Shown in pieces: positions 1-64,000 of a stretch of DNA of 64,000 nucleotides (position 1 is its first letter; every line of letters begins with the position of its first letter). The DNA is from an uncultured Nitrososphaeraceae archaeon. Lineage in GTDB: Archaea; Thermoproteota; Nitrososphaeria; Nitrososphaerales; Nitrososphaeraceae. The notes below the pieces were generated by a model. That model ran no database searches. It saw nothing but the letters and a program-made list of their open reading frames with translations, and was not told where the DNA came from. A program made the translations under genes and the position numbers. The stretch is from assembly GCA_963837175.1 (NCBI GenBank), contig CAWIMJ010000050.1, forward strand, positions 334,133-398,132, in the 5' to 3' direction.

Positions 1-2
1 TA

Positions 3-383
3 AAACAGTTAAAAAATTTTGAATTCACAGTTAACCTTGATGCCAATCAAATTTTTCCAAACGATGAAATAAAGCAAGATATCGTTAGCAAATACAAATC
101 AGCTGAATACAATATTGCCAACTTAAAATATGATCTATTAGGATTTAATATCAGTGCATCAGATATCAAAATACATGTCGATCCCACAAAAATTGACATA
201 ACAAAGACAAGAGTCTATATCCCTGTGATGCTAGCAAACAATGTCAAAGTAAGCAATGGAGTAGTTAATTTGGATTTTAACAAAATTGACCTTGGATCAA
301 TTTATGCTATTTACGATAGAAATCTAGATAAAATGACAGTTCATATTCCTATGGTTATTGCATACAGGTATATTCAGCAATGA
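3..383 (+). CDS. Hypothetical protein, C-terminal part (runs off the window start)
   Basis: Open frame from base 3 (KQLKNFEFTVNLDANQIFPNDEIK...HIPMVIAYRYIQQ) to TGA at 381-383. It is absent from the ORF track because no start codon is in the window. Confidence 0.7.
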   Translation, partial: KQLKNFEFTVNLDANQIFPNDEIKQDIVSKYKSAEYNIANLKYDLLGFNISASDIKIHVDPTKIDITKTRVYIPVMLANNVKVSNGVVNLDFNKIDLGSIYAIYDRNLDKMTVHIPMVIAYRYIQQ

Positions 384-537
384 TGAGATATTCACTGCTA
401 CTTGTAAATCATTTTAAACATGAAAGATTTGGTAATATCTTCTTAGAAATCAATAACTAAACAAACTGTTAATTATAAGTGGTTAAAATATGATTCGCTA
501 TAGTAGCAGTAAATCATAAAATTATCTATTTACATTA

Positions 538-1027
538 TTAAATTCTGGTGCTATCTTTTCTGCAATTATATTTAGCAATTTTTCTCTATATGGGCTTGAA
601 TTTGTCCAAACAATTTCAGTAAATCCCCAATCAGCATATTTCTTCAATTTCTTTATTCCTTCTTCTCCATTTGAAAAAACAAGCAACTTTCTTCCAATGT
701 ATCGTCTCCAATAACCTTACCACTCTTCAATTATTCTTGGATCATGTATTTCTACTTCAATGAAAGCTTTTATTATGGCCCCTCTCCAAAACCTAATTGA
801 TTGCAATGCCTTTTCCTTATTCTCATCATATGAAGTAGGAATGAAGAGTATCTTTTCTAGAGAATCATAATCTTTTCCCGATTTTTTTGTACCTTCTTTA
901 ACTACAGGTAATAATTTATTTTTTATAGATTCGATATTAAGTTCATTAGTAACAAGTCCGTGGCCTTCTTCTCCTGCTAGTCTAGCTGATAGGGGTCGGG
1001 GTCCAGCAATAAATAATGGAATTGGCC
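538..1027 (-). pseudogene. Remnant (C-terminal half) of an LLM-class F420-dependent oxidoreductase (G6PDH-like)
   Basis: Manual translation gives PIPLFIAGPRPLSARLAGEEGHGLVT...EKILFIPTSYDENKEKALQSIRFWRGA...HDPRIIEE, then a stop/frameshift, then KKLKKYADWGFTEIVWTN. The N-terminal half is missing. Confidence 0.7.
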
Positions 1028-1124
1028 ATATATTATAAAGATAGAAGGAAAACTAGAACAAAACAGTTTTACCAAAAGCCCGGCATTATCATGATTTATC
1101 GCTTCATAAAGTCTGTACAAACTA

Positions 1125-2081
1125 TTAATTTTTCAAAAGGCGACTACGCAAAAAGCAATTGAATCCCTTTTCATTAACATTTGCAGCCACAAAAATATTA
1201 TTATGAGATGCATTGTGTTCAATAAACTTTGACTGTCCACGCATTGAACCATTCAACATCACTTCAATATGGCCTTTTTTTAATTTAAATAAAGATGGTT
1301 GTTCTAACAATGCAACAGCAAAAACATCATGCAAATTACAAATATCTCGTGTAGAAATTGCAAAATCTAGTAGGGAAGACATTATTCTTATCAGGGACCT
1401 TTTACCTTTAATATTTTTTATCTCTCTGAGGAATTCTGGTCCTACTGCACATACAGGATTCGTAGTGACATCTAAGCCAACGAACTTTCTATTTACATTC
1501 ACATTTTGATTAATTACTATTTTTGCTGCTTCAGGATCACAATAGAAGTTAAATTCTGTAGAATGGTTGAAACTACCAAAAATTTTATTAGCTAATCCAA
1601 ATGCGCCGCCCATGACAGAAATTTCTCTTAAATTATTTATTATAGAAGAAGACTTCTTATCTATGAACAGCTTTGCAATATTAGTTAGAGGTCCTGTTGC
1701 GACAATTGAAACTTCACGTCTCCTATAATTCTTTAAAGTAGATACGATGAAATCAGATAATTGTATCTTTGAAAGTATTTTTTTATTTTTAGGTACTTCT
1801 AATTGTAATCTCCCAAGACCTCCTTTCCCATGGAAACGTTCCTGACGGACTGTTCTTCTTTTGATAAGAGGTTTTGTTGCTCCCTGCAAAACAGGTATGT
1901 CTGTCCTGCCTAATGCATGTAATAGTTTAAGTGTGTTAAGTGCGCCAGCTCTTGAACCGATATTTCCATTTACAGTAGTAATCGCTAGAACTTCAATATC
2001 TACAGATTGTAATGCTATAATAATCGCTATCGCATCATCGATTCCAGGGTCAACGTCTAAGATGACTTTATAACTTCTCAT
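1125..2081 (-). CDS. Inosine/uridine-preferring nucleoside hydrolase
   Basis: DVDPGIDDA Asp-box, ATGPLTNIA, MGG, EFNFYCDPEAA and HD motifs. Confidence 0.93.
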   Translation of the reverse strand: MRSYKVILDVDPGIDDAIAIIIALQSVDIEVLAITTVNGNIGSRAGALNTLKLLHALGRTDIPVLQGATKPLIKRRTVRQERFHGKGGLGRLQLEVPKNKKILSKIQLSDFIVSTLKNYRRREVSIVATGPLTNIAKLFIDKKSSSIINNLREISVMGGAFGLANKIFGSFNHSTEFNFYCDPEAAKIVINQNVNVNRKFVGLDVTTNPVCAVGPEFLREIKNIKGKRSLIRIMSSLLDFAISTRDICNLHDVFAVALLEQPSLFKLKKGHIEVMLNGSMRGQSKFIEHNASHNNIFVAANVNEKGFNCFLRSRLLKN

Positions 2082-2239
2082 TATTGCTAGATGTTAGAAA
2101 GAGTATAATCCGTAAGTATTTTTACATTACTTTGGCATATTAGGTTAGTCCACAGAAGACGAATCAACATTGATATTATAATAGAGAGATTTATAAAACA
2201 GTTCTAGATTTAATTATCAAAGATACAAATGCTATTACA

Positions 2240-3125
2240 TTGAAGTTCAGATTTGCAAAAAAGTCAGACAAGGAAGAAATTTTAAAATTCTGCATTGATA
2301 CGTTTGAATGGGGAGATTACATCAACCAAGTATGGGACATGTGGTTTTATGAATCAAACGGAGCTTTATTCGTAGCAGAGGATGAAACAAGAAACAACAA
2401 AGGATCCACAATAGCGTTTTCACATGTGTCATTATGTCCTCACAGAAGAAAGATCTGGCTTGAAGGAATTAGAGTAAATCCAGATAACAGACGAAGATCT
2501 ATAGCAACAGAATTAATAAGAAAAATGTTGTCCTATGGAAAACGAAAAGGAGCAAGAGAGGCGTCTGCAATAGTAGCCGTGAATAATCTTCCATCACAAT
2601 TAATGATGAAGAAAAGCGGTTTTAATGTTATATCAAAATGGATCTATTCTAGTTTTGATAATTTCCCCCAAAAATTTGGGAACTTTAATGCTAGAATTGC
2701 TACCTTTAATGACATAAAAAAAATACAAAATTATTTAAAACAATCAGCAACGTACAGAATCATCGGGAAAGCGCTATGTTAATTCATGGCGATGGTATTC
2801 ATTTGATTCTAAGAATTTATCAGATATTATTAAACACCGAAAATTGATTATAGCAGAAAATGATATTATCGAAGGAATGACAATTATCGATGGAGATGGA
2901 TATTGGAATAAGAACAATGTCTTTCAAATAGTTTATCTTGACTCTATTAATGTTTCTTCATTATATGATCTGATAGGCTTTGCTATGATGTTATTACAAT
3001 CAGCTCATGATCGGTATAAGAGGATACAGATATTCGCTCCTCAAACAAGCCAGATATCATCGGTTATAAGAGAATTAAATATAATTAACCCAGATGAATT
3101 TTTGTTATATGGAAAGTCAATTTAA
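2240..3125 (+). CDS. GNAT family N-acetyltransferase (one gene, frameshift near 2758)
   Basis: WLEGIRVNPDNRRRSIAT acetyl-CoA motif and NNLPS. Removing one base near 2758 joins ORF 2240..2782 through SSGKRYVNSWRW to ORF 2844..3125. Confidence 0.8.
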
Positions 3126-3440
3126 TACCTTTATAATGACGTTTAGCTCGCACCGGGTATGGATGGAAGAAAGATAAGAATAGAATTCATGTACTGGTAA
3201 CAAACGCCCGCTATTGTTATTTGGTCCTTCATCACTTTTCTATCCAAACAAGTCGCTCTCTTGATTCTCATTCTGAAGCATCTGGATCAGTTGGTATGTC
3301 TAATTTGCTTTTAGAATGATAATATATCCAGAATATGTAATGCTAATAAATCTAATATAAATAATAGAATAAGATGCTGAAAGTAATATAAAATTTTTCT
3401 AAACCTTTAAATCATATGTTCAAATTGGTTTGTATAGAGT

Positions 3441-4517
3441 ATGTCAGATATTATATCATGGGACAAAGCTATTGACAAAAAAGTAAAGTCAAGTGATAAC
3501 CAAGATATAGGTAAAGTTCAAAGTATTACAAAGGATTATATTCAAACAAAAGAAGGAACGGTAGCCAAAAAATATTATTTTATTCCTAAGTATTATTTTC
3601 AAGGATATGACGGTGATAATTTATGGGTTTCATTAACCAAAGATCAAATAAAGGCTAAATTTGAGAGAGAAAAAGAACCTGAGCCTGGTGAGTTACAAAC
3701 ACCCGAGTATGCAGAAAGAAGAACAGCAATTACTAAACAGTATCCTGATTTTGATAGTAATATTCCCCAATATGCTTCTCCATCTACTTTATCGCCTACG
3801 ACTTCCTCTACTACTACTGCTGCAGATGACAGTGTTGGTATGCCGTGGGATAAAATTATCGATAAAAAAGTTAAATCAAGTGACAACCAAGATTTGGGAA
3901 AGGTGCAAAGCGTTGCTGCTAATTACATCGAAGCACAAGAAGGCCATCTAAGCAAGAAACGCTACTATATACCTAAACATTATATCCAAGGATTCGACGG
4001 CGAGCATTTGCACGCGGCATTAACTAAGGACGAAATAAAAAGTCGTTATGAAAGAGATGCTCCTCCATCCGAATCAGAATTTCAGAATCAAGAGAAAACT
4101 GAACAAAATCTTCGACAGGGGTCTGCTTCTCCGAAGTCTGTTGAGGGAATACCGTTGATGGCTAAGGAGCCAGGGCTTGAGCTTCGCGGAGAATATTCAG
4201 GTAAATCAGTCAATATTCCATGGGAGGAGGTTATCCATAAACATGTACTCACAAGCGATAACGTTGACATAGGAGAAGTAGATAGAGTAGGAAATGAGTA
4301 TATAGTAGTTAGAGAAGGTGTGGTAAAGACTCATATCTATTATATTCCAAAAGTTTACATCACCAATTATGATGGTAGTACACTTTGGATAAACGCTCCT
4401 AGTGGATTAGTAAGTGCTAAATTTGAACGAGAAACAGAGCCAACACCAGAAGACATTAAAAGGCTTGTAGATGAGGCAAAATCTAAGAGCGGCGCCACAG
4501 AGAAGTTTGAAAGCTAA
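3441..4517 (+). CDS. Protein with three tandem PRC-barrel-like repeats
   Basis: Three copies of W(D/E)xxIxKxVxxSDNxD(I/L)GxV...EG...YxIPKxYxxxxDGxxL, separated by S/T/P/Q-rich linkers. Confidence 0.8.
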   Translation: MSDIISWDKAIDKKVKSSDNQDIGKVQSITKDYIQTKEGTVAKKYYFIPKYYFQGYDGDNLWVSLTKDQIKAKFEREKEPEPGELQTPEYAERRTAITKQYPDFDSNIPQYASPSTLSPTTSSTTTAADDSVGMPWDKIIDKKVKSSDNQDLGKVQSVAANYIEAQEGHLSKKRYYIPKHYIQGFDGEHLHAALTKDEIKSRYERDAPPSESEFQNQEKTEQNLRQGSASPKSVEGIPLMAKEPGLELRGEYSGKSVNIPWEEVIHKHVLTSDNVDIGEVDRVGNEYIVVREGVVKTHIYYIPKVYITNYDGSTLWINAPSGLVSAKFERETEPTPEDIKRLVDEAKSKSGATEKFES

Positions 4518-4941
4518 AATGACACTTGATAACTCAAAATACAGACACTTATGATGGGGTTATGTGAACCATAAGAAGGGATGGTCGTAGGGGTGGAACT
4601 TACGCATCTCGATAGCTGGTACAACAAGTACCTGAAACGATACTAATTTATGAATGAACTGATGTGGAAGAGGTAGACTGACAATTGGAATACTATCTTT
4701 TTGTCATTAATATTAGAACTACTTCTAAAGTTGGTTATATCCTTGACAATACTCTAAATTAAAACACACAAATTTGTTATATTTGTCAATTTCAGAATAT
4801 AGTTTTTTAGTTATATTAGGATGATAGTTTTGTTATTTACCTATTGGAATACAAATTCTCTTGTTATTTTTCATAATTGACCGTTTCTAGAATGGTTATA
4901 TTATGCATAATTGTATGATTTCTCACCACAGCAGCATTATC

Positions 4942-5118
4942 TTATTGGGTAAGATCAATAATGCTGTTTCTGATAATCAATTTTGCCTCTGGCGAAATAT
5001 TATACCGCTCAAGTACTTTTGTCGGTTCCTTTACAAGTACGTTCCTAAATTCTGGTTCACTAGCAGCTTTTAGCAGAATTTCGCTAATGACCTCAGCGTC
5101 CTTCTGTCGATTATGCAA
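4942..5118 (-). CDS. 58-aa NHLP-clan (Os1348/Franean1_4349-like) leader-peptide-like protein; candidate partner or substrate of YcaO-TfuA
   Basis: TTG at 5118 to TAA at 4942: MHNRQKDAEVISEILLKAASEPEFRNVLVKEPTKVLERYNISPEAKLIIRNSIIDLTQ. It matches the NHLP pattern (I/L)xxKAxxDPEFRxxLxxDPxxVLxxY. A TATA-like TTATATA lies 26-32 nt upstream, and the gene is divergent from ycaO. Confidence 0.78.
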   Translation of the reverse strand: MHNRQKDAEVISEILLKAASEPEFRNVLVKEPTKVLERYNISPEAKLIIRNSIIDLTQ

Positions 5119-5202
5119 TTAACAAAACGTTTACAAAATCTGCTATATAATCCTAATGCATAATTCGGAAACTTGATATGAACTAATTTATGGGTTTCAT
5201 CT
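5119..5202. promoter_or_regulatory. Divergent promoter region between the NHLP-like gene and ycaO-tfuA
   Basis: 84-bp AT-rich spacer. TATATAA at 5144-5150 reads TTATATA on the minus strand at the typical archaeal TATA distance from the TTG at 5118. Confidence 0.45.
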
Positions 5203-6528
5203 ATGATTATAGGAGAGTTACGTCTTCAACCGAGGCAGAAATGGACCATTAACGGTACATCGAGAATAAGCCCTCCTCAAGAAATCCTGAAGAGAATTAC
5301 TTCTATATCACGAAAGATAGGAGTCACCAGACTTGCTGATATCACTAACATGGATATACTTGGCATTCCAAATTATTCAGCGGTTCTACCAGGGACTGAA
5401 GATTATATATGGGTTTATAGTGGCAAAGGCTCCACTAAGGCTCATGCTAGAGCCAGTGCTCTGATGGAATCTATAGAGCGATATTCCTCGCTTCCAAGCG
5501 GTGGCCCAAAAAATTTTATCCAAGGCAGCTATGATCAACTATCAAAGTCATTTACAGTTCTTCATCCAGACAAACTTTTAGAACCAGTTAGATTTCAATA
5601 TACTAATGACATGCCAATGGATTTTCTTCCTGGTTTTGATCTATTTACAAATGAACAGATATTGGTACCGGCATCAATAGCATTATTTCGTTATTCTCCC
5701 GTCCCTCCTTTTGTTAATCCCTTTGCATTTCATCATACAAATGGACTTGCATCTGGTAACGTACTAGAGGAAGCTATTTGTCATTCATTATGTGAGGTGA
5801 TAGAGCGCGATGCAACCAGTTTGGCTGAACTACGTGCCAGTGCTATCCCTTTTCATTTTTTACGACACATCACAAATACGCTGAAGGCAAAAGGGTATGC
5901 GCTAAACTCTATTCCTACAGATAAATATGTGGACGATCCTAATATATTTCCTGATGTAAATATTTCACAGATTGAATTTCAACCAGTTAAAGCTTTAGCA
6001 AAAAAATTTCTACAATCCAAAATTCCCTTGATTATTAAGGACATTACATCGGACATTGGAATTCCGACATTTAACGCTAGCAGTATCGAATGGATAAGCC
6101 ATGATTATGGTTATCTTGCCGAAGGGCATGGAACACATCCTGATGCACGTATTGCATTATTGCGTGCTATAACAGAGGTATCACAAACTAGAGCCGCTAA
6201 CATTCAAGGTGCAAGAGATGATCTCCGAAAAATCAAATACGGACAAAACAATACAAATGATAAACGTGCATGGCAATTTATGCAGTCAGATAAAAACGTA
6301 AAATTTTCTGAGATTGCTACGTATTTTAACCAAGATATTCTTGATGATATCAAGTTGATTCTAGAACATCTAAAACAGATTGGATTAAAGAGAGCCATCA
6401 TCGTAAATTTAACTAACGATAGCATTGGAATCCCTGTTGTAAGGGCAGTAGTACCTGGCCTTGAGACTTTCAAAATCACAAAATCTATCATGGGTTGGCG
6501 AGCAAGAAGGTATTTTAAAAATGAATAA
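5203..6528 (+). CDS. ycaO: YcaO family ATP-dependent backbone-amide activating enzyme (TfuA-associated, thioamide-forming type)
   Basis: GVTRLADITNMDILGIP, SGKG...ARASALMESIERYS, TNGLASGN..EEAICHSLCEVIERDA, RAITEVSQTR and VPGLE. There is no C-terminal PxP motif, and the gene overlaps tfuA. Confidence 0.95.
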   Translation: MIIGELRLQPRQKWTINGTSRISPPQEILKRITSISRKIGVTRLADITNMDILGIPNYSAVLPGTEDYIWVYSGKGSTKAHARASALMESIERYSSLPSGGPKNFIQGSYDQLSKSFTVLHPDKLLEPVRFQYTNDMPMDFLPGFDLFTNEQILVPASIALFRYSPVPPFVNPFAFHHTNGLASGNVLEEAICHSLCEVIERDATSLAELRASAIPFHFLRHITNTLKAKGYALNSIPTDKYVDDPNIFPDVNISQIEFQPVKALAKKFLQSKIPLIIKDITSDIGIPTFNASSIEWISHDYGYLAEGHGTHPDARIALLRAITEVSQTRAANIQGARDDLRKIKYGQNNTNDKRAWQFMQSDKNVKFSEIATYFNQDILDDIKLILEHLKQIGLKRAIIVNLTNDSIGIPVVRAVVPGLETFKITKSIMGWRARRYFKNE

Positions 6529-7186
6529 GCCTATAATATTTCTAGGTCCTAGCCTGAACCACGAGAGAGCAAGACAAATCTTTCAAGCTGATTTTAGAGG
6601 ACCCGCAAAAAAGGGCGATCTCTTAAGAATTTCAAGTGTTGTAGATGATACAACGATAGTCTGCCTAGTAGACGCATTATTTCTCCAAGATTATCCTCCT
6701 TCTCCAATAGAAGTCTATCAACTGATGCTAAATAAAAATATAAAACTATTTGGAGCAGCAAGTCTTGGTGCATTGCGTGCAGTTGAGCTCGAAAAATTTG
6801 GAATGATTGGGATCGGAAAAATTTTTGAACTTTATAAGAAAGGCAAACTAACTGCTGATGACGAAGTAGCAGTTACCTTCACAGAGGGTGAGCACCAACT
6901 CCAGTCTGAGGCAATGATAGATATTCGATTTAATTTATTTTTGGCATATAGAAATGGAATAATTAATGAAATTACAAAAAAAACAGTAGCTAAAGTAGCC
7001 AAAAGTATCTATTTTCCATACAGGAATTATATCGATATCCTTGACCAAACAGAAAAGCACTATCCTGCGATAGCCGACGATCTGAAACTATTTCGAACTT
7101 ATATTATCAAAAATAGGCAAAGTCTGAAGGAGCGCGATACAATAAAACTAATTAATTATGTAAAGAAGCTTTTCATTGAATCTTAA
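6521..7186 (+). CDS. tfuA: TfuA-like protein
   Basis: IIFLGPSL, GPAKKGD, VDALF, GAASLGALRAVEL...GMIGIGKIF, DDEVAV and SEAMIDIR. The ATG at 6521 overlaps the ycaO stop, suggesting translational coupling. Confidence 0.95.
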   Translation: MNKPIIFLGPSLNHERARQIFQADFRGPAKKGDLLRISSVVDDTTIVCLVDALFLQDYPPSPIEVYQLMLNKNIKLFGAASLGALRAVELEKFGMIGIGKIFELYKKGKLTADDEVAVTFTEGEHQLQSEAMIDIRFNLFLAYRNGIINEITKKTVAKVAKSIYFPYRNYIDILDQTEKHYPAIADDLKLFRTYIIKNRQSLKERDTIKLINYVKKLFIES

Positions 7187-7914
7187 ATTATAACGTATTT
7201 GACTAATAATAGTCTAATTCATGAAAATTAGTGCTTCCATTTGCCTTTAATAATGGTGCAAAGTTCTGATTTGGCTTGTAACAGGGAGTTGAATGCATGA
7301 CATACTTTCTTTAGAATGATTATTCTCAAATCGAGAAATTAAAACATATTAAATGACTTGTAAATTTAGAGTGCAATATTCTATGTCTGCCTACTGTAAA
7401 CTAGAAAGCGAAAAAATAATGTATGAACGTGAACAATTATCATTTATTTGAAGACTTTTAAAATATCATTTCTCTAATATTATGATCTTTAAATTCTGAG
7501 TCTATACAAGGGACAAATTACAAGGAACCAGTAGTCAGACGATTAGAGTGATTAGGCAATTCATAGCTAGGAAGACAACAAATTATATATATTCTAGATA
7601 TGGATTTTGCTCTTGTTTTCTCTACTAATGGATTTCAATATGCTACTGTAATGGATGTTATAAAAAAAATCTACTATAAAAAATATTTTTTAACATGCCA
7701 ATTTTTTATTATTTTACATGATTCAGATTCTCCTTGCGCTAGATATACTGGTTTCCTCAATAATACATATCAGCAAGTCATCTTCGGATTTTTGTCAATC
7801 AGCTTTAAATCATTAAATTGGTCCTGACTCTGTTGGTCTTTAGAAAAACTCTCGTTATTTTTTATATTTATATTAATAGAATGTATCTATTAACAATGAT
7901 ATCGATCCTTATAA

Positions 7915-8097
7915 TCATCTGATCTTCTCCAATATCACCCTTGACATATTAGTATTGTAACCCACTACGCTCTTTATGGTAAAGCCCTCTTGTAATATCT
8001 TATCGATTTTAACCCATGGTTCATCTTGTTTGAAGCCTGGAATTATTACAACCTTTATTAATTCTCCATCATATTGAATTGACTTGTCATTAGACAT
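7915..8097 (-). CDS. Small hypothetical protein (60 aa, MSNDKSIQYDGELIKVV...)
   Basis: Protein-like composition; probable ATG at 8097. Confidence 0.5.
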   Translation of the reverse strand: MSNDKSIQYDGELIKVVIIPGFKQDEPWVKIDKILQEGFTIKSVVGYNTNMSRVILEKIR

Positions 8098-8455
8098 TAT
8101 AATTAATAAGAACAAAGAATATTTAATGAATATTATTATACTTTATTAGATGTACGAAGATCCTGCCATAACTATTATTATTTTTTCGAAAACTGATAAT
8201 TATGATAAATCTTATTGTAACATCCTAGTTATAAAATATTTTATACTATCATCAACAATTATATAAATTATTATAGGCACGTAGGAAGAAAAAGATCGAA
8301 AAAGATCCTAATTATTATGAATCCCATTGATTAACTATTGATGTCCCAATGATATACTTCTTGTTGAGCTAATTACAATATAATTATATAACCTTATTTT
8401 CTAAATCACATAATTTTAAATCTTAGAGAATATATATCACAAAAGAGAATCTAAC

Positions 8456-8755
8456 TTGAGTAATAACAAGCAATTTCTCTTGCAACAGCTAATGTGGATT
8501 GCTATATATTTTGCTATCAGTCTTGCTATTTCAATTATAATTCCGTTTCCATTCTCCCTAGTCGCTATAATAGGTGTTGTCTTGTTGCTAAGTTTTTACG
8601 TAAGAAAAAGGATGATGAAAAGAATGGGAGTCGGAATGGGAAACTTCTCTATGTTTGGTTCAAGTTCAGTAAATTATTATTGTATGAGCTGCGGAACAAA
8701 ACATAATGAAGCAGCCTGCCCTAAATGCGGATCCAAAATGAAAAGAGTTGGATGA
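8456..8755 (+). CDS. Small two-TM membrane protein with C-terminal Zn-ribbon
   Basis: Hydrophobic hairpin (..PFPFSL..) followed by YYCMSCG.KH.E.ACPKCGSKMKRVG; paralog of 53375..53719. Confidence 0.85.
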   Translation: MSNNKQFLLQQLMWIAIYFAISLAISIIIPFPFSLVAIIGVVLLLSFYVRKRMMKRMGVGMGNFSMFGSSSVNYYCMSCGTKHNEAACPKCGSKMKRVG

Positions 8756-9151
8756 CTAAAACTAACATTTCAATTCTTTCTCTAGAATGATTTTAGTCTA
8801 TGTTCGAATTCTGTTAATCTGCAATTTTTCTAATTAGCTCGCTACCTATAAATTATAAAAAATGATTATGATATTCTGCTATAGTTGAGATTTCACGAAC
8901 TAATTTTAGTTATAGTGCCCAAGTATGCTAGTATTTCAGAAAAGCCGCTCATGATTTGCTAAGCTAAATAACTAGAGTTTCCTTGCGGTCGCGCCCTGAC
9001 AGAATTAGCAATTTAACTTCTATAAAGTTATCTTGCAACAGATCATACTTTTTTTGGTGGTTGAACGATAAAAAATTACAATGACTAATATATCTTAGAA
9101 ATAGTAACAAAACATTACTTTAATATACAAATTTAGAACTAGGATCGTTCG

Positions 9152-10318
9152 ATGGACGCTAGGAATATTGGCTTACGAAATATCGAAGTTGCTGATACAC
9201 GTATTTGTTCCATTGATGGAGAAAACGGTAAATTGATTTACCGTGGTTATGATATCTTAGATTTAGTTAATCATTCTACCTTTGAAGAAACAGCGTACCT
9301 ATTATTATTTGGTGAACTACCAAGTCCAGATGAGCTAGAAGATTTTTCAGGAAGATTAAGAGAAGCCCGTAGTGTTCCTGGGACAGTTATTAGAAATTTA
9401 AAAACACGTCCAAAGAGAGCACGTCCTATGGATGTGCTTCAATCAAGTGTCTCAGAATTAGCCGACTATGATCTGAATATTGAAGACGATTCAAAAGAAG
9501 CCAACATTAGACGAGCAATCATCCTTATCGCAAAAATTCCTACAATTGTCTGTGCGTGGAATAGAATTCGCACAGGTAATCACATTGTAGACCCCCTGGA
9601 GGAAGGATCCCATTCTTCCAATTTTCTTTATATGCTTCGCGGAACACCGCCAACTGCAGAAGAAGCAAAGGTATTTGACATTTGCCTTATCTTACATGCA
9701 GAGCATAGCTTCAATGCATCAACTTTTGCAGCTAGGGAAATAGCTTCAACAAGAGCTCATATGTACGCTTGTATCGGCGGTGCTATCGGTGCATTATCCG
9801 GCGAATTACATGGAGGAGCAAACATACAGGTTATGAAAATGTTGCTTGAAATCGATGACATTTCTAACGTAGAGAAATGGATAGAGACTAGATTGCAACA
9901 AGGTGGGAGAATTATGGGAATGGGTCATGCCGTGTACAGGACTACAGATCCAAGGGCTGAAATACTTTCGAGACTCTCAAGATCAATGTCAAAGCAAACA
10001 GGCACAAAATGGTTTGAGATTACAGAACGTCTTGAAAACTTCACAAAAAAATACATGCTTGAGAATAAGAAACAAGCTATTTATCCCAACGTCGACCTAT
10101 ATAGCGCCTCGCTTTATTATAGCATAGGCATTCCTATGGATCTCAATACCCCTATCTTTGCAATTTCAAGAATTTCGGGTTGGTGTGCACATATAATTGA
10201 AGAGAAGTTTGCAGAAGCCGCTCCTAAACCTGCCCTATATAGACCCAAAGCTGTTTACGTAGGAAAATATTGTGGACCTATGGGATGCGAATATACGCCT
10301 ATACAAAATAGAGAATAA
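9152..10318 (+). CDS. gltA: Citrate synthase (citrate/2-methylcitrate synthase family)
   Basis: LIYRGY, HAEHSFNASTF, LSGELHGGAN, GMGHAVY..DPR and YPNVD motifs. Confidence 0.96.
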   Translation: MDARNIGLRNIEVADTRICSIDGENGKLIYRGYDILDLVNHSTFEETAYLLLFGELPSPDELEDFSGRLREARSVPGTVIRNLKTRPKRARPMDVLQSSVSELADYDLNIEDDSKEANIRRAIILIAKIPTIVCAWNRIRTGNHIVDPLEEGSHSSNFLYMLRGTPPTAEEAKVFDICLILHAEHSFNASTFAAREIASTRAHMYACIGGAIGALSGELHGGANIQVMKMLLEIDDISNVEKWIETRLQQGGRIMGMGHAVYRTTDPRAEILSRLSRSMSKQTGTKWFEITERLENFTKKYMLENKKQAIYPNVDLYSASLYYSIGIPMDLNTPIFAISRISGWCAHIIEEKFAEAAPKPALYRPKAVYVGKYCGPMGCEYTPIQNRE

Positions 10319-10661
10319 TGGTAAAGCATGATACATTTGATTAGGATAACTGTTTCTAATGATCCCTCTACAAACCTATTCTTTTTTTTCTTAAACTTAT
10401 TATTATTTTTCAATAGAGTATTATGTATGCGGCCGATTGTAAATAGAGTTAATTGATCATATTCTATATGTTAATTCATACAAATCTATTGTTCATATAT
10501 TAAGATAGCAAGAAATTAGAAATATCTATATTATAAGCAGCAAATCCCCCATTGAAAAGAATAGGCAGAAAGCATGGTTTAGTATGATATTTAAATAAAT
10601 TATCTATTGCTATTAATTACCCAAATCAATAGAAATTTAGATACTCTCTACCTATTATTAC

Positions 10662-11051
10662 ATGAAAATGCTTAACAGTATCATCGCTATAGTCGTCATT
10701 TCTTTCATGGTGGTTGGCGTGCTTTGGGGAGTAAGCAACATAATTAACCGCCCTGAAGGATCATCATCAATAAAAAACGTTTCAGGCATTTTGTTAATAG
10801 CTCAAAACAATGCATTTAACAATACAAATCCTGATATCTATGCTGCCGTCAATGTACCCGAGAAGCTACTAGTAGTCAATAAGGATTTTGTAAGACATGA
10901 TCTTATTGTAGATGTATTAAAGATTAATACAGCTTATTTGTCTTCTGAGCAGGGTTTTACAACTGCAATTGCATCAAAAAAGGCTGGCACATTTGAATAC
11001 TACTGCTCCTTGCACCCAACCACAATGCGTGGTAAAATAATAGTCAAATAA
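10662..11051 (+). CDS. Membrane-anchored cupredoxin (blue copper) domain protein
   Basis: N-terminal TM/signal segment; type-1 Cu ligands H(DL)...YYCSLHPTTMRG. Confidence 0.88.
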   Translation: MKMLNSIIAIVVISFMVVGVLWGVSNIINRPEGSSSIKNVSGILLIAQNNAFNNTNPDIYAAVNVPEKLLVVNKDFVRHDLIVDVLKINTAYLSSEQGFTTAIASKKAGTFEYYCSLHPTTMRGKIIVK

Positions 11052-11556
11052 TGATTGCATTCAGCAGCCAGGTGCAAACATACTCATCGTCTAGAATATT
11101 AAGAAGCTTTCTCTATTTAGTGTACCCCCAAATCTTGCCACGAGGCGATAATTATAACGTAATGAAATATTTCGTCATCTTTTATTTCGATTTTCAATAA
11201 TCTATATAAATATAAATTAATCCTTAAAAATTGATATGTATGAGTAAAGTCCATCAGACTCTAATGTTTTAATGCAAAAACATATAATATAATTGATCAT
11301 ATGTACGGATTATATGGGTTATATATTGTCTAATTTCTACACTTCCAGTTGGAGGTACTTAATCATTCATTCTCTAAAATTATATAACTAGCTCGATTTT
11401 ACACCTCTCTAAATTCCTAACTAGCCTAGTATTTCTTCATTATACATTGTTCCTATTCTTTTGGCCGTCTTCATACGAAGGATAATTATTAACATGGTCA
11501 ACTTCGTAAAGAATAGACATTATAAACAGGAATTTATCATAGATTTATAGAGAATA

Positions 11557-12039
11557 TTGAAAGTATATCTTCTTTCTAAGAGTGATAGCTCTTATTTGAC
11601 TCAAATGATTCAGAAAAAATGGCCAAGGAATATACTGCCTAGAATAAAAAGTTTCAAGGTCTATGAAATAGAACCTGACAAGCGCATACTTCAATATGAA
11701 GGTTTTATGGCAGTTCAGGTAAATCGTGATACTGTCCTGCCCTTTCTAGGAAGAATCGAAATAATTGAGAAATTTCCTTCTGTAAAAATAGATATGGGAG
11801 CTGTTAGTTTTGTTTGCAACGGAGCCAAAATAATGAGACCTGGTATAACAAAATTTGATAACTTTCACAAAGGAGATATTGTTGTTATAAAGGATGAAAT
11901 ACATGAAAAAACATTGGCAGTTGGAATCGCTCTCGAGGATAGCAAAATAGCTAGTAATAACTCAAGGGGTTATGTGATAGATAATTTACATTATATCAGC
12001 GACAAATTTTGGAAGGCACATAAAGAAATTACCTGGTAA
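11557..12039 (+). CDS. PUA-domain RNA-binding protein (DUF1947/MCTS1-Tma20-like)
   Basis: PSVKIDMGAVSFVCNGAKIMRPGI...GDIVVI...AVGIAL...NLHYISD. Confidence 0.9.
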   Translation: MKVYLLSKSDSSYLTQMIQKKWPRNILPRIKSFKVYEIEPDKRILQYEGFMAVQVNRDTVLPFLGRIEIIEKFPSVKIDMGAVSFVCNGAKIMRPGITKFDNFHKGDIVVIKDEIHEKTLAVGIALEDSKIASNNSRGYVIDNLHYISDKFWKAHKEITW

Positions 12040-12148
12040 ATACACGGAAATATCCATATTCAAGATTTAGGTTTAAAGATAAAGATATTTTCATTAGAAG
12101 GATATGAAAGCAATACAAATTTAGGGAATTATTACCCTAAAATTTAGG

Positions 12149-12745
12149 CTACACCTTTAATGATTCTTCTCGGTAACCATTACTATTTATCATCAATAGA
12201 TCTATGCCGTCTCCACTTGATGCATCTCTTTGTATTGATGATTTTATAGCTTTTATTGCCAGTTCTTTTGCTTTTTCCTCTGAAAGTTCTTTTTTGTATT
12301 CAGCGTCCATAATACCCAGAGCCATTTCAGCTCCTGTGCCTACAGCTGCGTATTCGTCAGGAAGAAGAGATCCTAAGGGATCTAGTGTATAGATCTGAGG
12401 TTTACCATCAACTCCTCCAACGATCACCTGGGTTAATAGTGGAAAAAATCTTCTTTCAAACATTATGACTGACATTAATTTTGCAACCGAATTTGGTGCA
12501 ACATTGCGTTTAGTCTCGAGTTTTCTAATCTTAGCAAGAGCACCTACTTGTCTTACCAGCACTTGCATATCAGCTATCATTCCAGCACACGCAGCACCAA
12601 CAAATTCGGTAACAGGAAAAGTCTTCTTTGTATTCTTGTTTACAAGAAAATTACCATATGAAACACGCTTTTCGGCAGCCAAAAGGACGCCGTCTTGATA
12701 TGAAATTCCCACAGCCGTTGCACCCGGCATAAATTGAAATGCCAT
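12149..12745 (-). CDS. psmB: Proteasome subunit beta (probably the non-catalytic paralog)
   Basis: GATAVGI, AAEKR, AGMIADMQ, LDPLGS and RDASSGDG. Ala stands in place of the catalytic Thr1. Confidence 0.95.
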   Translation of the reverse strand: MAFQFMPGATAVGISYQDGVLLAAEKRVSYGNFLVNKNTKKTFPVTEFVGAACAGMIADMQVLVRQVGALAKIRKLETKRNVAPNSVAKLMSVIMFERRFFPLLTQVIVGGVDGKPQIYTLDPLGSLLPDEYAAVGTGAEMALGIMDAEYKKELSEEKAKELAIKAIKSSIQRDASSGDGIDLLMINSNGYREESLKV

Positions 12746-12889
12746 AGATTTTCAGATTATATCCTATAGTAGTTAGATTTAGTCCTTTCTATTCTTTATT
12801 CCCAGCTGGCTGAACATTGTAGTAGTATGAACAAGAAACAATATATTGAAAAAGTTTGTTGCAGTCTAATTGTGGTTGTGGGCAATCAG

Positions 12890-14610
12890 TCATTTCTTTA
12901 TTACAGAATAATCATGTATTCTAATAGCTTCCGCTACCAATCTATTTTGAAGTTCTAAGGCATTCTTTCCTTCAGGGTGTTTAGATTCGGCTATAGTCTC
13001 GGCTACAATGCTAATTATATGTCTTAATAGGAATTCATCTCCTCTCGCAGCTTCTGCGAGATAAGTTGAATTGGCCTTATTTACGAAAACTACATTTTCA
13101 TTAGTGAAACTGTATCTTGAATCTGAATCATCTTCATAAGGGATTACCTTATATCCAATTTTCTTTAATGCAAATGTCTTTTTGACTATAGGTTTTCTAA
13201 CTTTTCTTGTTCGTACCAACGTTCCATTTATATCCTTTTCATCCACCACTTGTACCAATTCTGCTTGTTGAGAAATAGTGTTGGTCGAGGGTTGATTAAT
13301 TAGCTGTTCTGAGGATGTATGCTGATATTCCTCTTGCGTTTGTTCTTGTGGTTGTCTAAAATCAATTTGTGATAAATCTGAAGCGTTCTTATGTGGAAAC
13401 CCTTGTTTTACCTCACCTGCATCTTCCGCTTGTCCAAAGGTATTTGATAGTCTATAAGTAGAAGGTTCGTCTGTCGAATAATTTATAATTTCAGAAGGAA
13501 TTCTTCCTCCTTGATCGATATCAGAACTGAGAACATCCCCTGGTTTTATGATTTCTTTCATATCTATTACTTCATAGTCTTGTACTTCTCTTGAGATTCA
13601 AGATTCTCGATAATGGCTTGTCCTAGTACTTTGTCGATCTCTCTATAAATTTTAGACTCTTCACGAGTAATCAGAACATCTTCATATTCGGTCAAACTTG
13701 GAATGACTATGTCTATTATGAATGTCTTCATTGTCTGATTGAATTTTGAGTATTCTTCATCCTCTATTAAAGCAGATTTATCTGCAAACCTTGACGTTAA
13801 GGTGTCACATCTAATATGACCTGTCACCCTGTTAAATTTAGTGTCAAAACCAAAGTTGTTACGGGTAACAATATGGTTTCCTACCATTATCGCTATTCCT
13901 CTCTCATCCTCAGATAATGGCCTCCGTGCAATTACTATTTCGCCACTAATGCGACCATTATCTATATTTACTGGAATTTTGTGACCCTGTATATCGGGAG
14001 CTTTAATCATCTGAGCACCATCAAAATTCCATTCTATAAAGTTCTCACCTTCTTTGACATACACCTCAAACATAGGGTGTCTCAAAATCGCCAACTTACG
14101 AATTTCTTTTGTCAATCTAAAAATGTCAATGACGACTTTTGAATTCTTCATAGTCAGTTCAGTACCATTGCGGTCAAGCGTCGGTTCGTTAATATCGTCC
14201 AATTCGACATTCCCGCTGAAAAGTTTATCAAGGGTATTACCATCTATTAAAATAGATTTACTGAAATCATCACGTCTTGTTCTTATTGTCATATTGTCAA
14301 AAGAAGTAAGGAATGATAATCTACCAGTACCGTACCTGCCTGTCCTAATTCGCTTTAACTTGGGAGAAATAGAGTCATGTTTTTTATGTGGAGACCCTAA
14401 AATCAAAAATTTTTCCATAGCATCTGGATTCATTCCAGCATCGTCTTCGATGATAACCGTACCATTTTTTAAAAGAGTAACAAGAACCTTCGTAGCATCT
14501 TCATCAAAGGCGTTTTCTATTAACTCCTTCACAATTTCATTAGGAGAAATCCAGGTTTTAGTTGCAAACTCTCTAAAAAAGGATGGATGTATCTTTAATT
14601 CAGAGGTCAT
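12890..14610 (-). CDS. GHKL/MORC-like ATPase (HATPase_c_3) with C-terminal extension; one gene split by a frameshift near 13587
   Basis: ELIENAFD, EDDAGM and GRYGTGRLS GHKL motifs. Adding one base converts ...ESQEKYKTMK* into ...ESQEEVQDYEVIDMKEIIK, in frame with ORF 12890..13561. Confidence 0.82.
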
Positions 14611-15405
14611 TTATCAAGTGAGAGGTACTTGCTTTCCTTTATTTATTACTTGTCAAATGAATTTTGACAATTTAGTCAGTAGCATTAAGGTTATAAAGTC
14701 TAGAATCCGTCAAACTAGTAATTTATAATGATTATAATTCTATGCTATATCTTTGCTATATACATTTTTGTGTCTACGAGACATCTATAAGGTATTTATG
14801 ATCACAATCCTTTCAATTAATATTCAATATATTTTTAGATTTTATAAGAAAAGTTTTATATTTCAATATATAATGGAATATCGAAAAATAACATGAAATT
14901 TTATAGGCGATGAAAGGAGAAGAAAATTCAAGTGTCACCTGCTAACATTTGAAATCATCGTCTTTATGTGTTAGTTTGCATTTATGCTTGCTCAAGAATA
15001 ACATAGGCATTTGCATTTTTTAGAGTACTAAGCTTAACAAATACTTTATCACGTAAGAATTCAAAGATATTCAAATTATCTTAGTTAATATCATTCTGAT
15101 CCAAATATTTTGGATATTAGTAGTTCTTGTGATGAATCCTTCGCTATAATTATTAAAAGTGGTTTACTAAGAATAATATTGTCACATTTGTATAGGAAAC
15201 CTAATCCTAGCCGCGTTGAATACTAAACATTAGTCATTATGCGAGTTATATATTATTCCCCATTTTTGTAGTCTCTGAATTGGATTAACGTTATTATTTA
15301 TTCTATATTATTATATATTATAAAACTAGTACAACTAGAAAGTTTTTTTTCATATAATGGCTAATTCAAAAGAATAATTGTCTGGAGTTAGTAATTATTT
15401 CTTTG

Positions 15406-16467
15406 TTAATGCGTTTCATTAATATCGTGAGGTAGGAAAAATTGCAAGAATAAACTAATAATGTACATTCCAGCTAGCATAATGCCAACCTTGAGCCCAA
15501 TTTCCTTTTTGAACATAGGTATCAGTGCTATTATTGTAACTGAAGTCACAAGTATAACCTGATAGGCTAGAAGATTATTCAGACCAATTGATGTGTAAAA
15601 GCCACCATGATACATTGCTCCAAACACCGCGACAGCTAATAGTAGCGTGTTATTTAATATCTTTGATCCTAATACATTTGCCACGGCTATTGTTGCGCCT
15701 ATGGCGCCCTTTCTAGCTAAAATCATCATAGAAATTTTTTCAGGCATCTCACCTGCTATTGGGCTTATGATGATCGCTAGTATAACAGCTGAAATCCCAA
15801 CCTCTGTAGAAAATCCCTGTAGTGAATGAATAAAGGGTTCAGCGCCTAGCAAGATCCCGACTGTCCCTGCTAGAAATGCTAGACTCGCTTTTAACATCTG
15901 CTTGTCAAATCGATTATTAGGATTGTGTTCTTTTTTTACTTCTACTATCTCCTGACCTCCTATGTTATGAAGCAAGTCTGTCGATTTTGTTTTTGATTTT
16001 TCAGCCTTCATTTCAATTAGGGCCATTGCCAGATAGGCGACAAACATAACCGCAAAAACAATTCCATCAATATAATTATAGCCGTCTATGAACAAGACCG
16101 CACTTACGACAGCTGTGATGAGAAGAAATATTTTATCCAATTTAAATGGACTCACATCTATGCCCTTTAAGGGAGCTTTTGAAAGGCGCGTTGTGGCAAT
16201 AAGCAACATTATAGCCAATCCTAAGGTCATCATCAAAAGATTGCTGCCGAGTCCTGCCGCTACGGCAACACCATAGAATCCTCCAGCAGCAGCATAAACG
16301 ACTATCGCTATCTCAGGAAGTGTCGTTGCCACACTAAGAAGTGTCCTACCAACAAATTTTCCGCCATATTTTTTTGAAAGATGCTCTGCGCCATAAGAAA
16401 GGATCCAACTAGCCACTGTTAATTCACCAAGCCAAAATAACATTGTAGTCAGATTACTTTCAGCCAA
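15406..16467 (-). CDS. Sodium/calcium exchanger family membrane protein
   Basis: Two alpha repeats (ATTLPE...GSN and GEMPE...NVLGS); about 10 TM segments. Confidence 0.88.
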   Translation of the reverse strand: MAESNLTTMLFWLGELTVASWILSYGAEHLSKKYGGKFVGRTLLSVATTLPEIAIVVYAAAGGFYGVAVAAGLGSNLLMMTLGLAIMLLIATTRLSKAPLKGIDVSPFKLDKIFLLITAVVSAVLFIDGYNYIDGIVFAVMFVAYLAMALIEMKAEKSKTKSTDLLHNIGGQEIVEVKKEHNPNNRFDKQMLKASLAFLAGTVGILLGAEPFIHSLQGFSTEVGISAVILAIIISPIAGEMPEKISMMILARKGAIGATIAVANVLGSKILNNTLLLAVAVFGAMYHGGFYTSIGLNNLLAYQVILVTSVTIIALIPMFKKEIGLKVGIMLAGMYIISLFLQFFLPHDINETH

Positions 16468-16621
16468 GCATGAGTTATCCTAAAAAAGGTTAATATAAAT
16501 CACATTCTACATTTTCAAATCATATATTGAATTGGCTTCCTATTCAAAAGAAATAATAAACTTACATTTCCGTAGAAAGCACGAACGTTAGTAGAGATAT
16601 ATATACTGACTATTTTAAAGC

Positions 16622-16786
16622 TCAATTAGTAAATGGGGAAAATACCAAGTTCTTGCTCAAGTATTCCATGCTTATCAAGACTTTCGCAGTAGGCATTGTA
16701 GTTAACATTATCATTAGTGTAGGGACAACAGCACATACTATCATAGTGAGAATTATCAGGACGACTGCAGTCATCTTTTCAGCCAT
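16622..16786 (-). CDS. Small single-pass membrane protein (54 aa)
   Basis: ATG at 16786 to TGA at 16622: MAEKMTAVVLIILTMIVCAVVPTLMIMLTTMPTAKVLISMEYLSKNLVFSPFTN. TTTATATAA and GAGG lie upstream. Below the ORF-track cutoff. Confidence 0.5.
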   Translation of the reverse strand: MAEKMTAVVLIILTMIVCAVVPTLMIMLTTMPTAKVLISMEYLSKNLVFSPFTN

Positions 16787-17327
16787 AAATTAACCTCTTC
16801 AAATTGGTTATATAAATTTTAAACAAAATATTTATTATTCTTATATCACTTTAATTTTTATTTCACCTAAATTCGCCAAAAAATGTTGCTTACGGTAGAG
16901 TTAGACTTATTCACAGCGTCTAAAACGTCTTAGAATATACATTAGTCTTTTTCTTTGTATTATTGTACTATAAGCAGTATAATGGTATCAGAACGCTAGA
17001 CAAATAAAAATAGATACAAAAAGGAAAGTAAAATGTTTATTGAGTTATGAGAAAATATCTGGTCCTATGAGAAAAACATAGCTGCGATGAGATAGATCTG
17101 CCAAGCGCGATCCTCAAAATTATTGGACATTTTATGCAGGTAAATATGAAAGATCTACGCAAATTTAGAAGATTTGATATGAAGGTAAATGGTTTAATCT
17201 CTCATTTTCAGCCATGACCTGATAACTTAAGTGACAGACAGGCAGTTGATTGTTTTACATTATCTTATATCTTATATGTAGGTTTAGTGTATATTATGTG
17301 ATCTTTTTGATACAAAATAGTTTTCCG

Positions 17328-17630
17328 ATGAGGGAATGGCACGTTGAACACATGGAAAAAATAATTGTGAAGTACATAAGAGGATTATCGGAGAATGCTT
17401 CTGCATGGGAGAAGAGGCAGCACAAACGATACGGCAAAATAACAAATACATGTAGAAGTATTGACTATGATATCAAGCACGGAGTTACACATGAAGAAGT
17501 TCTTTTGCTTTTACAAAAAATTCGAAACCATTCGTCTTTTTCTAGTCTTCGAAAAAATGAAGGATCTATAGAAAGATTAGATGAGGTAGAAAAATACTTT
17601 GTCCCATCCAAACGGACGAGCTGGCAGTAA
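17328..17630 (+). CDS. Hypothetical protein (MREWHVEHMEK...)
   Basis: Globular composition from the ATG at 17328; the upstream extension in the ORF track looks non-coding. Confidence 0.7.
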   Translation: MREWHVEHMEKIIVKYIRGLSENASAWEKRQHKRYGKITNTCRSIDYDIKHGVTHEEVLLLLQKIRNHSSFSSLRKNEGSIERLDEVEKYFVPSKRTSWQ

Positions 17631-18443
17631 TATCAACTCCCAACTTAGATTGTATATACATAGATGTATATGATTATATGTGTAATTTTTACATAATATA
17701 GAGATAATATTATAATATTTACCATGGAAATGTTTGTCATAACGAAATATGTCAAAATGAGTTTGAATATAGTATAAAAGTAAATTATCATTGCTCATGA
17801 TAATAGTATAATTCTCTCGTCTTTTTGATTTCTTCTTTACACGTTAGGTCAAAAATGATAAGATTTACTGATTCTTCAAGTAAAGGAGATTGATGATAAT
17901 CCAAAATGAACAATTCGTTTTTTTCTAAGCCAGGAACACTAATACTCAGGTTGATTAGAAATCAGTGAAGCACCATACTCTAAAGTCTATTATCGGTTTT
18001 CAATAAATAAAATCAGAAGAAAGGTTGGAATATCAACAGTGTGGTCAAGTCATTATGAACATTAGATCATGGAGAAAGTATCATTGATTACGGCATGCAT
18101 TATTGATCCGTCATTTATTCTTCAAATCGTTTAAAGTTCTTGAATCTATTCTAATTTCTTAATATGACAATTAAATATGTATGAATACAAACTTGACAAC
18201 CTAACAAACGATAATTGTAAGTTGAACCTCATATACGATATTGTCTTAATGAGTTTGTATTCTGTTCGATAACACTTATCAAAGTATAATGTATGTCTTA
18301 GAGTCAATATTATAGAGACGAGAGCTTATCAGTAAAATGTTAAACGCTCTTAAATGTATTACTAGTCATAAAAATTTAAATTATAATGGCTTTTCTATAT
18401 AACGAATATAAATAACCACAATAAGAATGTCCTCTGCTGTTAG

Positions 18444-19568
18444 ATGAGATTAATCGAATATCAGGGCAAGGAGTTGTTTGATCAATACGGCATTAGAATT
18501 CCAAGGGCGTATCTTGCAAATACTATCGAAGAGGCTCAGCAAGCTGCGATTAAACTTGCATATCCCTTTATGCTAAAATCACAACTTACTGTGGGTGGAA
18601 GAGGAAAAGCAGGAGCAATTTTAAAATGCAATTCAGAAAAAGAATTGAAATCCAAATTCTACGAACTTTTAAATAAAGAAGTAAAAGGAGAGCAGCCTCG
18701 TGGAGTTTTACTTGAAGAAATGGTTGGAATAACAAAAGAACTATATCTATCGTTTTTCCTCAACAGAAGCAAACGGTGTTATTCTCTTATTGCATCAGCT
18801 GAAGGGGGAATTGAAATAGAAAATGTGGATAAGAAAGTAATTATAGATATACCTCTTAACGGACTCACCATGCAAACTGCAGAAGATGTAGCTCATAAAC
18901 TAGGTCTAATGGGCAGCATGGTAGTCTCTTTTATTGATTTTATCACGAAACTTTCCAGACTTATGGAAGAAAAGGAAGCAGAGTTGGCAGAAATAAATCC
19001 TGTTGCTATACTCGGCGATGGCTCTCTCATGGCTCTTGATGCTAAAGTGATCATAGATGACAATGCGACTTTTAGACATCCTGAATTGAAAAAATATGAA
19101 TATACTTCGGAATTAGAGGCACAAGCTCAGAAGAGCGGATTCTCTTTGGTCGAATTAGGTGGAAATATTGCTATAATAGGTAATGGGGCTGGACTTGTAA
19201 TGTCAACGCTAGATATGGTTTCAGACGCAGGCGGTAAACCAGGCTCTTTTCTTGATTTTGGTGGTAGAGCTACGACTGAAACAATCTATGAGGCGTTAAA
19301 GTTGATAAGCAGGTTAAAAAAAATAGATGCAATTTTGGTAAATCTCTTCGGAGGGATAGTAAAAACTACTCTTGTAGCGCAGGCGATACTGGACGCATAT
19401 AACAATAATCTTCTTGATGTTCCCGTGTTTGCCAGAATTTCTGGCGCAGAATCCGACACCGCTAAAGAAATGTTGAAAGGGAGTCATGCAAAATTATATG
19501 ATACAGTTGAGGAAGCAATACTTGCGGCGGTAGAACAGATAAAAAAAAAGAGGCATAGAAATGAATAA
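18444..19568 (+). CDS. sucC: Succinyl-CoA synthetase beta subunit
   Basis: MRLIEYQGKE, GGRGKAG, EINP, LDAK, GNGAGL and DFGG. Confidence 0.96.
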   Translation: MRLIEYQGKELFDQYGIRIPRAYLANTIEEAQQAAIKLAYPFMLKSQLTVGGRGKAGAILKCNSEKELKSKFYELLNKEVKGEQPRGVLLEEMVGITKELYLSFFLNRSKRCYSLIASAEGGIEIENVDKKVIIDIPLNGLTMQTAEDVAHKLGLMGSMVVSFIDFITKLSRLMEEKEAELAEINPVAILGDGSLMALDAKVIIDDNATFRHPELKKYEYTSELEAQAQKSGFSLVELGGNIAIIGNGAGLVMSTLDMVSDAGGKPGSFLDFGGRATTETIYEALKLISRLKKIDAILVNLFGGIVKTTLVAQAILDAYNNNLLDVPVFARISGAESDTAKEMLKGSHAKLYDTVEEAILAAVEQIKKKRHRNE

Positions 19569-20475
19569 AAAATTTGATATATTTGATATTTTGATTGGAG
19601 ATACAGCTGATAACGATTTTGAAAAAAAACCTGTCATAATTCAAGGAATTACAGGAAGTTATGGTTCTACTCATACAAGACTAATGAAATCTTATGGTAC
19701 AAATATTGTTGCCGGAGTAACCCCTGGAAAAGGGGGCCAGAACTTTGAAGGAACTCCAATTTATGATAATATGGCGGAAGCAGTGAAATCTACAGGTGCC
19801 AAAATATCGGGAATATTCGTTCCTGCACCGTTTTTTCTTACTGCTGCAAGGGAAGCTTTGGATAATGGAATAGAATTACTAGTTGCCATTCCTGAACATG
19901 TTCCTATCAGAGATTCCATCACAGTTGTAGAGTATGCTAAGAGTAGGGGCGCGAAAATGATAGGACCTAATACGCCTGGTGTAATTGTGCCTGAGATCAT
20001 GAAAGTTGGTATCATGCCTGCCCAGCCATTCAAAGCAGGAAATACGGTAGTGTTTTCGAGAAGCGGAACTTTAATGTATGAAGTATCTTATAATTTAACT
20101 AAAGCAGGTTTTGGACAAAGACTCTGCCTTGGCATTGGCGGAGATCCAATCAATGGAACTAATCTGATTGAAGCCTTTGATATGGTTAAAGACAGAGATG
20201 ACGTTGATTCAATAGTAGTAGTAGGAGAGATTGGAGGAGACGCCGAAGAGCTACTTGCAGATTACCTAATAACAACTAATTATTCTAAACATGTGGTAGC
20301 TTATATCGCAGGAAGATCTGCTCCAAAAGAGAAGCGAATGGGACATGCAGGTGCCATAGTTTACGGTAACTATGGTTCTGCAGAATCGAAAGCAAAGAAT
20401 TACGCAAAAGCCAACGTTGAAGTTGCAAGAAGACCAAGAGAGGTAGCGCAATTATTATCAAAGATTCACCGATAG
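19561..20475 (+). CDS. sucD: Succinyl-CoA synthetase alpha subunit
   Basis: QGITG, GVTPGKGG, IGPNTPG, SRSGTL, GIGGD, GEIGG and the RMGHAGA phospho-His motif. Confidence 0.97.
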   Translation: MNKKFDIFDILIGDTADNDFEKKPVIIQGITGSYGSTHTRLMKSYGTNIVAGVTPGKGGQNFEGTPIYDNMAEAVKSTGAKISGIFVPAPFFLTAAREALDNGIELLVAIPEHVPIRDSITVVEYAKSRGAKMIGPNTPGVIVPEIMKVGIMPAQPFKAGNTVVFSRSGTLMYEVSYNLTKAGFGQRLCLGIGGDPINGTNLIEAFDMVKDRDDVDSIVVVGEIGGDAEELLADYLITTNYSKHVVAYIAGRSAPKEKRMGHAGAIVYGNYGSAESKAKNYAKANVEVARRPREVAQLLSKIHR

Positions 20476-20556
20476 ATACTTATCAACACTCAATTATAAG
20501 ACGCGCCCCAAGTCCAGGACTAGAGTGGTATATAAAAAAAATTGTGTAGTTTGATC

Positions 20557-20775
20557 TTAAACATTAATGACATCAGTATATGTAGTTGCACACAACTGAC
20601 AGGTAAAACAACCCACCCATTGTCCTATGTCCCTTTTTCTGTAATCTAAATTGGCAAGTGTCGAGCCACATTTAGGGCAATTTTTTTTAAAGTAAGAATA
20701 TCCACATGAATTACAATTTGTTTGCATAGGCGTTTCAAAGATATCTTTACGTTGGCATTTTGGACAACGGTCCAA
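20557..20775 (-). CDS. Small multi-Zn-ribbon protein
   Basis: CPKC, CNSC, CPKC and CQLC motifs; probable TTG start at 20775 (the ORF extends to 20850). Confidence 0.65.
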   Translation of the reverse strand: MDRCPKCQRKDIFETPMQTNCNSCGYSYFKKNCPKCGSTLANLDYRKRDIGQWVGCFTCQLCATTYTDVINV

Positions 20776-21031
20776 TCTTCCGAAAAATTGGCTTAACAAT
20801 AATAAAACCTTATCGTTGCAACTAAATCCATTTATACAATTGCAATACATGAATGATATTGAAAAGACAACGATGTTTCTCTGACAACCTTATGACAAAA
20901 TATCTACGTGATTCATCTAAGTTTTTCTTTCTAATTATACAAATAGGAGAAAACATAAATATAAAATATGTGATTATAAAAGATATCAGACAGGCGCGAT
21001 GTCTTCCTACCGAATCCGTTTATTAAGATAG

Positions 21032-21871
21032 TTGAGAATAAACAAAATGCATCAGTTGTTAGCAAGAGAAATTATCGATTTAAAACAAGAATTTATAAAA
21101 AACCATGAAGCAACGGGTTTTATCTATGAGGTCATCCCCTTATCTTATTCTTTTAAATTACCAATCAATGAGTATATTTTGCATATGTTGAACGAATTTG
21201 GAAAAAATAACCCTCTTTATTACAAAATTGATGATTTACAGCTATTTAATATCCCATGTAGATCTTATGCAGGAGATATCAATCATTATTGGATTAGCAG
21301 CAAAAAATATGATACAAACTATCAGCCGTTTTATCCCACATGGCTTTTATCCGCCTATACACTGTCGTTAGGGGCTAAAAATTTCGGTTTTAAAGAAATC
21401 ATTGACATAGGATCCGGAGATGGAAGGATTGCTTATTGCGGTCAGCTGTTGGGAATGAATTCGATTGGAATAGAAATTGACAGCGAGCTTGTAAGTCTTC
21501 AGCAAAGAATATTAAAATCGACTGGAATTGAGTATAAAATAATAAATGATGATGCAACAATTATAGACTACTCAACACTTGAAATTTCAAAACCTATTTT
21601 CTTCATTTCAGGTTTGCCTGAGTTGGGCGATATGCTCGCTATTAACGTTCTTGAGAAAGTAAAAGAAATAGCCGATCTGCGGCAATCTTCAGGTTTTAAT
21701 TTCATGGGCAGCCATATCATGAAACAATATACATCAGACAAGACAAAGTGGGGATGGGGAAAAATTATTGATAAATTTGATCTACATCTTATTGATTGCC
21801 TTACGTTGCCAACGCATTGGACTAATGAACAACAACATAATACTCCATATATTTATACAAAGATGTATTGA
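21032..21871 (+). CDS. Putative class I SAM-dependent methyltransferase
   Basis: IIDIGSGDGR motif I, GIEID and NDDAT. Confidence 0.78.
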   Translation: MRINKMHQLLAREIIDLKQEFIKNHEATGFIYEVIPLSYSFKLPINEYILHMLNEFGKNNPLYYKIDDLQLFNIPCRSYAGDINHYWISSKKYDTNYQPFYPTWLLSAYTLSLGAKNFGFKEIIDIGSGDGRIAYCGQLLGMNSIGIEIDSELVSLQQRILKSTGIEYKIINDDATIIDYSTLEISKPIFFISGLPELGDMLAINVLEKVKEIADLRQSSGFNFMGSHIMKQYTSDKTKWGWGKIIDKFDLHLIDCLTLPTHWTNEQQHNTPYIYTKMY

Positions 21872-22471
21872 TAAAATTGTTGAGCTAAATATACGGAACC
21901 TATGAGAGAAATAGTTTTTAATCAAAATATTAATTATATAAAAATGTAATTTTATTTGGGTCAGAAATATTACCGATACTTTACCTATTGGAATATACTA
22001 ATTAGAATATAATCTAAAAATACTCTAGAATTCCATAACATAGCGTTCTTCATTGCTTTAATTCAATTACAATCATCGCCAGAATGTTGTCTTATCAATT
22101 TTTACAAAATGCCGACCAATGATTTATATAATCGCCAGAGTGCGTAATTTTTTATTAGATATTTATATTCACATAGATATAAATTGAAGCGATCACAGAA
22201 TCAGCTTATTACATACAATTTAATTCTCTAAAACGTCTATCGGATGGCATATGCAATTGAAGTATGAAAAAATTTAAACACTTATTGATAAATGGTTTCT
22301 TATTTACCAAAATGCTGACATACTTTACCACTGGCTGAAGTGAATTGCTGAACAAGGTTTATCTGGTTTGGTTGTATGACAGATTTTGTAATTCATACTA
22401 CCGTAATGAACGATATCTAAATGCGTATTTAGCGAAATTTATTTCATTAATGTTAGTGTAATAGAGTTAAG

Positions 22472-23035
22472 ATGGATCGATATATGATATATTTAAAAAA
22501 TGTCTCATATAAACCAAAAGATGCACAATCTCTATTATCAAGAGCAAGAGAATTAGTTTCAGACCAGACCATCATTATACGTGATACTCGGGTCTCGGAG
22601 AGTTTCATAGAATACGATACTAGCATTCCAGAAAATACAAGACTAAAAGAAGTTATAAGAAAGCTCGTATCTATTGCACCTTTGTTAGAGTATGAACAAA
22701 TTGCTGATAGGAAGATAGAAAAAGAGGAAGCTATAAAAATCGCGAGAAATTTGTTCAATACCGAAAAGTATTGGAGAGCACATGAGATTTTAGAATCTAT
22801 ATGGAAAAATTCTTATGGAAATGAAAAAGCTTTGCTTAATGGTATTATACTGATTGCAGCGGCTTTTGTTCATCATGAAAAAAACGAAAGCGAGATTTGT
22901 ATTTCAATATTAAAAAGAGCATTAAAGAAATTGGAAGGAGCAAGTGGATATTACTTCGGAATAGGACTGGATGAAATAAAAGATCGTATTTCAGAGATAC
23001 TTAAAACAGGAAATATACAGCGTTTAATCATCTAG
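22472..23035 (+). CDS. DUF309 domain protein
   Basis: LFNTEKYWRAHEILESIW...GIILIAAAFVH, the DUF309 signature. Confidence 0.88.
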   Translation: MDRYMIYLKNVSYKPKDAQSLLSRARELVSDQTIIIRDTRVSESFIEYDTSIPENTRLKEVIRKLVSIAPLLEYEQIADRKIEKEEAIKIARNLFNTEKYWRAHEILESIWKNSYGNEKALLNGIILIAAAFVHHEKNESEICISILKRALKKLEGASGYYFGIGLDEIKDRISEILKTGNIQRLII

Positions 23036-23746
23036 AAAAATTGAATTGTACTCGATTCAAAAAATTTTCTCTCTATTGATATTCATTATGTCTGTGAATC
23101 GCTAATATTACTAGATCTCTTCCTCTGAGGGAGGTCATTGTATTCATCTTCTTTATACATATATATTTCTATATATATCTATTTAGTTATGCTAGCTTTG
23201 CTTACTATCCTCTTGACGTCTTCTTCTAAGTATAAAAGCAATTCCTATGAGAGTAATAAGGATAGACAAAATTATGAAAAATGAGGTTTCATCTCTAACT
23301 GACCCTTTTGGTAGAACATAAAGAATGAATATATAAAGTGCACTTGACATAATCTATGTTTTATGAAGGAATATTTGGCCGTTACTAAAAATCTTTATAT
23401 TCTTTATATTAAACTACTTTATTGCTATTTTACTAGCTATAAATAATGGCGCGTGTTATAGTGACTATTATATTGATCTTTCAATATACTAAGTATAAAT
23501 TTCTTCACAAAACAATAGCACTGTTTTATGTTTCACTAAAATACTTGTAGAACATTTCTATTATAATAGTACCCATCGGTAGATAAATTTATCAAAGGTT
23601 TACCGTATTTAATGAATACACCCGACAACTAATAACAAACACCTAATATCTGATACAGTTAGTCGTAAAAGAAAGTCTTTTTCTATGCCGATATGTCTGT
23701 AAAAAGGCAAGGATTAATTATTGACATTTATCTTCATTATTATCGT

Positions 23747-23971
23747 ATGTCGACAAGTCCTGAATTTGGTCTAGCTACTATGTATCGTTTGATAAAAAAA
23801 TCAGGAGCAGAGAGAGTAAGCGATGAAGCAGCAGATGAGTTGCGAAAAGTTCTAGAAGATATTGCATATAGAATTGCACAACAGGGTGTAGATCTGTCTG
23901 TCCATGCTGGTAGAAAGACCATAAAATCTGATGATATTCGCCTAGCGGCTAAGAATATTTTAAAACTATAG
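23747..23971 (+). CDS. Archaeal histone (HMf family)
   Basis: RLIKKSGAERVSDEA...HAGRKTIKSDDI histone fold; ATG at 23747. Confidence 0.95.
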   Translation: MSTSPEFGLATMYRLIKKSGAERVSDEAADELRKVLEDIAYRIAQQGVDLSVHAGRKTIKSDDIRLAAKNILKL

Positions 23972-24131
23972 GATAGAGATAGACACGAATAGCCATCTCC
24001 TCAATTGCTATGAAAAATATTATTACATACAATGTCTCGCGATTAACTGCTTACCATCTTATAAATACTCTTACTATATTCAGAGTTTATATTAAAGAAT
24101 AATATTGGGATATTTCTTCTAATCAACGGAG

Positions 24132-24220
24132 GGTGGGGTGGCAGAGCGGCTATGCGTTCGCCTGCAGAGACCTACTAAACAGTCAGCGAATTTATAAGGG
24201 TTCGAATCCCTTCCCCACCT
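24132..24220 (+). tRNA. tRNA-Cys(GCA) with a 17-nt intron at the canonical 37/38 position (about 24168..24184)
   Basis: Acceptor stem GGTGGGG/CCCCACC, discriminator U, D-loop GGCAGAGCGG, anticodon stem TTCGC/GCGAA around CTGCAG[intron]A, and T-arm AAGGG-TTCGAAT-CCCTT. Confidence 0.93.
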
Positions 24221-24604
24221 AATTGTTCAATTTTTTAACTTGCAGGGATGATCAAAAAGCTTCCTTTTAAATTTTTTATAAATGCATTTTAATAGAGTAG
24301 AATGCTATAATAAAACTGAGTAATTAGATCATCCTTAGTGCAAATTTATAAACATCACAAACTAACAGATATCCCAGTCGCGATAAAAATTGGTTACTCG
24401 ACAAGGTGTCAAGACAAAATTATTCAGCTAGATTGATACAATGTTATAATAATATATTTATAATGTAACGGCCACATGTAATGCATGTCTTGCTACGAAT
24501 TAATACTATCTTTACTAAATATTGTAATAAAATATAATTATGGCACGATGCACGGAAGGTCTTAATAGATTGCAAAAGATCAAATTGGATTGGGCAACAA
24601 CTAA

Positions 24605-26264
24605 GTGATCACAGAGGTAAGAAAATCAATTAACGTGAGATCTCTTTTATCTAAATATGATGAAGTGCAGAATCCTGTACTCTCTCATTTTATATCTTCA
24701 ATACCAGAGACTTTCTCTTCAGCTGTGAAGATGTTGCTCTCATCATCTTCTAACATCACCGATGAGAGCAGTTTAATCCTAAAAAATAGAGGTACTATTG
24801 AGGAAATATATAGAAGAATTTCATCTGGAAGCTAACACTAACACTAATGAAGTGATCGATAGGTGTGATATGCTATCCAATCCTGCGACTGAAATTCTTA
24901 CTTCAACCCATCAACCAAATCTTTTCGCATATAGCGGTGTATTCAAAAAGATAGTCTTATCTCAGACTATTAAGAGGGCCGTGGAAGAGCAAAATAGCAA
25001 AAAAAAAATCATTGATTTATTTCTAATTGTCGATCATGATTTTATGGACGATATTTGGATCCGTGTTGCGCAACTTCCAAGTATGCACCATTCTGATGGA
25101 ATTCTTGAACTCCGATTGCCTATTAGTAACTCAAACAGATGGAGAATAGTCTCCCAGATGCAGCTGCCTAACCATACAATACTCCATTACTGGCGAAGAC
25201 AGCTAAATTCATGGATAAAAAATTCCACATCCATATCAAAGAGTATTGATAAAACAGCATTGACAAATAATTTTGAGGATTTCTGGCGCCAGGTCGAAAG
25301 TGCCTATGCTAAAGCAAAAACATATTCAGATTTTAATTCTTTCTTGATGTCTCAAATAGTCAATAATGTCTGGAAATATGATACACTTTTTGTTAGGCTC
25401 TCTAAGTTATCCTCAGTTTTCGAAGAAGGTTTTAAATACCTAATTTCTAACTTTAGCAGTTATTCAAATTGCCTTAGAAAAGCAGAAACTACTTTTATGC
25501 ATCGTGGCATACAAACAGGTGTTAGTTCCACCTCTTACCTGTATGCCCCATTATGGTTACATTGCAAGTGCGGCAGTAAGGCTTCTGTAAAAATCAAAAG
25601 AGATGGAGAACAATTAGAGCTTAATGGTATATGTATGTCATGTAAAAAGGATCTTCACTTAAACATTGGTAATCAGACTCAACTTAATTTATCAGATAAA
25701 ATTGTTCAAAATCTTTCTCCTCGGGCAATTCCAATACTATTGCTCCTTTGTAGAGATCTTGGAGTAACCAACCTTGTTTCTGGTACCGGAGGCAGCATGG
25801 ATTACACAATAGTTGCCAGCATCGTATTTAAAGAACTTGGTATTGATATGCCGCGTGTTCTAGTTTGGCCTTCTAATGATATTTACACTGGCATCGGTCA
25901 ATCTGGAGCAATGAACTTTTTAAAAATAACAGAACGGTCGGATGTATTGAAATATCTAGAAAAACTTAGACTCCAAAATGCCGAATATGAGAACAAGATA
26001 AAACCATTCATTATCGAAAGAGCACACAAAATTAAAGCGCATGAGCCTATCGACAAGCTTCTTTCCAATTTATTTGACCTTAAAGAAGCGCAACGCATTA
26101 TTCGTCAAAACATTAAGATAACAGAAAAAGTAAATAATATTCTAGGTTTAAAACCATGTTTTATAGATTATGCTGTGAACTTCGGAATGATGCAGACAGA
26201 ACAACTCTGGCGTAAGAATCTTTTAAACAACAAAAATTTGTTCACACCAGTTATTATGCACTAA
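24605..26264 (+). CDS. Uncharacterised HUP/Rossmann nucleotidyltransferase-like protein (BshC/WbqC-like N-terminus, Zn insertion); one gene with a frameshift in the A6 run at 24781-24786
   Basis: THQPNLFAYSGVFKK...FLIVDHDF, HCKCG...CMSC and LGVTNLVSGTGGSMDY. Deleting one A joins ORFs 24605..24835 and 24798..26264. Confidence 0.7.
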
Positions 26265-26288
26265 TCTGAGTGATGAGATTTATCGCCA

Positions 26289-27393
26289 ATGTTAAGAGAT
26301 CTAAAGTCCTACAAAACTACTGGCAATGAGACGATTAATGTAAGTGTATTAATTACTGCAGCAGGAAGCATAGTAGCGCAGGGAATTATTAAGTCTTTAA
26401 AACTAGCAAATCAAATAAGCAAGGCTGTGAAATATAGAATTATTGCTACTGACATGAGTGTTCAGGCTGCTGGTCTATATAGATGTGATAAAGGTATTTT
26501 AGTACCTCCATCTTCATCGCCAGATTATATAAATTCAGTTATAAAAATAGTCAATGAAGAAAATATTCAGGCAATTTATATAGGCTCCGACCAGGAATTG
26601 CTGATAATCGGTAATGCGAGCAGAATATATCGAACGCGAGACAGAAGCAAAAGTATTGAGTAATCCAATAGAAGTCGTAAATATTGCCAGAGATAAATGG
26701 AAGACGTTTGAATTTCTAAAAGCCAATAACCTCCCTTACACCTTATCATCTTTGCCAGAAGACAGTGATAAATTTATTCACAAGATCGGTTTTCCAATAG
26801 TTGTAAAGCCAAGAGAGGGCTATGGTTCATTGCATTTTTACATAGTGAATAATTTAGAAGAAATGAACTATGCAATATATAGAATAAGAAAAGTAGGATG
26901 GAATCCCATACTTCAAGAATATTTGGAGGGCGATGATGTAGAATTCACTTCCGGCGTCACAGTGGACAGACTTGGAAAATATGTGATGTCCTCAATTTCT
27001 ATTCAAAAGATAATAAAAAACGGTCAAACTTACAAGGCCTTTATAGGTGACTTTAAAAAAATAAGAAGTTCATCTGAAGAAACTGCCCTGAAATTGGGGA
27101 CTAGAGGGGCTATTAATATTCAAGCAAAGCTCCAAGGCGAAGAGCCAAAAATATTTGAAATCAATCCAAGATTTTCAGCAACTACTCCAATGCGGTCAAC
27201 TGCTGGAATAAATGAGCCAGATATTGTATTTCGTAACAACATTTTAGGGGAAGAAATTAAAATTGAGCATTATGAAAGGTTAATCTGCATGAGATATTGG
27301 AATGAAGTTTATATTAACTACTCTACTTATGAAAAAACCTTAAATGCGGGTAGAATAGATGGCGTTAATTCATTTATACATAATTATTTTTAG
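26289..27393 (+). CDS. ATP-grasp ligase (CarB-like/PylC-like); one gene with a frameshift near 26620
   Basis: VLITAAG, IIATD, ARDKWKT, VVKPREGYGS, LQEYLEG and FEINPRFS. One extra base separates the two ORFs. Confidence 0.85.
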
Positions 27394-27521
27394 GATGTGT
27401 TAGATAGACAACTGGCTAACCTCAAATTAATAAGATCACATCACAGTAAGCTACTTTGTTAATATACAATGGGAAATTTTGGTGTTTCTAGTAAGCCTAA
27501 GATAATATAATCGCAAATATA

Positions 27522-28160
27522 CTACCATTTAGTAACTTTAATTACTTCAAAAGCTTCTGCATATTTTACATTCATTTGATAGCCCCTGTAAGAACATCTT
27601 CCAACCACTGCGTCGATCCAAAAATTTCCGCAACGATTATTTTTTTGTGAATGAAAGCACTCTAATGCATTTGATTTCATCTTTAAGGTTTCAGTTATAT
27701 CAATATAGAGTTGAGGCCTAAAAGCACTCTCAGTTAATCCACCAGGAATAGTTGTTTCATACATTAAAAGATTATTACAATCTCGTGATGCTGCTATTAC
27801 AGCTCTAGTAAGAGCCTGGTGATCCTGATGTGAATCCCCTATCCATTGAGTAAAAACTGTTGCCTGTTCGTGCTTGTGAATTATTTCATCTATAATATTG
27901 ACGAATTTTCGTCCAATAGTTATCGCATCTGGAGGTAAATCTAAAAATTGTGGACTTTTACAGCCTAATGTCTTTGCAGACATAGTAGCTTCCATTCTTC
28001 GTTGTTCCTTGGTATCTGTTTTAACAAAATTTGGAAGTGTGGCTATAACCATGTTAACGTCATAGTCCATCCGAGCAAGTTTGGCCAGTGTTCCGCCCAT
28101 ACCTATTTCTAAATCATCTGGATGTGCTCCAAATGCTATTACTGATTGATTTTTGCTCAT
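27522..28160 (-). CDS. PIG-L family de-N-acetylase (BshB/MshB/LmbE-like)
   Basis: GAHPDDLEIGMGG, RRME, DSHQDH and HSQ motifs. Confidence 0.92.
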   Translation of the reverse strand: MSKNQSVIAFGAHPDDLEIGMGGTLAKLARMDYDVNMVIATLPNFVKTDTKEQRRMEATMSAKTLGCKSPQFLDLPPDAITIGRKFVNIIDEIIHKHEQATVFTQWIGDSHQDHQALTRAVIAASRDCNNLLMYETTIPGGLTESAFRPQLYIDITETLKMKSNALECFHSQKNNRCGNFWIDAVVGRCSYRGYQMNVKYAEAFEVIKVTKW

Positions 28161-28220
28161 TCCGACTTTTCTACTTCATTATTTATTTGTCTTTGCCATT
28201 CATATTAGATATAGACAAAA

Positions 28221-29189
28221 TTACATCTGATTCTCAATTCCTTTTATTTCTCTAGCTTCTCTATATCGTCTATAATCTTGATCTACTTCAATTGCTGCCT
28301 GTAGTATCTTACTTTTAATAGACTTTGATGAGTGCAAAAACATTTTAGTATCCTTTGGTAGACAATGTCCTCCAATTCCTTCTCTTGGCTCAAGAATATG
28401 TACATTCCATTTGGTATTTATAGCATCTCTTAGTTCTGAGAAATTTATGTTATTAGCCTGACAGTAAAGATAGAGATCTTCAGCAAATGCAATTTGTAAA
28501 TATCTGTGTGCATTTTCAGCAATCTTACTTAATTCTGCAATTTCTATGTCTGAAACTGGATGCATAGGAATACCCAGACTTTTACCTTTACCTTTACTTT
28601 TTTCATTAGTAATAGATGTAGTAGAAGTAGTAGAAGTAGAAGAAGAAGAACTGTTCATATTCTCAGACTTTCCATCATAGAAATACATGGCTACTTTGAG
28701 ACAACAATCACATACTCCACCTATTACACGCACCTGATTTACACCATGTTCTTGCTCTTCTAAAGCATACCATCGGTGTGGTGCATGAGCTACATGCAAT
28801 CTATGGTTAAGCATTTCAAATACTTTCTTTGAAGTTCCTTTTGGAATAGTACTCTCTATAGAAACAAGAGCACCATTCTTTGCTTCCTTTGATATTTTAT
28901 CTACTATTGATAATAAACCCTCAATTTGAGGAGAAAACATATCATCAGGTTTATGGGTTGATATACACAAAATATAAACATCAAAATCACTAAAGCTAGT
29001 AGCTTTTTTTATTCCTGCCGTTGTTTGTGCACGGTCCATTGCCTTAGAACTAATGTCATATCCATAGACATCAAATTCTTCTTGTTCCTTTATAAATTTG
29101 GCCACAGGTAGTCCAAGTTGACCAAGTCCAATTATCAGAATTTTATGAAGAGAAAATATCTGCGCTTTTTTTTCATCCACTGTTAGCAA
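28221..29189 (-). CDS. UDP-glucose/GDP-mannose dehydrogenase family protein lacking the C-terminal UDP-binding domain
   Basis: IGLGQLG, IESTIPKGT, AELSKIAEN..R and GIGGHCLPKD with the catalytic Cys. It ends about 45 aa after the Cys and has a poly-S/T insert. Confidence 0.88.
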   Translation of the reverse strand: MLTVDEKKAQIFSLHKILIIGLGQLGLPVAKFIKEQEEFDVYGYDISSKAMDRAQTTAGIKKATSFSDFDVYILCISTHKPDDMFSPQIEGLLSIVDKISKEAKNGALVSIESTIPKGTSKKVFEMLNHRLHVAHAPHRWYALEEQEHGVNQVRVIGGVCDCCLKVAMYFYDGKSENMNSSSSSTSTTSTTSITNEKSKGKGKSLGIPMHPVSDIEIAELSKIAENAHRYLQIAFAEDLYLYCQANNINFSELRDAINTKWNVHILEPREGIGGHCLPKDTKMFLHSSKSIKSKILQAAIEVDQDYRRYREAREIKGIENQM

Positions 29190-29451
29190 TATCTACCTAT
29201 AATAGGCGAGACAATAGTTATTAAAGTATTACGTAAAAAAAACCTGAATCTATTTATTATGAAATTTAACTGTTCTAATGTATAGGATATTGCTAGAAAC
29301 GATAGATTAACTTACAAAATATCTTAATAATATTATATCTCAAACATAATTCTAAGCATACAATGTTCTTCAGATAGCTACACTATTTCGTTAAACACTT
29401 CTATATGGGTAGTTAGCGATATTTATCTTGGGATTAAATAAACGTTAATAC

Positions 29452-30048
29452 TTGCTCAATAGATTTAGATCTCTGCTACAACCTGTAATGGAAAGAATAG
29501 GAAATATCTTTGCCTCATTGGGCTTTTCTCCCAACTTTTGGACTATGTGGGGTCTGATAGCATCAATATCTTCAGCGTTCGTCTATGGCGCGGCAGCGCC
29601 ATCTGTAGGTTTACCATGGTATTACGCCACAATGCTCGGAGGTATTCTATTATTAATCTCTGGCTTTTTCGACATCGTTGATGGTTCAGTCGCTAAAATA
29701 ACAAAACAAAGCTCAAAAAAAGGATCTTTTCTTGATTCTTCATTTGATAAAATCTCTGAAATCTCTGTATTCTTAGGTTTGACAATAGGAAATCTTGCAG
29801 AACCGATATTATGCATTATTGCATTGTCTTTATCGCTTCTCGTAAGCTACATTAGAGCTAGAGCAGAATCATTAGGAGTAGATCTGAAGGGCATAGGTAT
29901 AGGAGAAAGAGCAGAAAGGCTATTGATCCTGGCAATAATAGGAATGATACCAATTCCAGGTACTATACACTGGGCTTTGGCTATAGTATCAATAATTGCA
30001 GGTATAACCATAATTCAAAGGATGATAGCTACATACAAGAAGTTGTAA
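29452..30048 (+). CDS. CDP-alcohol phosphatidyltransferase (archaetidylinositol-phosphate synthase-like)
   Basis: SPN, DIVDGSVAK...GSFLDSSFD, SYIRARAE and ERAER. Confidence 0.92.
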   Translation: MLNRFRSLLQPVMERIGNIFASLGFSPNFWTMWGLIASISSAFVYGAAAPSVGLPWYYATMLGGILLLISGFFDIVDGSVAKITKQSSKKGSFLDSSFDKISEISVFLGLTIGNLAEPILCIIALSLSLLVSYIRARAESLGVDLKGIGIGERAERLLILAIIGMIPIPGTIHWALAIVSIIAGITIIQRMIATYKKL

Positions 30049-30054
30049 AATTAT

Positions 30055-30342
30055 CTATCTAAGTCTCCCAGCCGTTCGTCTATCTGATTCAGATCTAACT
30101 TTTACTATACCTCTATGCACAGCACACGAGACGCAATAAAACTTTACATCTGTAGAAGGTGCTATGTATGCTCCTTGTGCTTTAAGTTCTTTGGCAAGAG
30201 TTGGTTCTACAAGAGTAATCCTTCCTGTGACTTTCTTTGCTTTGTCACGAGGCACCATTGCGCCACATTGACTACAATGTACCGTACCAGAACTGCCTTT
30301 TCCCCCTTTAGTACGTCCTCTGCTGGTTCTCTTCTTCGGCAT
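30055..30342 (-). CDS. rps26e: 30S ribosomal protein S26e
   Basis: MPKKRTSRGR, CSQCGAMVPRDKAKK and YCVSCAVH...VKVRS. Confidence 0.97.
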   Translation of the reverse strand: MPKKRTSRGRTKGGKGSSGTVHCSQCGAMVPRDKAKKVTGRITLVEPTLAKELKAQGAYIAPSTDVKFYCVSCAVHRGIVKVRSESDRRTAGRLR

Positions 30343-30734
30343 CTAACAAATAAAGTCTTTTTCTATCCTTTAAATCTTATGATATCTATTCAGAATATAA
30401 TAGCAGCCTTGATCAGTCTTGTCAGAAGATAAATTATTTATATAATATTCCAATTGATTATATTTGCATATGCTATGATTTCTTTAGTCATTGATATTTT
30501 TAATAAGGTAAGGAGTGTATAGACCCTTTTATTCCCTTGTGCACATAGATAACGTAGATGATAATAAGTAATTGATGAATCTGTAATAACAATTACAATG
30601 AGATTAGCATGATTGGAAAAAATTTTAGGTATTGTAGCAACTGATAAATAGAGAATATGTGCAATTTTTTTTAACCTCTTAAATTGAACTCTTCCAAGGC
30701 AAATCATTAAAACAGATTCGTTTTAATAACTCAC

Positions 30735-31646
30735 ATGAAAATAGCAGTAGCGTCTCACATAGCATTGGATACAATTCAAGACATGCAAGGAAGGATTACT
30801 GAAAGCTTAGGCGGTCCGGCGTGCTACTCCAGTATAACAGCAAGGAGATTTAATTTTAAAGTGAAACTCGCTACAAAAGTAGGTAAGGATTTTTCTCAAG
30901 ACAACAGACTGATGTTACGTACTAATGGGATAGATATCGAGGATAATTTCTTCACTGACAACCCTACCACGAGATTTCGGATTATTCAAAGAAAAGATAG
31001 TAGAGAACTATTCTTGCTATCAAAATGTGCACCAATAACAATTGAAGATATTCAAGGAATCCAAACAAATTGTTGGATAGTAAGCCCTGTAATGGACGAG
31101 ATCCCTTATCCTGTACTCCATGAAATAGTGAAAGACAAGGATAACCTCGAGTTTGTGATGCTTGATCCACAAGGTTATATACGTACAGTAAATCCAGATG
31201 GAAGAATATCATTTCTTCATAATATAAGATTGGATTTGTCTAGAATATCGGCAATTAAAGTAGATCCTGAGGAACTCGCTGCTCTGACTGGTGGTCGTAA
31301 GGGAATTGAGGGTATGCATTTTCTACAAACCTTTAAAGGCATAAAATTTGTCATAGCTACAGAATATCAAATTATACGTTTATTATATAATAAAATGCAT
31401 TATTCGATAAAACTCCCTCCTATAGATTCACCGCATTCTACTGGTATTGGAGATATTTTATCGTCTTCTTTTTGTTGCGCATATTTGAAAGAAAAAGATC
31501 CGCTGTGGGCAATTTGTTTTGCAGCCGGTGCCGTACAAGGTGCGTTAGAAACAAATTTGGTGGGTTTAGAGAAGATACCATCAAAATCAAAGATTGAACA
31601 GAATGCGTCCTATTATTATAATACCGTATCATTCCAGGAAATTTAA
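30735..31646 (+). CDS. PfkB family carbohydrate/nucleoside kinase
   Basis: LGGPACY, DPQG and the STGIGD anion-hole motif. Confidence 0.88.
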   Translation: MKIAVASHIALDTIQDMQGRITESLGGPACYSSITARRFNFKVKLATKVGKDFSQDNRLMLRTNGIDIEDNFFTDNPTTRFRIIQRKDSRELFLLSKCAPITIEDIQGIQTNCWIVSPVMDEIPYPVLHEIVKDKDNLEFVMLDPQGYIRTVNPDGRISFLHNIRLDLSRISAIKVDPEELAALTGGRKGIEGMHFLQTFKGIKFVIATEYQIIRLLYNKMHYSIKLPPIDSPHSTGIGDILSSSFCCAYLKEKDPLWAICFAAGAVQGALETNLVGLEKIPSKSKIEQNASYYYNTVSFQEI

Positions 31647-31714
31647 TATAAAAAAAGCGAGTATATTTTTACCTTAAAATTGAAATAAATAATAATTTTA
31701 TATATAGATAGAGA

Positions 31715-32719
31715 ATGAAAATAGCACTTGCAGGAGCTGACTCTAGAGATGGAGCATTGCTATCTCAAATGAAAAAGACGCTTGACTCACTCAGTGTAGA
31801 CACGCAAGTAATGAAAAATGGCGATTATAAGCTCGCTAAGGAAGTTGACCTTGTTTTATTGGCAGGAGGAGACAAAAGCATTCTTAACTACTTCCATAAA
31901 GTTGAATCTGATTCTGCTCCAGTTTTAGGAATTTATGAATCCGACTCCACCGGATTCCTTGCCCAAATAGATGTCAAAGATTTAGAAATTGCAACTTCAA
32001 GATTAAAGAAAAGTGATTATGAAGTAGATGAGGTATTTCGTTTAGCAGTTAAAGTTGATGGTAGAGAGGTTGAACCTGTTCTGAACGATGTAGCCATTTT
32101 TCCAAGTAAAAGTGCAATTTTAATGGAACATGTACTTAAAATAGACGGGAAAGACATATGGCATGACAATAGTGACGGTGTTATAGTATCCACTCCGACA
32201 GGATCTACTGCATATTCAATGTCAGCAGGTGGCCCTATGGTTCTACAAAGATCTCAAGTATTTATAGTAGTATCGGTAAATTCCGTGGATAACACACGTC
32301 GTCCTATGGTTATCCCTAATGACACAATATTAGAGATTGCTGATATTATGAGTAGATATCATTGCGAAGTTATACTGGATGGCGGATGTAGGTTAAGAAT
32401 AAGAAAAATATTGGAATGCTATAAACACCAATTTCCAGCCAGACTTATCAGGCTAATGGGACACTCTTCTGCGACGTCGCTCATGGCTAAAAAGGTTAAA
32501 CTGGCAGAAGATTTGTTAAGCATGCCTCCAAGTGCAAAATTGATTTTAAAGACGTTAGAATATGAAGGTGCACTGAGTCAAAAAGATCTTTCCGTAAGAA
32601 CGATGCTTCCAGAGCGAACTATAAGGCTCTCACTTAGCCATTTGCTTAATCTCGGCTATGTTAAGAAGAAGACATCTTTACGCGATGCAAGACAGAGAAT
32701 TTATGAACTTAGAATTTAG
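31715..32719 (+). CDS. NAD(+) kinase with a C-terminal winged-HTH domain
   Basis: GGD, GFLA, LND and DGVIVSTPTGSTAYSMSAGGP; C-terminal PPSAKLILKTLEYEGALSQKDL...RTIRLSL wHTH. Confidence 0.9.
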   Translation: MKIALAGADSRDGALLSQMKKTLDSLSVDTQVMKNGDYKLAKEVDLVLLAGGDKSILNYFHKVESDSAPVLGIYESDSTGFLAQIDVKDLEIATSRLKKSDYEVDEVFRLAVKVDGREVEPVLNDVAIFPSKSAILMEHVLKIDGKDIWHDNSDGVIVSTPTGSTAYSMSAGGPMVLQRSQVFIVVSVNSVDNTRRPMVIPNDTILEIADIMSRYHCEVILDGGCRLRIRKILECYKHQFPARLIRLMGHSSATSLMAKKVKLAEDLLSMPPSAKLILKTLEYEGALSQKDLSVRTMLPERTIRLSLSHLLNLGYVKKKTSLRDARQRIYELRI

Positions 32720-34359
32720 GATTGCAGGCTTTAATGAATGTTTCAAAAGCTTGCTCGGGCTTCCCAGGTCTGCTGTCAAATTCACAATGATATTGTACCC
32801 CAAAATAGAACTTGCAATCTGGAAGTTCCAAGATTTCTGTTCGTCTGCCCTTATCTGAGAAACCTGATAAAACCATACCATGCTTTTCGACAATGCAGCG
32901 GTAAGCTTGGTTAAATTCAAATCTATGTCTATGTCTTCTTTGTATCATGCTTTTCCCATATATTTTCGCGGCATTAGTACGAGATATAATCTCAATATTA
33001 TGTCTACCAAGCCGCATCGTTCCACCCATATCTTGGAGTGTTTTTTGCTCGGGCATATATTGCACTACTGGATCTTTTGTCTGGAGACAAAGTTCTGTAG
33101 AATGAGCGTTTTCTAAACCACACACATTCCGTGCAAATGCCACTATCGCTAACTGAAAGCCAAAACATATTCCTAAATATGGTATATTCTCTAAGCGAGC
33201 AAAATTTGCCGCGTTAATTATTCCTTCACTTCCACGCTTTCCAAAGCCGCCGGGAATCAATATACCATCAAACTTTTTTAGACAGTCAAGTTTTTTTTCT
33301 CCTTCCTCTTCTAAACTTTCTGATTCAATCCACTCAACTTCGACCTTCCTACCAATATTTGCTCCAGCATGTAATAGTGCATGATATATACTGACATAAC
33401 TATCTGGTAGACTAACATATTTTCCGACTATTGCAATATTCGTTGAACCATTATATTGATGGAAGGATTTTGTAATTGTTTTCCAATTCCCCCATTTTGG
33501 AGTAACAATTTCTAAACAACAATTTGTTAGTGATCACCTTGACAATCCCTTGGCTCGCTAGAACTTCTGGAATTTTATAAATAGAAGGGGCATCGTGACT
33601 GGAAATAACGGACTCTTCTTTGATACTGGCAAAGAGTGAAATTTTACGCCTCGCCTCTAAAGTAAGGGGAGTTTTGCATCTAACAGCCAGAATGTCAGGC
33701 TGGATGCCGATTCTTCGTAATTCCTGGACACTATGTTGAGTAGGTTTTGTTTTTTGCTCACCTACTACATCCAATTTCGGTGCGAGTGTAACATGGATAA
33801 ATAGCGTATTAGAGATACCATCTTCAAGTTCCATTTGCCTTAGGGCCTCCAGAAATGGAAGACTTTCAATATCGCCTACAGTACCTCCACATTCTACAAC
33901 CATAACATCTAGAGATTCTTCAGAGGCAATTTTTCGTAACTGATTTTTGATAGCATCTGTAATATGTGGAATGATCTGAACACATTGGCCAAGATATTTT
34001 CCTTCTCTCTCGCAATGAATAACGTCAAGATATACTCGTCCTGTTGTAATATTATGATCCTTAGTAACTGCGATATCAAGAAAACGTTCGTAATTTCCGA
34101 TATCCATATCGCATTCCCCGCCATCCTCGGTAACGAAAACTTCCCCATGCGCAATAGGATTCATTGTTCCTGCGTCGTAGTTTAGATAAGGATCGATCTT
34201 TACACAGGATATTTTCAAACCAGATAATTGCAGCAATTTAGCAATAGATGATGTAATTACACCTTTTCCTAGACCGGACATAACACCACCTGTGATAAAA
34301 ATAAACTTTGGACTTAATCTTCTTGACCGCGCTTTGGATAGCACATTGGAGTTCAACAT
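32709..34359 (-). CDS. pyrG: CTP synthase; one gene with a frameshift near 33515
   Basis: [39 protein letters not shown] and GICFGFQ. Removing one T near 33515 restores a continuous frame (...[15 protein letters not shown]...). Confidence 0.95.
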
Positions 34360-34902
34360 ATCACCTTTTTATTCTTTTTTAAAAAATGCGTCGTCCGGGC
34401 CAAGTGGATATGTGTCATCGCAAAACCAGTGTCTCCTAGAATATTTTCGTCATAATATCTAATATGTAGACCAAATCATATTTTCCTATTTCTTGATTGC
34501 TGCATACAGATTATTTTTCATTCTGCATCTTCATACGTTTTTACATTACATTAGCTGTTGCTCCTACATTATAGCAACTCAGAGAGTATCAATATTACAT
34601 AATTAGACGACTGACACAAAATGGTAGTGTTAATTCTACACAAATTAGTTAATGAAGAAACCCTTAACATCAGAAAAAATTACAAAAATGTAGATAAAAA
34701 ATCTATATATGAGAGAATTCTCTGCTTTCGCAAAGAAATCTTCTATCGGAAGTTCAATAATTCTATTTTAATGCACATAAGCTTTGATTCTATCCTCTTA
34801 TTAGGACTTCTAAAAAGCTGCTACATTGTAGTAAAAGAAATTGACGTGCGCCCGGAGTAGAACGCACAATTTTATTCCTTCTTCATTCGTTTAGCTGGTT
34901 TC

Positions 34903-35175
34903 CTATTCAGGATAGTCGACAGTCGTCATCTCATCTACTCTCATGCTAATTTTATACCATTTGTCATTGTGTTTGAAAATATTTGTAGAAGCTTTTTTAT
35001 TACTTGCAGAGCCATAGCCTCCTATCCTTTCACTTAACCTTGATCTCAATTTATCTACCTGATATTGCGCAATCATAAGATTGCCTATGATATTTTCAAG
35101 TTCAAGGTCTCTTTCTTCTTCCATATATGGATTATGATTGTTGTTCGAATTCTTTCTATTATTACTCATCTGCAT
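34903..35175 (-). CDS. Hypothetical protein
   Basis: 90-aa ORF with a coiled segment; its start overlaps the stop of the upstream small ORF. Confidence 0.6.
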   Translation of the reverse strand: MQMSNNRKNSNNNHNPYMEEERDLELENIIGNLMIAQYQVDKLRSRLSERIGGYGSASNKKASTNIFKHNDKWYKISMRVDEMTTVDYPE

Positions 35176-35317
35176 TCTCGATGTACATCCTGTTTGCTAT
35201 TAGGAAATGGATTTGGTCGATATATTGTGCCTTGTTCACCATAGGAGAAGATAAGTTTGCGCTACATACAGGTACTTCCTCCTCTTCTTCATTTTGTTTT
35301 TTAACCAGTATGCTCAT
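35162..35317 (-). CDS. Small hypothetical protein (51 aa)
   Basis: MSILVKKQNEEEEEVPVCSANLSSPMVNKAQYIDQIHFLIANRMYIENADE. Its stop overlaps the next gene's start, as in an operon. Confidence 0.45.
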   Translation of the reverse strand: MSILVKKQNEEEEEVPVCSANLSSPMVNKAQYIDQIHFLIANRMYIENADE

Positions 35318-35508
35318 GGCAACATTACAATTGGCAACATCAAATAATAATGAGATAGAAGAAATGTTATATAAGCTAAAATAATAGAATATAATAAAAC
35401 AAAAACCTATTAGTTCTTTACATATTCGAAACCCTAGATAATTGCACTTAAGCGAAATTTATAGGAGCAGGACCGCTGAATATAATTCATAATATTCTAT
35501 TAAATAGC

Positions 35509-36333
35509 TTATGGATGCATATACTCTGTTAATTTGCTATTTTTTGTTTCTTGGACCAAATTCTCTAGTTGCTTTCTATCAGAAAAGGTGTCAATGTCCA
35601 TCAACTTTCTCATGAATTCTGTTTCGTCCTTCCCGAAATTTATCCTTTCATGATAAAATTCACTGAAAGCGAGTTTTTGGTTTATTCTATGAATATATGA
35701 AAGACAACGATATATCTTGTCTAGTTTGATATCCGCCAGTCCATTAGCAATTAATAGCCTTGCAATGCCTCTTTTTGAAATGTTAAACATTCCGTTTGTA
35801 ACTAACCGATTGAATACAGAAATTACCTCGAATTTGTCATCTTCTCCCGAATAACCAATTATCGTAGTTGGAAGCAATCGCAATGTTCTGTTGCTTTTTG
35901 TATTCCTAGAATGATGCTCGTCCAAAATGAGAACGGATCTTCCGAAAGTTAGAATCGCATTAAGAATCTGGTTCGGCAAGCGTTCATCTAGAACATCGTT
36001 ATCAGATTTGATTTCAATCGGGTAAAACCTAATCCAATCAATTCTGCATTTTTCTTTTCTTGCGAATTGTTTTAGGAGACTATCTCTCATCAATATATTA
36101 TTATAGTTATCAAATGTTTCAATTGAATTGTATTTTATGGTGGAACTGTCGCGCTTCTCAATTATTGCAATCACAAGGTCAAAATTTCTGAAATACCCCT
36201 CTTGCTTTATTTTCATCTCTCGATTTGTGTTAGCTGACGTCGGAGGAAAGATATTGTTTTTAATATGTCCAGATGATATAGATCTTATAAAGAGAGATTT
36301 TAGTTCCTTTTCTTTCACGACTAATTGACTCAT
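35509..36333 (-). CDS. Putative PD-(D/E)XK nuclease-fold protein (sce7726/MmcB-like)
   Basis: E...FDLVIAI...PIEIKSDNDVLDERLPNQI, matching the D...EIKSxxDxxxxRLxxQ pattern. Confidence 0.6.
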   Translation of the reverse strand: MSQLVVKEKELKSLFIRSISSGHIKNNIFPPTSANTNREMKIKQEGYFRNFDLVIAIIEKRDSSTIKYNSIETFDNYNNILMRDSLLKQFARKEKCRIDWIRFYPIEIKSDNDVLDERLPNQILNAILTFGRSVLILDEHHSRNTKSNRTLRLLPTTIIGYSGEDDKFEVISVFNRLVTNGMFNISKRGIARLLIANGLADIKLDKIYRCLSYIHRINQKLAFSEFYHERINFGKDETEFMRKLMDIDTFSDRKQLENLVQETKNSKLTEYMHP

Positions 36334-36371
36334 TGAGGGATTATATAATTTCTAATACAGGAAAATATATC

Positions 36372-36750
36372 CGTCGACTCCGAAGTTCCTGATTTAACAT
36401 AATTCAAGAAGACTTTTTCTCAATACAATCAATATTTGAATATGTCATTGCAATAATTAGCACATCCGAGTATTTCTTTCAAATATTTTTTGACATTCTA
36501 AAATGTCCATCAGGTATAACGCCCATAATTAGGAATTGTAGGTTGCTTCTTGAATAATTGGACTGTCTGAAATCGAATTAGAATATGGAATTCTAATATC
36601 GAGGATGTCTGCTCGACTATTTATTAAACTAAATACTATTTCTTCTGTACTAGCTCCGTCTACTAGCCACCAAAGATATAGCAAATCAGATCATACTCAT
36701 TTCACTTCGATAATTCTTTAAATCTCTTAGCCTGTTGTGTAGTAAGTTGT
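36372..36750 (-). pseudogene. trpA: Decayed, truncated tryptophan synthase alpha subunit
   Basis: Directly downstream of trpB: KRFKELSK*NEYDLICYIFGG*...STEEIVFSLINSRADILDIRIPYSNSISDSPIIQEATYNS...IIAMTYSNI. This corresponds to TrpA ADIIELGxPFSDPxADGPxIQ...MTYxN, with stops and missense changes. Confidence 0.8.
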
Positions 36751-36753
36751 TTG

Positions 36754-37956
36754 TTATATTTTTCTCTCCCTACTTTTCAAATATTGTTGAACCACTTCAA
36801 CATCCTTGTCTCCGCGCCCCGATAATGTAACTACAATGTTCTCATTCTTGTCTATCTTCTTTGCGAGTTTCATTGCATAAGACACAGCATGAGAGGATTC
36901 CAGAGCGGGAATTATTCCTTCAAGTTTAGATAGTTTAAGAAAGGCATTAACAGCCTCATCGTCGGTACATTCAAGATACTTGGCTCTTTTAAGATCCTTT
37001 AGATTAGCATGTTCTGGTCCTACCCCCGGATAATCTAAACCTGCAGAAATACTATGTGTTTCAGCTACTTGACCAAATTTATCTTGTAGAAGGTAAGAGA
37101 GCATTCCATGTAAGACTCCTTCCGTCCCAGCGGACAGTGAGGCTGAGTGGCTTCCTGTTCTAATGCCCCTGCCTCCTGCTTCTACTCCGTACAAGGCGAC
37201 ATCTGAATCTTCAATAAACGAAAAGAATGTCCCCATAGCATTGCTTCCACCGCCTACGCATGCTACAATGGCATGTGGAAGTTGATTAGATATTTCTAGC
37301 ATTTGTTGCTTTATCTCATGACCAATTATACTTTGAAAATCTCTAACCATCATAGGATAAGGATGCGGTCCTACTACTGATCCTATTAAATAATAGGTAT
37401 TATTTACATTAGTTATCCAGTCGCGCAAGGCTTCGTTAATGGCATCTTTAAGAGTCTTAGTCCCTGCTACAACTGAGTGAACCTTTGCTCCCAACAATTG
37501 CATGCGAAAAACGTTCAATTTTTGTCTTTCAACATCCTTTGCTCCCATGTAAATTTCAGCATCTAGGCCAATGACAGCCGATGCAATAGCAGTGCCTACA
37601 CCATGTTGACCCGCTCCTGTTTCAGCAATAACTCTTTTCTTACCCATCCGTTGTGCTAACAAGGCCTGGCCAAGAGTATTATTAATTTTGTGGGCGCCAC
37701 CATGAAGAAGATCTTCCCTCTTTAGGAAAATTTTTCCACCTCCAATATATTCAGTGAGATTTTTGGCAAAATATAATGGCGTAGGACGACCTGCGTATTT
37801 AGTTAATAAATATGAAAGTTCTTTCTGAAATCCTTCATCTTTCCTGTACTTTTCATAGGCTGTTTCGAGTTCTATTATGGCAGGAACTAGAGTTTCGGGG
37901 ATATATTTTCCTCCGTATTTTCCGAATTTACCTGCGACGGGATAATTAGTACTCAT
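36754..37956 (-). CDS. trpB: Tryptophan synthase beta subunit (TrpB1 type)
   Basis: [15 protein letters not shown] (PLP Lys), [31 protein letters not shown] and LSGRGDKD. Confidence 0.97.
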
Positions 37957-38016
37957 TATATACTATATCTTTGGATAGCATAAAGGACTATTAAGAGATT
38001 GGGATATCGAAGCTGC

Positions 38017-38835
38017 TCAAATTGAAAGATAAAGTTGCCTAACTTTTGATGCAATATCATTTGACTCCATGATACTCGTCCCTATTAGGAAGGCGTCGGC
38101 TCCTGCTCTCTTCAAATAACGAATTTCATTTGAGTTTGTTATCCCGCTTTCGCTAATGATAATGTTCTTTCCTTTGTCATATTTTTCAAGCAATCTGTAT
38201 GTAGTCAAAATATCAATTTCCAAATTGTTCAAATTCCGATTATTTATCCCAATCAGGTCCCGATAGTCTTCTTTTAATCTTAGGCTGTCAGCAAATTCGT
38301 TTTCTGAATGAACTTCGACAAGTATCTGTAAGCCTTTCTTATGAGCATATTCTAAGAGTTTTTCTAAACCGCTTTCTGCCAGGTTCTGATCAAATATTGC
38401 TTTGATGAATAGCACACAATCTGCGCCTATTCGTTTTGCAGCATCTATTTGAATTTCGCTAACTATTATATCCTTCATAAGAATTGGCACTTTCATTTTT
38501 TTCCTAATCTTAGCCAAGTAGTCAATGGAGCCATTGAATAAATGTGGTTGTGTCAAAATTGAAAGACCAATAGAGCCGGATGAGATCATATTAAATGCGA
38601 GTTGAATGGAGTCCATTTCTGTTTGTGCGATAATTTGACCCTTGGAGGGAGACGCAAATTTGATTTCTGTTATAATTGGCGCATGTGAACAAGAGAGAAT
38701 AGCACGCTTCATGCTAATAGAGTCATGTTTTGTGAAATCGTAATTTTGAGCATCATATGCACCTTCTTCAATAGCTTTATAGGAATTATCAGCGAGTGAC
38801 TTCAGATTAAATCCTGAGTTAGCAAATCTACTCAT
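38017..38835 (-). CDS. trpC: Indole-3-glycerol phosphate synthase
   Basis: IITEIKFASPSKG, LSILT, ILMKD, LVEVH, GINNRNL, SESGI and LIGTS. Confidence 0.95.
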   Translation of the reverse strand: MSRFANSGFNLKSLADNSYKAIEEGAYDAQNYDFTKHDSISMKRAILSCSHAPIITEIKFASPSKGQIIAQTEMDSIQLAFNMISSGSIGLSILTQPHLFNGSIDYLAKIRKKMKVPILMKDIIVSEIQIDAAKRIGADCVLFIKAIFDQNLAESGLEKLLEYAHKKGLQILVEVHSENEFADSLRLKEDYRDLIGINNRNLNNLEIDILTTYRLLEKYDKGKNIIISESGITNSNEIRYLKRAGADAFLIGTSIMESNDIASKVRQLYLSI

Positions 38836-39055
38836 CTACAAAGTTTTGGAGAGCAATATTATATATTGATATAATTACAGATGCCTGCTTCTTTAAGTAA
38901 TTTCTTCATTTAATTATATTGAGTAATTGTCATAGAATGATTTCAAAAGGAGGATGGATACACAATGCAGGTTATATATAATAATATTAGTTTTTATGGC
39001 GTGAATTTTTGCCAGAATAATTAATATATTATCTGTGATAACTATTCACTTCACG

Positions 39056-40234
39056 ATGTCAGAAAGCACAATATTCCGTGATAAATTAAAATTATCACCA
39101 AGATATGTTCCTAGTGAGCTGCCTCATCGCGAAAAACAGATTGAGCAAATTAATCATATTTATAGAGTGTCATATTCGAATCCAAGTAAATTTCCATTAA
39201 CTGTATTGCAAATAGTTGGCTCTGCAGGAATCGGCAAAACTTCTACTGTTCTTAAATTCTCTAAACTTTTAGCAGATAATTTTTTGCACAATAGATTAAC
39301 TCTGAAGACAGCATATGTTAATCTAAAATTACAAGGAGGCAATAAATATGCAATCTATAGGTTCCTGTTAGAAAGAGTTGCGCCAGAGTTGCCGTCACAA
39401 GGACTCAGTGCAGAAGAGATGTTAAGATACATGTTACGTTATCTGTATGAAAATAATATTTATTTACTAATAATCCTTGATGAGATCGATTATTTAATAA
39501 AGATTAGCAAAGATACTGGCATAATCTATGATTTAACTCGTCTTAATGAATTTGATCCCGACGCACCATGCAATGTGAAGGGAGTGATATTTATTGCAAG
39601 AAGCACAGACTTCTACAACAAACTCGATCAAGCGGAGTTGAGCACATTAGGAAAAATTCCATTGGAATTTCCAATATATTCTATTAAGCAGGTTAGTGAC
39701 ATATTGATAAATAGGTGTGCGGAAGCATTTATTGGAAACGCCATAGGATCAAATATACTGGACGAAGTAGCAAAAATCACTGTTTCACCTACAAATAATG
39801 GTGATATAAGGTATGCACTTGATCTTCTCCTGTATGCTGGAAATCTCGCTGAAGTACAAGGAACAGGTAGGATAACTCTCGATCAAATCCGAAAGGTTCA
39901 TGGTCAGATTCATCCTTCTATAAACACCGAAGAAATAGAAGAATTACCAAAGAATCACATTTTCACCCTCATGGCAGTGATAAGGGCGCTTCGTGCAAGA
40001 AAAAAGCAGTATGTAGAACTTAAAGAAATTCGACTCCATGCATTAGAATTATCAGAAGAATTTAAATTAAAAAAACTGGATGTAGAAGATTATCTCAATG
40101 ATTTAGAGGCAAGAAAAATTATTGAAATTAGATCATTAAAGGAAATAGGAATGCATATAACTTCACTCCATGAACTTGAGCCAATACTTCAAAAACGGAT
40201 CAAACGTGCTAATATTAATGATTCTAGAGAGTAA
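39056..40234 (+). CDS. cdc6: Orc1/Cdc6 replication initiator
   Basis: YVPSELPHRE, Walker A GSAGIGKT, Walker B IILDEID, GDIRYALDLL and a C-terminal wH domain. Confidence 0.93.
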   Translation: MSESTIFRDKLKLSPRYVPSELPHREKQIEQINHIYRVSYSNPSKFPLTVLQIVGSAGIGKTSTVLKFSKLLADNFLHNRLTLKTAYVNLKLQGGNKYAIYRFLLERVAPELPSQGLSAEEMLRYMLRYLYENNIYLLIILDEIDYLIKISKDTGIIYDLTRLNEFDPDAPCNVKGVIFIARSTDFYNKLDQAELSTLGKIPLEFPIYSIKQVSDILINRCAEAFIGNAIGSNILDEVAKITVSPTNNGDIRYALDLLLYAGNLAEVQGTGRITLDQIRKVHGQIHPSINTEEIEELPKNHIFTLMAVIRALRARKKQYVELKEIRLHALELSEEFKLKKLDVEDYLNDLEARKIIEIRSLKEIGMHITSLHELEPILQKRIKRANINDSRE

Positions 40235-40514
40235 ACTAACTAGTAAAGAGATAGTGGAGATAGGTCTTGGAAGTATCGGCAAAGTGAAAATAATAAAGGC
40301 CTTAGAGGAACAGGGGAAAATGGTTACCGTATATACTTTGCAGAAGAAAACTCATTTAAAGAGAGAGGATATCAAACGCAATCTAAATGATTTAATGAAA
40401 ATTGGCTGGGTCAAAGAAAGTAAGCTCGCTAATATTATGTACAGTTTGAATAAAGAGGACCATTATATTATTTGCATGATTGCATTTTTCAAAGAGGTAG
40501 GGTACATTTGTTAG
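40218..40514 (+). CDS. Small winged-HTH protein coupled to cdc6
   Basis: LGSIGKVKIIKAL...YTLQKKTHLKREDIKRNLNDLMKIGWV; overlaps the cdc6 stop. Confidence 0.8.
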   Translation: MILESKLTSKEIVEIGLGSIGKVKIIKALEEQGKMVTVYTLQKKTHLKREDIKRNLNDLMKIGWVKESKLANIMYSLNKEDHYIICMIAFFKEVGYIC

Positions 40515-40706
40515 CAACTAATGACGATATCTATTAGATTATCAGTCGTCGTTTTAAGCCGAATATTCACTATTAAAATTCTCCTCTATCCTTTTTAATT
40601 GACCTAGCCTTAAAAAAATGAGGATTATCTTATCGGTACTCCTGTCGTATTACCTCTATAGGATTGAATAAAAGCGATAATGCAAATCTAATTTATCATC
40701 AAAAGT

Positions 40707-41039
40707 TTACGGAATTACGATGCCTGACATATCTTTTGCAAAAAGCATATTATTCAAAGTTACCTGAAATCTTGTACCGTTCCGTTCTACAAGTAATTCA
40801 ATATCATCAAGAGAATCTGAGATCTCGGCTCCTTCATTTTTTTTTATTACTACATGAATGGATTCATGAGAAATTAATGCTTCTATAAACGGCTCGATAT
40901 ATTCAAAATCACCTGTCTTATGGCAGGAACGGTTTTTGGATAGTATGATTAACATTGTTTGATTGTGATATGTAAAGTATGGTGGAGATTCATCGATCGC
41001 ACAAGCTAAAGCAAAATTATTTATCGTCACACCTATCAA
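40707..41039 (-). CDS. Hypothetical protein with an HExxH motif
   Basis: EALISHESIHVVI. Confidence 0.7.
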   Translation of the reverse strand: MIGVTINNFALACAIDESPPYFTYHNQTMLIILSKNRSCHKTGDFEYIEPFIEALISHESIHVVIKKNEGAEISDSLDDIELLVERNGTRFQVTLNNMLFAKDMSGIVIP

Positions 41040-41486
41040 TATATCCTTATATATTGCAAGAATTTATATGCTCATATCTTTAGGATGAAAACTAGAATCG
41101 TGTCCTATGAATGATATGCAAAAGTATAACAAACAGATAATTTCTCTTTAGCCTCCTATTTCTATACATAGGATTTATCTTCTAAATAATCTACTCTAGA
41201 GGAATACGTAAGAATAGCGTTGCTCTGTAAGATTAAAACGTATGTATGGTTTCGTTTGTAGATTTGAGAATACTAGAAGATGATAGCGAAATTAATGAAA
41301 GCATATCCTCTAGTTAAAAAACTGCTATCCCTATTATATATCGTGAAGATTTATTTACTATATTTTTAACTTTTCATAATCTCATGAGAACGTTGAATAA
41401 AGATCAAACTGAATGTCAATGATACAAGCTAATAAAGATATTGTTATGGATCGAGTTTATTCTTTTGATTCTAAGTTAATATAGCA

Positions 41487-41508
41487 TAATAATAATAATA
41501 ATAATAAT
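41487..41508 (+). repeat. (AAT)n microsatellite
   Basis: About seven AAT units just downstream of the metH 3' end. Confidence 0.6.
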
Positions 41509-41528
41509 TTAGATAGCCTTTAGATAGC

Positions 41529-44051
41529 TTAAAGTACAAAATATTCTGCTTGAGGATGATGTACCACTATAGCTGCAGTAGATTGATCCGGAATTATTTG
41601 TCCAGATTCGGTTAATCTCATGCCAGATTTCGTTGGATCTAGTAATTTCCATACTAGATAATGTTGCGAGATATCTGGACAACTAGGATAACCCCAGCTG
41701 TACCTAAGACCACGCTTTACACCGATATTAAGTTCCGTTTTTATCTTTAAATTAATCCAGTCTGCCAAAGCTTCCGCAGTCTCGACTGCTATACCGTGCA
41801 AATAATATGCATCAGTATATTTATTATCTTTATTCCAACTATCGATAATTTTTGTTACCTTGTTGCCTACGGTGACTGCCTGAAAAGCAACGATATCATC
41901 ATCTCCAAAGAAATCAGTCAAACATAGATGTTTTTGTTTAGAGGATCTAGGAAAATCAAAAACCACTTCGCCTTTACTGTGAGGTAACTCTACTACGAGT
42001 TTTCCATTTCTATTATGGCATCTAAAATAACCGTACACCACCTCCGGAGCAAAGAGATTTTCTTTTATCACTCTTGATTTCCATTCTTCAAAAAGTCTTT
42101 CAGCTTCCTGACTTAAACCTTCAGCACTTTTTCCACGAATTCCCCAAGAAAGAATAAAGAGAGATTTTTTATTAACGAACTTCCATACCTTGGACAAATC
42201 AATCTCGTCAACTCCAAGTCTTATCTGTCTGTTAATATGTGGAGCAACGGGAGGAGAAACAGGCCTTATGCTACTTTGCGGTACCTCTACGGCTTCGACG
42301 CTGGGATTTTGTTTCTCCTGCCACTTTTCAAGTTTTTGCCGCCACTCTTCTATATATTGACTTTTTTCGTCAGACATGAGTATGTTCATAACTTTTAAGC
42401 CTTCAAATGCAGTTTTACAATAGAATATTCCATCCTCATAAATCGCATCTTGTTTCGCTATTCTATTGATAAAACTGCTATTAATTGCGGCGCCTCCACA
42501 TAAGACAGGAATTCTCATATTATTTTTTCTCGCATGGTCTATAAAATACTGCATCTGCTTTGAAGTAGAAACAAGGAGAGCAGAAAGCCCTACTGCATCA
42601 GCATTAACTTCTTGAATTTTTTCAATGATCTTTTGTAACGGGACTTGTTTACCTAAATCATATACTGTGTATCCATTATTAGTTATTATGGTCTTTACCA
42701 AATTTTTGCCTATATCATGCACATCTCCATATACAGTGCATAATACAATTTTGCCTTTGCTTACTCCCTCTTGTCTAATAAGATACCTTTCTAATTCACC
42801 AACCGCTGCTTTCATACATTCCGCTGATTTTAAGACAAAAGGTAAAATTAGCTCGCCTGCTCCAAACTTATCTCCAACTTCTTTCATGGCAGGTAATAAA
42901 ACCTCATTTAAAGTCTGCACCGCCGCTTGATGACATTCTTCCTTTGATGCAACAAGTTTTAAGTCACCATTGTTTTCTATTATTTTGGTCCCTGCATTCC
43001 CATCTGTAGAAATTCTATCCGCTATTGCTGCCGTAACATCATTTTCTATGCCATCCTTGAGTCTATTAAGAATTCTGAAATAGCATCTTCTGCTGGCGTC
43101 CCATGTTTCATCGAATTGTACTCTCTTAGCAGAAGATGTTGTACTAGTCAAACTTAATCCTTCAAAGTAAGAGATAAGATCTGGTAGAGCATTAGGATGA
43201 TTATTGAATATAAGATCCTCTGCAAGTTTTAGCTGTGTTGGATCTATTTCTGTGTAAGGAATAATGTCTTTTGCATTTATAATTACACAATCTAGGCCAG
43301 CCTTTATAGCGTGATGCAGATATACAGAATTGACTATTCTTCTTGCTTGTAACGGAAGACCAAAACTAACATTGCTGAGACCTAACGTAGTAAAGCAACC
43401 AGGAAGATTTTCTTTTACCAGCTGAATGCCTTTAAGTGTATCTTTAGCCGACTGTAGGAATTCTGGCTCACCTGTTGCCAAAGTAAACGTAAGGACGTCA
43501 AAAATAAATTGCCATGGCTGAAGTCCATAGTTTTTTCCAGCCTCAAAAAGAAGCTTCGCTGTTTCCAGCTTTTCTTCCGGAGTCTTTGCCATCCCTTTGG
43601 GTCCTATACACATTGCAATAGCAGGGACACCATAATTTACCATTAATGGTGCCAGTGAGTGAAATCTGTTGCCGTCGCCTTCAAGATTAATGGAATTAAT
43701 TATTGGCCTAGCAGGAATTTGCTTTAGAGCCATTTCGATTACTTTCGGGTCAGTCGAATCAATAACAAGTGGTGCTTCTATCTCTAGACTTAATCGTTTG
43801 ACGAGTGTTCTCATAAATTCTATCTCATCTGACCGTTCTGTAGTTGCTACACAGACATCAAGACAATGAGCGCCATCTTCAACCTGCGCTCTGGCTAAAT
43901 TCACTAGACCATCGAAATCGTTCATAAGTACCATAGCCTTCGCCTTTTTGGATCCTTGCGTATTAAGTCTTTCACCAATTATGAGGGGTGGAGGTTCTTG
44001 TTTAAGGTCAAGTGCCTTCAAGGCAGAACTAATTCTTGGTATCTTCCACAT
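41529..44051 (-). CDS. metH: Cobalamin-dependent methionine synthase, pterin-binding, B12-binding and activation domains
   Basis: IIGERLNTQGSK, IDST, GLSNVSFG, GDVHDIGKNLV B12 motif, GLSALL and RYSWGYPSCPD. Confidence 0.95.
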   Translation of the reverse strand: MWKIPRISSALKALDLKQEPPPLIIGERLNTQGSKKAKAMVLMNDFDGLVNLARAQVEDGAHCLDVCVATTERSDEIEFMRTLVKRLSLEIEAPLVIDSTDPKVIEMALKQIPARPIINSINLEGDGNRFHSLAPLMVNYGVPAIAMCIGPKGMAKTPEEKLETAKLLFEAGKNYGLQPWQFIFDVLTFTLATGEPEFLQSAKDTLKGIQLVKENLPGCFTTLGLSNVSFGLPLQARRIVNSVYLHHAIKAGLDCVIINAKDIIPYTEIDPTQLKLAEDLIFNNHPNALPDLISYFEGLSLTSTTSSAKRVQFDETWDASRRCYFRILNRLKDGIENDVTAAIADRISTDGNAGTKIIENNGDLKLVASKEECHQAAVQTLNEVLLPAMKEVGDKFGAGELILPFVLKSAECMKAAVGELERYLIRQEGVSKGKIVLCTVYGDVHDIGKNLVKTIITNNGYTVYDLGKQVPLQKIIEKIQEVNADAVGLSALLVSTSKQMQYFIDHARKNNMRIPVLCGGAAINSSFINRIAKQDAIYEDGIFYCKTAFEGLKVMNILMSDEKSQYIEEWRQKLEKWQEKQNPSVEAVEVPQSSIRPVSPPVAPHINRQIRLGVDEIDLSKVWKFVNKKSLFILSWGIRGKSAEGLSQEAERLFEEWKSRVIKENLFAPEVVYGYFRCHNRNGKLVVELPHSKGEVVFDFPRSSKQKHLCLTDFFGDDDIVAFQAVTVGNKVTKIIDSWNKDNKYTDAYYLHGIAVETAEALADWINLKIKTELNIGVKRGLRYSWGYPSCPDISQHYLVWKLLDPTKSGMRLTESGQIIPDQSTAAIVVHHPQAEYFVL

Positions 44052-44106
44052 TTTAGTACGACAGATTGCTTTGGTTCAAAACCCCACTAAAATCTTATCC
44101 CTATTG

Positions 44107-45060
44107 TTAATTTTTTTTGGATATTTTTTCGTCTAACATTTTACGTAACTCGGCTATATGTTCTGGATTAGTTCCACAACATCCGCCAATAATGCGGATA
44201 TTTTTATAGTTCTCGATAAAGTCTTTAAGTTTGTCTCTCATTTCTACTGGAGTCATTTTATATACAGCTTTACCGCCTTCATTTCGAGGCATGCCTGCAT
44301 TAGGAATCACTAGTATAGGCAGTTCACCTTGCTCACTTAACCATCTAACACTCGGAGTCATCTCCACGGGACCAGTAGAGCAATTTAGACCAAAAACATC
44401 TATTCCCATGTCGCTAACTGTAGTGTAAGCAGCTTGAACATTTGTTCCAAGTAACATCTTTCCATATTGATCTAGTGTAACATTGGATATCAGTGGAACT
44501 TTTTTTCCTGTCTTCTGCATAGCATCATGGCATCCATTGATCGCAACTTTTACTTCGAGAATATCTTGGCTAGTTTCGATAAGTAGTGCATCGACTTTTC
44601 CAAGAATCAAGCCTTCTGCTTGCTGCTCAAATGCTTCATTGATCTTGTCTAGAGATATTTGTCCTAAGTCAGGATCGTTTGAGCTTGGTAGATAGCCTGT
44701 CGGTCCCATAGAACCTATAACATAGCAAGCTTTATCGTCAAATTCACTGCATACTTCTCTTCCAAGTTCAGCAGCTTTTTTATTGAGTTCAACAGTTCTG
44801 TTACCATATCCATACTCATCTAGCTTTAGCTTGTTACTTCCAAAGGTGTTTGTCTCTATACAATCGGCTCCAGCTTTCAAGTAGTCTCTATGGATTTGTT
44901 TGATCCATTCCGGTCTACTAATGATTAAACCATCATTAAAACCATCCTTTTTATCTGGAAAATCATTAAGGTTAGGATTCAATCTCTGTATCTCTGTTCC
45001 CATCGCTCCATCAAAAAGAATTATTCGCTTTCTAAGTTCTTCGCTAAATGATATAACCAT
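44107..45060 (-). CDS. metH: Methionine synthase homocysteine-binding (S-methyltransferase) module, encoded separately
   Basis: FDGAMGT, GADCIETNTF, GLNCSTGP, PNAG and IGGCCGT Zn ligands. Confidence 0.94.
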   Translation of the reverse strand: MVISFSEELRKRIILFDGAMGTEIQRLNPNLNDFPDKKDGFNDGLIISRPEWIKQIHRDYLKAGADCIETNTFGSNKLKLDEYGYGNRTVELNKKAAELGREVCSEFDDKACYVIGSMGPTGYLPSSNDPDLGQISLDKINEAFEQQAEGLILGKVDALLIETSQDILEVKVAINGCHDAMQKTGKKVPLISNVTLDQYGKMLLGTNVQAAYTTVSDMGIDVFGLNCSTGPVEMTPSVRWLSEQGELPILVIPNAGMPRNEGGKAVYKMTPVEMRDKLKDFIENYKNIRIIGGCCGTNPEHIAELRKMLDEKISKKN

Positions 45061-46076
45061 GTTATAATGTTATTCGAAATCAAGAAACGGGTTTAATATG
45101 TTTCTCTCAATCTCATTTTATCTTCTCTCCTCTTCCCAACATTACAACCTATCATAATTGAAAGGCGTGTATTTGACTACCAGAGAACATTAGATCCTTT
45201 GCTTTTTTAGCATCTAATACTATGTTCATTCTCTTTTAATTAAATCTGTCAAAAGATTCATCCATCGGTAGGTGTAGAGATTACTTCACGGATGATCATA
45301 TAATTGTGAATCCGTCTAAAAATTGATTCTAATGGGTAAGGATATTGCCGCTCTTTTGACTCTCATCAAAGGTACTCTGGTTTTTTCTAAAAGGATGGTC
45401 ATTTGCTTCTTCTTGTAAGTGTGTAGTAAACGAATGCATGAACATAATAACTTGTAATCATTATCCTTTAAGCTTATTCTAATGTAGTTCAAAGGAACTA
45501 TTGTGAATATATGCATCGATAATATTGGTTTGCCAACTAAGTATTTGTGCAGATGGGATATAGCGATAATATTTTCGCCGCAATCATCAGCTTGCTGATT
45601 GGGTAAGAGATTTTGAATCGAATGCAAATTAAAAAGCCTCTGGTTAAATCTGCCTAAATGATGTTATTTAAGTAATCCTAGCTGTATTCATGCAAGACAA
45701 TGTTTCTTGTATCATAGAGCTCAGAGATATAGATTAAGGTATGATGCTTCGTTCTTAAAAAATAAAGGAAAAAATGGAAATAGGATAACGATGCAAGCAT
45801 TGATGGTCTGTATAGGATATCATTCTAATTCCAGATTATATATTGCAAATTCGAAAGGGTTCAAAATTAGATTACTTTTTACATTATATATGATTCTGCT
45901 CCAGCGATATTACCATACGAATTAACTGCTGGTTCAGCTATAATGTTTGATTCTTTAGCTCATGAATTACCATTTATAGCTACCGGTCAAGGTTGCTTTA
46001 GAGAATTGCTGCGCCTGCGATAAGGAGTAACTGCCGAAGAATTGACTGCTTCACCACAAACTTTCAATATCTCGTT

Positions 46077-46601
46077 TTAAATGATCAATAAAGGTGATCC
46101 TTTCATTGAATTTATATTAACAAATTCCAGTCGTTTATTTTCAGTTTCAAAAATCGCTAAGGTTGCCTTATATCCAAATAACCATCCTTTTGCTGTTCCT
46201 GGATTAATAACCATTGTTTTAGCTATGTTCAATTTTTGCAATTGATGAGTGTGACCACAGATAACAACATCATATTTTCTGGAATGAATCAATGATTCTT
46301 TCAGTTGACAGCTAGTTCCATGATATACGGCAAACTTTATACCGTCTTCATTGAATTCATAAAGCTCGCCTTTTAGTTCACCGCCAATTTCATTGAAGGC
46401 ATCACTTAACCCAGCTTTATCTACATCATTATTTCCTAAAACTCCAATTAGTTTTAAGTCTTGAAAACATCTAACAGCTGGTGGTTTAACATAATCGCCA
46501 GCATGAAGTACAAAGCTTATTTTGCTGTCTTTGAAGATTTTGACAGCTTTGTCAATATTTTCTATAGAATCATGTGTATCAGATATTATGCCAATTTTCA
46601 A
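46077..46601 (-). CDS. YfcE/MJ0936-type metallophosphoesterase
   Basis: ISDTH, HAGD, GNND, HG, GHTH and NPG. Confidence 0.92.
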   Translation of the reverse strand: MKIGIISDTHDSIENIDKAVKIFKDSKISFVLHAGDYVKPPAVRCFQDLKLIGVLGNNDVDKAGLSDAFNEIGGELKGELYEFNEDGIKFAVYHGTSCQLKESLIHSRKYDVVICGHTHQLQKLNIAKTMVINPGTAKGWLFGYKATLAIFETENKRLEFVNINSMKGSPLLII

Positions 46602-46999
46602 ATATATCTTATATAACGGTTGTAGATAAGGACTTAAAATATGTATATATGATGATAGATTTTACTTCATTAAAGGAACGATGGTAATATCAGCTGTGAA
46701 ATAACTTAGGTATTCTAGTTACAACTTATAAAGATACGAACTAACTTCTTTCTATGAATTAATGATAATGTAATGAAGTACACCTAGATTTTGATTATGA
46801 AATTAGTGAACGACCTAAGTATCTAATGATTGTGTTGTTTGGCTAACATGATCAGTTATGACTGGTGCGGCTTCAGCTCCAGACCAAACCTTCCAAAGAA
46901 CATTTCTATGCATTGTTAGATGATTCCTTATGTTTTAAATGATTTTCATTTGACCGGTCTGCATTTAGTTTACTAATATTACTCATTCTACACACACAG

Positions 47000-47860
47000 A
47001 TGCTGGACTGGCCTCTCTATAATGAATCACTAGTTCGACGTGTTAAAATACTCTTAGTTTTGATATACTTGATGGATAGGCTCATGAGTTAGCTCATATG
47101 ACTCGTGATAAGGTTGGCGAACCCTATGATTATCCAAACTCCTTTATTCAGCTTCTAGGTTATATGAGAGCATATATTTTCATCGATCCTGTATAGACAG
47201 ACACAAGGTGTTGTTATAGCTTAAGCAAGTAGAAAAGTACCGTGCATACCTCATTACAGTACCATTAGTAGACTCACACAAACTAGAGATTAAAATCAAT
47301 GAGAAAATAGGAGATGATATTGTGATTGCTTTAGACAGTACAGAGGTATTCAAAGTAGATAATAGAAGAGAATGGAAACGCCAGTATAAATGCCATGTTA
47401 GAAAGGGATGCATGAAAATACATTTGTTTCAATAGATATCAAGAAGAAAAGAACCATGTCTTTAGAAGTCACAAGTGAAGAGATGCATGATGGCAAGATG
47501 CTGAAGAAAGAAGGCGGATAGATAAAGCTTCTGAAAATAATAATCTGAAGTGTGTACGTGTTATCTATTGGTATGTATTATAACAATAAGAATTATAGAT
47601 ATTATCAAAGAACCATATTAAATCTGGTATAAAGACTAGAAATAATTCCAAGGTCAAGACAACTAACTGTCAAGATAGAAACATATCAGGGGTAAGACAC
47701 AACAACCAAATCTGAACACATGGAAGCATAGCGTAGGCTATGGACAGAGAGGTGATATAGAATCTGTCTTTTTGTGTATGAAAAGGATGTATGGAGAACA
47801 CGTATCTGCAAGAAAGTTTCCTAATATGATAAACGAGATCTTTCTGAAGGCGGCTGAAAT
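47000..47860 (+). mobile_element. Degenerate IS5-family DDE transposase remnant
   Basis: Fragments across frames: MLDWPLYNESLVRR..., YPNSFIQLLGYMRAYFH, YRQTQG, IVIALDST..KVDNR.EW, KIH..IDIKKKR..SLEVTSEEMHDGKMLKK and ESVF..MKRMYGEHVSARKFPNM. Many stops and frameshifts. Confidence 0.85.
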
Positions 47861-47931
47861 ACTTTATTCTGAGGAATCTGAGTCAGGCTATATTTTATTT
47901 AAGCTTAAATCATCTGTTGTTTCCTTACAAG

Positions 47932-48114
47932 CTATGTCTTCTCTTTTATGGGTATCTCACCCTTTTGTATGTGATCTGTCAACTCATGCCTTTGTCTATC
48001 ACCTAAATTATCAAAATGCACTTGGCACAGTCTACATCTATAATAATGCGCCATCATATTGTCATTATTCTTGGACAAATTACTACTCGCTCTTACATAT
48101 TTAATACTCGTCAT
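47932..48114 (-). CDS. Small C2H2-type zinc-finger protein
   Basis: YRCRLCQVHFDNLGDRQRHELTDH. Confidence 0.7.
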   Translation of the reverse strand: MTSIKYVRASSNLSKNNDNMMAHYYRCRLCQVHFDNLGDRQRHELTDHIQKGEIPIKEKT

Positions 48115-48165
48115 ATAAGTTTAAGCAAATATTTTATATTAGTTAAGAAAACTTATAAAGATCTT

Positions 48166-49648
48166 ATGAAAGGGTAATAATATACACCCTTACTCTTCTT
48201 ATACGTCTGGTTCTGCTAATACTTGGAAATCTTTTATTATTAAGGCAGAAAGGTTCATAAAGAAAACCCAAGAACACGTACTTCAGGGGCTAAATCCTGG
48301 AGGAGTTTACCAAGCAATATGGTGTAGAGACGCATCCTATATCCTTAAAGATTGGTTTCTATCTGGCAATCTTCAAGGAGTAATGCAGCAAATTTATCTA
48401 ATATGGTCTCATCAAATATCACCTAATAAAGAAAAGGTAATTTATGGAAGAGGATCTCCAAAGATGGATTTTTTACCGGAAGTAGCAAATGCAGATAAAG
48501 AAAAAGAGTTTGAGGGAGCACTTCCAACAACAATCTATCAAGCTGGATTTTCTGAAATTTATGGACAAAGTCCAGACATTGATTCTACTGGGTTGATAAT
48601 CTCTACTACCTCTTGGATATTGGCTAGAGCTTTGAACGAGCAGCAACAACAAGAAGGCAAGGTTTCTTTAACTCAAGAGTCATCGGCACAGAGCACAATT
48701 ACAGCATCTGAAAATTCATCAGACTACGTTTCTGCTTTATTATCAAAAGCCGGAATAACAGATCCGCCACAAGTTACTAAGTTTGTTGTTCCTCGTATGT
48801 TAAGATCTATTGAATACTTGAATAGGCGTGACATTGATAACGATGGTTTGTTAGAACAAAGTCATAATGAAGACTGGATGGATACTACAGTAAGGTCAGG
48901 GAAAATAGTCTACAGTCAAGCTTGTTGGCTTCTTGCTCTAAATGACCTCTCTACTTTATTAACAAAACTAGAAAGAGATAGTGAATCTAACAGATTAACA
49001 CAATTGGCAAATAAAACAATACATGCTATAGAGGAAAAACTATGGTCAGAGGAGGCTGGCTGCTATATGGATATTGAAGAATCACATCACAATGGCGCCG
49101 AAGATAGAATGATTACTCAAGATATATCCCTTTATCTTGTTGCACTTACAGAGAATAGATCATACGATAGCTTCAGACTATATCATCACCAAGATAATAA
49201 TAAGAAAAAAGAGACGAAGCAACAAGAACAGGAACAAGAACTAAATTCGATTCATCAAGAACTCTATAATAGAACCACAGGCAGCCTTTATGCTCTCAGA
49301 AAGAGAATATGGAAAGATAAATGGCCCCTAGTGACAGAAGGTGAGCTAAAGAAAACTGCGCCATGGGTTCATAAATCATATCATTATCATAACCACACAT
49401 GTTGGCCTTGGCTTACAGGAGTGGAAATGCTTGCAAGAAGCAGGTTTAATCAAATTGAAGAGTGCGATATTCTATTTTCAAAATTTGCGTCAGAAGATGA
49501 TCCACATATCCATACTTTTTATGAATGGATAAATCCTGTTACTGAGGAAGGATGTGGAGCCTATCCATTTAGAACGGGAATATCAACTTTAAGAATAGCG
49601 CTTGCAGATATTATTGAAAAAATTAGAAATGAATCTTCTTTTTTATGA
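48166..49648 (+). CDS. (alpha/alpha)6-barrel glycoside hydrolase (amylo-alpha-1,6-glucosidase/GH15-like); probable start at 48166 with a 1-bp frameshift
   Basis: The frame stays open upstream of 48383 and includes YQAIWCRDASY. Also DIDST, DIDNDGLLEQ...DWMD, YHNHTCWPW and FYEW. Confidence 0.78.
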
Positions 49649-49829
49649 ACAACAGCAAAAGGATAAGATTATAAAAGCAATACTATTGTGAATTGATCTC
49701 AATAACGTATCATTACTTTAAAAAATAAGAGAACAATAATATTCCTTCTTATTGCTCACTGGATTTACTCATTTATTTCCTTTATTTGCACTAGTACAAC
49801 TAGTACTATATTATGAATTTCTATATTAT

Positions 49830-50591
49830 GTTCGTTTGCAGCAAGCTAGGATATTGAATCATTACACCATCCACAAAGAATGTCGCCCCTGTAATGTGGT
49901 ATGCCTTATCGGAGGATAGAAATTCAACTCATCTGTGTTTCTAACTCTTCCCATAGGTATCCGCTTGAGATCTTTCTAGTTCTAGTTTGTTCACTCTTAA
50001 CTCTCGATTATTATTAGTATCTATAGCTCCTGGGGAAACGATATTTGTTCTTATATTACCTATAGTCAATTCTAATGCCATCGTCTTTGTCATCATTTCA
50101 AATCCAGCCTTTGAGATAGCGTAGGGAATATAGTATGGTCTAGATATTGCATGATGAACAGATGAAATATATATTATACATCCACCTTTTGGAGTGTTTT
50201 GCTTTTTCGTGTGTTTGACAGCCTCTCTGCTACAGATAAAGGTCCTGTAAGATTTACGCCTATTATTTTGAACCATTCATCTATACGTATTCTCTGTCAG
50301 AGGAATATCTTCCTGAACTCTATTATTTTCCAATACATCTATTCTACCAAAATGTTTGACAGTTTCTGCTACTCAGTACAATTATGTTCCTATGAAACAT
50401 CTGTTCCAATTGCAATTGAATCACCACGGTGATGTAAATTCTTTATTTCTTTATATCCTGGCTCTGCATATTCTACCGTTCTGGAGTTTGTTATTATGCC
50501 AGAGTATTTTCTTGACTTAACATTTTAATGTAATACCTTTTCCAATTCCCTTACTAGATCCCGTTACAAAAGCAATCCTCTTCTTACTCAT
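49830..50591 (-). pseudogene. Disrupted SDR (glucose 1-dehydrogenase-like)
   Basis: MSKKRIAFVTGSSKGIGKG, ISSVH, YAISK, VSPGAIDT and ITGATFFVDG lie in different frames with stops. Confidence 0.82.
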
Positions 50592-51348
50592 AGAAGCAGA
50601 AGCATAGAAGACAGCATTTTATAAACCGGATGATAATAATGGTGTTTTGTATTGTTCTGTAAATAGCAATATAGTTTTTCAGTGATTCTAACGATATGAA
50701 AATGCGATTTATAATTTCAACTCGTCGAATCCAGAACTGTTGAAATAATAAACATCTTCATTTCTCATATACATAAGTAATTTACAATTATGATATTGTA
50801 CACGAATGTTAATGCTGAACTATATTGGTATCTTTACTATCTTGTATCATTCTAAAAGTATGAAATCAATGATATTCATTAAAGTATATTAAGTATTATC
50901 ATATTAATTATAAATCTTAAATGCTATATTTATTCTAATTCAATATTATTTGGGAAATTAATTGTTAAGCACAAGCCATAGATTAAATAACATGAAGCAA
51001 TAAGAAAGATTATGACCCTAAACAGTTACTGAGACGGCAACTTTTACTTTGGGATTTGGTCTCAGAATTTTATCTAATATTATCGTATTTTTGATAATAG
51101 TGATATAATAATAGTCGATTAGAATGTGATTTTCAATTAACAAACGATTTGATCAATTCTCCATGAAATGACAGATAAATAATTTCATGCAGTACAAAGT
51201 CAATTATATGCCCTACAAATTGAAACGAAATCTTGTTCCAAAGTGGCAATGGCTTTATCTGTTATAAAGTGAAAATCAAATCTAATAAAATTTGTTAAAT
51301 AGCGAAAAAATGTTTAATATAGTCCATGTAATAATCTGATTTACAATA

Positions 51349-52425
51349 TTGGTTGTCGATACTATACGCACAATCAAACTTCTTGGAAAATGGTCAGGTA
51401 ATAGAGTAATAGGGCGTAGGCGACCGTTGGTAGCTGTCTTCAGTTTAACGCATTATTGTAACTTTTATTGTCCAATGTGTCCCTTTGGTGACTCTGATAA
51501 GACCTCTCAGATTCAGTTCGCCAAGAAAAATGATTTGTCAACTGAGCAATGGAAAATAATTTTTGAAAAAGTTTCTAAGTATTGTATTTGGTCTATAGTA
51601 GAAGGGGGTGAGCCCACCAGCCGACCTGATTTTATGGAACTTGTCAGTTATCTTTACAAACTTAATATACCTATTACATTGATTTCTAATTGCTCTCTAC
51701 TTCATACAATTGATCTAAACGAATTAAAGAAATATATCGAGTTTATTACATGTAGTATTGATTCAGTATTTGAGAAATCATATTGTAAAGTACGAGGTGT
51801 TTCGTCACAAATTTTTCAAAAGGTAATTGATAACTTGAATAGCTTAATAGAACATAAAGTACCTCACTACTTTAATAGTGTTATAACAAAATATAATACT
51901 GAAGAATTTATCGACCAATCTTATTTTGATAAGGCTAAAGAACTTGGCTCGCACGCAGTCTCTTTTACATTTGTCGAAGACAGATCGGATGTTAATTATT
52001 CCCTTCTTCCAGATCGGCAAACAATGATAAAAGTATGTGAAAGTATACTAGACTATAGTAAAAAACATGATTCTCCTAGGATATTGATTCCCTCAGAATA
52101 TTTCGAACAAATAATCAAATATGGACGAGGCATGTTCGATGAGTGTGGCGTGTGGAAAAGTGTATTTGTCAATGGTAATGGAACAGTCATGGTTCCATGT
52201 TGGAAATTTAATAATACTGAAAATATTTATAGTTTGTTAGAGAAGACCATAGATGAAATTTGGAGTGTGCCACAATGGGATATAGCAAAGACTTGTAAAG
52301 ATTGCAAAGTGCTAGGGTGTATTTGGTATTCTTCACAACCTGTCACTACCTTTGCAACGAATTACATGAAGGGGATATCAAAAATGATTAATCAACAAAG
52401 GCCAGAACTTGCTGAAATAAGTTAA
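51349..52425 (+). CDS. Radical SAM enzyme with a C-terminal Cys-rich twitch/SPASM-like region
   Basis: CNFYCPMC, EGGEP and SID; C-terminal ECG...VPC...CKDC...C. Confidence 0.9.
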   Translation: MVVDTIRTIKLLGKWSGNRVIGRRRPLVAVFSLTHYCNFYCPMCPFGDSDKTSQIQFAKKNDLSTEQWKIIFEKVSKYCIWSIVEGGEPTSRPDFMELVSYLYKLNIPITLISNCSLLHTIDLNELKKYIEFITCSIDSVFEKSYCKVRGVSSQIFQKVIDNLNSLIEHKVPHYFNSVITKYNTEEFIDQSYFDKAKELGSHAVSFTFVEDRSDVNYSLLPDRQTMIKVCESILDYSKKHDSPRILIPSEYFEQIIKYGRGMFDECGVWKSVFVNGNGTVMVPCWKFNNTENIYSLLEKTIDEIWSVPQWDIAKTCKDCKVLGCIWYSSQPVTTFATNYMKGISKMINQQRPELAEIS

Positions 52426-52579
52426 AGTGTCCATAGTGAAGGAAGTTATCCTCCTCCTAGATATCAATAATTACATTCTTATCGATACCCTCATTATCTT
52501 TTCTATTTTCTCTTTTCCTCTACTAATATGCTAACCGAAGTCAATTACTTTCACCTTTATTATCTATAATACCTATATG

Positions 52580-53150
52580 TATAGCAATGGCTATGTTTGT
52601 GTTAGGAGTGTTCCCATATATCTCGCTCAGAGAGTTTCTTCAATATCTATCTCTATATTACCTCTTCTCATTAGATATTATGATATCGATTTAATCTCTG
52701 TTATTGTATCCTCTCTAAGTGAATGATTAGAACAGAGCCTCATCATGTTCTTTGTCTTATTCGAAGTAACAATACGAGTCATTAGTTAATCGCTAGACCT
52801 CTCTATCTTCGTCTCAGACATACCTCCGGTAAATATGTTCCAATGGAGAAGAACACATAGGAACCACATAATTCTCCCCAACGAAGCAATATTCTTGATA
52901 AAAGAGATAATGAATTCGATTAGAAAAACTCTAGACAATACCTTAGTTGTAGGATCTTTTTAGCAGCATAACAAATCATATATATATATGATAAAATTCT
53001 TCGATGATTTGACAAACACATTGAAATTACAAATAGAAACAACAATAGCAAAATCAACTTATTAGATGTAAAGGTATACAACAACAATTACAGTAAAAAA
53101 ATTGCAATAGACCTTTACTACTTGAAGAAAGAGATCTACAAATAGGTTCT
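52580..53150 (-). pseudogene. Possible highly decayed ion-channel (K+ channel-like) remnant
   Basis: Hydrophobic fragments (VDFAIVV, GRIMWFL) and an EKLSERD-like tail; heavily disrupted, so the assignment is weak. Confidence 0.25.
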
Positions 53151-53374
53151 ACATCCACTTGATTCTTATTGCATTGATAGAACAATACTTTATTTCGAAA
53201 TCTCGTGCGAATACTTACTCCAGCAAGTTACTAACTATCCCAATAATACCTATTAATATCGATACTCTTGTTATTGTTGAATTTCGATAAAAGCTGGAAG
53301 TGCCCGTATGTTTGGCAGTTCCAACATACTAATACTACTTTAGGAGACAGAGCGTAAGATTTGTGTTCCTCTAT

Positions 53375-53719
53375 CTATCCCACTCTTTTCATCTTTGAAC
53401 CGCAATTAGGACATGCAATTTCCTTGTGTTCTTTTCCACAGCTCATACAATAGTACCTTAGTGGATTATAGCCATACATTGAAGGCGAAGAAGCGGTTGA
53501 GGATAATGACTTAAACAGTCCTTTTATATCGACACCTTTGCTTTTCAGCATTCTTCTTGTTCTAATGAAGTTTAAGAATAGGAAAGCTCCCAATGCGCCA
53601 ACCAAAGATATAGGGAATGGCAGAACCAAAGATATGGCAAAACCTATCCCAACATATATGCCCATCCACTTTAACTGGTATAAGAGAAACTGTTTATCAT
53701 TACTATGCGCAGCACTCAT
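53375..53719 (-). CDS. Small two-TM membrane protein with C-terminal Zn-ribbon
   Basis: KQFLLYQLKWMGIY...PFPISL...YYCMSCGKEHKEIACPNCGSKMKRVG; paralog of 8456..8755. Confidence 0.85.
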   Translation of the reverse strand: MSAAHSNDKQFLLYQLKWMGIYVGIGFAISLVLPFPISLVGALGAFLFLNFIRTRRMLKSKGVDIKGLFKSLSSTASSPSMYGYNPLRYYCMSCGKEHKEIACPNCGSKMKRVG

Positions 53720-54129
53720 ATCTGTGAAATATCACCTCGATTATATTTGTGCAAAATAGCTATTAAATTAGTCGTGTACTTTGTACTGCATTGTGTTATC
53801 TTTGATAGATAAATAGTAAAGTTTCATGTTTAAAATATACGTCATTGTATAAAAGTGAACCTCCAGAAATCCGGCAACAATATCCCAGAGAAAATTAGAT
53901 ATGATTAATATAATGATTCCTATATAAGCAAACTAAGATATATTCACGATTATATTTGAAATCACAAAGACAACAATAGTAGGTTTATTCAAGAAGGGTA
54001 TATTTTAGAAAATGTTACAGAGAATTTTTCTTTATTAACATTTAGCGTCAGCTAAAAAAGATATTATGCTTGTTCTTGTTATTACTGCTACTATCAGCTA
54101 TTCTCTTGAAGCTAGTTTCGCATTTCCAC

Positions 54130-54275
54130 CACTAGTACCTAGCATCAAGTTTCAATATTGCCCAAACGTTTGTCCGTGATCAATACTTACTCTCACTACA
54201 GGTTCCTTTGCTATTTGATTTCTTTTCCAGCATGTAACTAATACCTTTCCACCTTCTGCTGATATTTCCGCTTCT
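54130..54275 (-). pseudogene. Fragment of an Asp-box/BNR-repeat (sialidase-like) protein
   Basis: AEISAEGGKVLVTCWKRNQIAKEPVVRVSIDHGQTFG contains an SxDxGxTF Asp-box. Confidence 0.5.
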
Positions 54276-54283
54276 TTTTTTGC

Positions 54284-54490
54284 CTATGTATTGGCTTGAC
54301 TATTCTCCTCTTTATTTCCGTCCGCTTTGTTCATTTGCGTGTTCAATGATTCTAGCGAATTAAGAACACCATGCGCACCAGGATTGATCTCGATTGGAGA
54401 CACATAGCTCCAATGAATGATTCCGTCCTTATCGACAACAAACAAAGCACGTTCTAATATACCATCTTCCCTACAATACACTGCTATCAA
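54284..54490 (-). pseudogene. C-terminal remnant of a peroxiredoxin/redoxin
   Basis: GILERALFVVDKDGIIHWSYVSPIEINPG; the N-terminal catalytic part is absent. Confidence 0.72.
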
Positions 54491-54849
54491 TTGGTATCAA
54501 TGAAATGTAAGTCTTTTAAAGGTGAATTACTTATAGAGTAGGGTAAAAATTACAATGACGATCGTAGAAGAAAGAAAAAATGTTGATAATAGATCTATAC
54601 TTTAATGAGCACAAGACTCCTTCTCTCATGAGCTTTCAAAGTAATACCATTTTTAATGTTTGATTAGGGAAGATATTATGCAGTTGAATACTACTCATTA
54701 GAATCTGTTATCTAATAAAATCTTAAGTCCAAACAAAGTTGTTGCAGATAGAGTGTTCAATTGAAAAACAAATAGGGTTTCTTCTAGATGAATGTAGCTA
54801 TATATTTTATTTCAATAACATTTAAGAAGAGCGGGACAGAGATAAATCT

Positions 54850-55324
54850 GTGTCAAAGAGCACCAACAATTCAATAGGCAGCAGATGCAGAAGCAACATC
54901 ATCTTCTGGTAAGGACGAGATAATTAGAGGACTGAACGATGATCTAGCAAGGGAGTACAAAGCAATTATCCAGTACGTGGTGTTCAGTTCCACATTGAAG
55001 GGCGCCGAATATGGAGACATTGCAGAACAGTTGAAAAAACATGCATCGCAGGAACTATCCCACGCGCTGGAAGTGGCTAAGCAGATCGATTACCTAGGTG
55101 GAGATCCAACAGTGAAAGGAAAAGAAGCCGAATATTCCCAGGATTCAAAGACTATGCTTGAGATTGATCTGAGAGCTGAACAAGAAACTATCAAAAACTA
55201 TAGAGAGAGAATCCGTCAGGCAGAACGCGCTGGTGAATTTGCTCTCTCAGAAACATTAAGAGATATTATCGTACAGGAACAGGATCACGAAATAGATCTC
55301 AAAGACGCCCTAGGACTAAGATGA
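54850..55324 (+). CDS. Ferritin-like (bacterioferritin-type) protein; probable GTG start at 54850 with a 1-bp frameshift near 54877
   Basis: The in-frame upstream sequence EIIRGLNDDLAREYKAIIQY supplies the first ferroxidase Glu. Also QELSHA, YLGGDP, AEQETIKNY and EQDHE. Confidence 0.85.
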
Positions 55325-55715
55325 TAACAAACGAGTAACTAAACATAAATCAACCTTCTTATTTTAACATCATAGACGACCCGTCAATGGTTCAAAGTAT
55401 AAGTTGTATTAGTATACTTAAATAAAAAAGTACAAAGTACAATCTTAAATAAGGATTTCTATGATATTAGACATCTATATGCAAAATTCAGCCAAATGGA
55501 ATAGATTAAACTATATCAACAGCGGGAAATTTGAAAGGACCCCTAGAAGAAAACTAGACAATTAATTAATAACATGTCGGACCTCATTCAGTATGCTTAG
55601 ATATCCATTGATTCATTTTTCATCAACATTTAAAAATGCGTTAAGGTTTTCTACCGCAACGATAATTGCAAGTTGGTGATTGTCAAGGTAGAACTTATAG
55701 CTGAAAAAAACGCCC

Positions 55716-55865
55716 ATGATAGAAGTTTCTCACTTGAAAGCAACTGGGGAGTCACTGTATATTGCAGGCGAATGGGTGAACCGTGGAAATAGACGCGCGA
55801 TCAATGACCAGAATCCTTACACGGAGGAGATCATTGAGCTGGCACAGCCGTTTCTCGGGGGGTAA
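55716..55865 (+). pseudogene. N-terminal fragment of an aldehyde dehydrogenase
   Basis: MIEVSHLKATGESLYIAGEWVNRGNRRAINDQNPYTEEIIE matches the ALDH start LYIxGEW...NPxTxE, then truncates. Confidence 0.65.
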
Positions 55866-56177
55866 ATATTATACATTATTTGAGCTATTTAGCGTAAATA
55901 TGAGCAGCTCAAACCAAAACATGCGCATAAACAAGAGGAAAGAGAAGAGAGATGATATCTTAGAGCGAAATATAGTAAGTAGCCTAAGAAAAATTATTTC
56001 TTAGTATATGTCCATTTCCTCAAAAGAAAAAGGTAGACGTTTTTTATTTGATCAAAAATGACCATGAATCAACAAATATAAGTATTTGTACAACTAGTTG
56101 CTAGAATGAAGATTTCATATCTTGATGTAATTTTTGATATGCTTTATAAGGTTAAGATTTCTTACAATGATTAATAG

Positions 56178-56750
56178 ATGCAAAAGGATAAGGATAAAGA
56201 TAAAATTATAACTTCAGTAGAAATAGTCGATGTTCCTCCAAAGAATACTGAAACACCTACAATATTAAGCAATGAATTGGCAGAAGTAGGTGCTACCCAA
56301 CTTACTAAAGAAGAAGTTTATAGACTTTTTAACGGTAGAAATTTGGCTTTTGTATCTACACTGTCAAAAGACGGTTCTCCACATGTCACGCCAGTATGGG
56401 CTGACATAGAAAATGATATGATTTTAATAAATACCTCTGAAGCGGCAGCAAAAAAAAGAAATGTATCAAGAGACCCTCGTATTGCTATATCTGTAGTTGA
56501 ACAATATAATCCGTATAATATGGTATCAATTAAAGGAAGAGTCATAGAACAAACTTTTGATGGTGCTGATGAACATTTACGTAAACTAGCTAAGAAATAT
56601 TTAGGAATAGGAAGGTATTATTATAGGCGACCTAAACATAGACGCATTATACTAAAGATAAAGCCAGAAAAGATAATGGGCTTATCATTACATCCTGCAT
56701 TCTATTTCCTTGCATATTCTCCCTATCGTTCAGAAATTGAAAATACTTAA
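56178..56750 (+). CDS. PPOX-class F420-dependent oxidoreductase
   Basis: VSTLSKDGSPHVTPVW, KKRNVSRDPRIAISV and LAKKYLG. Confidence 0.9.
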   Translation: MQKDKDKDKIITSVEIVDVPPKNTETPTILSNELAEVGATQLTKEEVYRLFNGRNLAFVSTLSKDGSPHVTPVWADIENDMILINTSEAAAKKRNVSRDPRIAISVVEQYNPYNMVSIKGRVIEQTFDGADEHLRKLAKKYLGIGRYYYRRPKHRRIILKIKPEKIMGLSLHPAFYFLAYSPYRSEIENT

Positions 56751-57088
56751 TAATAAATAAGTTGAGTATAAATTTCGTACGTAAGGTGCTGCTAAACAAT
56801 AAGAAAATAGCAATTCTTTTAACCCTAAATGATTAAGCTCAGTAGTGGATAATTATATTTATTTATAATAATTCTAAAATAAGATTTATGGATACATCAC
56901 TTCTTTAATGAGACAGCCGATAGTTGTCTATAATTTCAATCTTCTCGGAAAAAATATTTTTTAATTCAATCATCTGGTCTTCTTTTCTTTTATTATTATT
57001 GTTATTATTGTAATGTTACGTGGAAGTATGTTTGTATATATATACTACTACATCTGTTAGAACCTCATCAGAAGAAGATGCAGCAGGA

Positions 57089-58217
57089 ATGCAAAAAGCA
57101 AGAACAAAGAAGAATACGAGTAAAAGAAGTAATAACAGTAACAACAACAATAGCAACAACAACATGAATACCAAAGGTGTCTTTGGAATACATCATGTTA
57201 CAGCGATTACTAGCGACCCACAAAGCAACATAGATTTTTACGCAAATACTTTGGGACTTCGGTTTGTAAAACTAACAGTAAATCAGGATGACCCAACTTC
57301 ATACCATCTTTATTATGGTGATGAGTTAGGACGTCCAGGTACGATTCTTACTTTCTTTCATTGGCCAGATGCACCTAAAGGACATCGGGGAACTAGTGAG
57401 GTGACTGCGACATCATTTCTGATTCCTGAGAATTCTATGAACTATTGGATAGATAGATTTAAGAGCAAACAAATAGAATTTCGTGGCCCATACAAACGTT
57501 TTGATGATAGTGAACAAGTAATAACACTATATGACCCAGATGGGCTAGAATTAGAACTTGTAGCACATAAATCTGCAGAAGCTAGAAGTGTTAATGTATG
57601 GAAAGAAGGTCCAATTCCTATTGAACATGCAATAAGAGGTTTTTATTCTGTAACTTTATCTGAAGAAGGATACGAACGTACTGCTTCTATTTTGACTGAT
57701 GAGTTGGGGTTCATTCCTACACGTCAGGATGGAAGCCGATTCCGTTATGAAATTGACTACTACTACTACTACTACTAATACTACTAAAGCATCTGCTGAT
57801 CTTACCCAGGAAAAAGAAGGAACAAGAACAGGAGCTAGTATTGTTGATGTTCTTTGTGTGCCTTATACACAACGAGCGATTATAGGTATTGGATCAGTTC
57901 ATCATGTGGCGTGGCGTACACCTACTGATGAACAACAAAAAGTGTTACGCAAAAATATAGTCAGAGCTGGATTAAATGCAACTCCTGTTATAGACCGATT
58001 TTACTTTCATTCTGTATATTTTCGTGAACCAGGCGGCGTACTGTTCGAAATTGCTACTAATCCCCCTGGATTTATGATAGATGAAAAAGCTGAGGAACTT
58101 GGCACACATCTCGTGCTACCTCCTTGGCTTGAATCGATGCGCAAGGACCTAGAGAAAATCCTGCCTCAAGTATATTTACCTAAGAAAGAAAAAGAGGAAC
58201 AAGTAGTAAAGAAGTAA
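57089..58217 (+). CDS. Ring-cleaving dioxygenase/glyoxalase (MhqO-like VOC); one gene with a frameshift near 57753
   Basis: GIHHVTAIT, TVNQDDP..YHLYYGD, DPDGLELEL, GSVHHVAWR and YFREPGGVLFEIAT. The shift sits beside an (ACT)n repeat. Confidence 0.9.
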
Positions 58218-58329
58218 TTAAGTAAAGAGGAGTGAAGCAGCGAGATTAGCAAAGGATGTAGGAAGAGAAATAAACAAGATCAGACGACCGTCAGAGCTGG
58301 GATTGAACCCTAATAACCAAAAAGAATCT

Positions 58330-58807
58330 GAAGATGATTGAATTTTTATAGTTAAGGAACCAATTAAGTTTCTCAATGAAATACAAGAGTTAATGAACCA
58401 GGATGCAGAAATAATAAGAGAAGAAATAAAGTTGCAACATGGATTGAAAAGAATTTTGGAACTAAACGACGAGTTTTATTACACAGGTAGTATTTCAAAA
58501 GAATTCAAAATTGACCATGATAATGGTGAGAATATTTTTTTTAACTTGGGAAGTAAAGTTATCGCTAGTTGTTTGTGAAAGCAAAAATAAGAAATGCCCT
58601 TGCGAGAAGAGAGCAAAGGATCTCACTACCGGTCTGATTTTCCAAATATAGATGACAAAAAAAATGGAATGTAAATATCTATTGCAGGAATGAAGGATCA
58701 GCAGAAATAGTATTGTTTAAACAGAAGGTTAAAGAAGATTAGAGGACTATTGGCAGATTTGCTTGAAGCACACATCAAATCGGAACACCAATCTGAATTC
58801 GAATAAT
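58330..58807 (+). pseudogene. C-terminal remnant of an SdhA/FrdA/NadB-type flavoprotein
   Basis: ELMNQDAEIIRE...GLKRILEL and LREESKGSHYRSDFPNIDD (the RxESRGxHxRxDFP motif), with stops and frameshifts. Confidence 0.75.
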
Positions 58808-58960
58808 TAGACAATTAAATGATTATTTTGCTGAGACATGAAGAAAAAATAAAATGAATGAAATGAATAAAAAGAACTATTTCGAGCAGATATAATTAAT
58901 TTCCTGTGATATGTTATAAAAAACTCAAATATATTATACCACATAGTGGTCTATTGAACT

Positions 58961-60763
58961 ATGAGTGTATATGAGAACATGCGTACTGCTGATATTGTTG
59001 CTGAAGCATTAATTGATTGGAAAGTAGATGTCATTTTCGGATTACCAGGAGATGGCATAAACGGATTTATCGAATCATTAAGACGGCGGCAAGACAAAAT
59101 CAAATTCATACTAGTAAGGCACGAGGAATCAGCAGCATTTATGGCTTGTGCTTATGCCAAATATACAGGAAAACTAGGTGCCTGCGTTGCAACATCAGGA
59201 CCAGGAGCAATACATCTTTTAAATGGGTTATACGATGCTAAAGCGGATAATACTCCTGTTATTTCTATTACTGGAACCACTTACTCTGATTTAATGAATT
59301 CTTGCTATCAGCAGGATGTTAATTTGCTACAGCTATATTCAGATGTTGCCGTTTACAATGATATGATAACTATTCCAGAGCAAGCAGAAATGGCAGTTGA
59401 TATTGCATGTAGAACTGCACTAGCACAAAGGGGAGTAAGCCACCTAACAATCCCCATAGATGTACAAGAAAAGAAATTGAATGGTAAATATTCTAGGCAT
59501 AATATTGCATATCATACCTCTGATGTTTATATTGCCGAAACAATTCCAAGTCACCGTTTAATAGAAAAGGCTGCTGAAATCCTTAATGCAGGAAATAGGA
59601 TTGTTTTACTTGTAGGACAAGGAGCACTTGGATCTGGAGAAGAAGTACTTGCAGTTGCAGAAAAATTAGGCGCTCCGGTTGTTAAAGCACTTTTAGGTAA
59701 GGCAATAATTCCCGATGACAATCCATATACCACTGGAGGTCTTGGTTTACTTGGAACGACACCATCTAGTGACGCTATGAATGAAGCAGATACGTTACTT
59801 ATGATTGGAACATCTTTTCCTTATATTGAGTATCTTCCAAGACCAGGTCAGGCAAGAGGTATTCAAATTGATATAAAACCTGAAAAGATCGGTCTAAGAT
59901 ATCCTGTTGAGATCGGCTTAGTAGGCGATTCAAAGTTAATATTATCTGCGTTGCTTCCACTCCTAGATCAAAAAGATACTCAAGGATTTCTAAAATCAAA
60001 ACAACATGCAATGAAAAATTGGAATAACTTATTGAAAGAGCAAAGTACCAGAAATGATAAACCAATCAAACCACAAGTTATTGCCAGAGAAGTTTCTGAA
60101 GAGTTAGATGACAATGCAATAGTTTCTGTAGATTGTGGAACAAACACAAGTTGGGCTGCTCGTTATATAAACATAAGAAAAGGAATGAAATTTTCTGTGT
60201 CAGGTACATTATCAAGTATGGCTAATGGCTTGCCTTATGCAATAGCAGCCCAAATTGCATATCCAGAAAGACAATGTATAGCATTTGTTGGTGATGGAGG
60301 CTTTACGATGCTTATGGGAGAATTTGCTACAGCAGTACAATATAATCTTCCAATCAAAGTAATTGTTATCAAAAATAATACATTGGGAATGATTCGATGG
60401 GAACAAATGGGATTCCTTGGAAATCCTGAATTTGGTGTCGAATTTACTCCAATAGATTTGGTAAAGTTCGCTGAAGCTTGTGGTGGTAAAGGCTATGCTA
60501 TAAGAGAACCAAATGAAGTAAGATCTAAACTACATCAAGCCATGAAAGAAAGAAAGCCAACTATAATTGAGGCATATGTTGATCCATTTGAACCACCCAT
60601 GCCGCCAAAGGTAGAGATGAGTTTTGTTAATAACCTAGCTGAATCGTTTGCAAGAGGGCAACCATATGCTAGCAGAATAGGTTTAACTTTATTTAGAAAC
60701 CAAGTACACAACATTTTAAAAAATATACATTCACATTCTGTAAAAAAAATGGAGACCGACTAG
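58961..60763 (+). CDS. ThDP/FAD-dependent pyruvate oxidase/dehydrogenase (PoxB-like)
   Basis: FGLPGDG, RHEESAAFMA, TSGPGAIHLLNGLYDAK and the GDGG...NN ThDP motif. Confidence 0.93.
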   Translation: MSVYENMRTADIVAEALIDWKVDVIFGLPGDGINGFIESLRRRQDKIKFILVRHEESAAFMACAYAKYTGKLGACVATSGPGAIHLLNGLYDAKADNTPVISITGTTYSDLMNSCYQQDVNLLQLYSDVAVYNDMITIPEQAEMAVDIACRTALAQRGVSHLTIPIDVQEKKLNGKYSRHNIAYHTSDVYIAETIPSHRLIEKAAEILNAGNRIVLLVGQGALGSGEEVLAVAEKLGAPVVKALLGKAIIPDDNPYTTGGLGLLGTTPSSDAMNEADTLLMIGTSFPYIEYLPRPGQARGIQIDIKPEKIGLRYPVEIGLVGDSKLILSALLPLLDQKDTQGFLKSKQHAMKNWNNLLKEQSTRNDKPIKPQVIAREVSEELDDNAIVSVDCGTNTSWAARYINIRKGMKFSVSGTLSSMANGLPYAIAAQIAYPERQCIAFVGDGGFTMLMGEFATAVQYNLPIKVIVIKNNTLGMIRWEQMGFLGNPEFGVEFTPIDLVKFAEACGGKGYAIREPNEVRSKLHQAMKERKPTIIEAYVDPFEPPMPPKVEMSFVNNLAESFARGQPYASRIGLTLFRNQVHNILKNIHSHSVKKMETD

Positions 60764-60770
60764 CTTCATA

Positions 60771-61236
60771 ATGCCAGAACCCTTTCTTGCATTTGTCCCG
60801 TATCTGGCTCTAGTCACTAGGATGTGGGTGGGAGCGAACATGATGATTCAAGGGTATTCGAAGCTGAGAAACCTGAAACAGGCAGCCGAGGAAACGAAGC
60901 AAACACTCGGCATTCCCGTTGGAGGTACCTATACTGCAACCATATTGGAATTCTTCGGTGGATTTGTTTCTGATAATCGGCCTAATTGTTCCGATAGTTG
61001 GATTGTTTTTTGCTATTTTTATGATTGCAAATGTGATTATAAGGAAAACAAGGATGAATGCGGCGTATATTGCTCCTGGCAAGGCTTCGTACGAAATTGA
61101 CATAACCTATCTGATTCTCTTAATAATACTGATCGTTCTCGGAGCTGGCGCATTATCAGTCGACTCGGTTATTGGTTTTTTGGTGAGGCCTATTTTTATA
61201 TCAGTTCACCCAGGGCATAAAATGCTGGTGGGTTAA
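60771..61236 (+). CDS. DoxX family membrane protein; one gene with a frameshift near 60963
   Basis: RMWVGANMMIQGYSKL...LEFFGG joins (after a shift) to LFLIIGL...YEIDITYL...GAGALSVD. Confidence 0.85.
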
Positions 61237-61752
61237 AATACAACTCAAAATTCTTATCAACTTAATAGTTAAATAAACTTGTTAATTAAGAAAAAGCAAT
61301 CTGTAGAAATTAAGATCATAAAGTTAGGAGAGAAAATACCGCAAATGATAATACCTAGAAGATTCGTCGTTGCTGAACTATTATCCCTATGGATATATAG
61401 ATTTAGTTACTTACAACATGTTAAGATCTTTTCTATTGCGAAGAGCTTTGGATTATAAGTCTAGGGTGGTCTATCTAGTAGAGCGATAATGTGATAGAAT
61501 GTACTTGACTTAGAAATGATAATTTTAATTATGTGTATAGATATGTCCGAGGGAGATAGTGCGATGTTTCATCCTATCCCGACGCAGTTCCATTTGTCAG
61601 TTTATCTTTTGAAAGTATTCTTGTTAATACATGTAATATATTATAGCTCTCTCAAGAATAATTAAGTGACAAAGTCGTTTATAATTAAACTCAATTGAGC
61701 AATACTTCAAATATGGCAGTCGACATAAAAGTTTCCTATAGGTGAAATATCA

Positions 61753-63114
61753 ATGAATACAAAGTTCATCATAGCTATAGGATTAGTAATAGTTTTCTTT
61801 TCATTTTCAGTAGCAATAAGATATAACAACAATAATTATCATACAAAGCTAACAGCGGACGCACAGGACCAGCAGACAGGTGATAATATTGCCAGCAATG
61901 ATAATATCGGAAATTCGTTAACCCTGCCAGATTTATTTTCAAAAGTAGAAAACTCAGTAGTCCAAGTTACTGATGTTGATACGGCAAATCTATTGGGAGC
62001 GCGACTAGGTTCAGGGTTTATCTATGATAATAAAGGCTATATTATTACCAACTATCATGTTGTTGCTGGTAGTAGAGGAGAAAATCTTCATATTACTTTT
62101 CTAGATGGAACAACCTATCAAGCGAAAGTAGTTGGTGGAGATCCATTTTCTGATTTGGCTGTACTACAGGCAGCAGCAAATGTCCCTTTGAATAAACTTG
62201 TTCCATTACATATTGGGAATTCTACATCTTTGAGGGTAGGGGAAAAAGTAGTAGCGATTGGAAATCCCTTTGGTCTTTCTGGATCCATGACTGAGGGAAT
62301 AGTGAGTGGTCTTGGCAGAATGCTTCCTTCGTCAGAGCAGAGCGAGACAACACCGCAACCACCATCAGAAAATGATCAATTAATACCATCATCACCAGCA
62401 AATATTCCAACTACCTTTTCTATTCCTGACATAATTCAAACAGATGCAGCTATTAATCCAGGAAACTCCGGTGGACCATTACTGAACATGAGAGGAGAAG
62501 TGATAGGAATAAACGCAGCAATTTTTTCAAATACGGGAGTATACTCTGGCGTAGGATTTGCGGTACCTTCTAATACAATAAAAAAAGTAGTACCATCTAT
62601 AATCGCAACAGGTTCCTATACACATCCCTATCTTGGAGTTTTAGGTACTAATGTAACGCCAGAAATAGCTGGAAATTTGGGATTGCAAGAAGCAACAGGA
62701 TTTTTAGTAACTGATGTTACTGCAGGAAGTCCTGCAGATAAAGCTGGAATACGTGCAGGTAGTTTACTAACTGCTACTAATCAACGAGAGGTACCGCTAG
62801 GAGGAGACATTATATTGCAGATAGATAATAATAAAGTCAGAAAGATTGATGACCTATTGACTTATTTAGAAAGAGAGAAAGAAGTAGGTGATACTGTCCA
62901 ACTGACAATACTTAGGAATGGAGTGACAGAGAAAATACCTGTAACTCTTGGTGCAAGACCGAGCTCACAACAGTTTGCAGATGCTCAATTGACACCCGGA
63001 AGCCAAGCTCCGCCGACAGCCAAAATACCAGAAAAGTCTCCATATAATGATCTCTACAATCAGTGTGTAAAATTAGCAGGCAAGCAGATATGCGACTATC
63101 TGTTTCAACGATAA
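61753..63114 (+). CDS. HtrA/DegP-like serine protease with PDZ domain
   Basis: Signal/TM segment, GSGF, TNYHV, DLAVL, IQTDAAINPGNSGGPL and a PDZ domain (YLGV...SPADKAG). Confidence 0.95.
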   Translation: MNTKFIIAIGLVIVFFSFSVAIRYNNNNYHTKLTADAQDQQTGDNIASNDNIGNSLTLPDLFSKVENSVVQVTDVDTANLLGARLGSGFIYDNKGYIITNYHVVAGSRGENLHITFLDGTTYQAKVVGGDPFSDLAVLQAAANVPLNKLVPLHIGNSTSLRVGEKVVAIGNPFGLSGSMTEGIVSGLGRMLPSSEQSETTPQPPSENDQLIPSSPANIPTTFSIPDIIQTDAAINPGNSGGPLLNMRGEVIGINAAIFSNTGVYSGVGFAVPSNTIKKVVPSIIATGSYTHPYLGVLGTNVTPEIAGNLGLQEATGFLVTDVTAGSPADKAGIRAGSLLTATNQREVPLGGDIILQIDNNKVRKIDDLLTYLEREKEVGDTVQLTILRNGVTEKIPVTLGARPSSQQFADAQLTPGSQAPPTAKIPEKSPYNDLYNQCVKLAGKQICDYLFQR

Positions 63115-63702
63115 GGACAACATATCTTCAACAGTGAATAAAGCCAGATAACATTTCTCCCTTTCTTCTCATAATTCGTCAATGACCGATTCTGATTGAT
63201 AAAGAAGAATAGAGAAATGATTTTAAGCTAGGATGAGTTTACAACTTATCATATACATTTCAAAAGGAAAGCTAGAGGCAGTAACTCTAAATCATGCATA
63301 TGCTTAACATACATATCATACTTAAATCTGTTCTATGTTAGTGTTCACAGTAAGCAGTAAGAGGCAGATGTTATTATCAAAATGACAGAGCAGCTGGAGT
63401 AACTATTCGAAGGCGATAGCATAATATAACTATATACCTCGCACTATTACTCCTACTGTTTAGCAAAGACATTTATCTCTATTTAATATACAATTATTTT
63501 TATTCGTTTTTTTGTATTTTTAAGTAGGTCTGTACACCAGTTTGTACTTAATTATATCTAGCTATGATAGGTTTTTTATTATAGGAAACGGTATTATATT
63601 TCTTCACACAGATGTAATTATTTGAGAAGACAACATTTGCTACGATCTATTCATTTTCAATATCAATTTGGCTTTTAGTATAGACGGCTCGTAATTGATT
63701 AA

Positions 63703-63987
63703 TTAAATAGTGTATATCTTCTCTATTCTATTTTTTTCATCACTTGAGTGTGGCAGATTACGATTGATTGCTGATATACCATTAGTGATCAGTTCTTTAG
63801 ATGCGTCTTTGATAATATTTACAATGTGCTGTTTAACTTTTTGAGTTACATTTTTTATTTCAGGATTACTATTAATTAATTTCTCTCCACCTTTGAAAAC
63901 TCCTAAAACAAATGTCTGCCATCATAATCCTATAATCGATAAAATCAGTATGGATATTATTATCCATGTGGTTAGAACTATGATCAA
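63703..63987 (-). pseudogene. Disrupted small membrane-anchored hypothetical protein
   Basis: TWIII / SILILSIIGL*WQTFVLGVFKGGEKLINSNPEIKNVTQK..., with one frameshift and one in-frame TGA. Confidence 0.4.
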
Positions 63988-64000
63988 TTAATAGTCCTTA

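Follow-up and report, generated by a model that had tools for sequence, protein, structure and literature searches.

In methanogens, YcaO and TfuA form thioglycine on McrA (Nayak 2017, PMC5589413; Mahanta 2018 as cited in PMC7581889), and the YcaOs of ammonia-oxidising archaea fall in the same clade as these methanogen enzymes (PMC5589413). That ammonia-oxidising archaea carry YcaO-TfuA genes has been known since 2017 and 2021 (PMC5589413, PMC8120280), the latter paper being a survey of TfuA-type thioamidated RiPPs in which eight clusters were counted in Thaumarchaeota. The passages on archaeal YcaO-TfuA in these two papers name no substrate, and a full-text literature search with all terms combined returned nothing else relevant. 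The Os1348 family (NF038399) has as its founder the 85-aa protein Os1348 of Pseudomonas sp. Os17, the neighbours of which are a GNAT, a peptidase and a SagB-type dehydrogenase (PMC7726476). The NHLP (proteusin) leader MprE7 engages the YcaO cyclodehydratase MprC as a folded domain (PMC12455567; PDB 8tb1); proteusin leaders are about 81 aa long, include beta strands, are recognised by an RRE domain through an L(X)4L motif, and precede GG and a core rich in Cys (PMC12455567).

The locus described here lies in a window (the whole stretch of DNA analysed, 64,000 nucleotides) from an uncultured Nitrososphaeraceae archaeon. It resembles thioamitide and other TfuA-type clusters in its adjacent ycaO-tfuA pair, and differs from thioamidated RiPP clusters in having no tailoring, protease or export genes. 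The new element is a conserved partner, matched by an insertion in the enzyme; the two provide a first testable candidate for the target of these enzymes, and the entire evidence is computational. The features are the following.

4942..5118, minus strand: small gene for a 58-aa four-helix protein, a probable core-less, Os1348-like domain of the NHLP clan (open reading frame, conservation, profile homology)
5119..5202, no strand assigned: bidirectional promoter region of 84 bp (sequence; motifs recurring at ycaO-adjacent loci)
5144..5151, minus strand: TATA box of the small gene, ATTATATA, 25 nt upstream of its TTG
5164..5179, no strand assigned: conserved motif on the ycaO side, TTCGGAAACTTGATAT, its end 23 nt before the ycaO ATG
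5203..6528, plus strand: ycaO, 441 aa, ATP-dependent backbone-amide-activating enzyme of the TfuA-associated type (PF02624)
5839..5985, plus strand: YcaO insertion, codons 213-261, predicted docking arm (alignment break against MJ1094; clade distribution)
6521..7186, plus strand: tfuA, 221 aa, starting at ATG 6521 (PF07812)

The locus shares with the methanogen McrA system the same two enzyme families and the same gene order, with genes that overlap or adjoin. YcaO matches PF02624 at 242.7 bits (cut-off 25.7, E 8e-72), has M. jannaschii MJ1094 as its closest solved relative (4.6e-38) and is the sole YcaO found in a genome search; residues E89, E92, R93, E198, E201 and R202 are invariant in 23 sequences, the glutamates among them presumably representing the conserved ATP/Mg-binding motif. 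TfuA matches PF07812 at 118.5 bits (cut-off 30, E 2e-34). Its start at ATG 6521 (MNKPIIFLGPS) is set by the N-terminus conserved in 22 relatives, the listed open reading frame starting at TTG 6461, and with this start the gene overlaps the end of ycaO by 8 nt (ATGAATAA) instead of 68 nt. Unlike in the methanogens, MCR alpha was not found in this 91.5%-complete genome by a search that matches two methanogens, while AmoA is present, in line with the original prediction of an ammonia oxidiser devoid of MCR. Both proteins also score under the cut-offs of the McrA-thioamidation equivalogs, YcaO with 284.4 bits against 365 for TIGR03266 (McrA-glycine thioamidation), the match being broken in two at residue 212, and TfuA with 197.9 bits against 235.2 for NF033432. 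A further difference, from M. jannaschii MJ1094 as well as from the YcaOs of family f12, is an extra arm of some 35 residues (a segment of 49 residues versus 15 in MJ1094) that extends the helix of the EVIERD motif (188-229) and adds a loop, with an AF2 block pLDDT of 83-93 over residues 211-250 and 93 for 251-260. This insertion is present in the YcaOs of families f1, f4 and f9 and absent from those of f12, the genomes of which lack the small gene, so that arm and small partner occur together.

The small gene had been predicted as a 58-aa open reading frame on the minus strand, 84 bp from the divergent ycaO-tfuA pair, and its coordinates and translation were confirmed. It comprises 58 codons and a stop codon at 4942..4944, starts with TTG directly after an in-frame TAA, diverges from the ycaO ATG at 5203 and encodes a protein with an estimated mass of about 6.6 kDa. 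The open reading frame is present in all 24 other genomes of the family and in G000, nearly always as a single copy per genome, and its stop position is conserved. The gene is real and subject to purifying selection: of 153 pairs, the 60 whose dS lies between 0 and 3 have a median dN/dS of 0.108, and invariant residues use up to six codons, whereas all 18 of 18 sequences keep TTG as codon 1. The TATA-like box announced upstream of it is found as ATTATATA; this motif and TTCGGAAACTTGATAT both recur upstream at the ycaO-adjacent loci compared, and the ycaO-side motif is absent from the unlinked loci L009 and L016. At the 36 loci where the two genes adjoin, mostly 70-90 nt separate the small gene from ycaO. 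The mRNAs are probably leaderless or nearly so.

As a single sequence, the small protein matches the NHLP leader model TIGR03793 at 18.2 bits (E 0.0017, model positions 3-35 of 77, cut-off 50.9) and the Os1348-family model NF038399 at 17.1 bits (model positions 3-38 of 63, cut-off 40), and all its single-sequence NHLP-clan matches score under the curated cut-offs. The same models are matched throughout the family at E≤0.1, NF038399 by 23 of 25 members (best 5.9e-6) and TIGR03793 by 21 of 25 (best 5.1e-5); in a genome-scale NF038399 search, which also gives matches in seven of 14 control genomes, the small protein appears at E 0.049. Searched against PDB sequences, the family profile retrieves nitrile hydratase alpha chains (E 5.4e-8 to ~1e-3), aligned in their N-terminal helical region on an A-x-(D/E)PEF(K/R)-x-x-L-L helix, a homology characteristic of the NHLP leader family, and the NHLP leader 9cjx_A (E 0.004), and matched no Os1348 structure. 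Profile-profile comparison (hhalign) with nine Os1348-family proteins, chosen from the match list of the small-protein profile itself and of which eight reach the NF038399 cut-off (one at exactly 40.0 bits), gives a probability of 99.0% and E 8.1e-18 over 44 columns (8-51 versus 3-46). Of the named sets in the ESM Atlas, the Os1348 family also comes nearest, its score of 0.82 counting as no more than a lead. The NHLP-like leader that had been proposed is supported by the agreement of matches across the family and by profile homology, with the caveat that the single sequence does not reach the curated cut-offs. The AF2 model of the small protein (pLDDT 87) consists of helices 3-20, 22-30, 32-37 and 43-57. 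Foldseek of this model against the PDB returns nothing at E≤0.001, the best matches being the gallate dioxygenase DesB C-terminal domain (E~1) and 8tb1 (E 4.9, TMq 0.55, rmsd 2.8 over 42 columns, not significant); because the domain is too small, Foldseek gives no fold verdict.

Like the Os1348 family, these are small helical proteins encoded beside modification genes, here YcaO-TfuA. Unlike its members, which extend 20-45 residues further with an extra helix and a variable tail, the archaeal protein falls short of the family cut-off and stops 7 residues past the end of the homology. NHLP leaders reportedly lead into a cleavage site of the GG type and then a C-terminal core. The protein here ends at residue 58 (...SIIDLTQ) with no core, GG site or other cleavage motif, and Gly and Cys are absent throughout family f1, which bears out what had been said of its short tail; the last ~6 residues differ between families. 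By homology, the small protein therefore appears to be a leader domain only, related to the leaders of the NHLP clan.

Among 121 genomes of the order, 31 hold both the small gene and TfuA, five TfuA only, two the small gene only and 83 neither. The five comprise one genome with the gene at a contig edge, one with ycaO split across contig ends and three with a YcaO at 35-37% identity; the two comprise a 67%-complete genome and a weak match. The module is found in three of the four AmoA-bearing families, and co-occurrence may rest on few events, since kin are not independent. The small gene adjoins ycaO at 24 of 27 loci in one set and at 36 of 80 in a larger one, in which it is not next to ycaO at 41. 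Synteny, which had been put forward as a check, is thus kept in most lineages but lost in one large Nitrososphaera lineage, in which both genes are retained unlinked. Genomes G020, G009, G066 and G083 keep both genes apart from each other, at a distance of 0.92 Mb in G020. Across lineages, ycaO-tfuA is the only widely conserved neighbour of the small gene; the other neighbours in the window (nucleoside hydrolase, GNAT, DUF2171-repeat protein, zinc-ribbon membrane protein, citrate synthase and cupredoxin) are not conserved with it. No protease, ABC exporter or tailoring gene occurs in the window neighbourhood, and the original prediction was right that no protease or transporter is adjacent. 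In family f9, and confined to it, a gene for an SBF-family transporter lies between the small gene and ycaO.

Modelling of YcaO with the small protein, also suggested at the outset, gave a predicted complex with an ipSAE of 0.78 compared to 0.01 for the best control. This score expresses model confidence on input alignments made in this analysis; in the calibration of the tool, 58 of 80 solved complexes attain the ipSAE mark used, as do 2 of 110 mismatched pairs. The model comprises a single YcaO chain and the small protein alone, and its runs share at least 94% of contacts. All 58 residues of the small protein are folded in it (pLDDT 86-88), and both ends of the fold take part in a predicted interface of 73 contacts with YcaO residues 216-247, on the insertion. 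The predicted docking face is the conserved one, made up of helices 1-2 with the EPEFR turn and of helix 4, and the interface residues of the small protein are more conserved than its other residues (0.90 versus 1.39 bits, one-sided p 0.03). As in MprE7-MprC, a structured NHLP-type domain would be recognised by a YcaO through tertiary contacts, here predicted ones; in contrast to proteusin leaders, the protein has 58 residues, is all helical, and has neither core nor RRE, docking instead, according to the model, on an inserted YcaO helix.

Most likely, then, the small protein is a dedicated partner of YcaO. The reading that we tentatively place first has this folded, core-less NHLP-clan protein dock on the YcaO arm as the dedicated partner of the YcaO-TfuA pair, and leans towards its being the substrate of YcaO itself. 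In the cell, the protein would bind the insertion arm carried only by these YcaOs, docking would put one of its ends, the presumed site of modification, into the YcaO active site, YcaO would use ATP to activate a backbone amide and TfuA would deliver sulfide, to give a thioamidated small protein that stays uncleaved inside the cell. An NHLP-like gene beside a maturase in RiPP clusters is said to be normally the precursor, which argues for a substrate, as does the small gene having its own promoter and being free to part from the enzyme genes. That NHLP leaders engage enzymes, a YcaO among them, as folded domains through protein-protein contacts (PMC12455567) points the same way. Against a substrate speak the lack of a core in a protein that is folded over all 58 residues in the complex model, the variation of the last ~6 residues between families, and the single copy in nearly all genomes. 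Should the small protein be modified, it would be, to our knowledge, the first thioamidated archaeal product assigned outside MCR; should it be unmodified, it would represent a new way to aim a YcaO enzyme, and either outcome concerns abundant soil nitrifiers.

Somewhat less probable, yet a serious possibility, is that the protein acts in trans as a leader that has lost its core, a permanent, non-catalytic and itself unmodified subunit that activates YcaO or aims it at another archaeal protein, as McrA is the target of the methanogen enzymes. The end of the protein just past the Os1348-family homology would then mark the lost core, and constraint along its whole length, a large predicted interface involving both ends of the fold and the absence of a protease or exporter nearby fit such a subunit, as does a YcaO nearest to the protein-modifying methanogen type (PMC5589413). 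A stoichiometric subunit would, however, more usually be encoded in an operon, whereas the small gene has its own divergent promoter and has separated from the enzyme genes in G020. Moreover, no candidate target was found, and the gain of a docking arm is more simply explained by recruitment of a substrate. We know of no natural leader in trans. A leader in trans would re-use a RiPP recognition device for protein modification and would constitute a second case of thioamides in proteins outside MCR.

A third reading makes the small protein an unrelated conserved neighbour, for instance a small regulator, with the complex a false positive and the co-occurrence a matter of shared ancestry. A single gain and a single loss could suffice to explain three families, mismatched pairs do on occasion reach the ipSAE mark, and one large lineage has the genes unlinked. 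We nevertheless consider this unlikely, as YcaO is predicted to be contacted on the very segment that is specific to genomes with the small gene, the three genomes whose YcaO-TfuA has no insertion also lack the small gene, and no DNA-binding family was matched in domain searches. A classical RiPP, cleaved and secreted as a short modified peptide, is suggested by the NHLP-clan homology beside YcaO-TfuA and by the transporter gene of f9 but seems very improbable, given a protein devoid of cleavage motifs, GG or other, and of a variable core, a window neighbourhood with no protease or ABC exporter, and a transporter confined to f9 that belongs to no peptide-export family. A ThiS-like sulfur carrier was rejected, since the small protein is built of helices throughout and lacks both a C-terminal GG and Cys. 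Copper binding was considered as a conceivable role of a thioamidated protein, and the data speak neither for it nor against it.

The GNAT gene at 2240..2782 was likewise considered as an Os1349-like partner and rejected, being seen at only six of 80 loci. A tRNA search of positions 1..12000 and an Rfam family search of 3000..10000 returned none, and a read screen of public runs gave at most 0.15 of the sampled words in every run. Soil metatranscriptome contigs from three studies, of which strand, ends and level are not readable, which may stem from library DNA and in which uncovered parts carry no meaning, cover 4943..5098, at most a weak hint of transcription of the small gene. The gene had been called hidden; the open reading frame is real, but the term overstates the case, the nearest match in the ESM Atlas (score 0.90) being a cluster of 574 Nitrososphaerota 'hypothetical proteins' 57 aa in length.

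The 58-codon ORF originally predicted opposite ycaO-tfuA was recovered as described and is a real gene. It opens with a TTG immediately 3' of an in-frame TAA, contains no internal Met and lies 84 bp from ycaO, the two genes being on opposite strands and pointing apart. The features of the locus are as follows:

4942..5118, minus strand: small gene, 58 codons
5144..5151, minus strand: conserved spacer element ATTATATA, 25 nt before the small-gene TTG
5164..5179: conserved spacer element TTCGGAAACTTGATAT, ending 23 nt before the ycaO ATG
5203..6528, plus strand: ycaO (PF02624 at 8e-72)
from ATG 6521, plus strand: tfuA, downstream of ycaO (PF07812 at 2e-34)

Homologues of the small gene are present in the window's own genome and in 24/24 other genomes of the same family, with a median dN/dS of 0.108 across 18 family sequences (60 of 153 pairs, those with dS between 0 and 3). 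Codon 1 (5116..5118 in the window) is TTG in all 18 small genes of family f1, the window's own, 25 nt behind a TATA box, while invariant Leu and Pro positions are written with 4-6 different codons, which is the pattern expected of a start codon. The f4 and f9 families mostly use ATG. We infer that the small-gene and ycaO mRNAs are both leaderless or near-leaderless; it is unusual for a probably leaderless mRNA to have a conserved start other than AUG, and the TTG may keep translation at a low rate. The stop codon, too, is conserved in position, and constraint extends over the full protein length, tail included. The AlphaFold2 model built from a 25-row alignment is a compact domain of four helices (pLDDT 87). 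The gene had been called hidden, and is indeed unannotated here, but it is not unknown, since the family is present in public collections as a 574-member Nitrososphaerota cluster of unnamed hypothetical proteins. Genome G022 has two copies, C279:124-294 and C169:7115-7282 (E 1e-21 and 3e-26), and a single YcaO was found; the extra copy lies at the beginning of a contig, and it may represent a second locus or a strain mixture.

The ORF finder placed the tfuA start at TTG 6461, whereas the N-terminus kept in 22 relatives (MNKPIIFLGPS) begins at ATG 6521. This start overlaps the ycaO stop by 8 nt, so the proposed coupling of the two genes survives the revision. By Pfam, YcaO and TfuA are ordinary family members, and both score below the McrA-equivalog cut-offs; the window's genome carries amoA and one YcaO, and MCR alpha was not found in it. 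With respect to expression, 22 public runs contain small shares (0.05-0.15) of the sequence words of a 2.6-kb stretch, and, for four runs aligned to the window, 4943..5098 is covered by contigs of three soil metatranscriptome studies. These are in part near-identical, and others carry 8-13 differences and diverge exactly at the stop codon, as would relatives with a conserved coding region. Such contigs give neither strand nor level and the libraries may contain DNA, so the coverage is at most a weak hint of transcription.

Single-sequence matches of the small protein are sub-threshold and all point in one direction: TIGR03793 NHLP leader (E 0.0017), NF038399 Os1348 family (0.0044), and Frankia_peptide, NHase_alpha and TOMM_nitrile_2. 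At E<=0.1, NF038399 is matched by 23 and TIGR03793 by 21 of 25 family members. The family profile retrieves nitrile hydratase alpha chains (5e-8 to 1e-3) and an NHLP leader (0.004) from the PDB sequence set, and 161 proteins at E<=0.001 from 1.84 billion representatives. Among 60 of the 161 inspected, the top matches are short archaeal-type proteins resembling the query, several with over-called N-termini or frame breaks, and the lower ranks contain proteins the size of NHase alpha, matched in two stretches, together with leader-like peptides of 65-110 aa that bear C-terminal tails. Eight of ten scanned leader-like peptides reach the NF038399 cut-off, one at exactly 40.0 bits. Alignment by hhalign of the family with Os1348-type sequences, the latter picked from the small-protein profile's own matches, gives 99.0% probability (E 8e-18, columns 8-51 versus 3-46). 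Os1348 itself comes from Pseudomonas sp. Os17 and has 85 aa; its precursor role is proposed and not proven (PMC7726476). Os1348-type proteins continue for a further 20-45 residues as a variable tail, whereas the archaeal protein ends 7 residues past the homology, its last ~6 residues varying between families; it amounts to a leader domain by itself and has neither GG nor Cys. As judged from sequence, the small protein is thus homologous to NHLP-clan leaders but, being below cut-offs and coreless, is filed as related to, not a member of, TIGR03793 or NF038399. The same search returned P0028 (769 aa), with a hydrophobic N-terminus and four tandem C-terminal units, in each of which an NHLP-like helix pair precedes a conserved motif rich in Cys and Gly; it resembles a repeat protein of the clan or a precursor made of several units.

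In a first locus set ycaO adjoins the small gene in 24/27 cases, the other three being one at a contig end and two unlinked. A search of 185,579 species genomes was summarised by its best 80 loci, all of them from Nitrososphaeraceae-type MAGs and isolates: in 36 ycaO is divergent, in most cases at a distance of 70-90 nt, 3 have no room for it and 41 are without ycaO within the flank examined. Most of these 41 are 'Nitrososphaera sp.' records, and an OGG-like neighbour gene occurs in 36 of them, which fits a single relocation. In complete genome G020 the small-gene and ycaO loci are 0.92 Mb apart and YcaO retains the clade-specific insertion described below. No further neighbour of the window's small gene is conserved across lineages in these 80 loci. 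Occurrence over the order was tallied by genome; kin are not independent and the counts may reflect few evolutionary events.

Occurrence of the small gene and ycaO-tfuA in genomes of the order
Both genes: 31/121, families f1, f4 and f9
TfuA only: 5/121, G064 (contig edge), G100 (ycaO split over contig ends), G068, G085 and G110
Small gene only: 2/121, G121 (67% complete) and G053 (weak match inside a 292-aa frame)
Neither: 83/121

Four families are identified as ammonia oxidisers by AmoA (f1 13/13, f4 9/9, f9 11/11, f13 14/14). The module of small gene and ycaO-tfuA occurs in f1, f4 and f9; a search of 14 f13 genomes, of which many are complete, did not find it. The module therefore does not belong to the core machinery of ammonia oxidation. 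Family f12 loci L060, L061 and L062 (G068, G110 and G085) hold a second, distant YcaO-TfuA lineage (YcaO identity 35-37%) in non-ammonia-oxidising relatives; AmoA was not found in these genomes, nor a small-gene homologue in 8-10 kb around the loci. In family f9 (L064 4496..5464(-), G032) the small gene and ycaO are separated by an SBF-family transporter gene (PF01758 at 4.8e-19) that shares the strand of ycaO.

Alignment of the window's YcaO to Methanocaldococcus jannaschii MJ1094 (PDB 6pe3/6peu) breaks between residues 212 and 262, with 49 residues versus 15. This insertion is found in f1, f4 and f9 YcaOs and is missing from the three f12 YcaOs, whose genomes are without the small gene. Modeled alone by AF2, it extends a helix with an invariant EVIERD motif to residue 229, plus a loop (block pLDDT 83-93 over 211-250 and 93 over 251-260). 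The model of YcaO with the small protein reached ipSAE 0.78 (three runs 0.79, 0.78 and 0.70), the best control reaching 0.01. In calibration of the method the ipSAE mark was reached by 58/80 solved complexes and 2/110 mismatched pairs, counts that hold only roughly here, where each protein was supplied as an alignment of our own; a pass supports binding and does not show it. The runs share at least 94% of contacts, with small-protein pLDDT of at least 86. The predicted interface joins YcaO 216-247, inside the insertion, and 438-440 to small-protein residues 4-30 and 45-58, the latter being more conserved than the rest (0.90 versus 1.39 bits, one-sided p 0.03). We are aware of no comparable complex with a solved structure, and so it seems unlikely, in our judgement, that the pass reflects a structure already learned by the model. 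Co-occurrence, insertion and predicted interface, three lines that are not fully independent, converge on one segment, and the small protein probably binds YcaO.

What this binding would serve is answered more tentatively. The small protein may be the YcaO substrate, a possible reading in keeping with the customary logic of such clusters, with the separate promoter of the small gene and its ability to move off from the enzyme genes, and one that offers the simplest ground for the enzyme's gain of a docking arm. It is somewhat doubtful that it is instead a non-substrate partner, a leader in trans or adaptor; for this speak the missing core, the folding of all 58 residues in the complex model, the full-length constraint, the nearly always single copy per genome, the absence of a maturation or export gene, and the large protein targeted by YcaO's nearest relatives. 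An unrelated neighbour of ycaO-tfuA is improbable, and a classical secreted RiPP very improbable.

Recent work reports that NHLP leaders are recognised by enzymes as folded domains, through protein-protein contacts, which in the case of a YcaO cyclodehydratase run partly via its RRE domain (PMC12455567; PMC12537861); here, in contrast, docking is proposed on an inserted YcaO helix, with no RRE. YcaO-TfuA in ammonia oxidisers is already in print (PMC5589413; PMC8120280), the latter counting 8 such clusters in Thaumarchaeota, and the pertinent passages of both name neither substrate nor small partner; the literature found on TfuA with ammonia-oxidizing archaea or Thaumarchaeota otherwise comprised two unrelated preprints. 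The case for a small partner is entirely computational.

Elsewhere in the window, 3441..4517(+), convergent with the small gene, encodes a 358-aa protein with three DUF2171 repeats (PF09939, 2.8e-14, 3 stretches), a gene present in 12 of the best 80 loci. A GNAT acetyltransferase ORF (2240..2782(+)) is followed by a 93-aa ORF (2844..3125(+)); each occurs in 6 of these 80 loci with an identical split between locus groups, and the two ORFs may form a fixed pair or belong to a single gene read in two frames. Finally, 10662..11051(+) encodes a small cupredoxin-like protein (PF13473, 5.5e-7) with a hydrophobic segment at the N-terminus, a type of protein typical of copper-dependent ammonia oxidisers.
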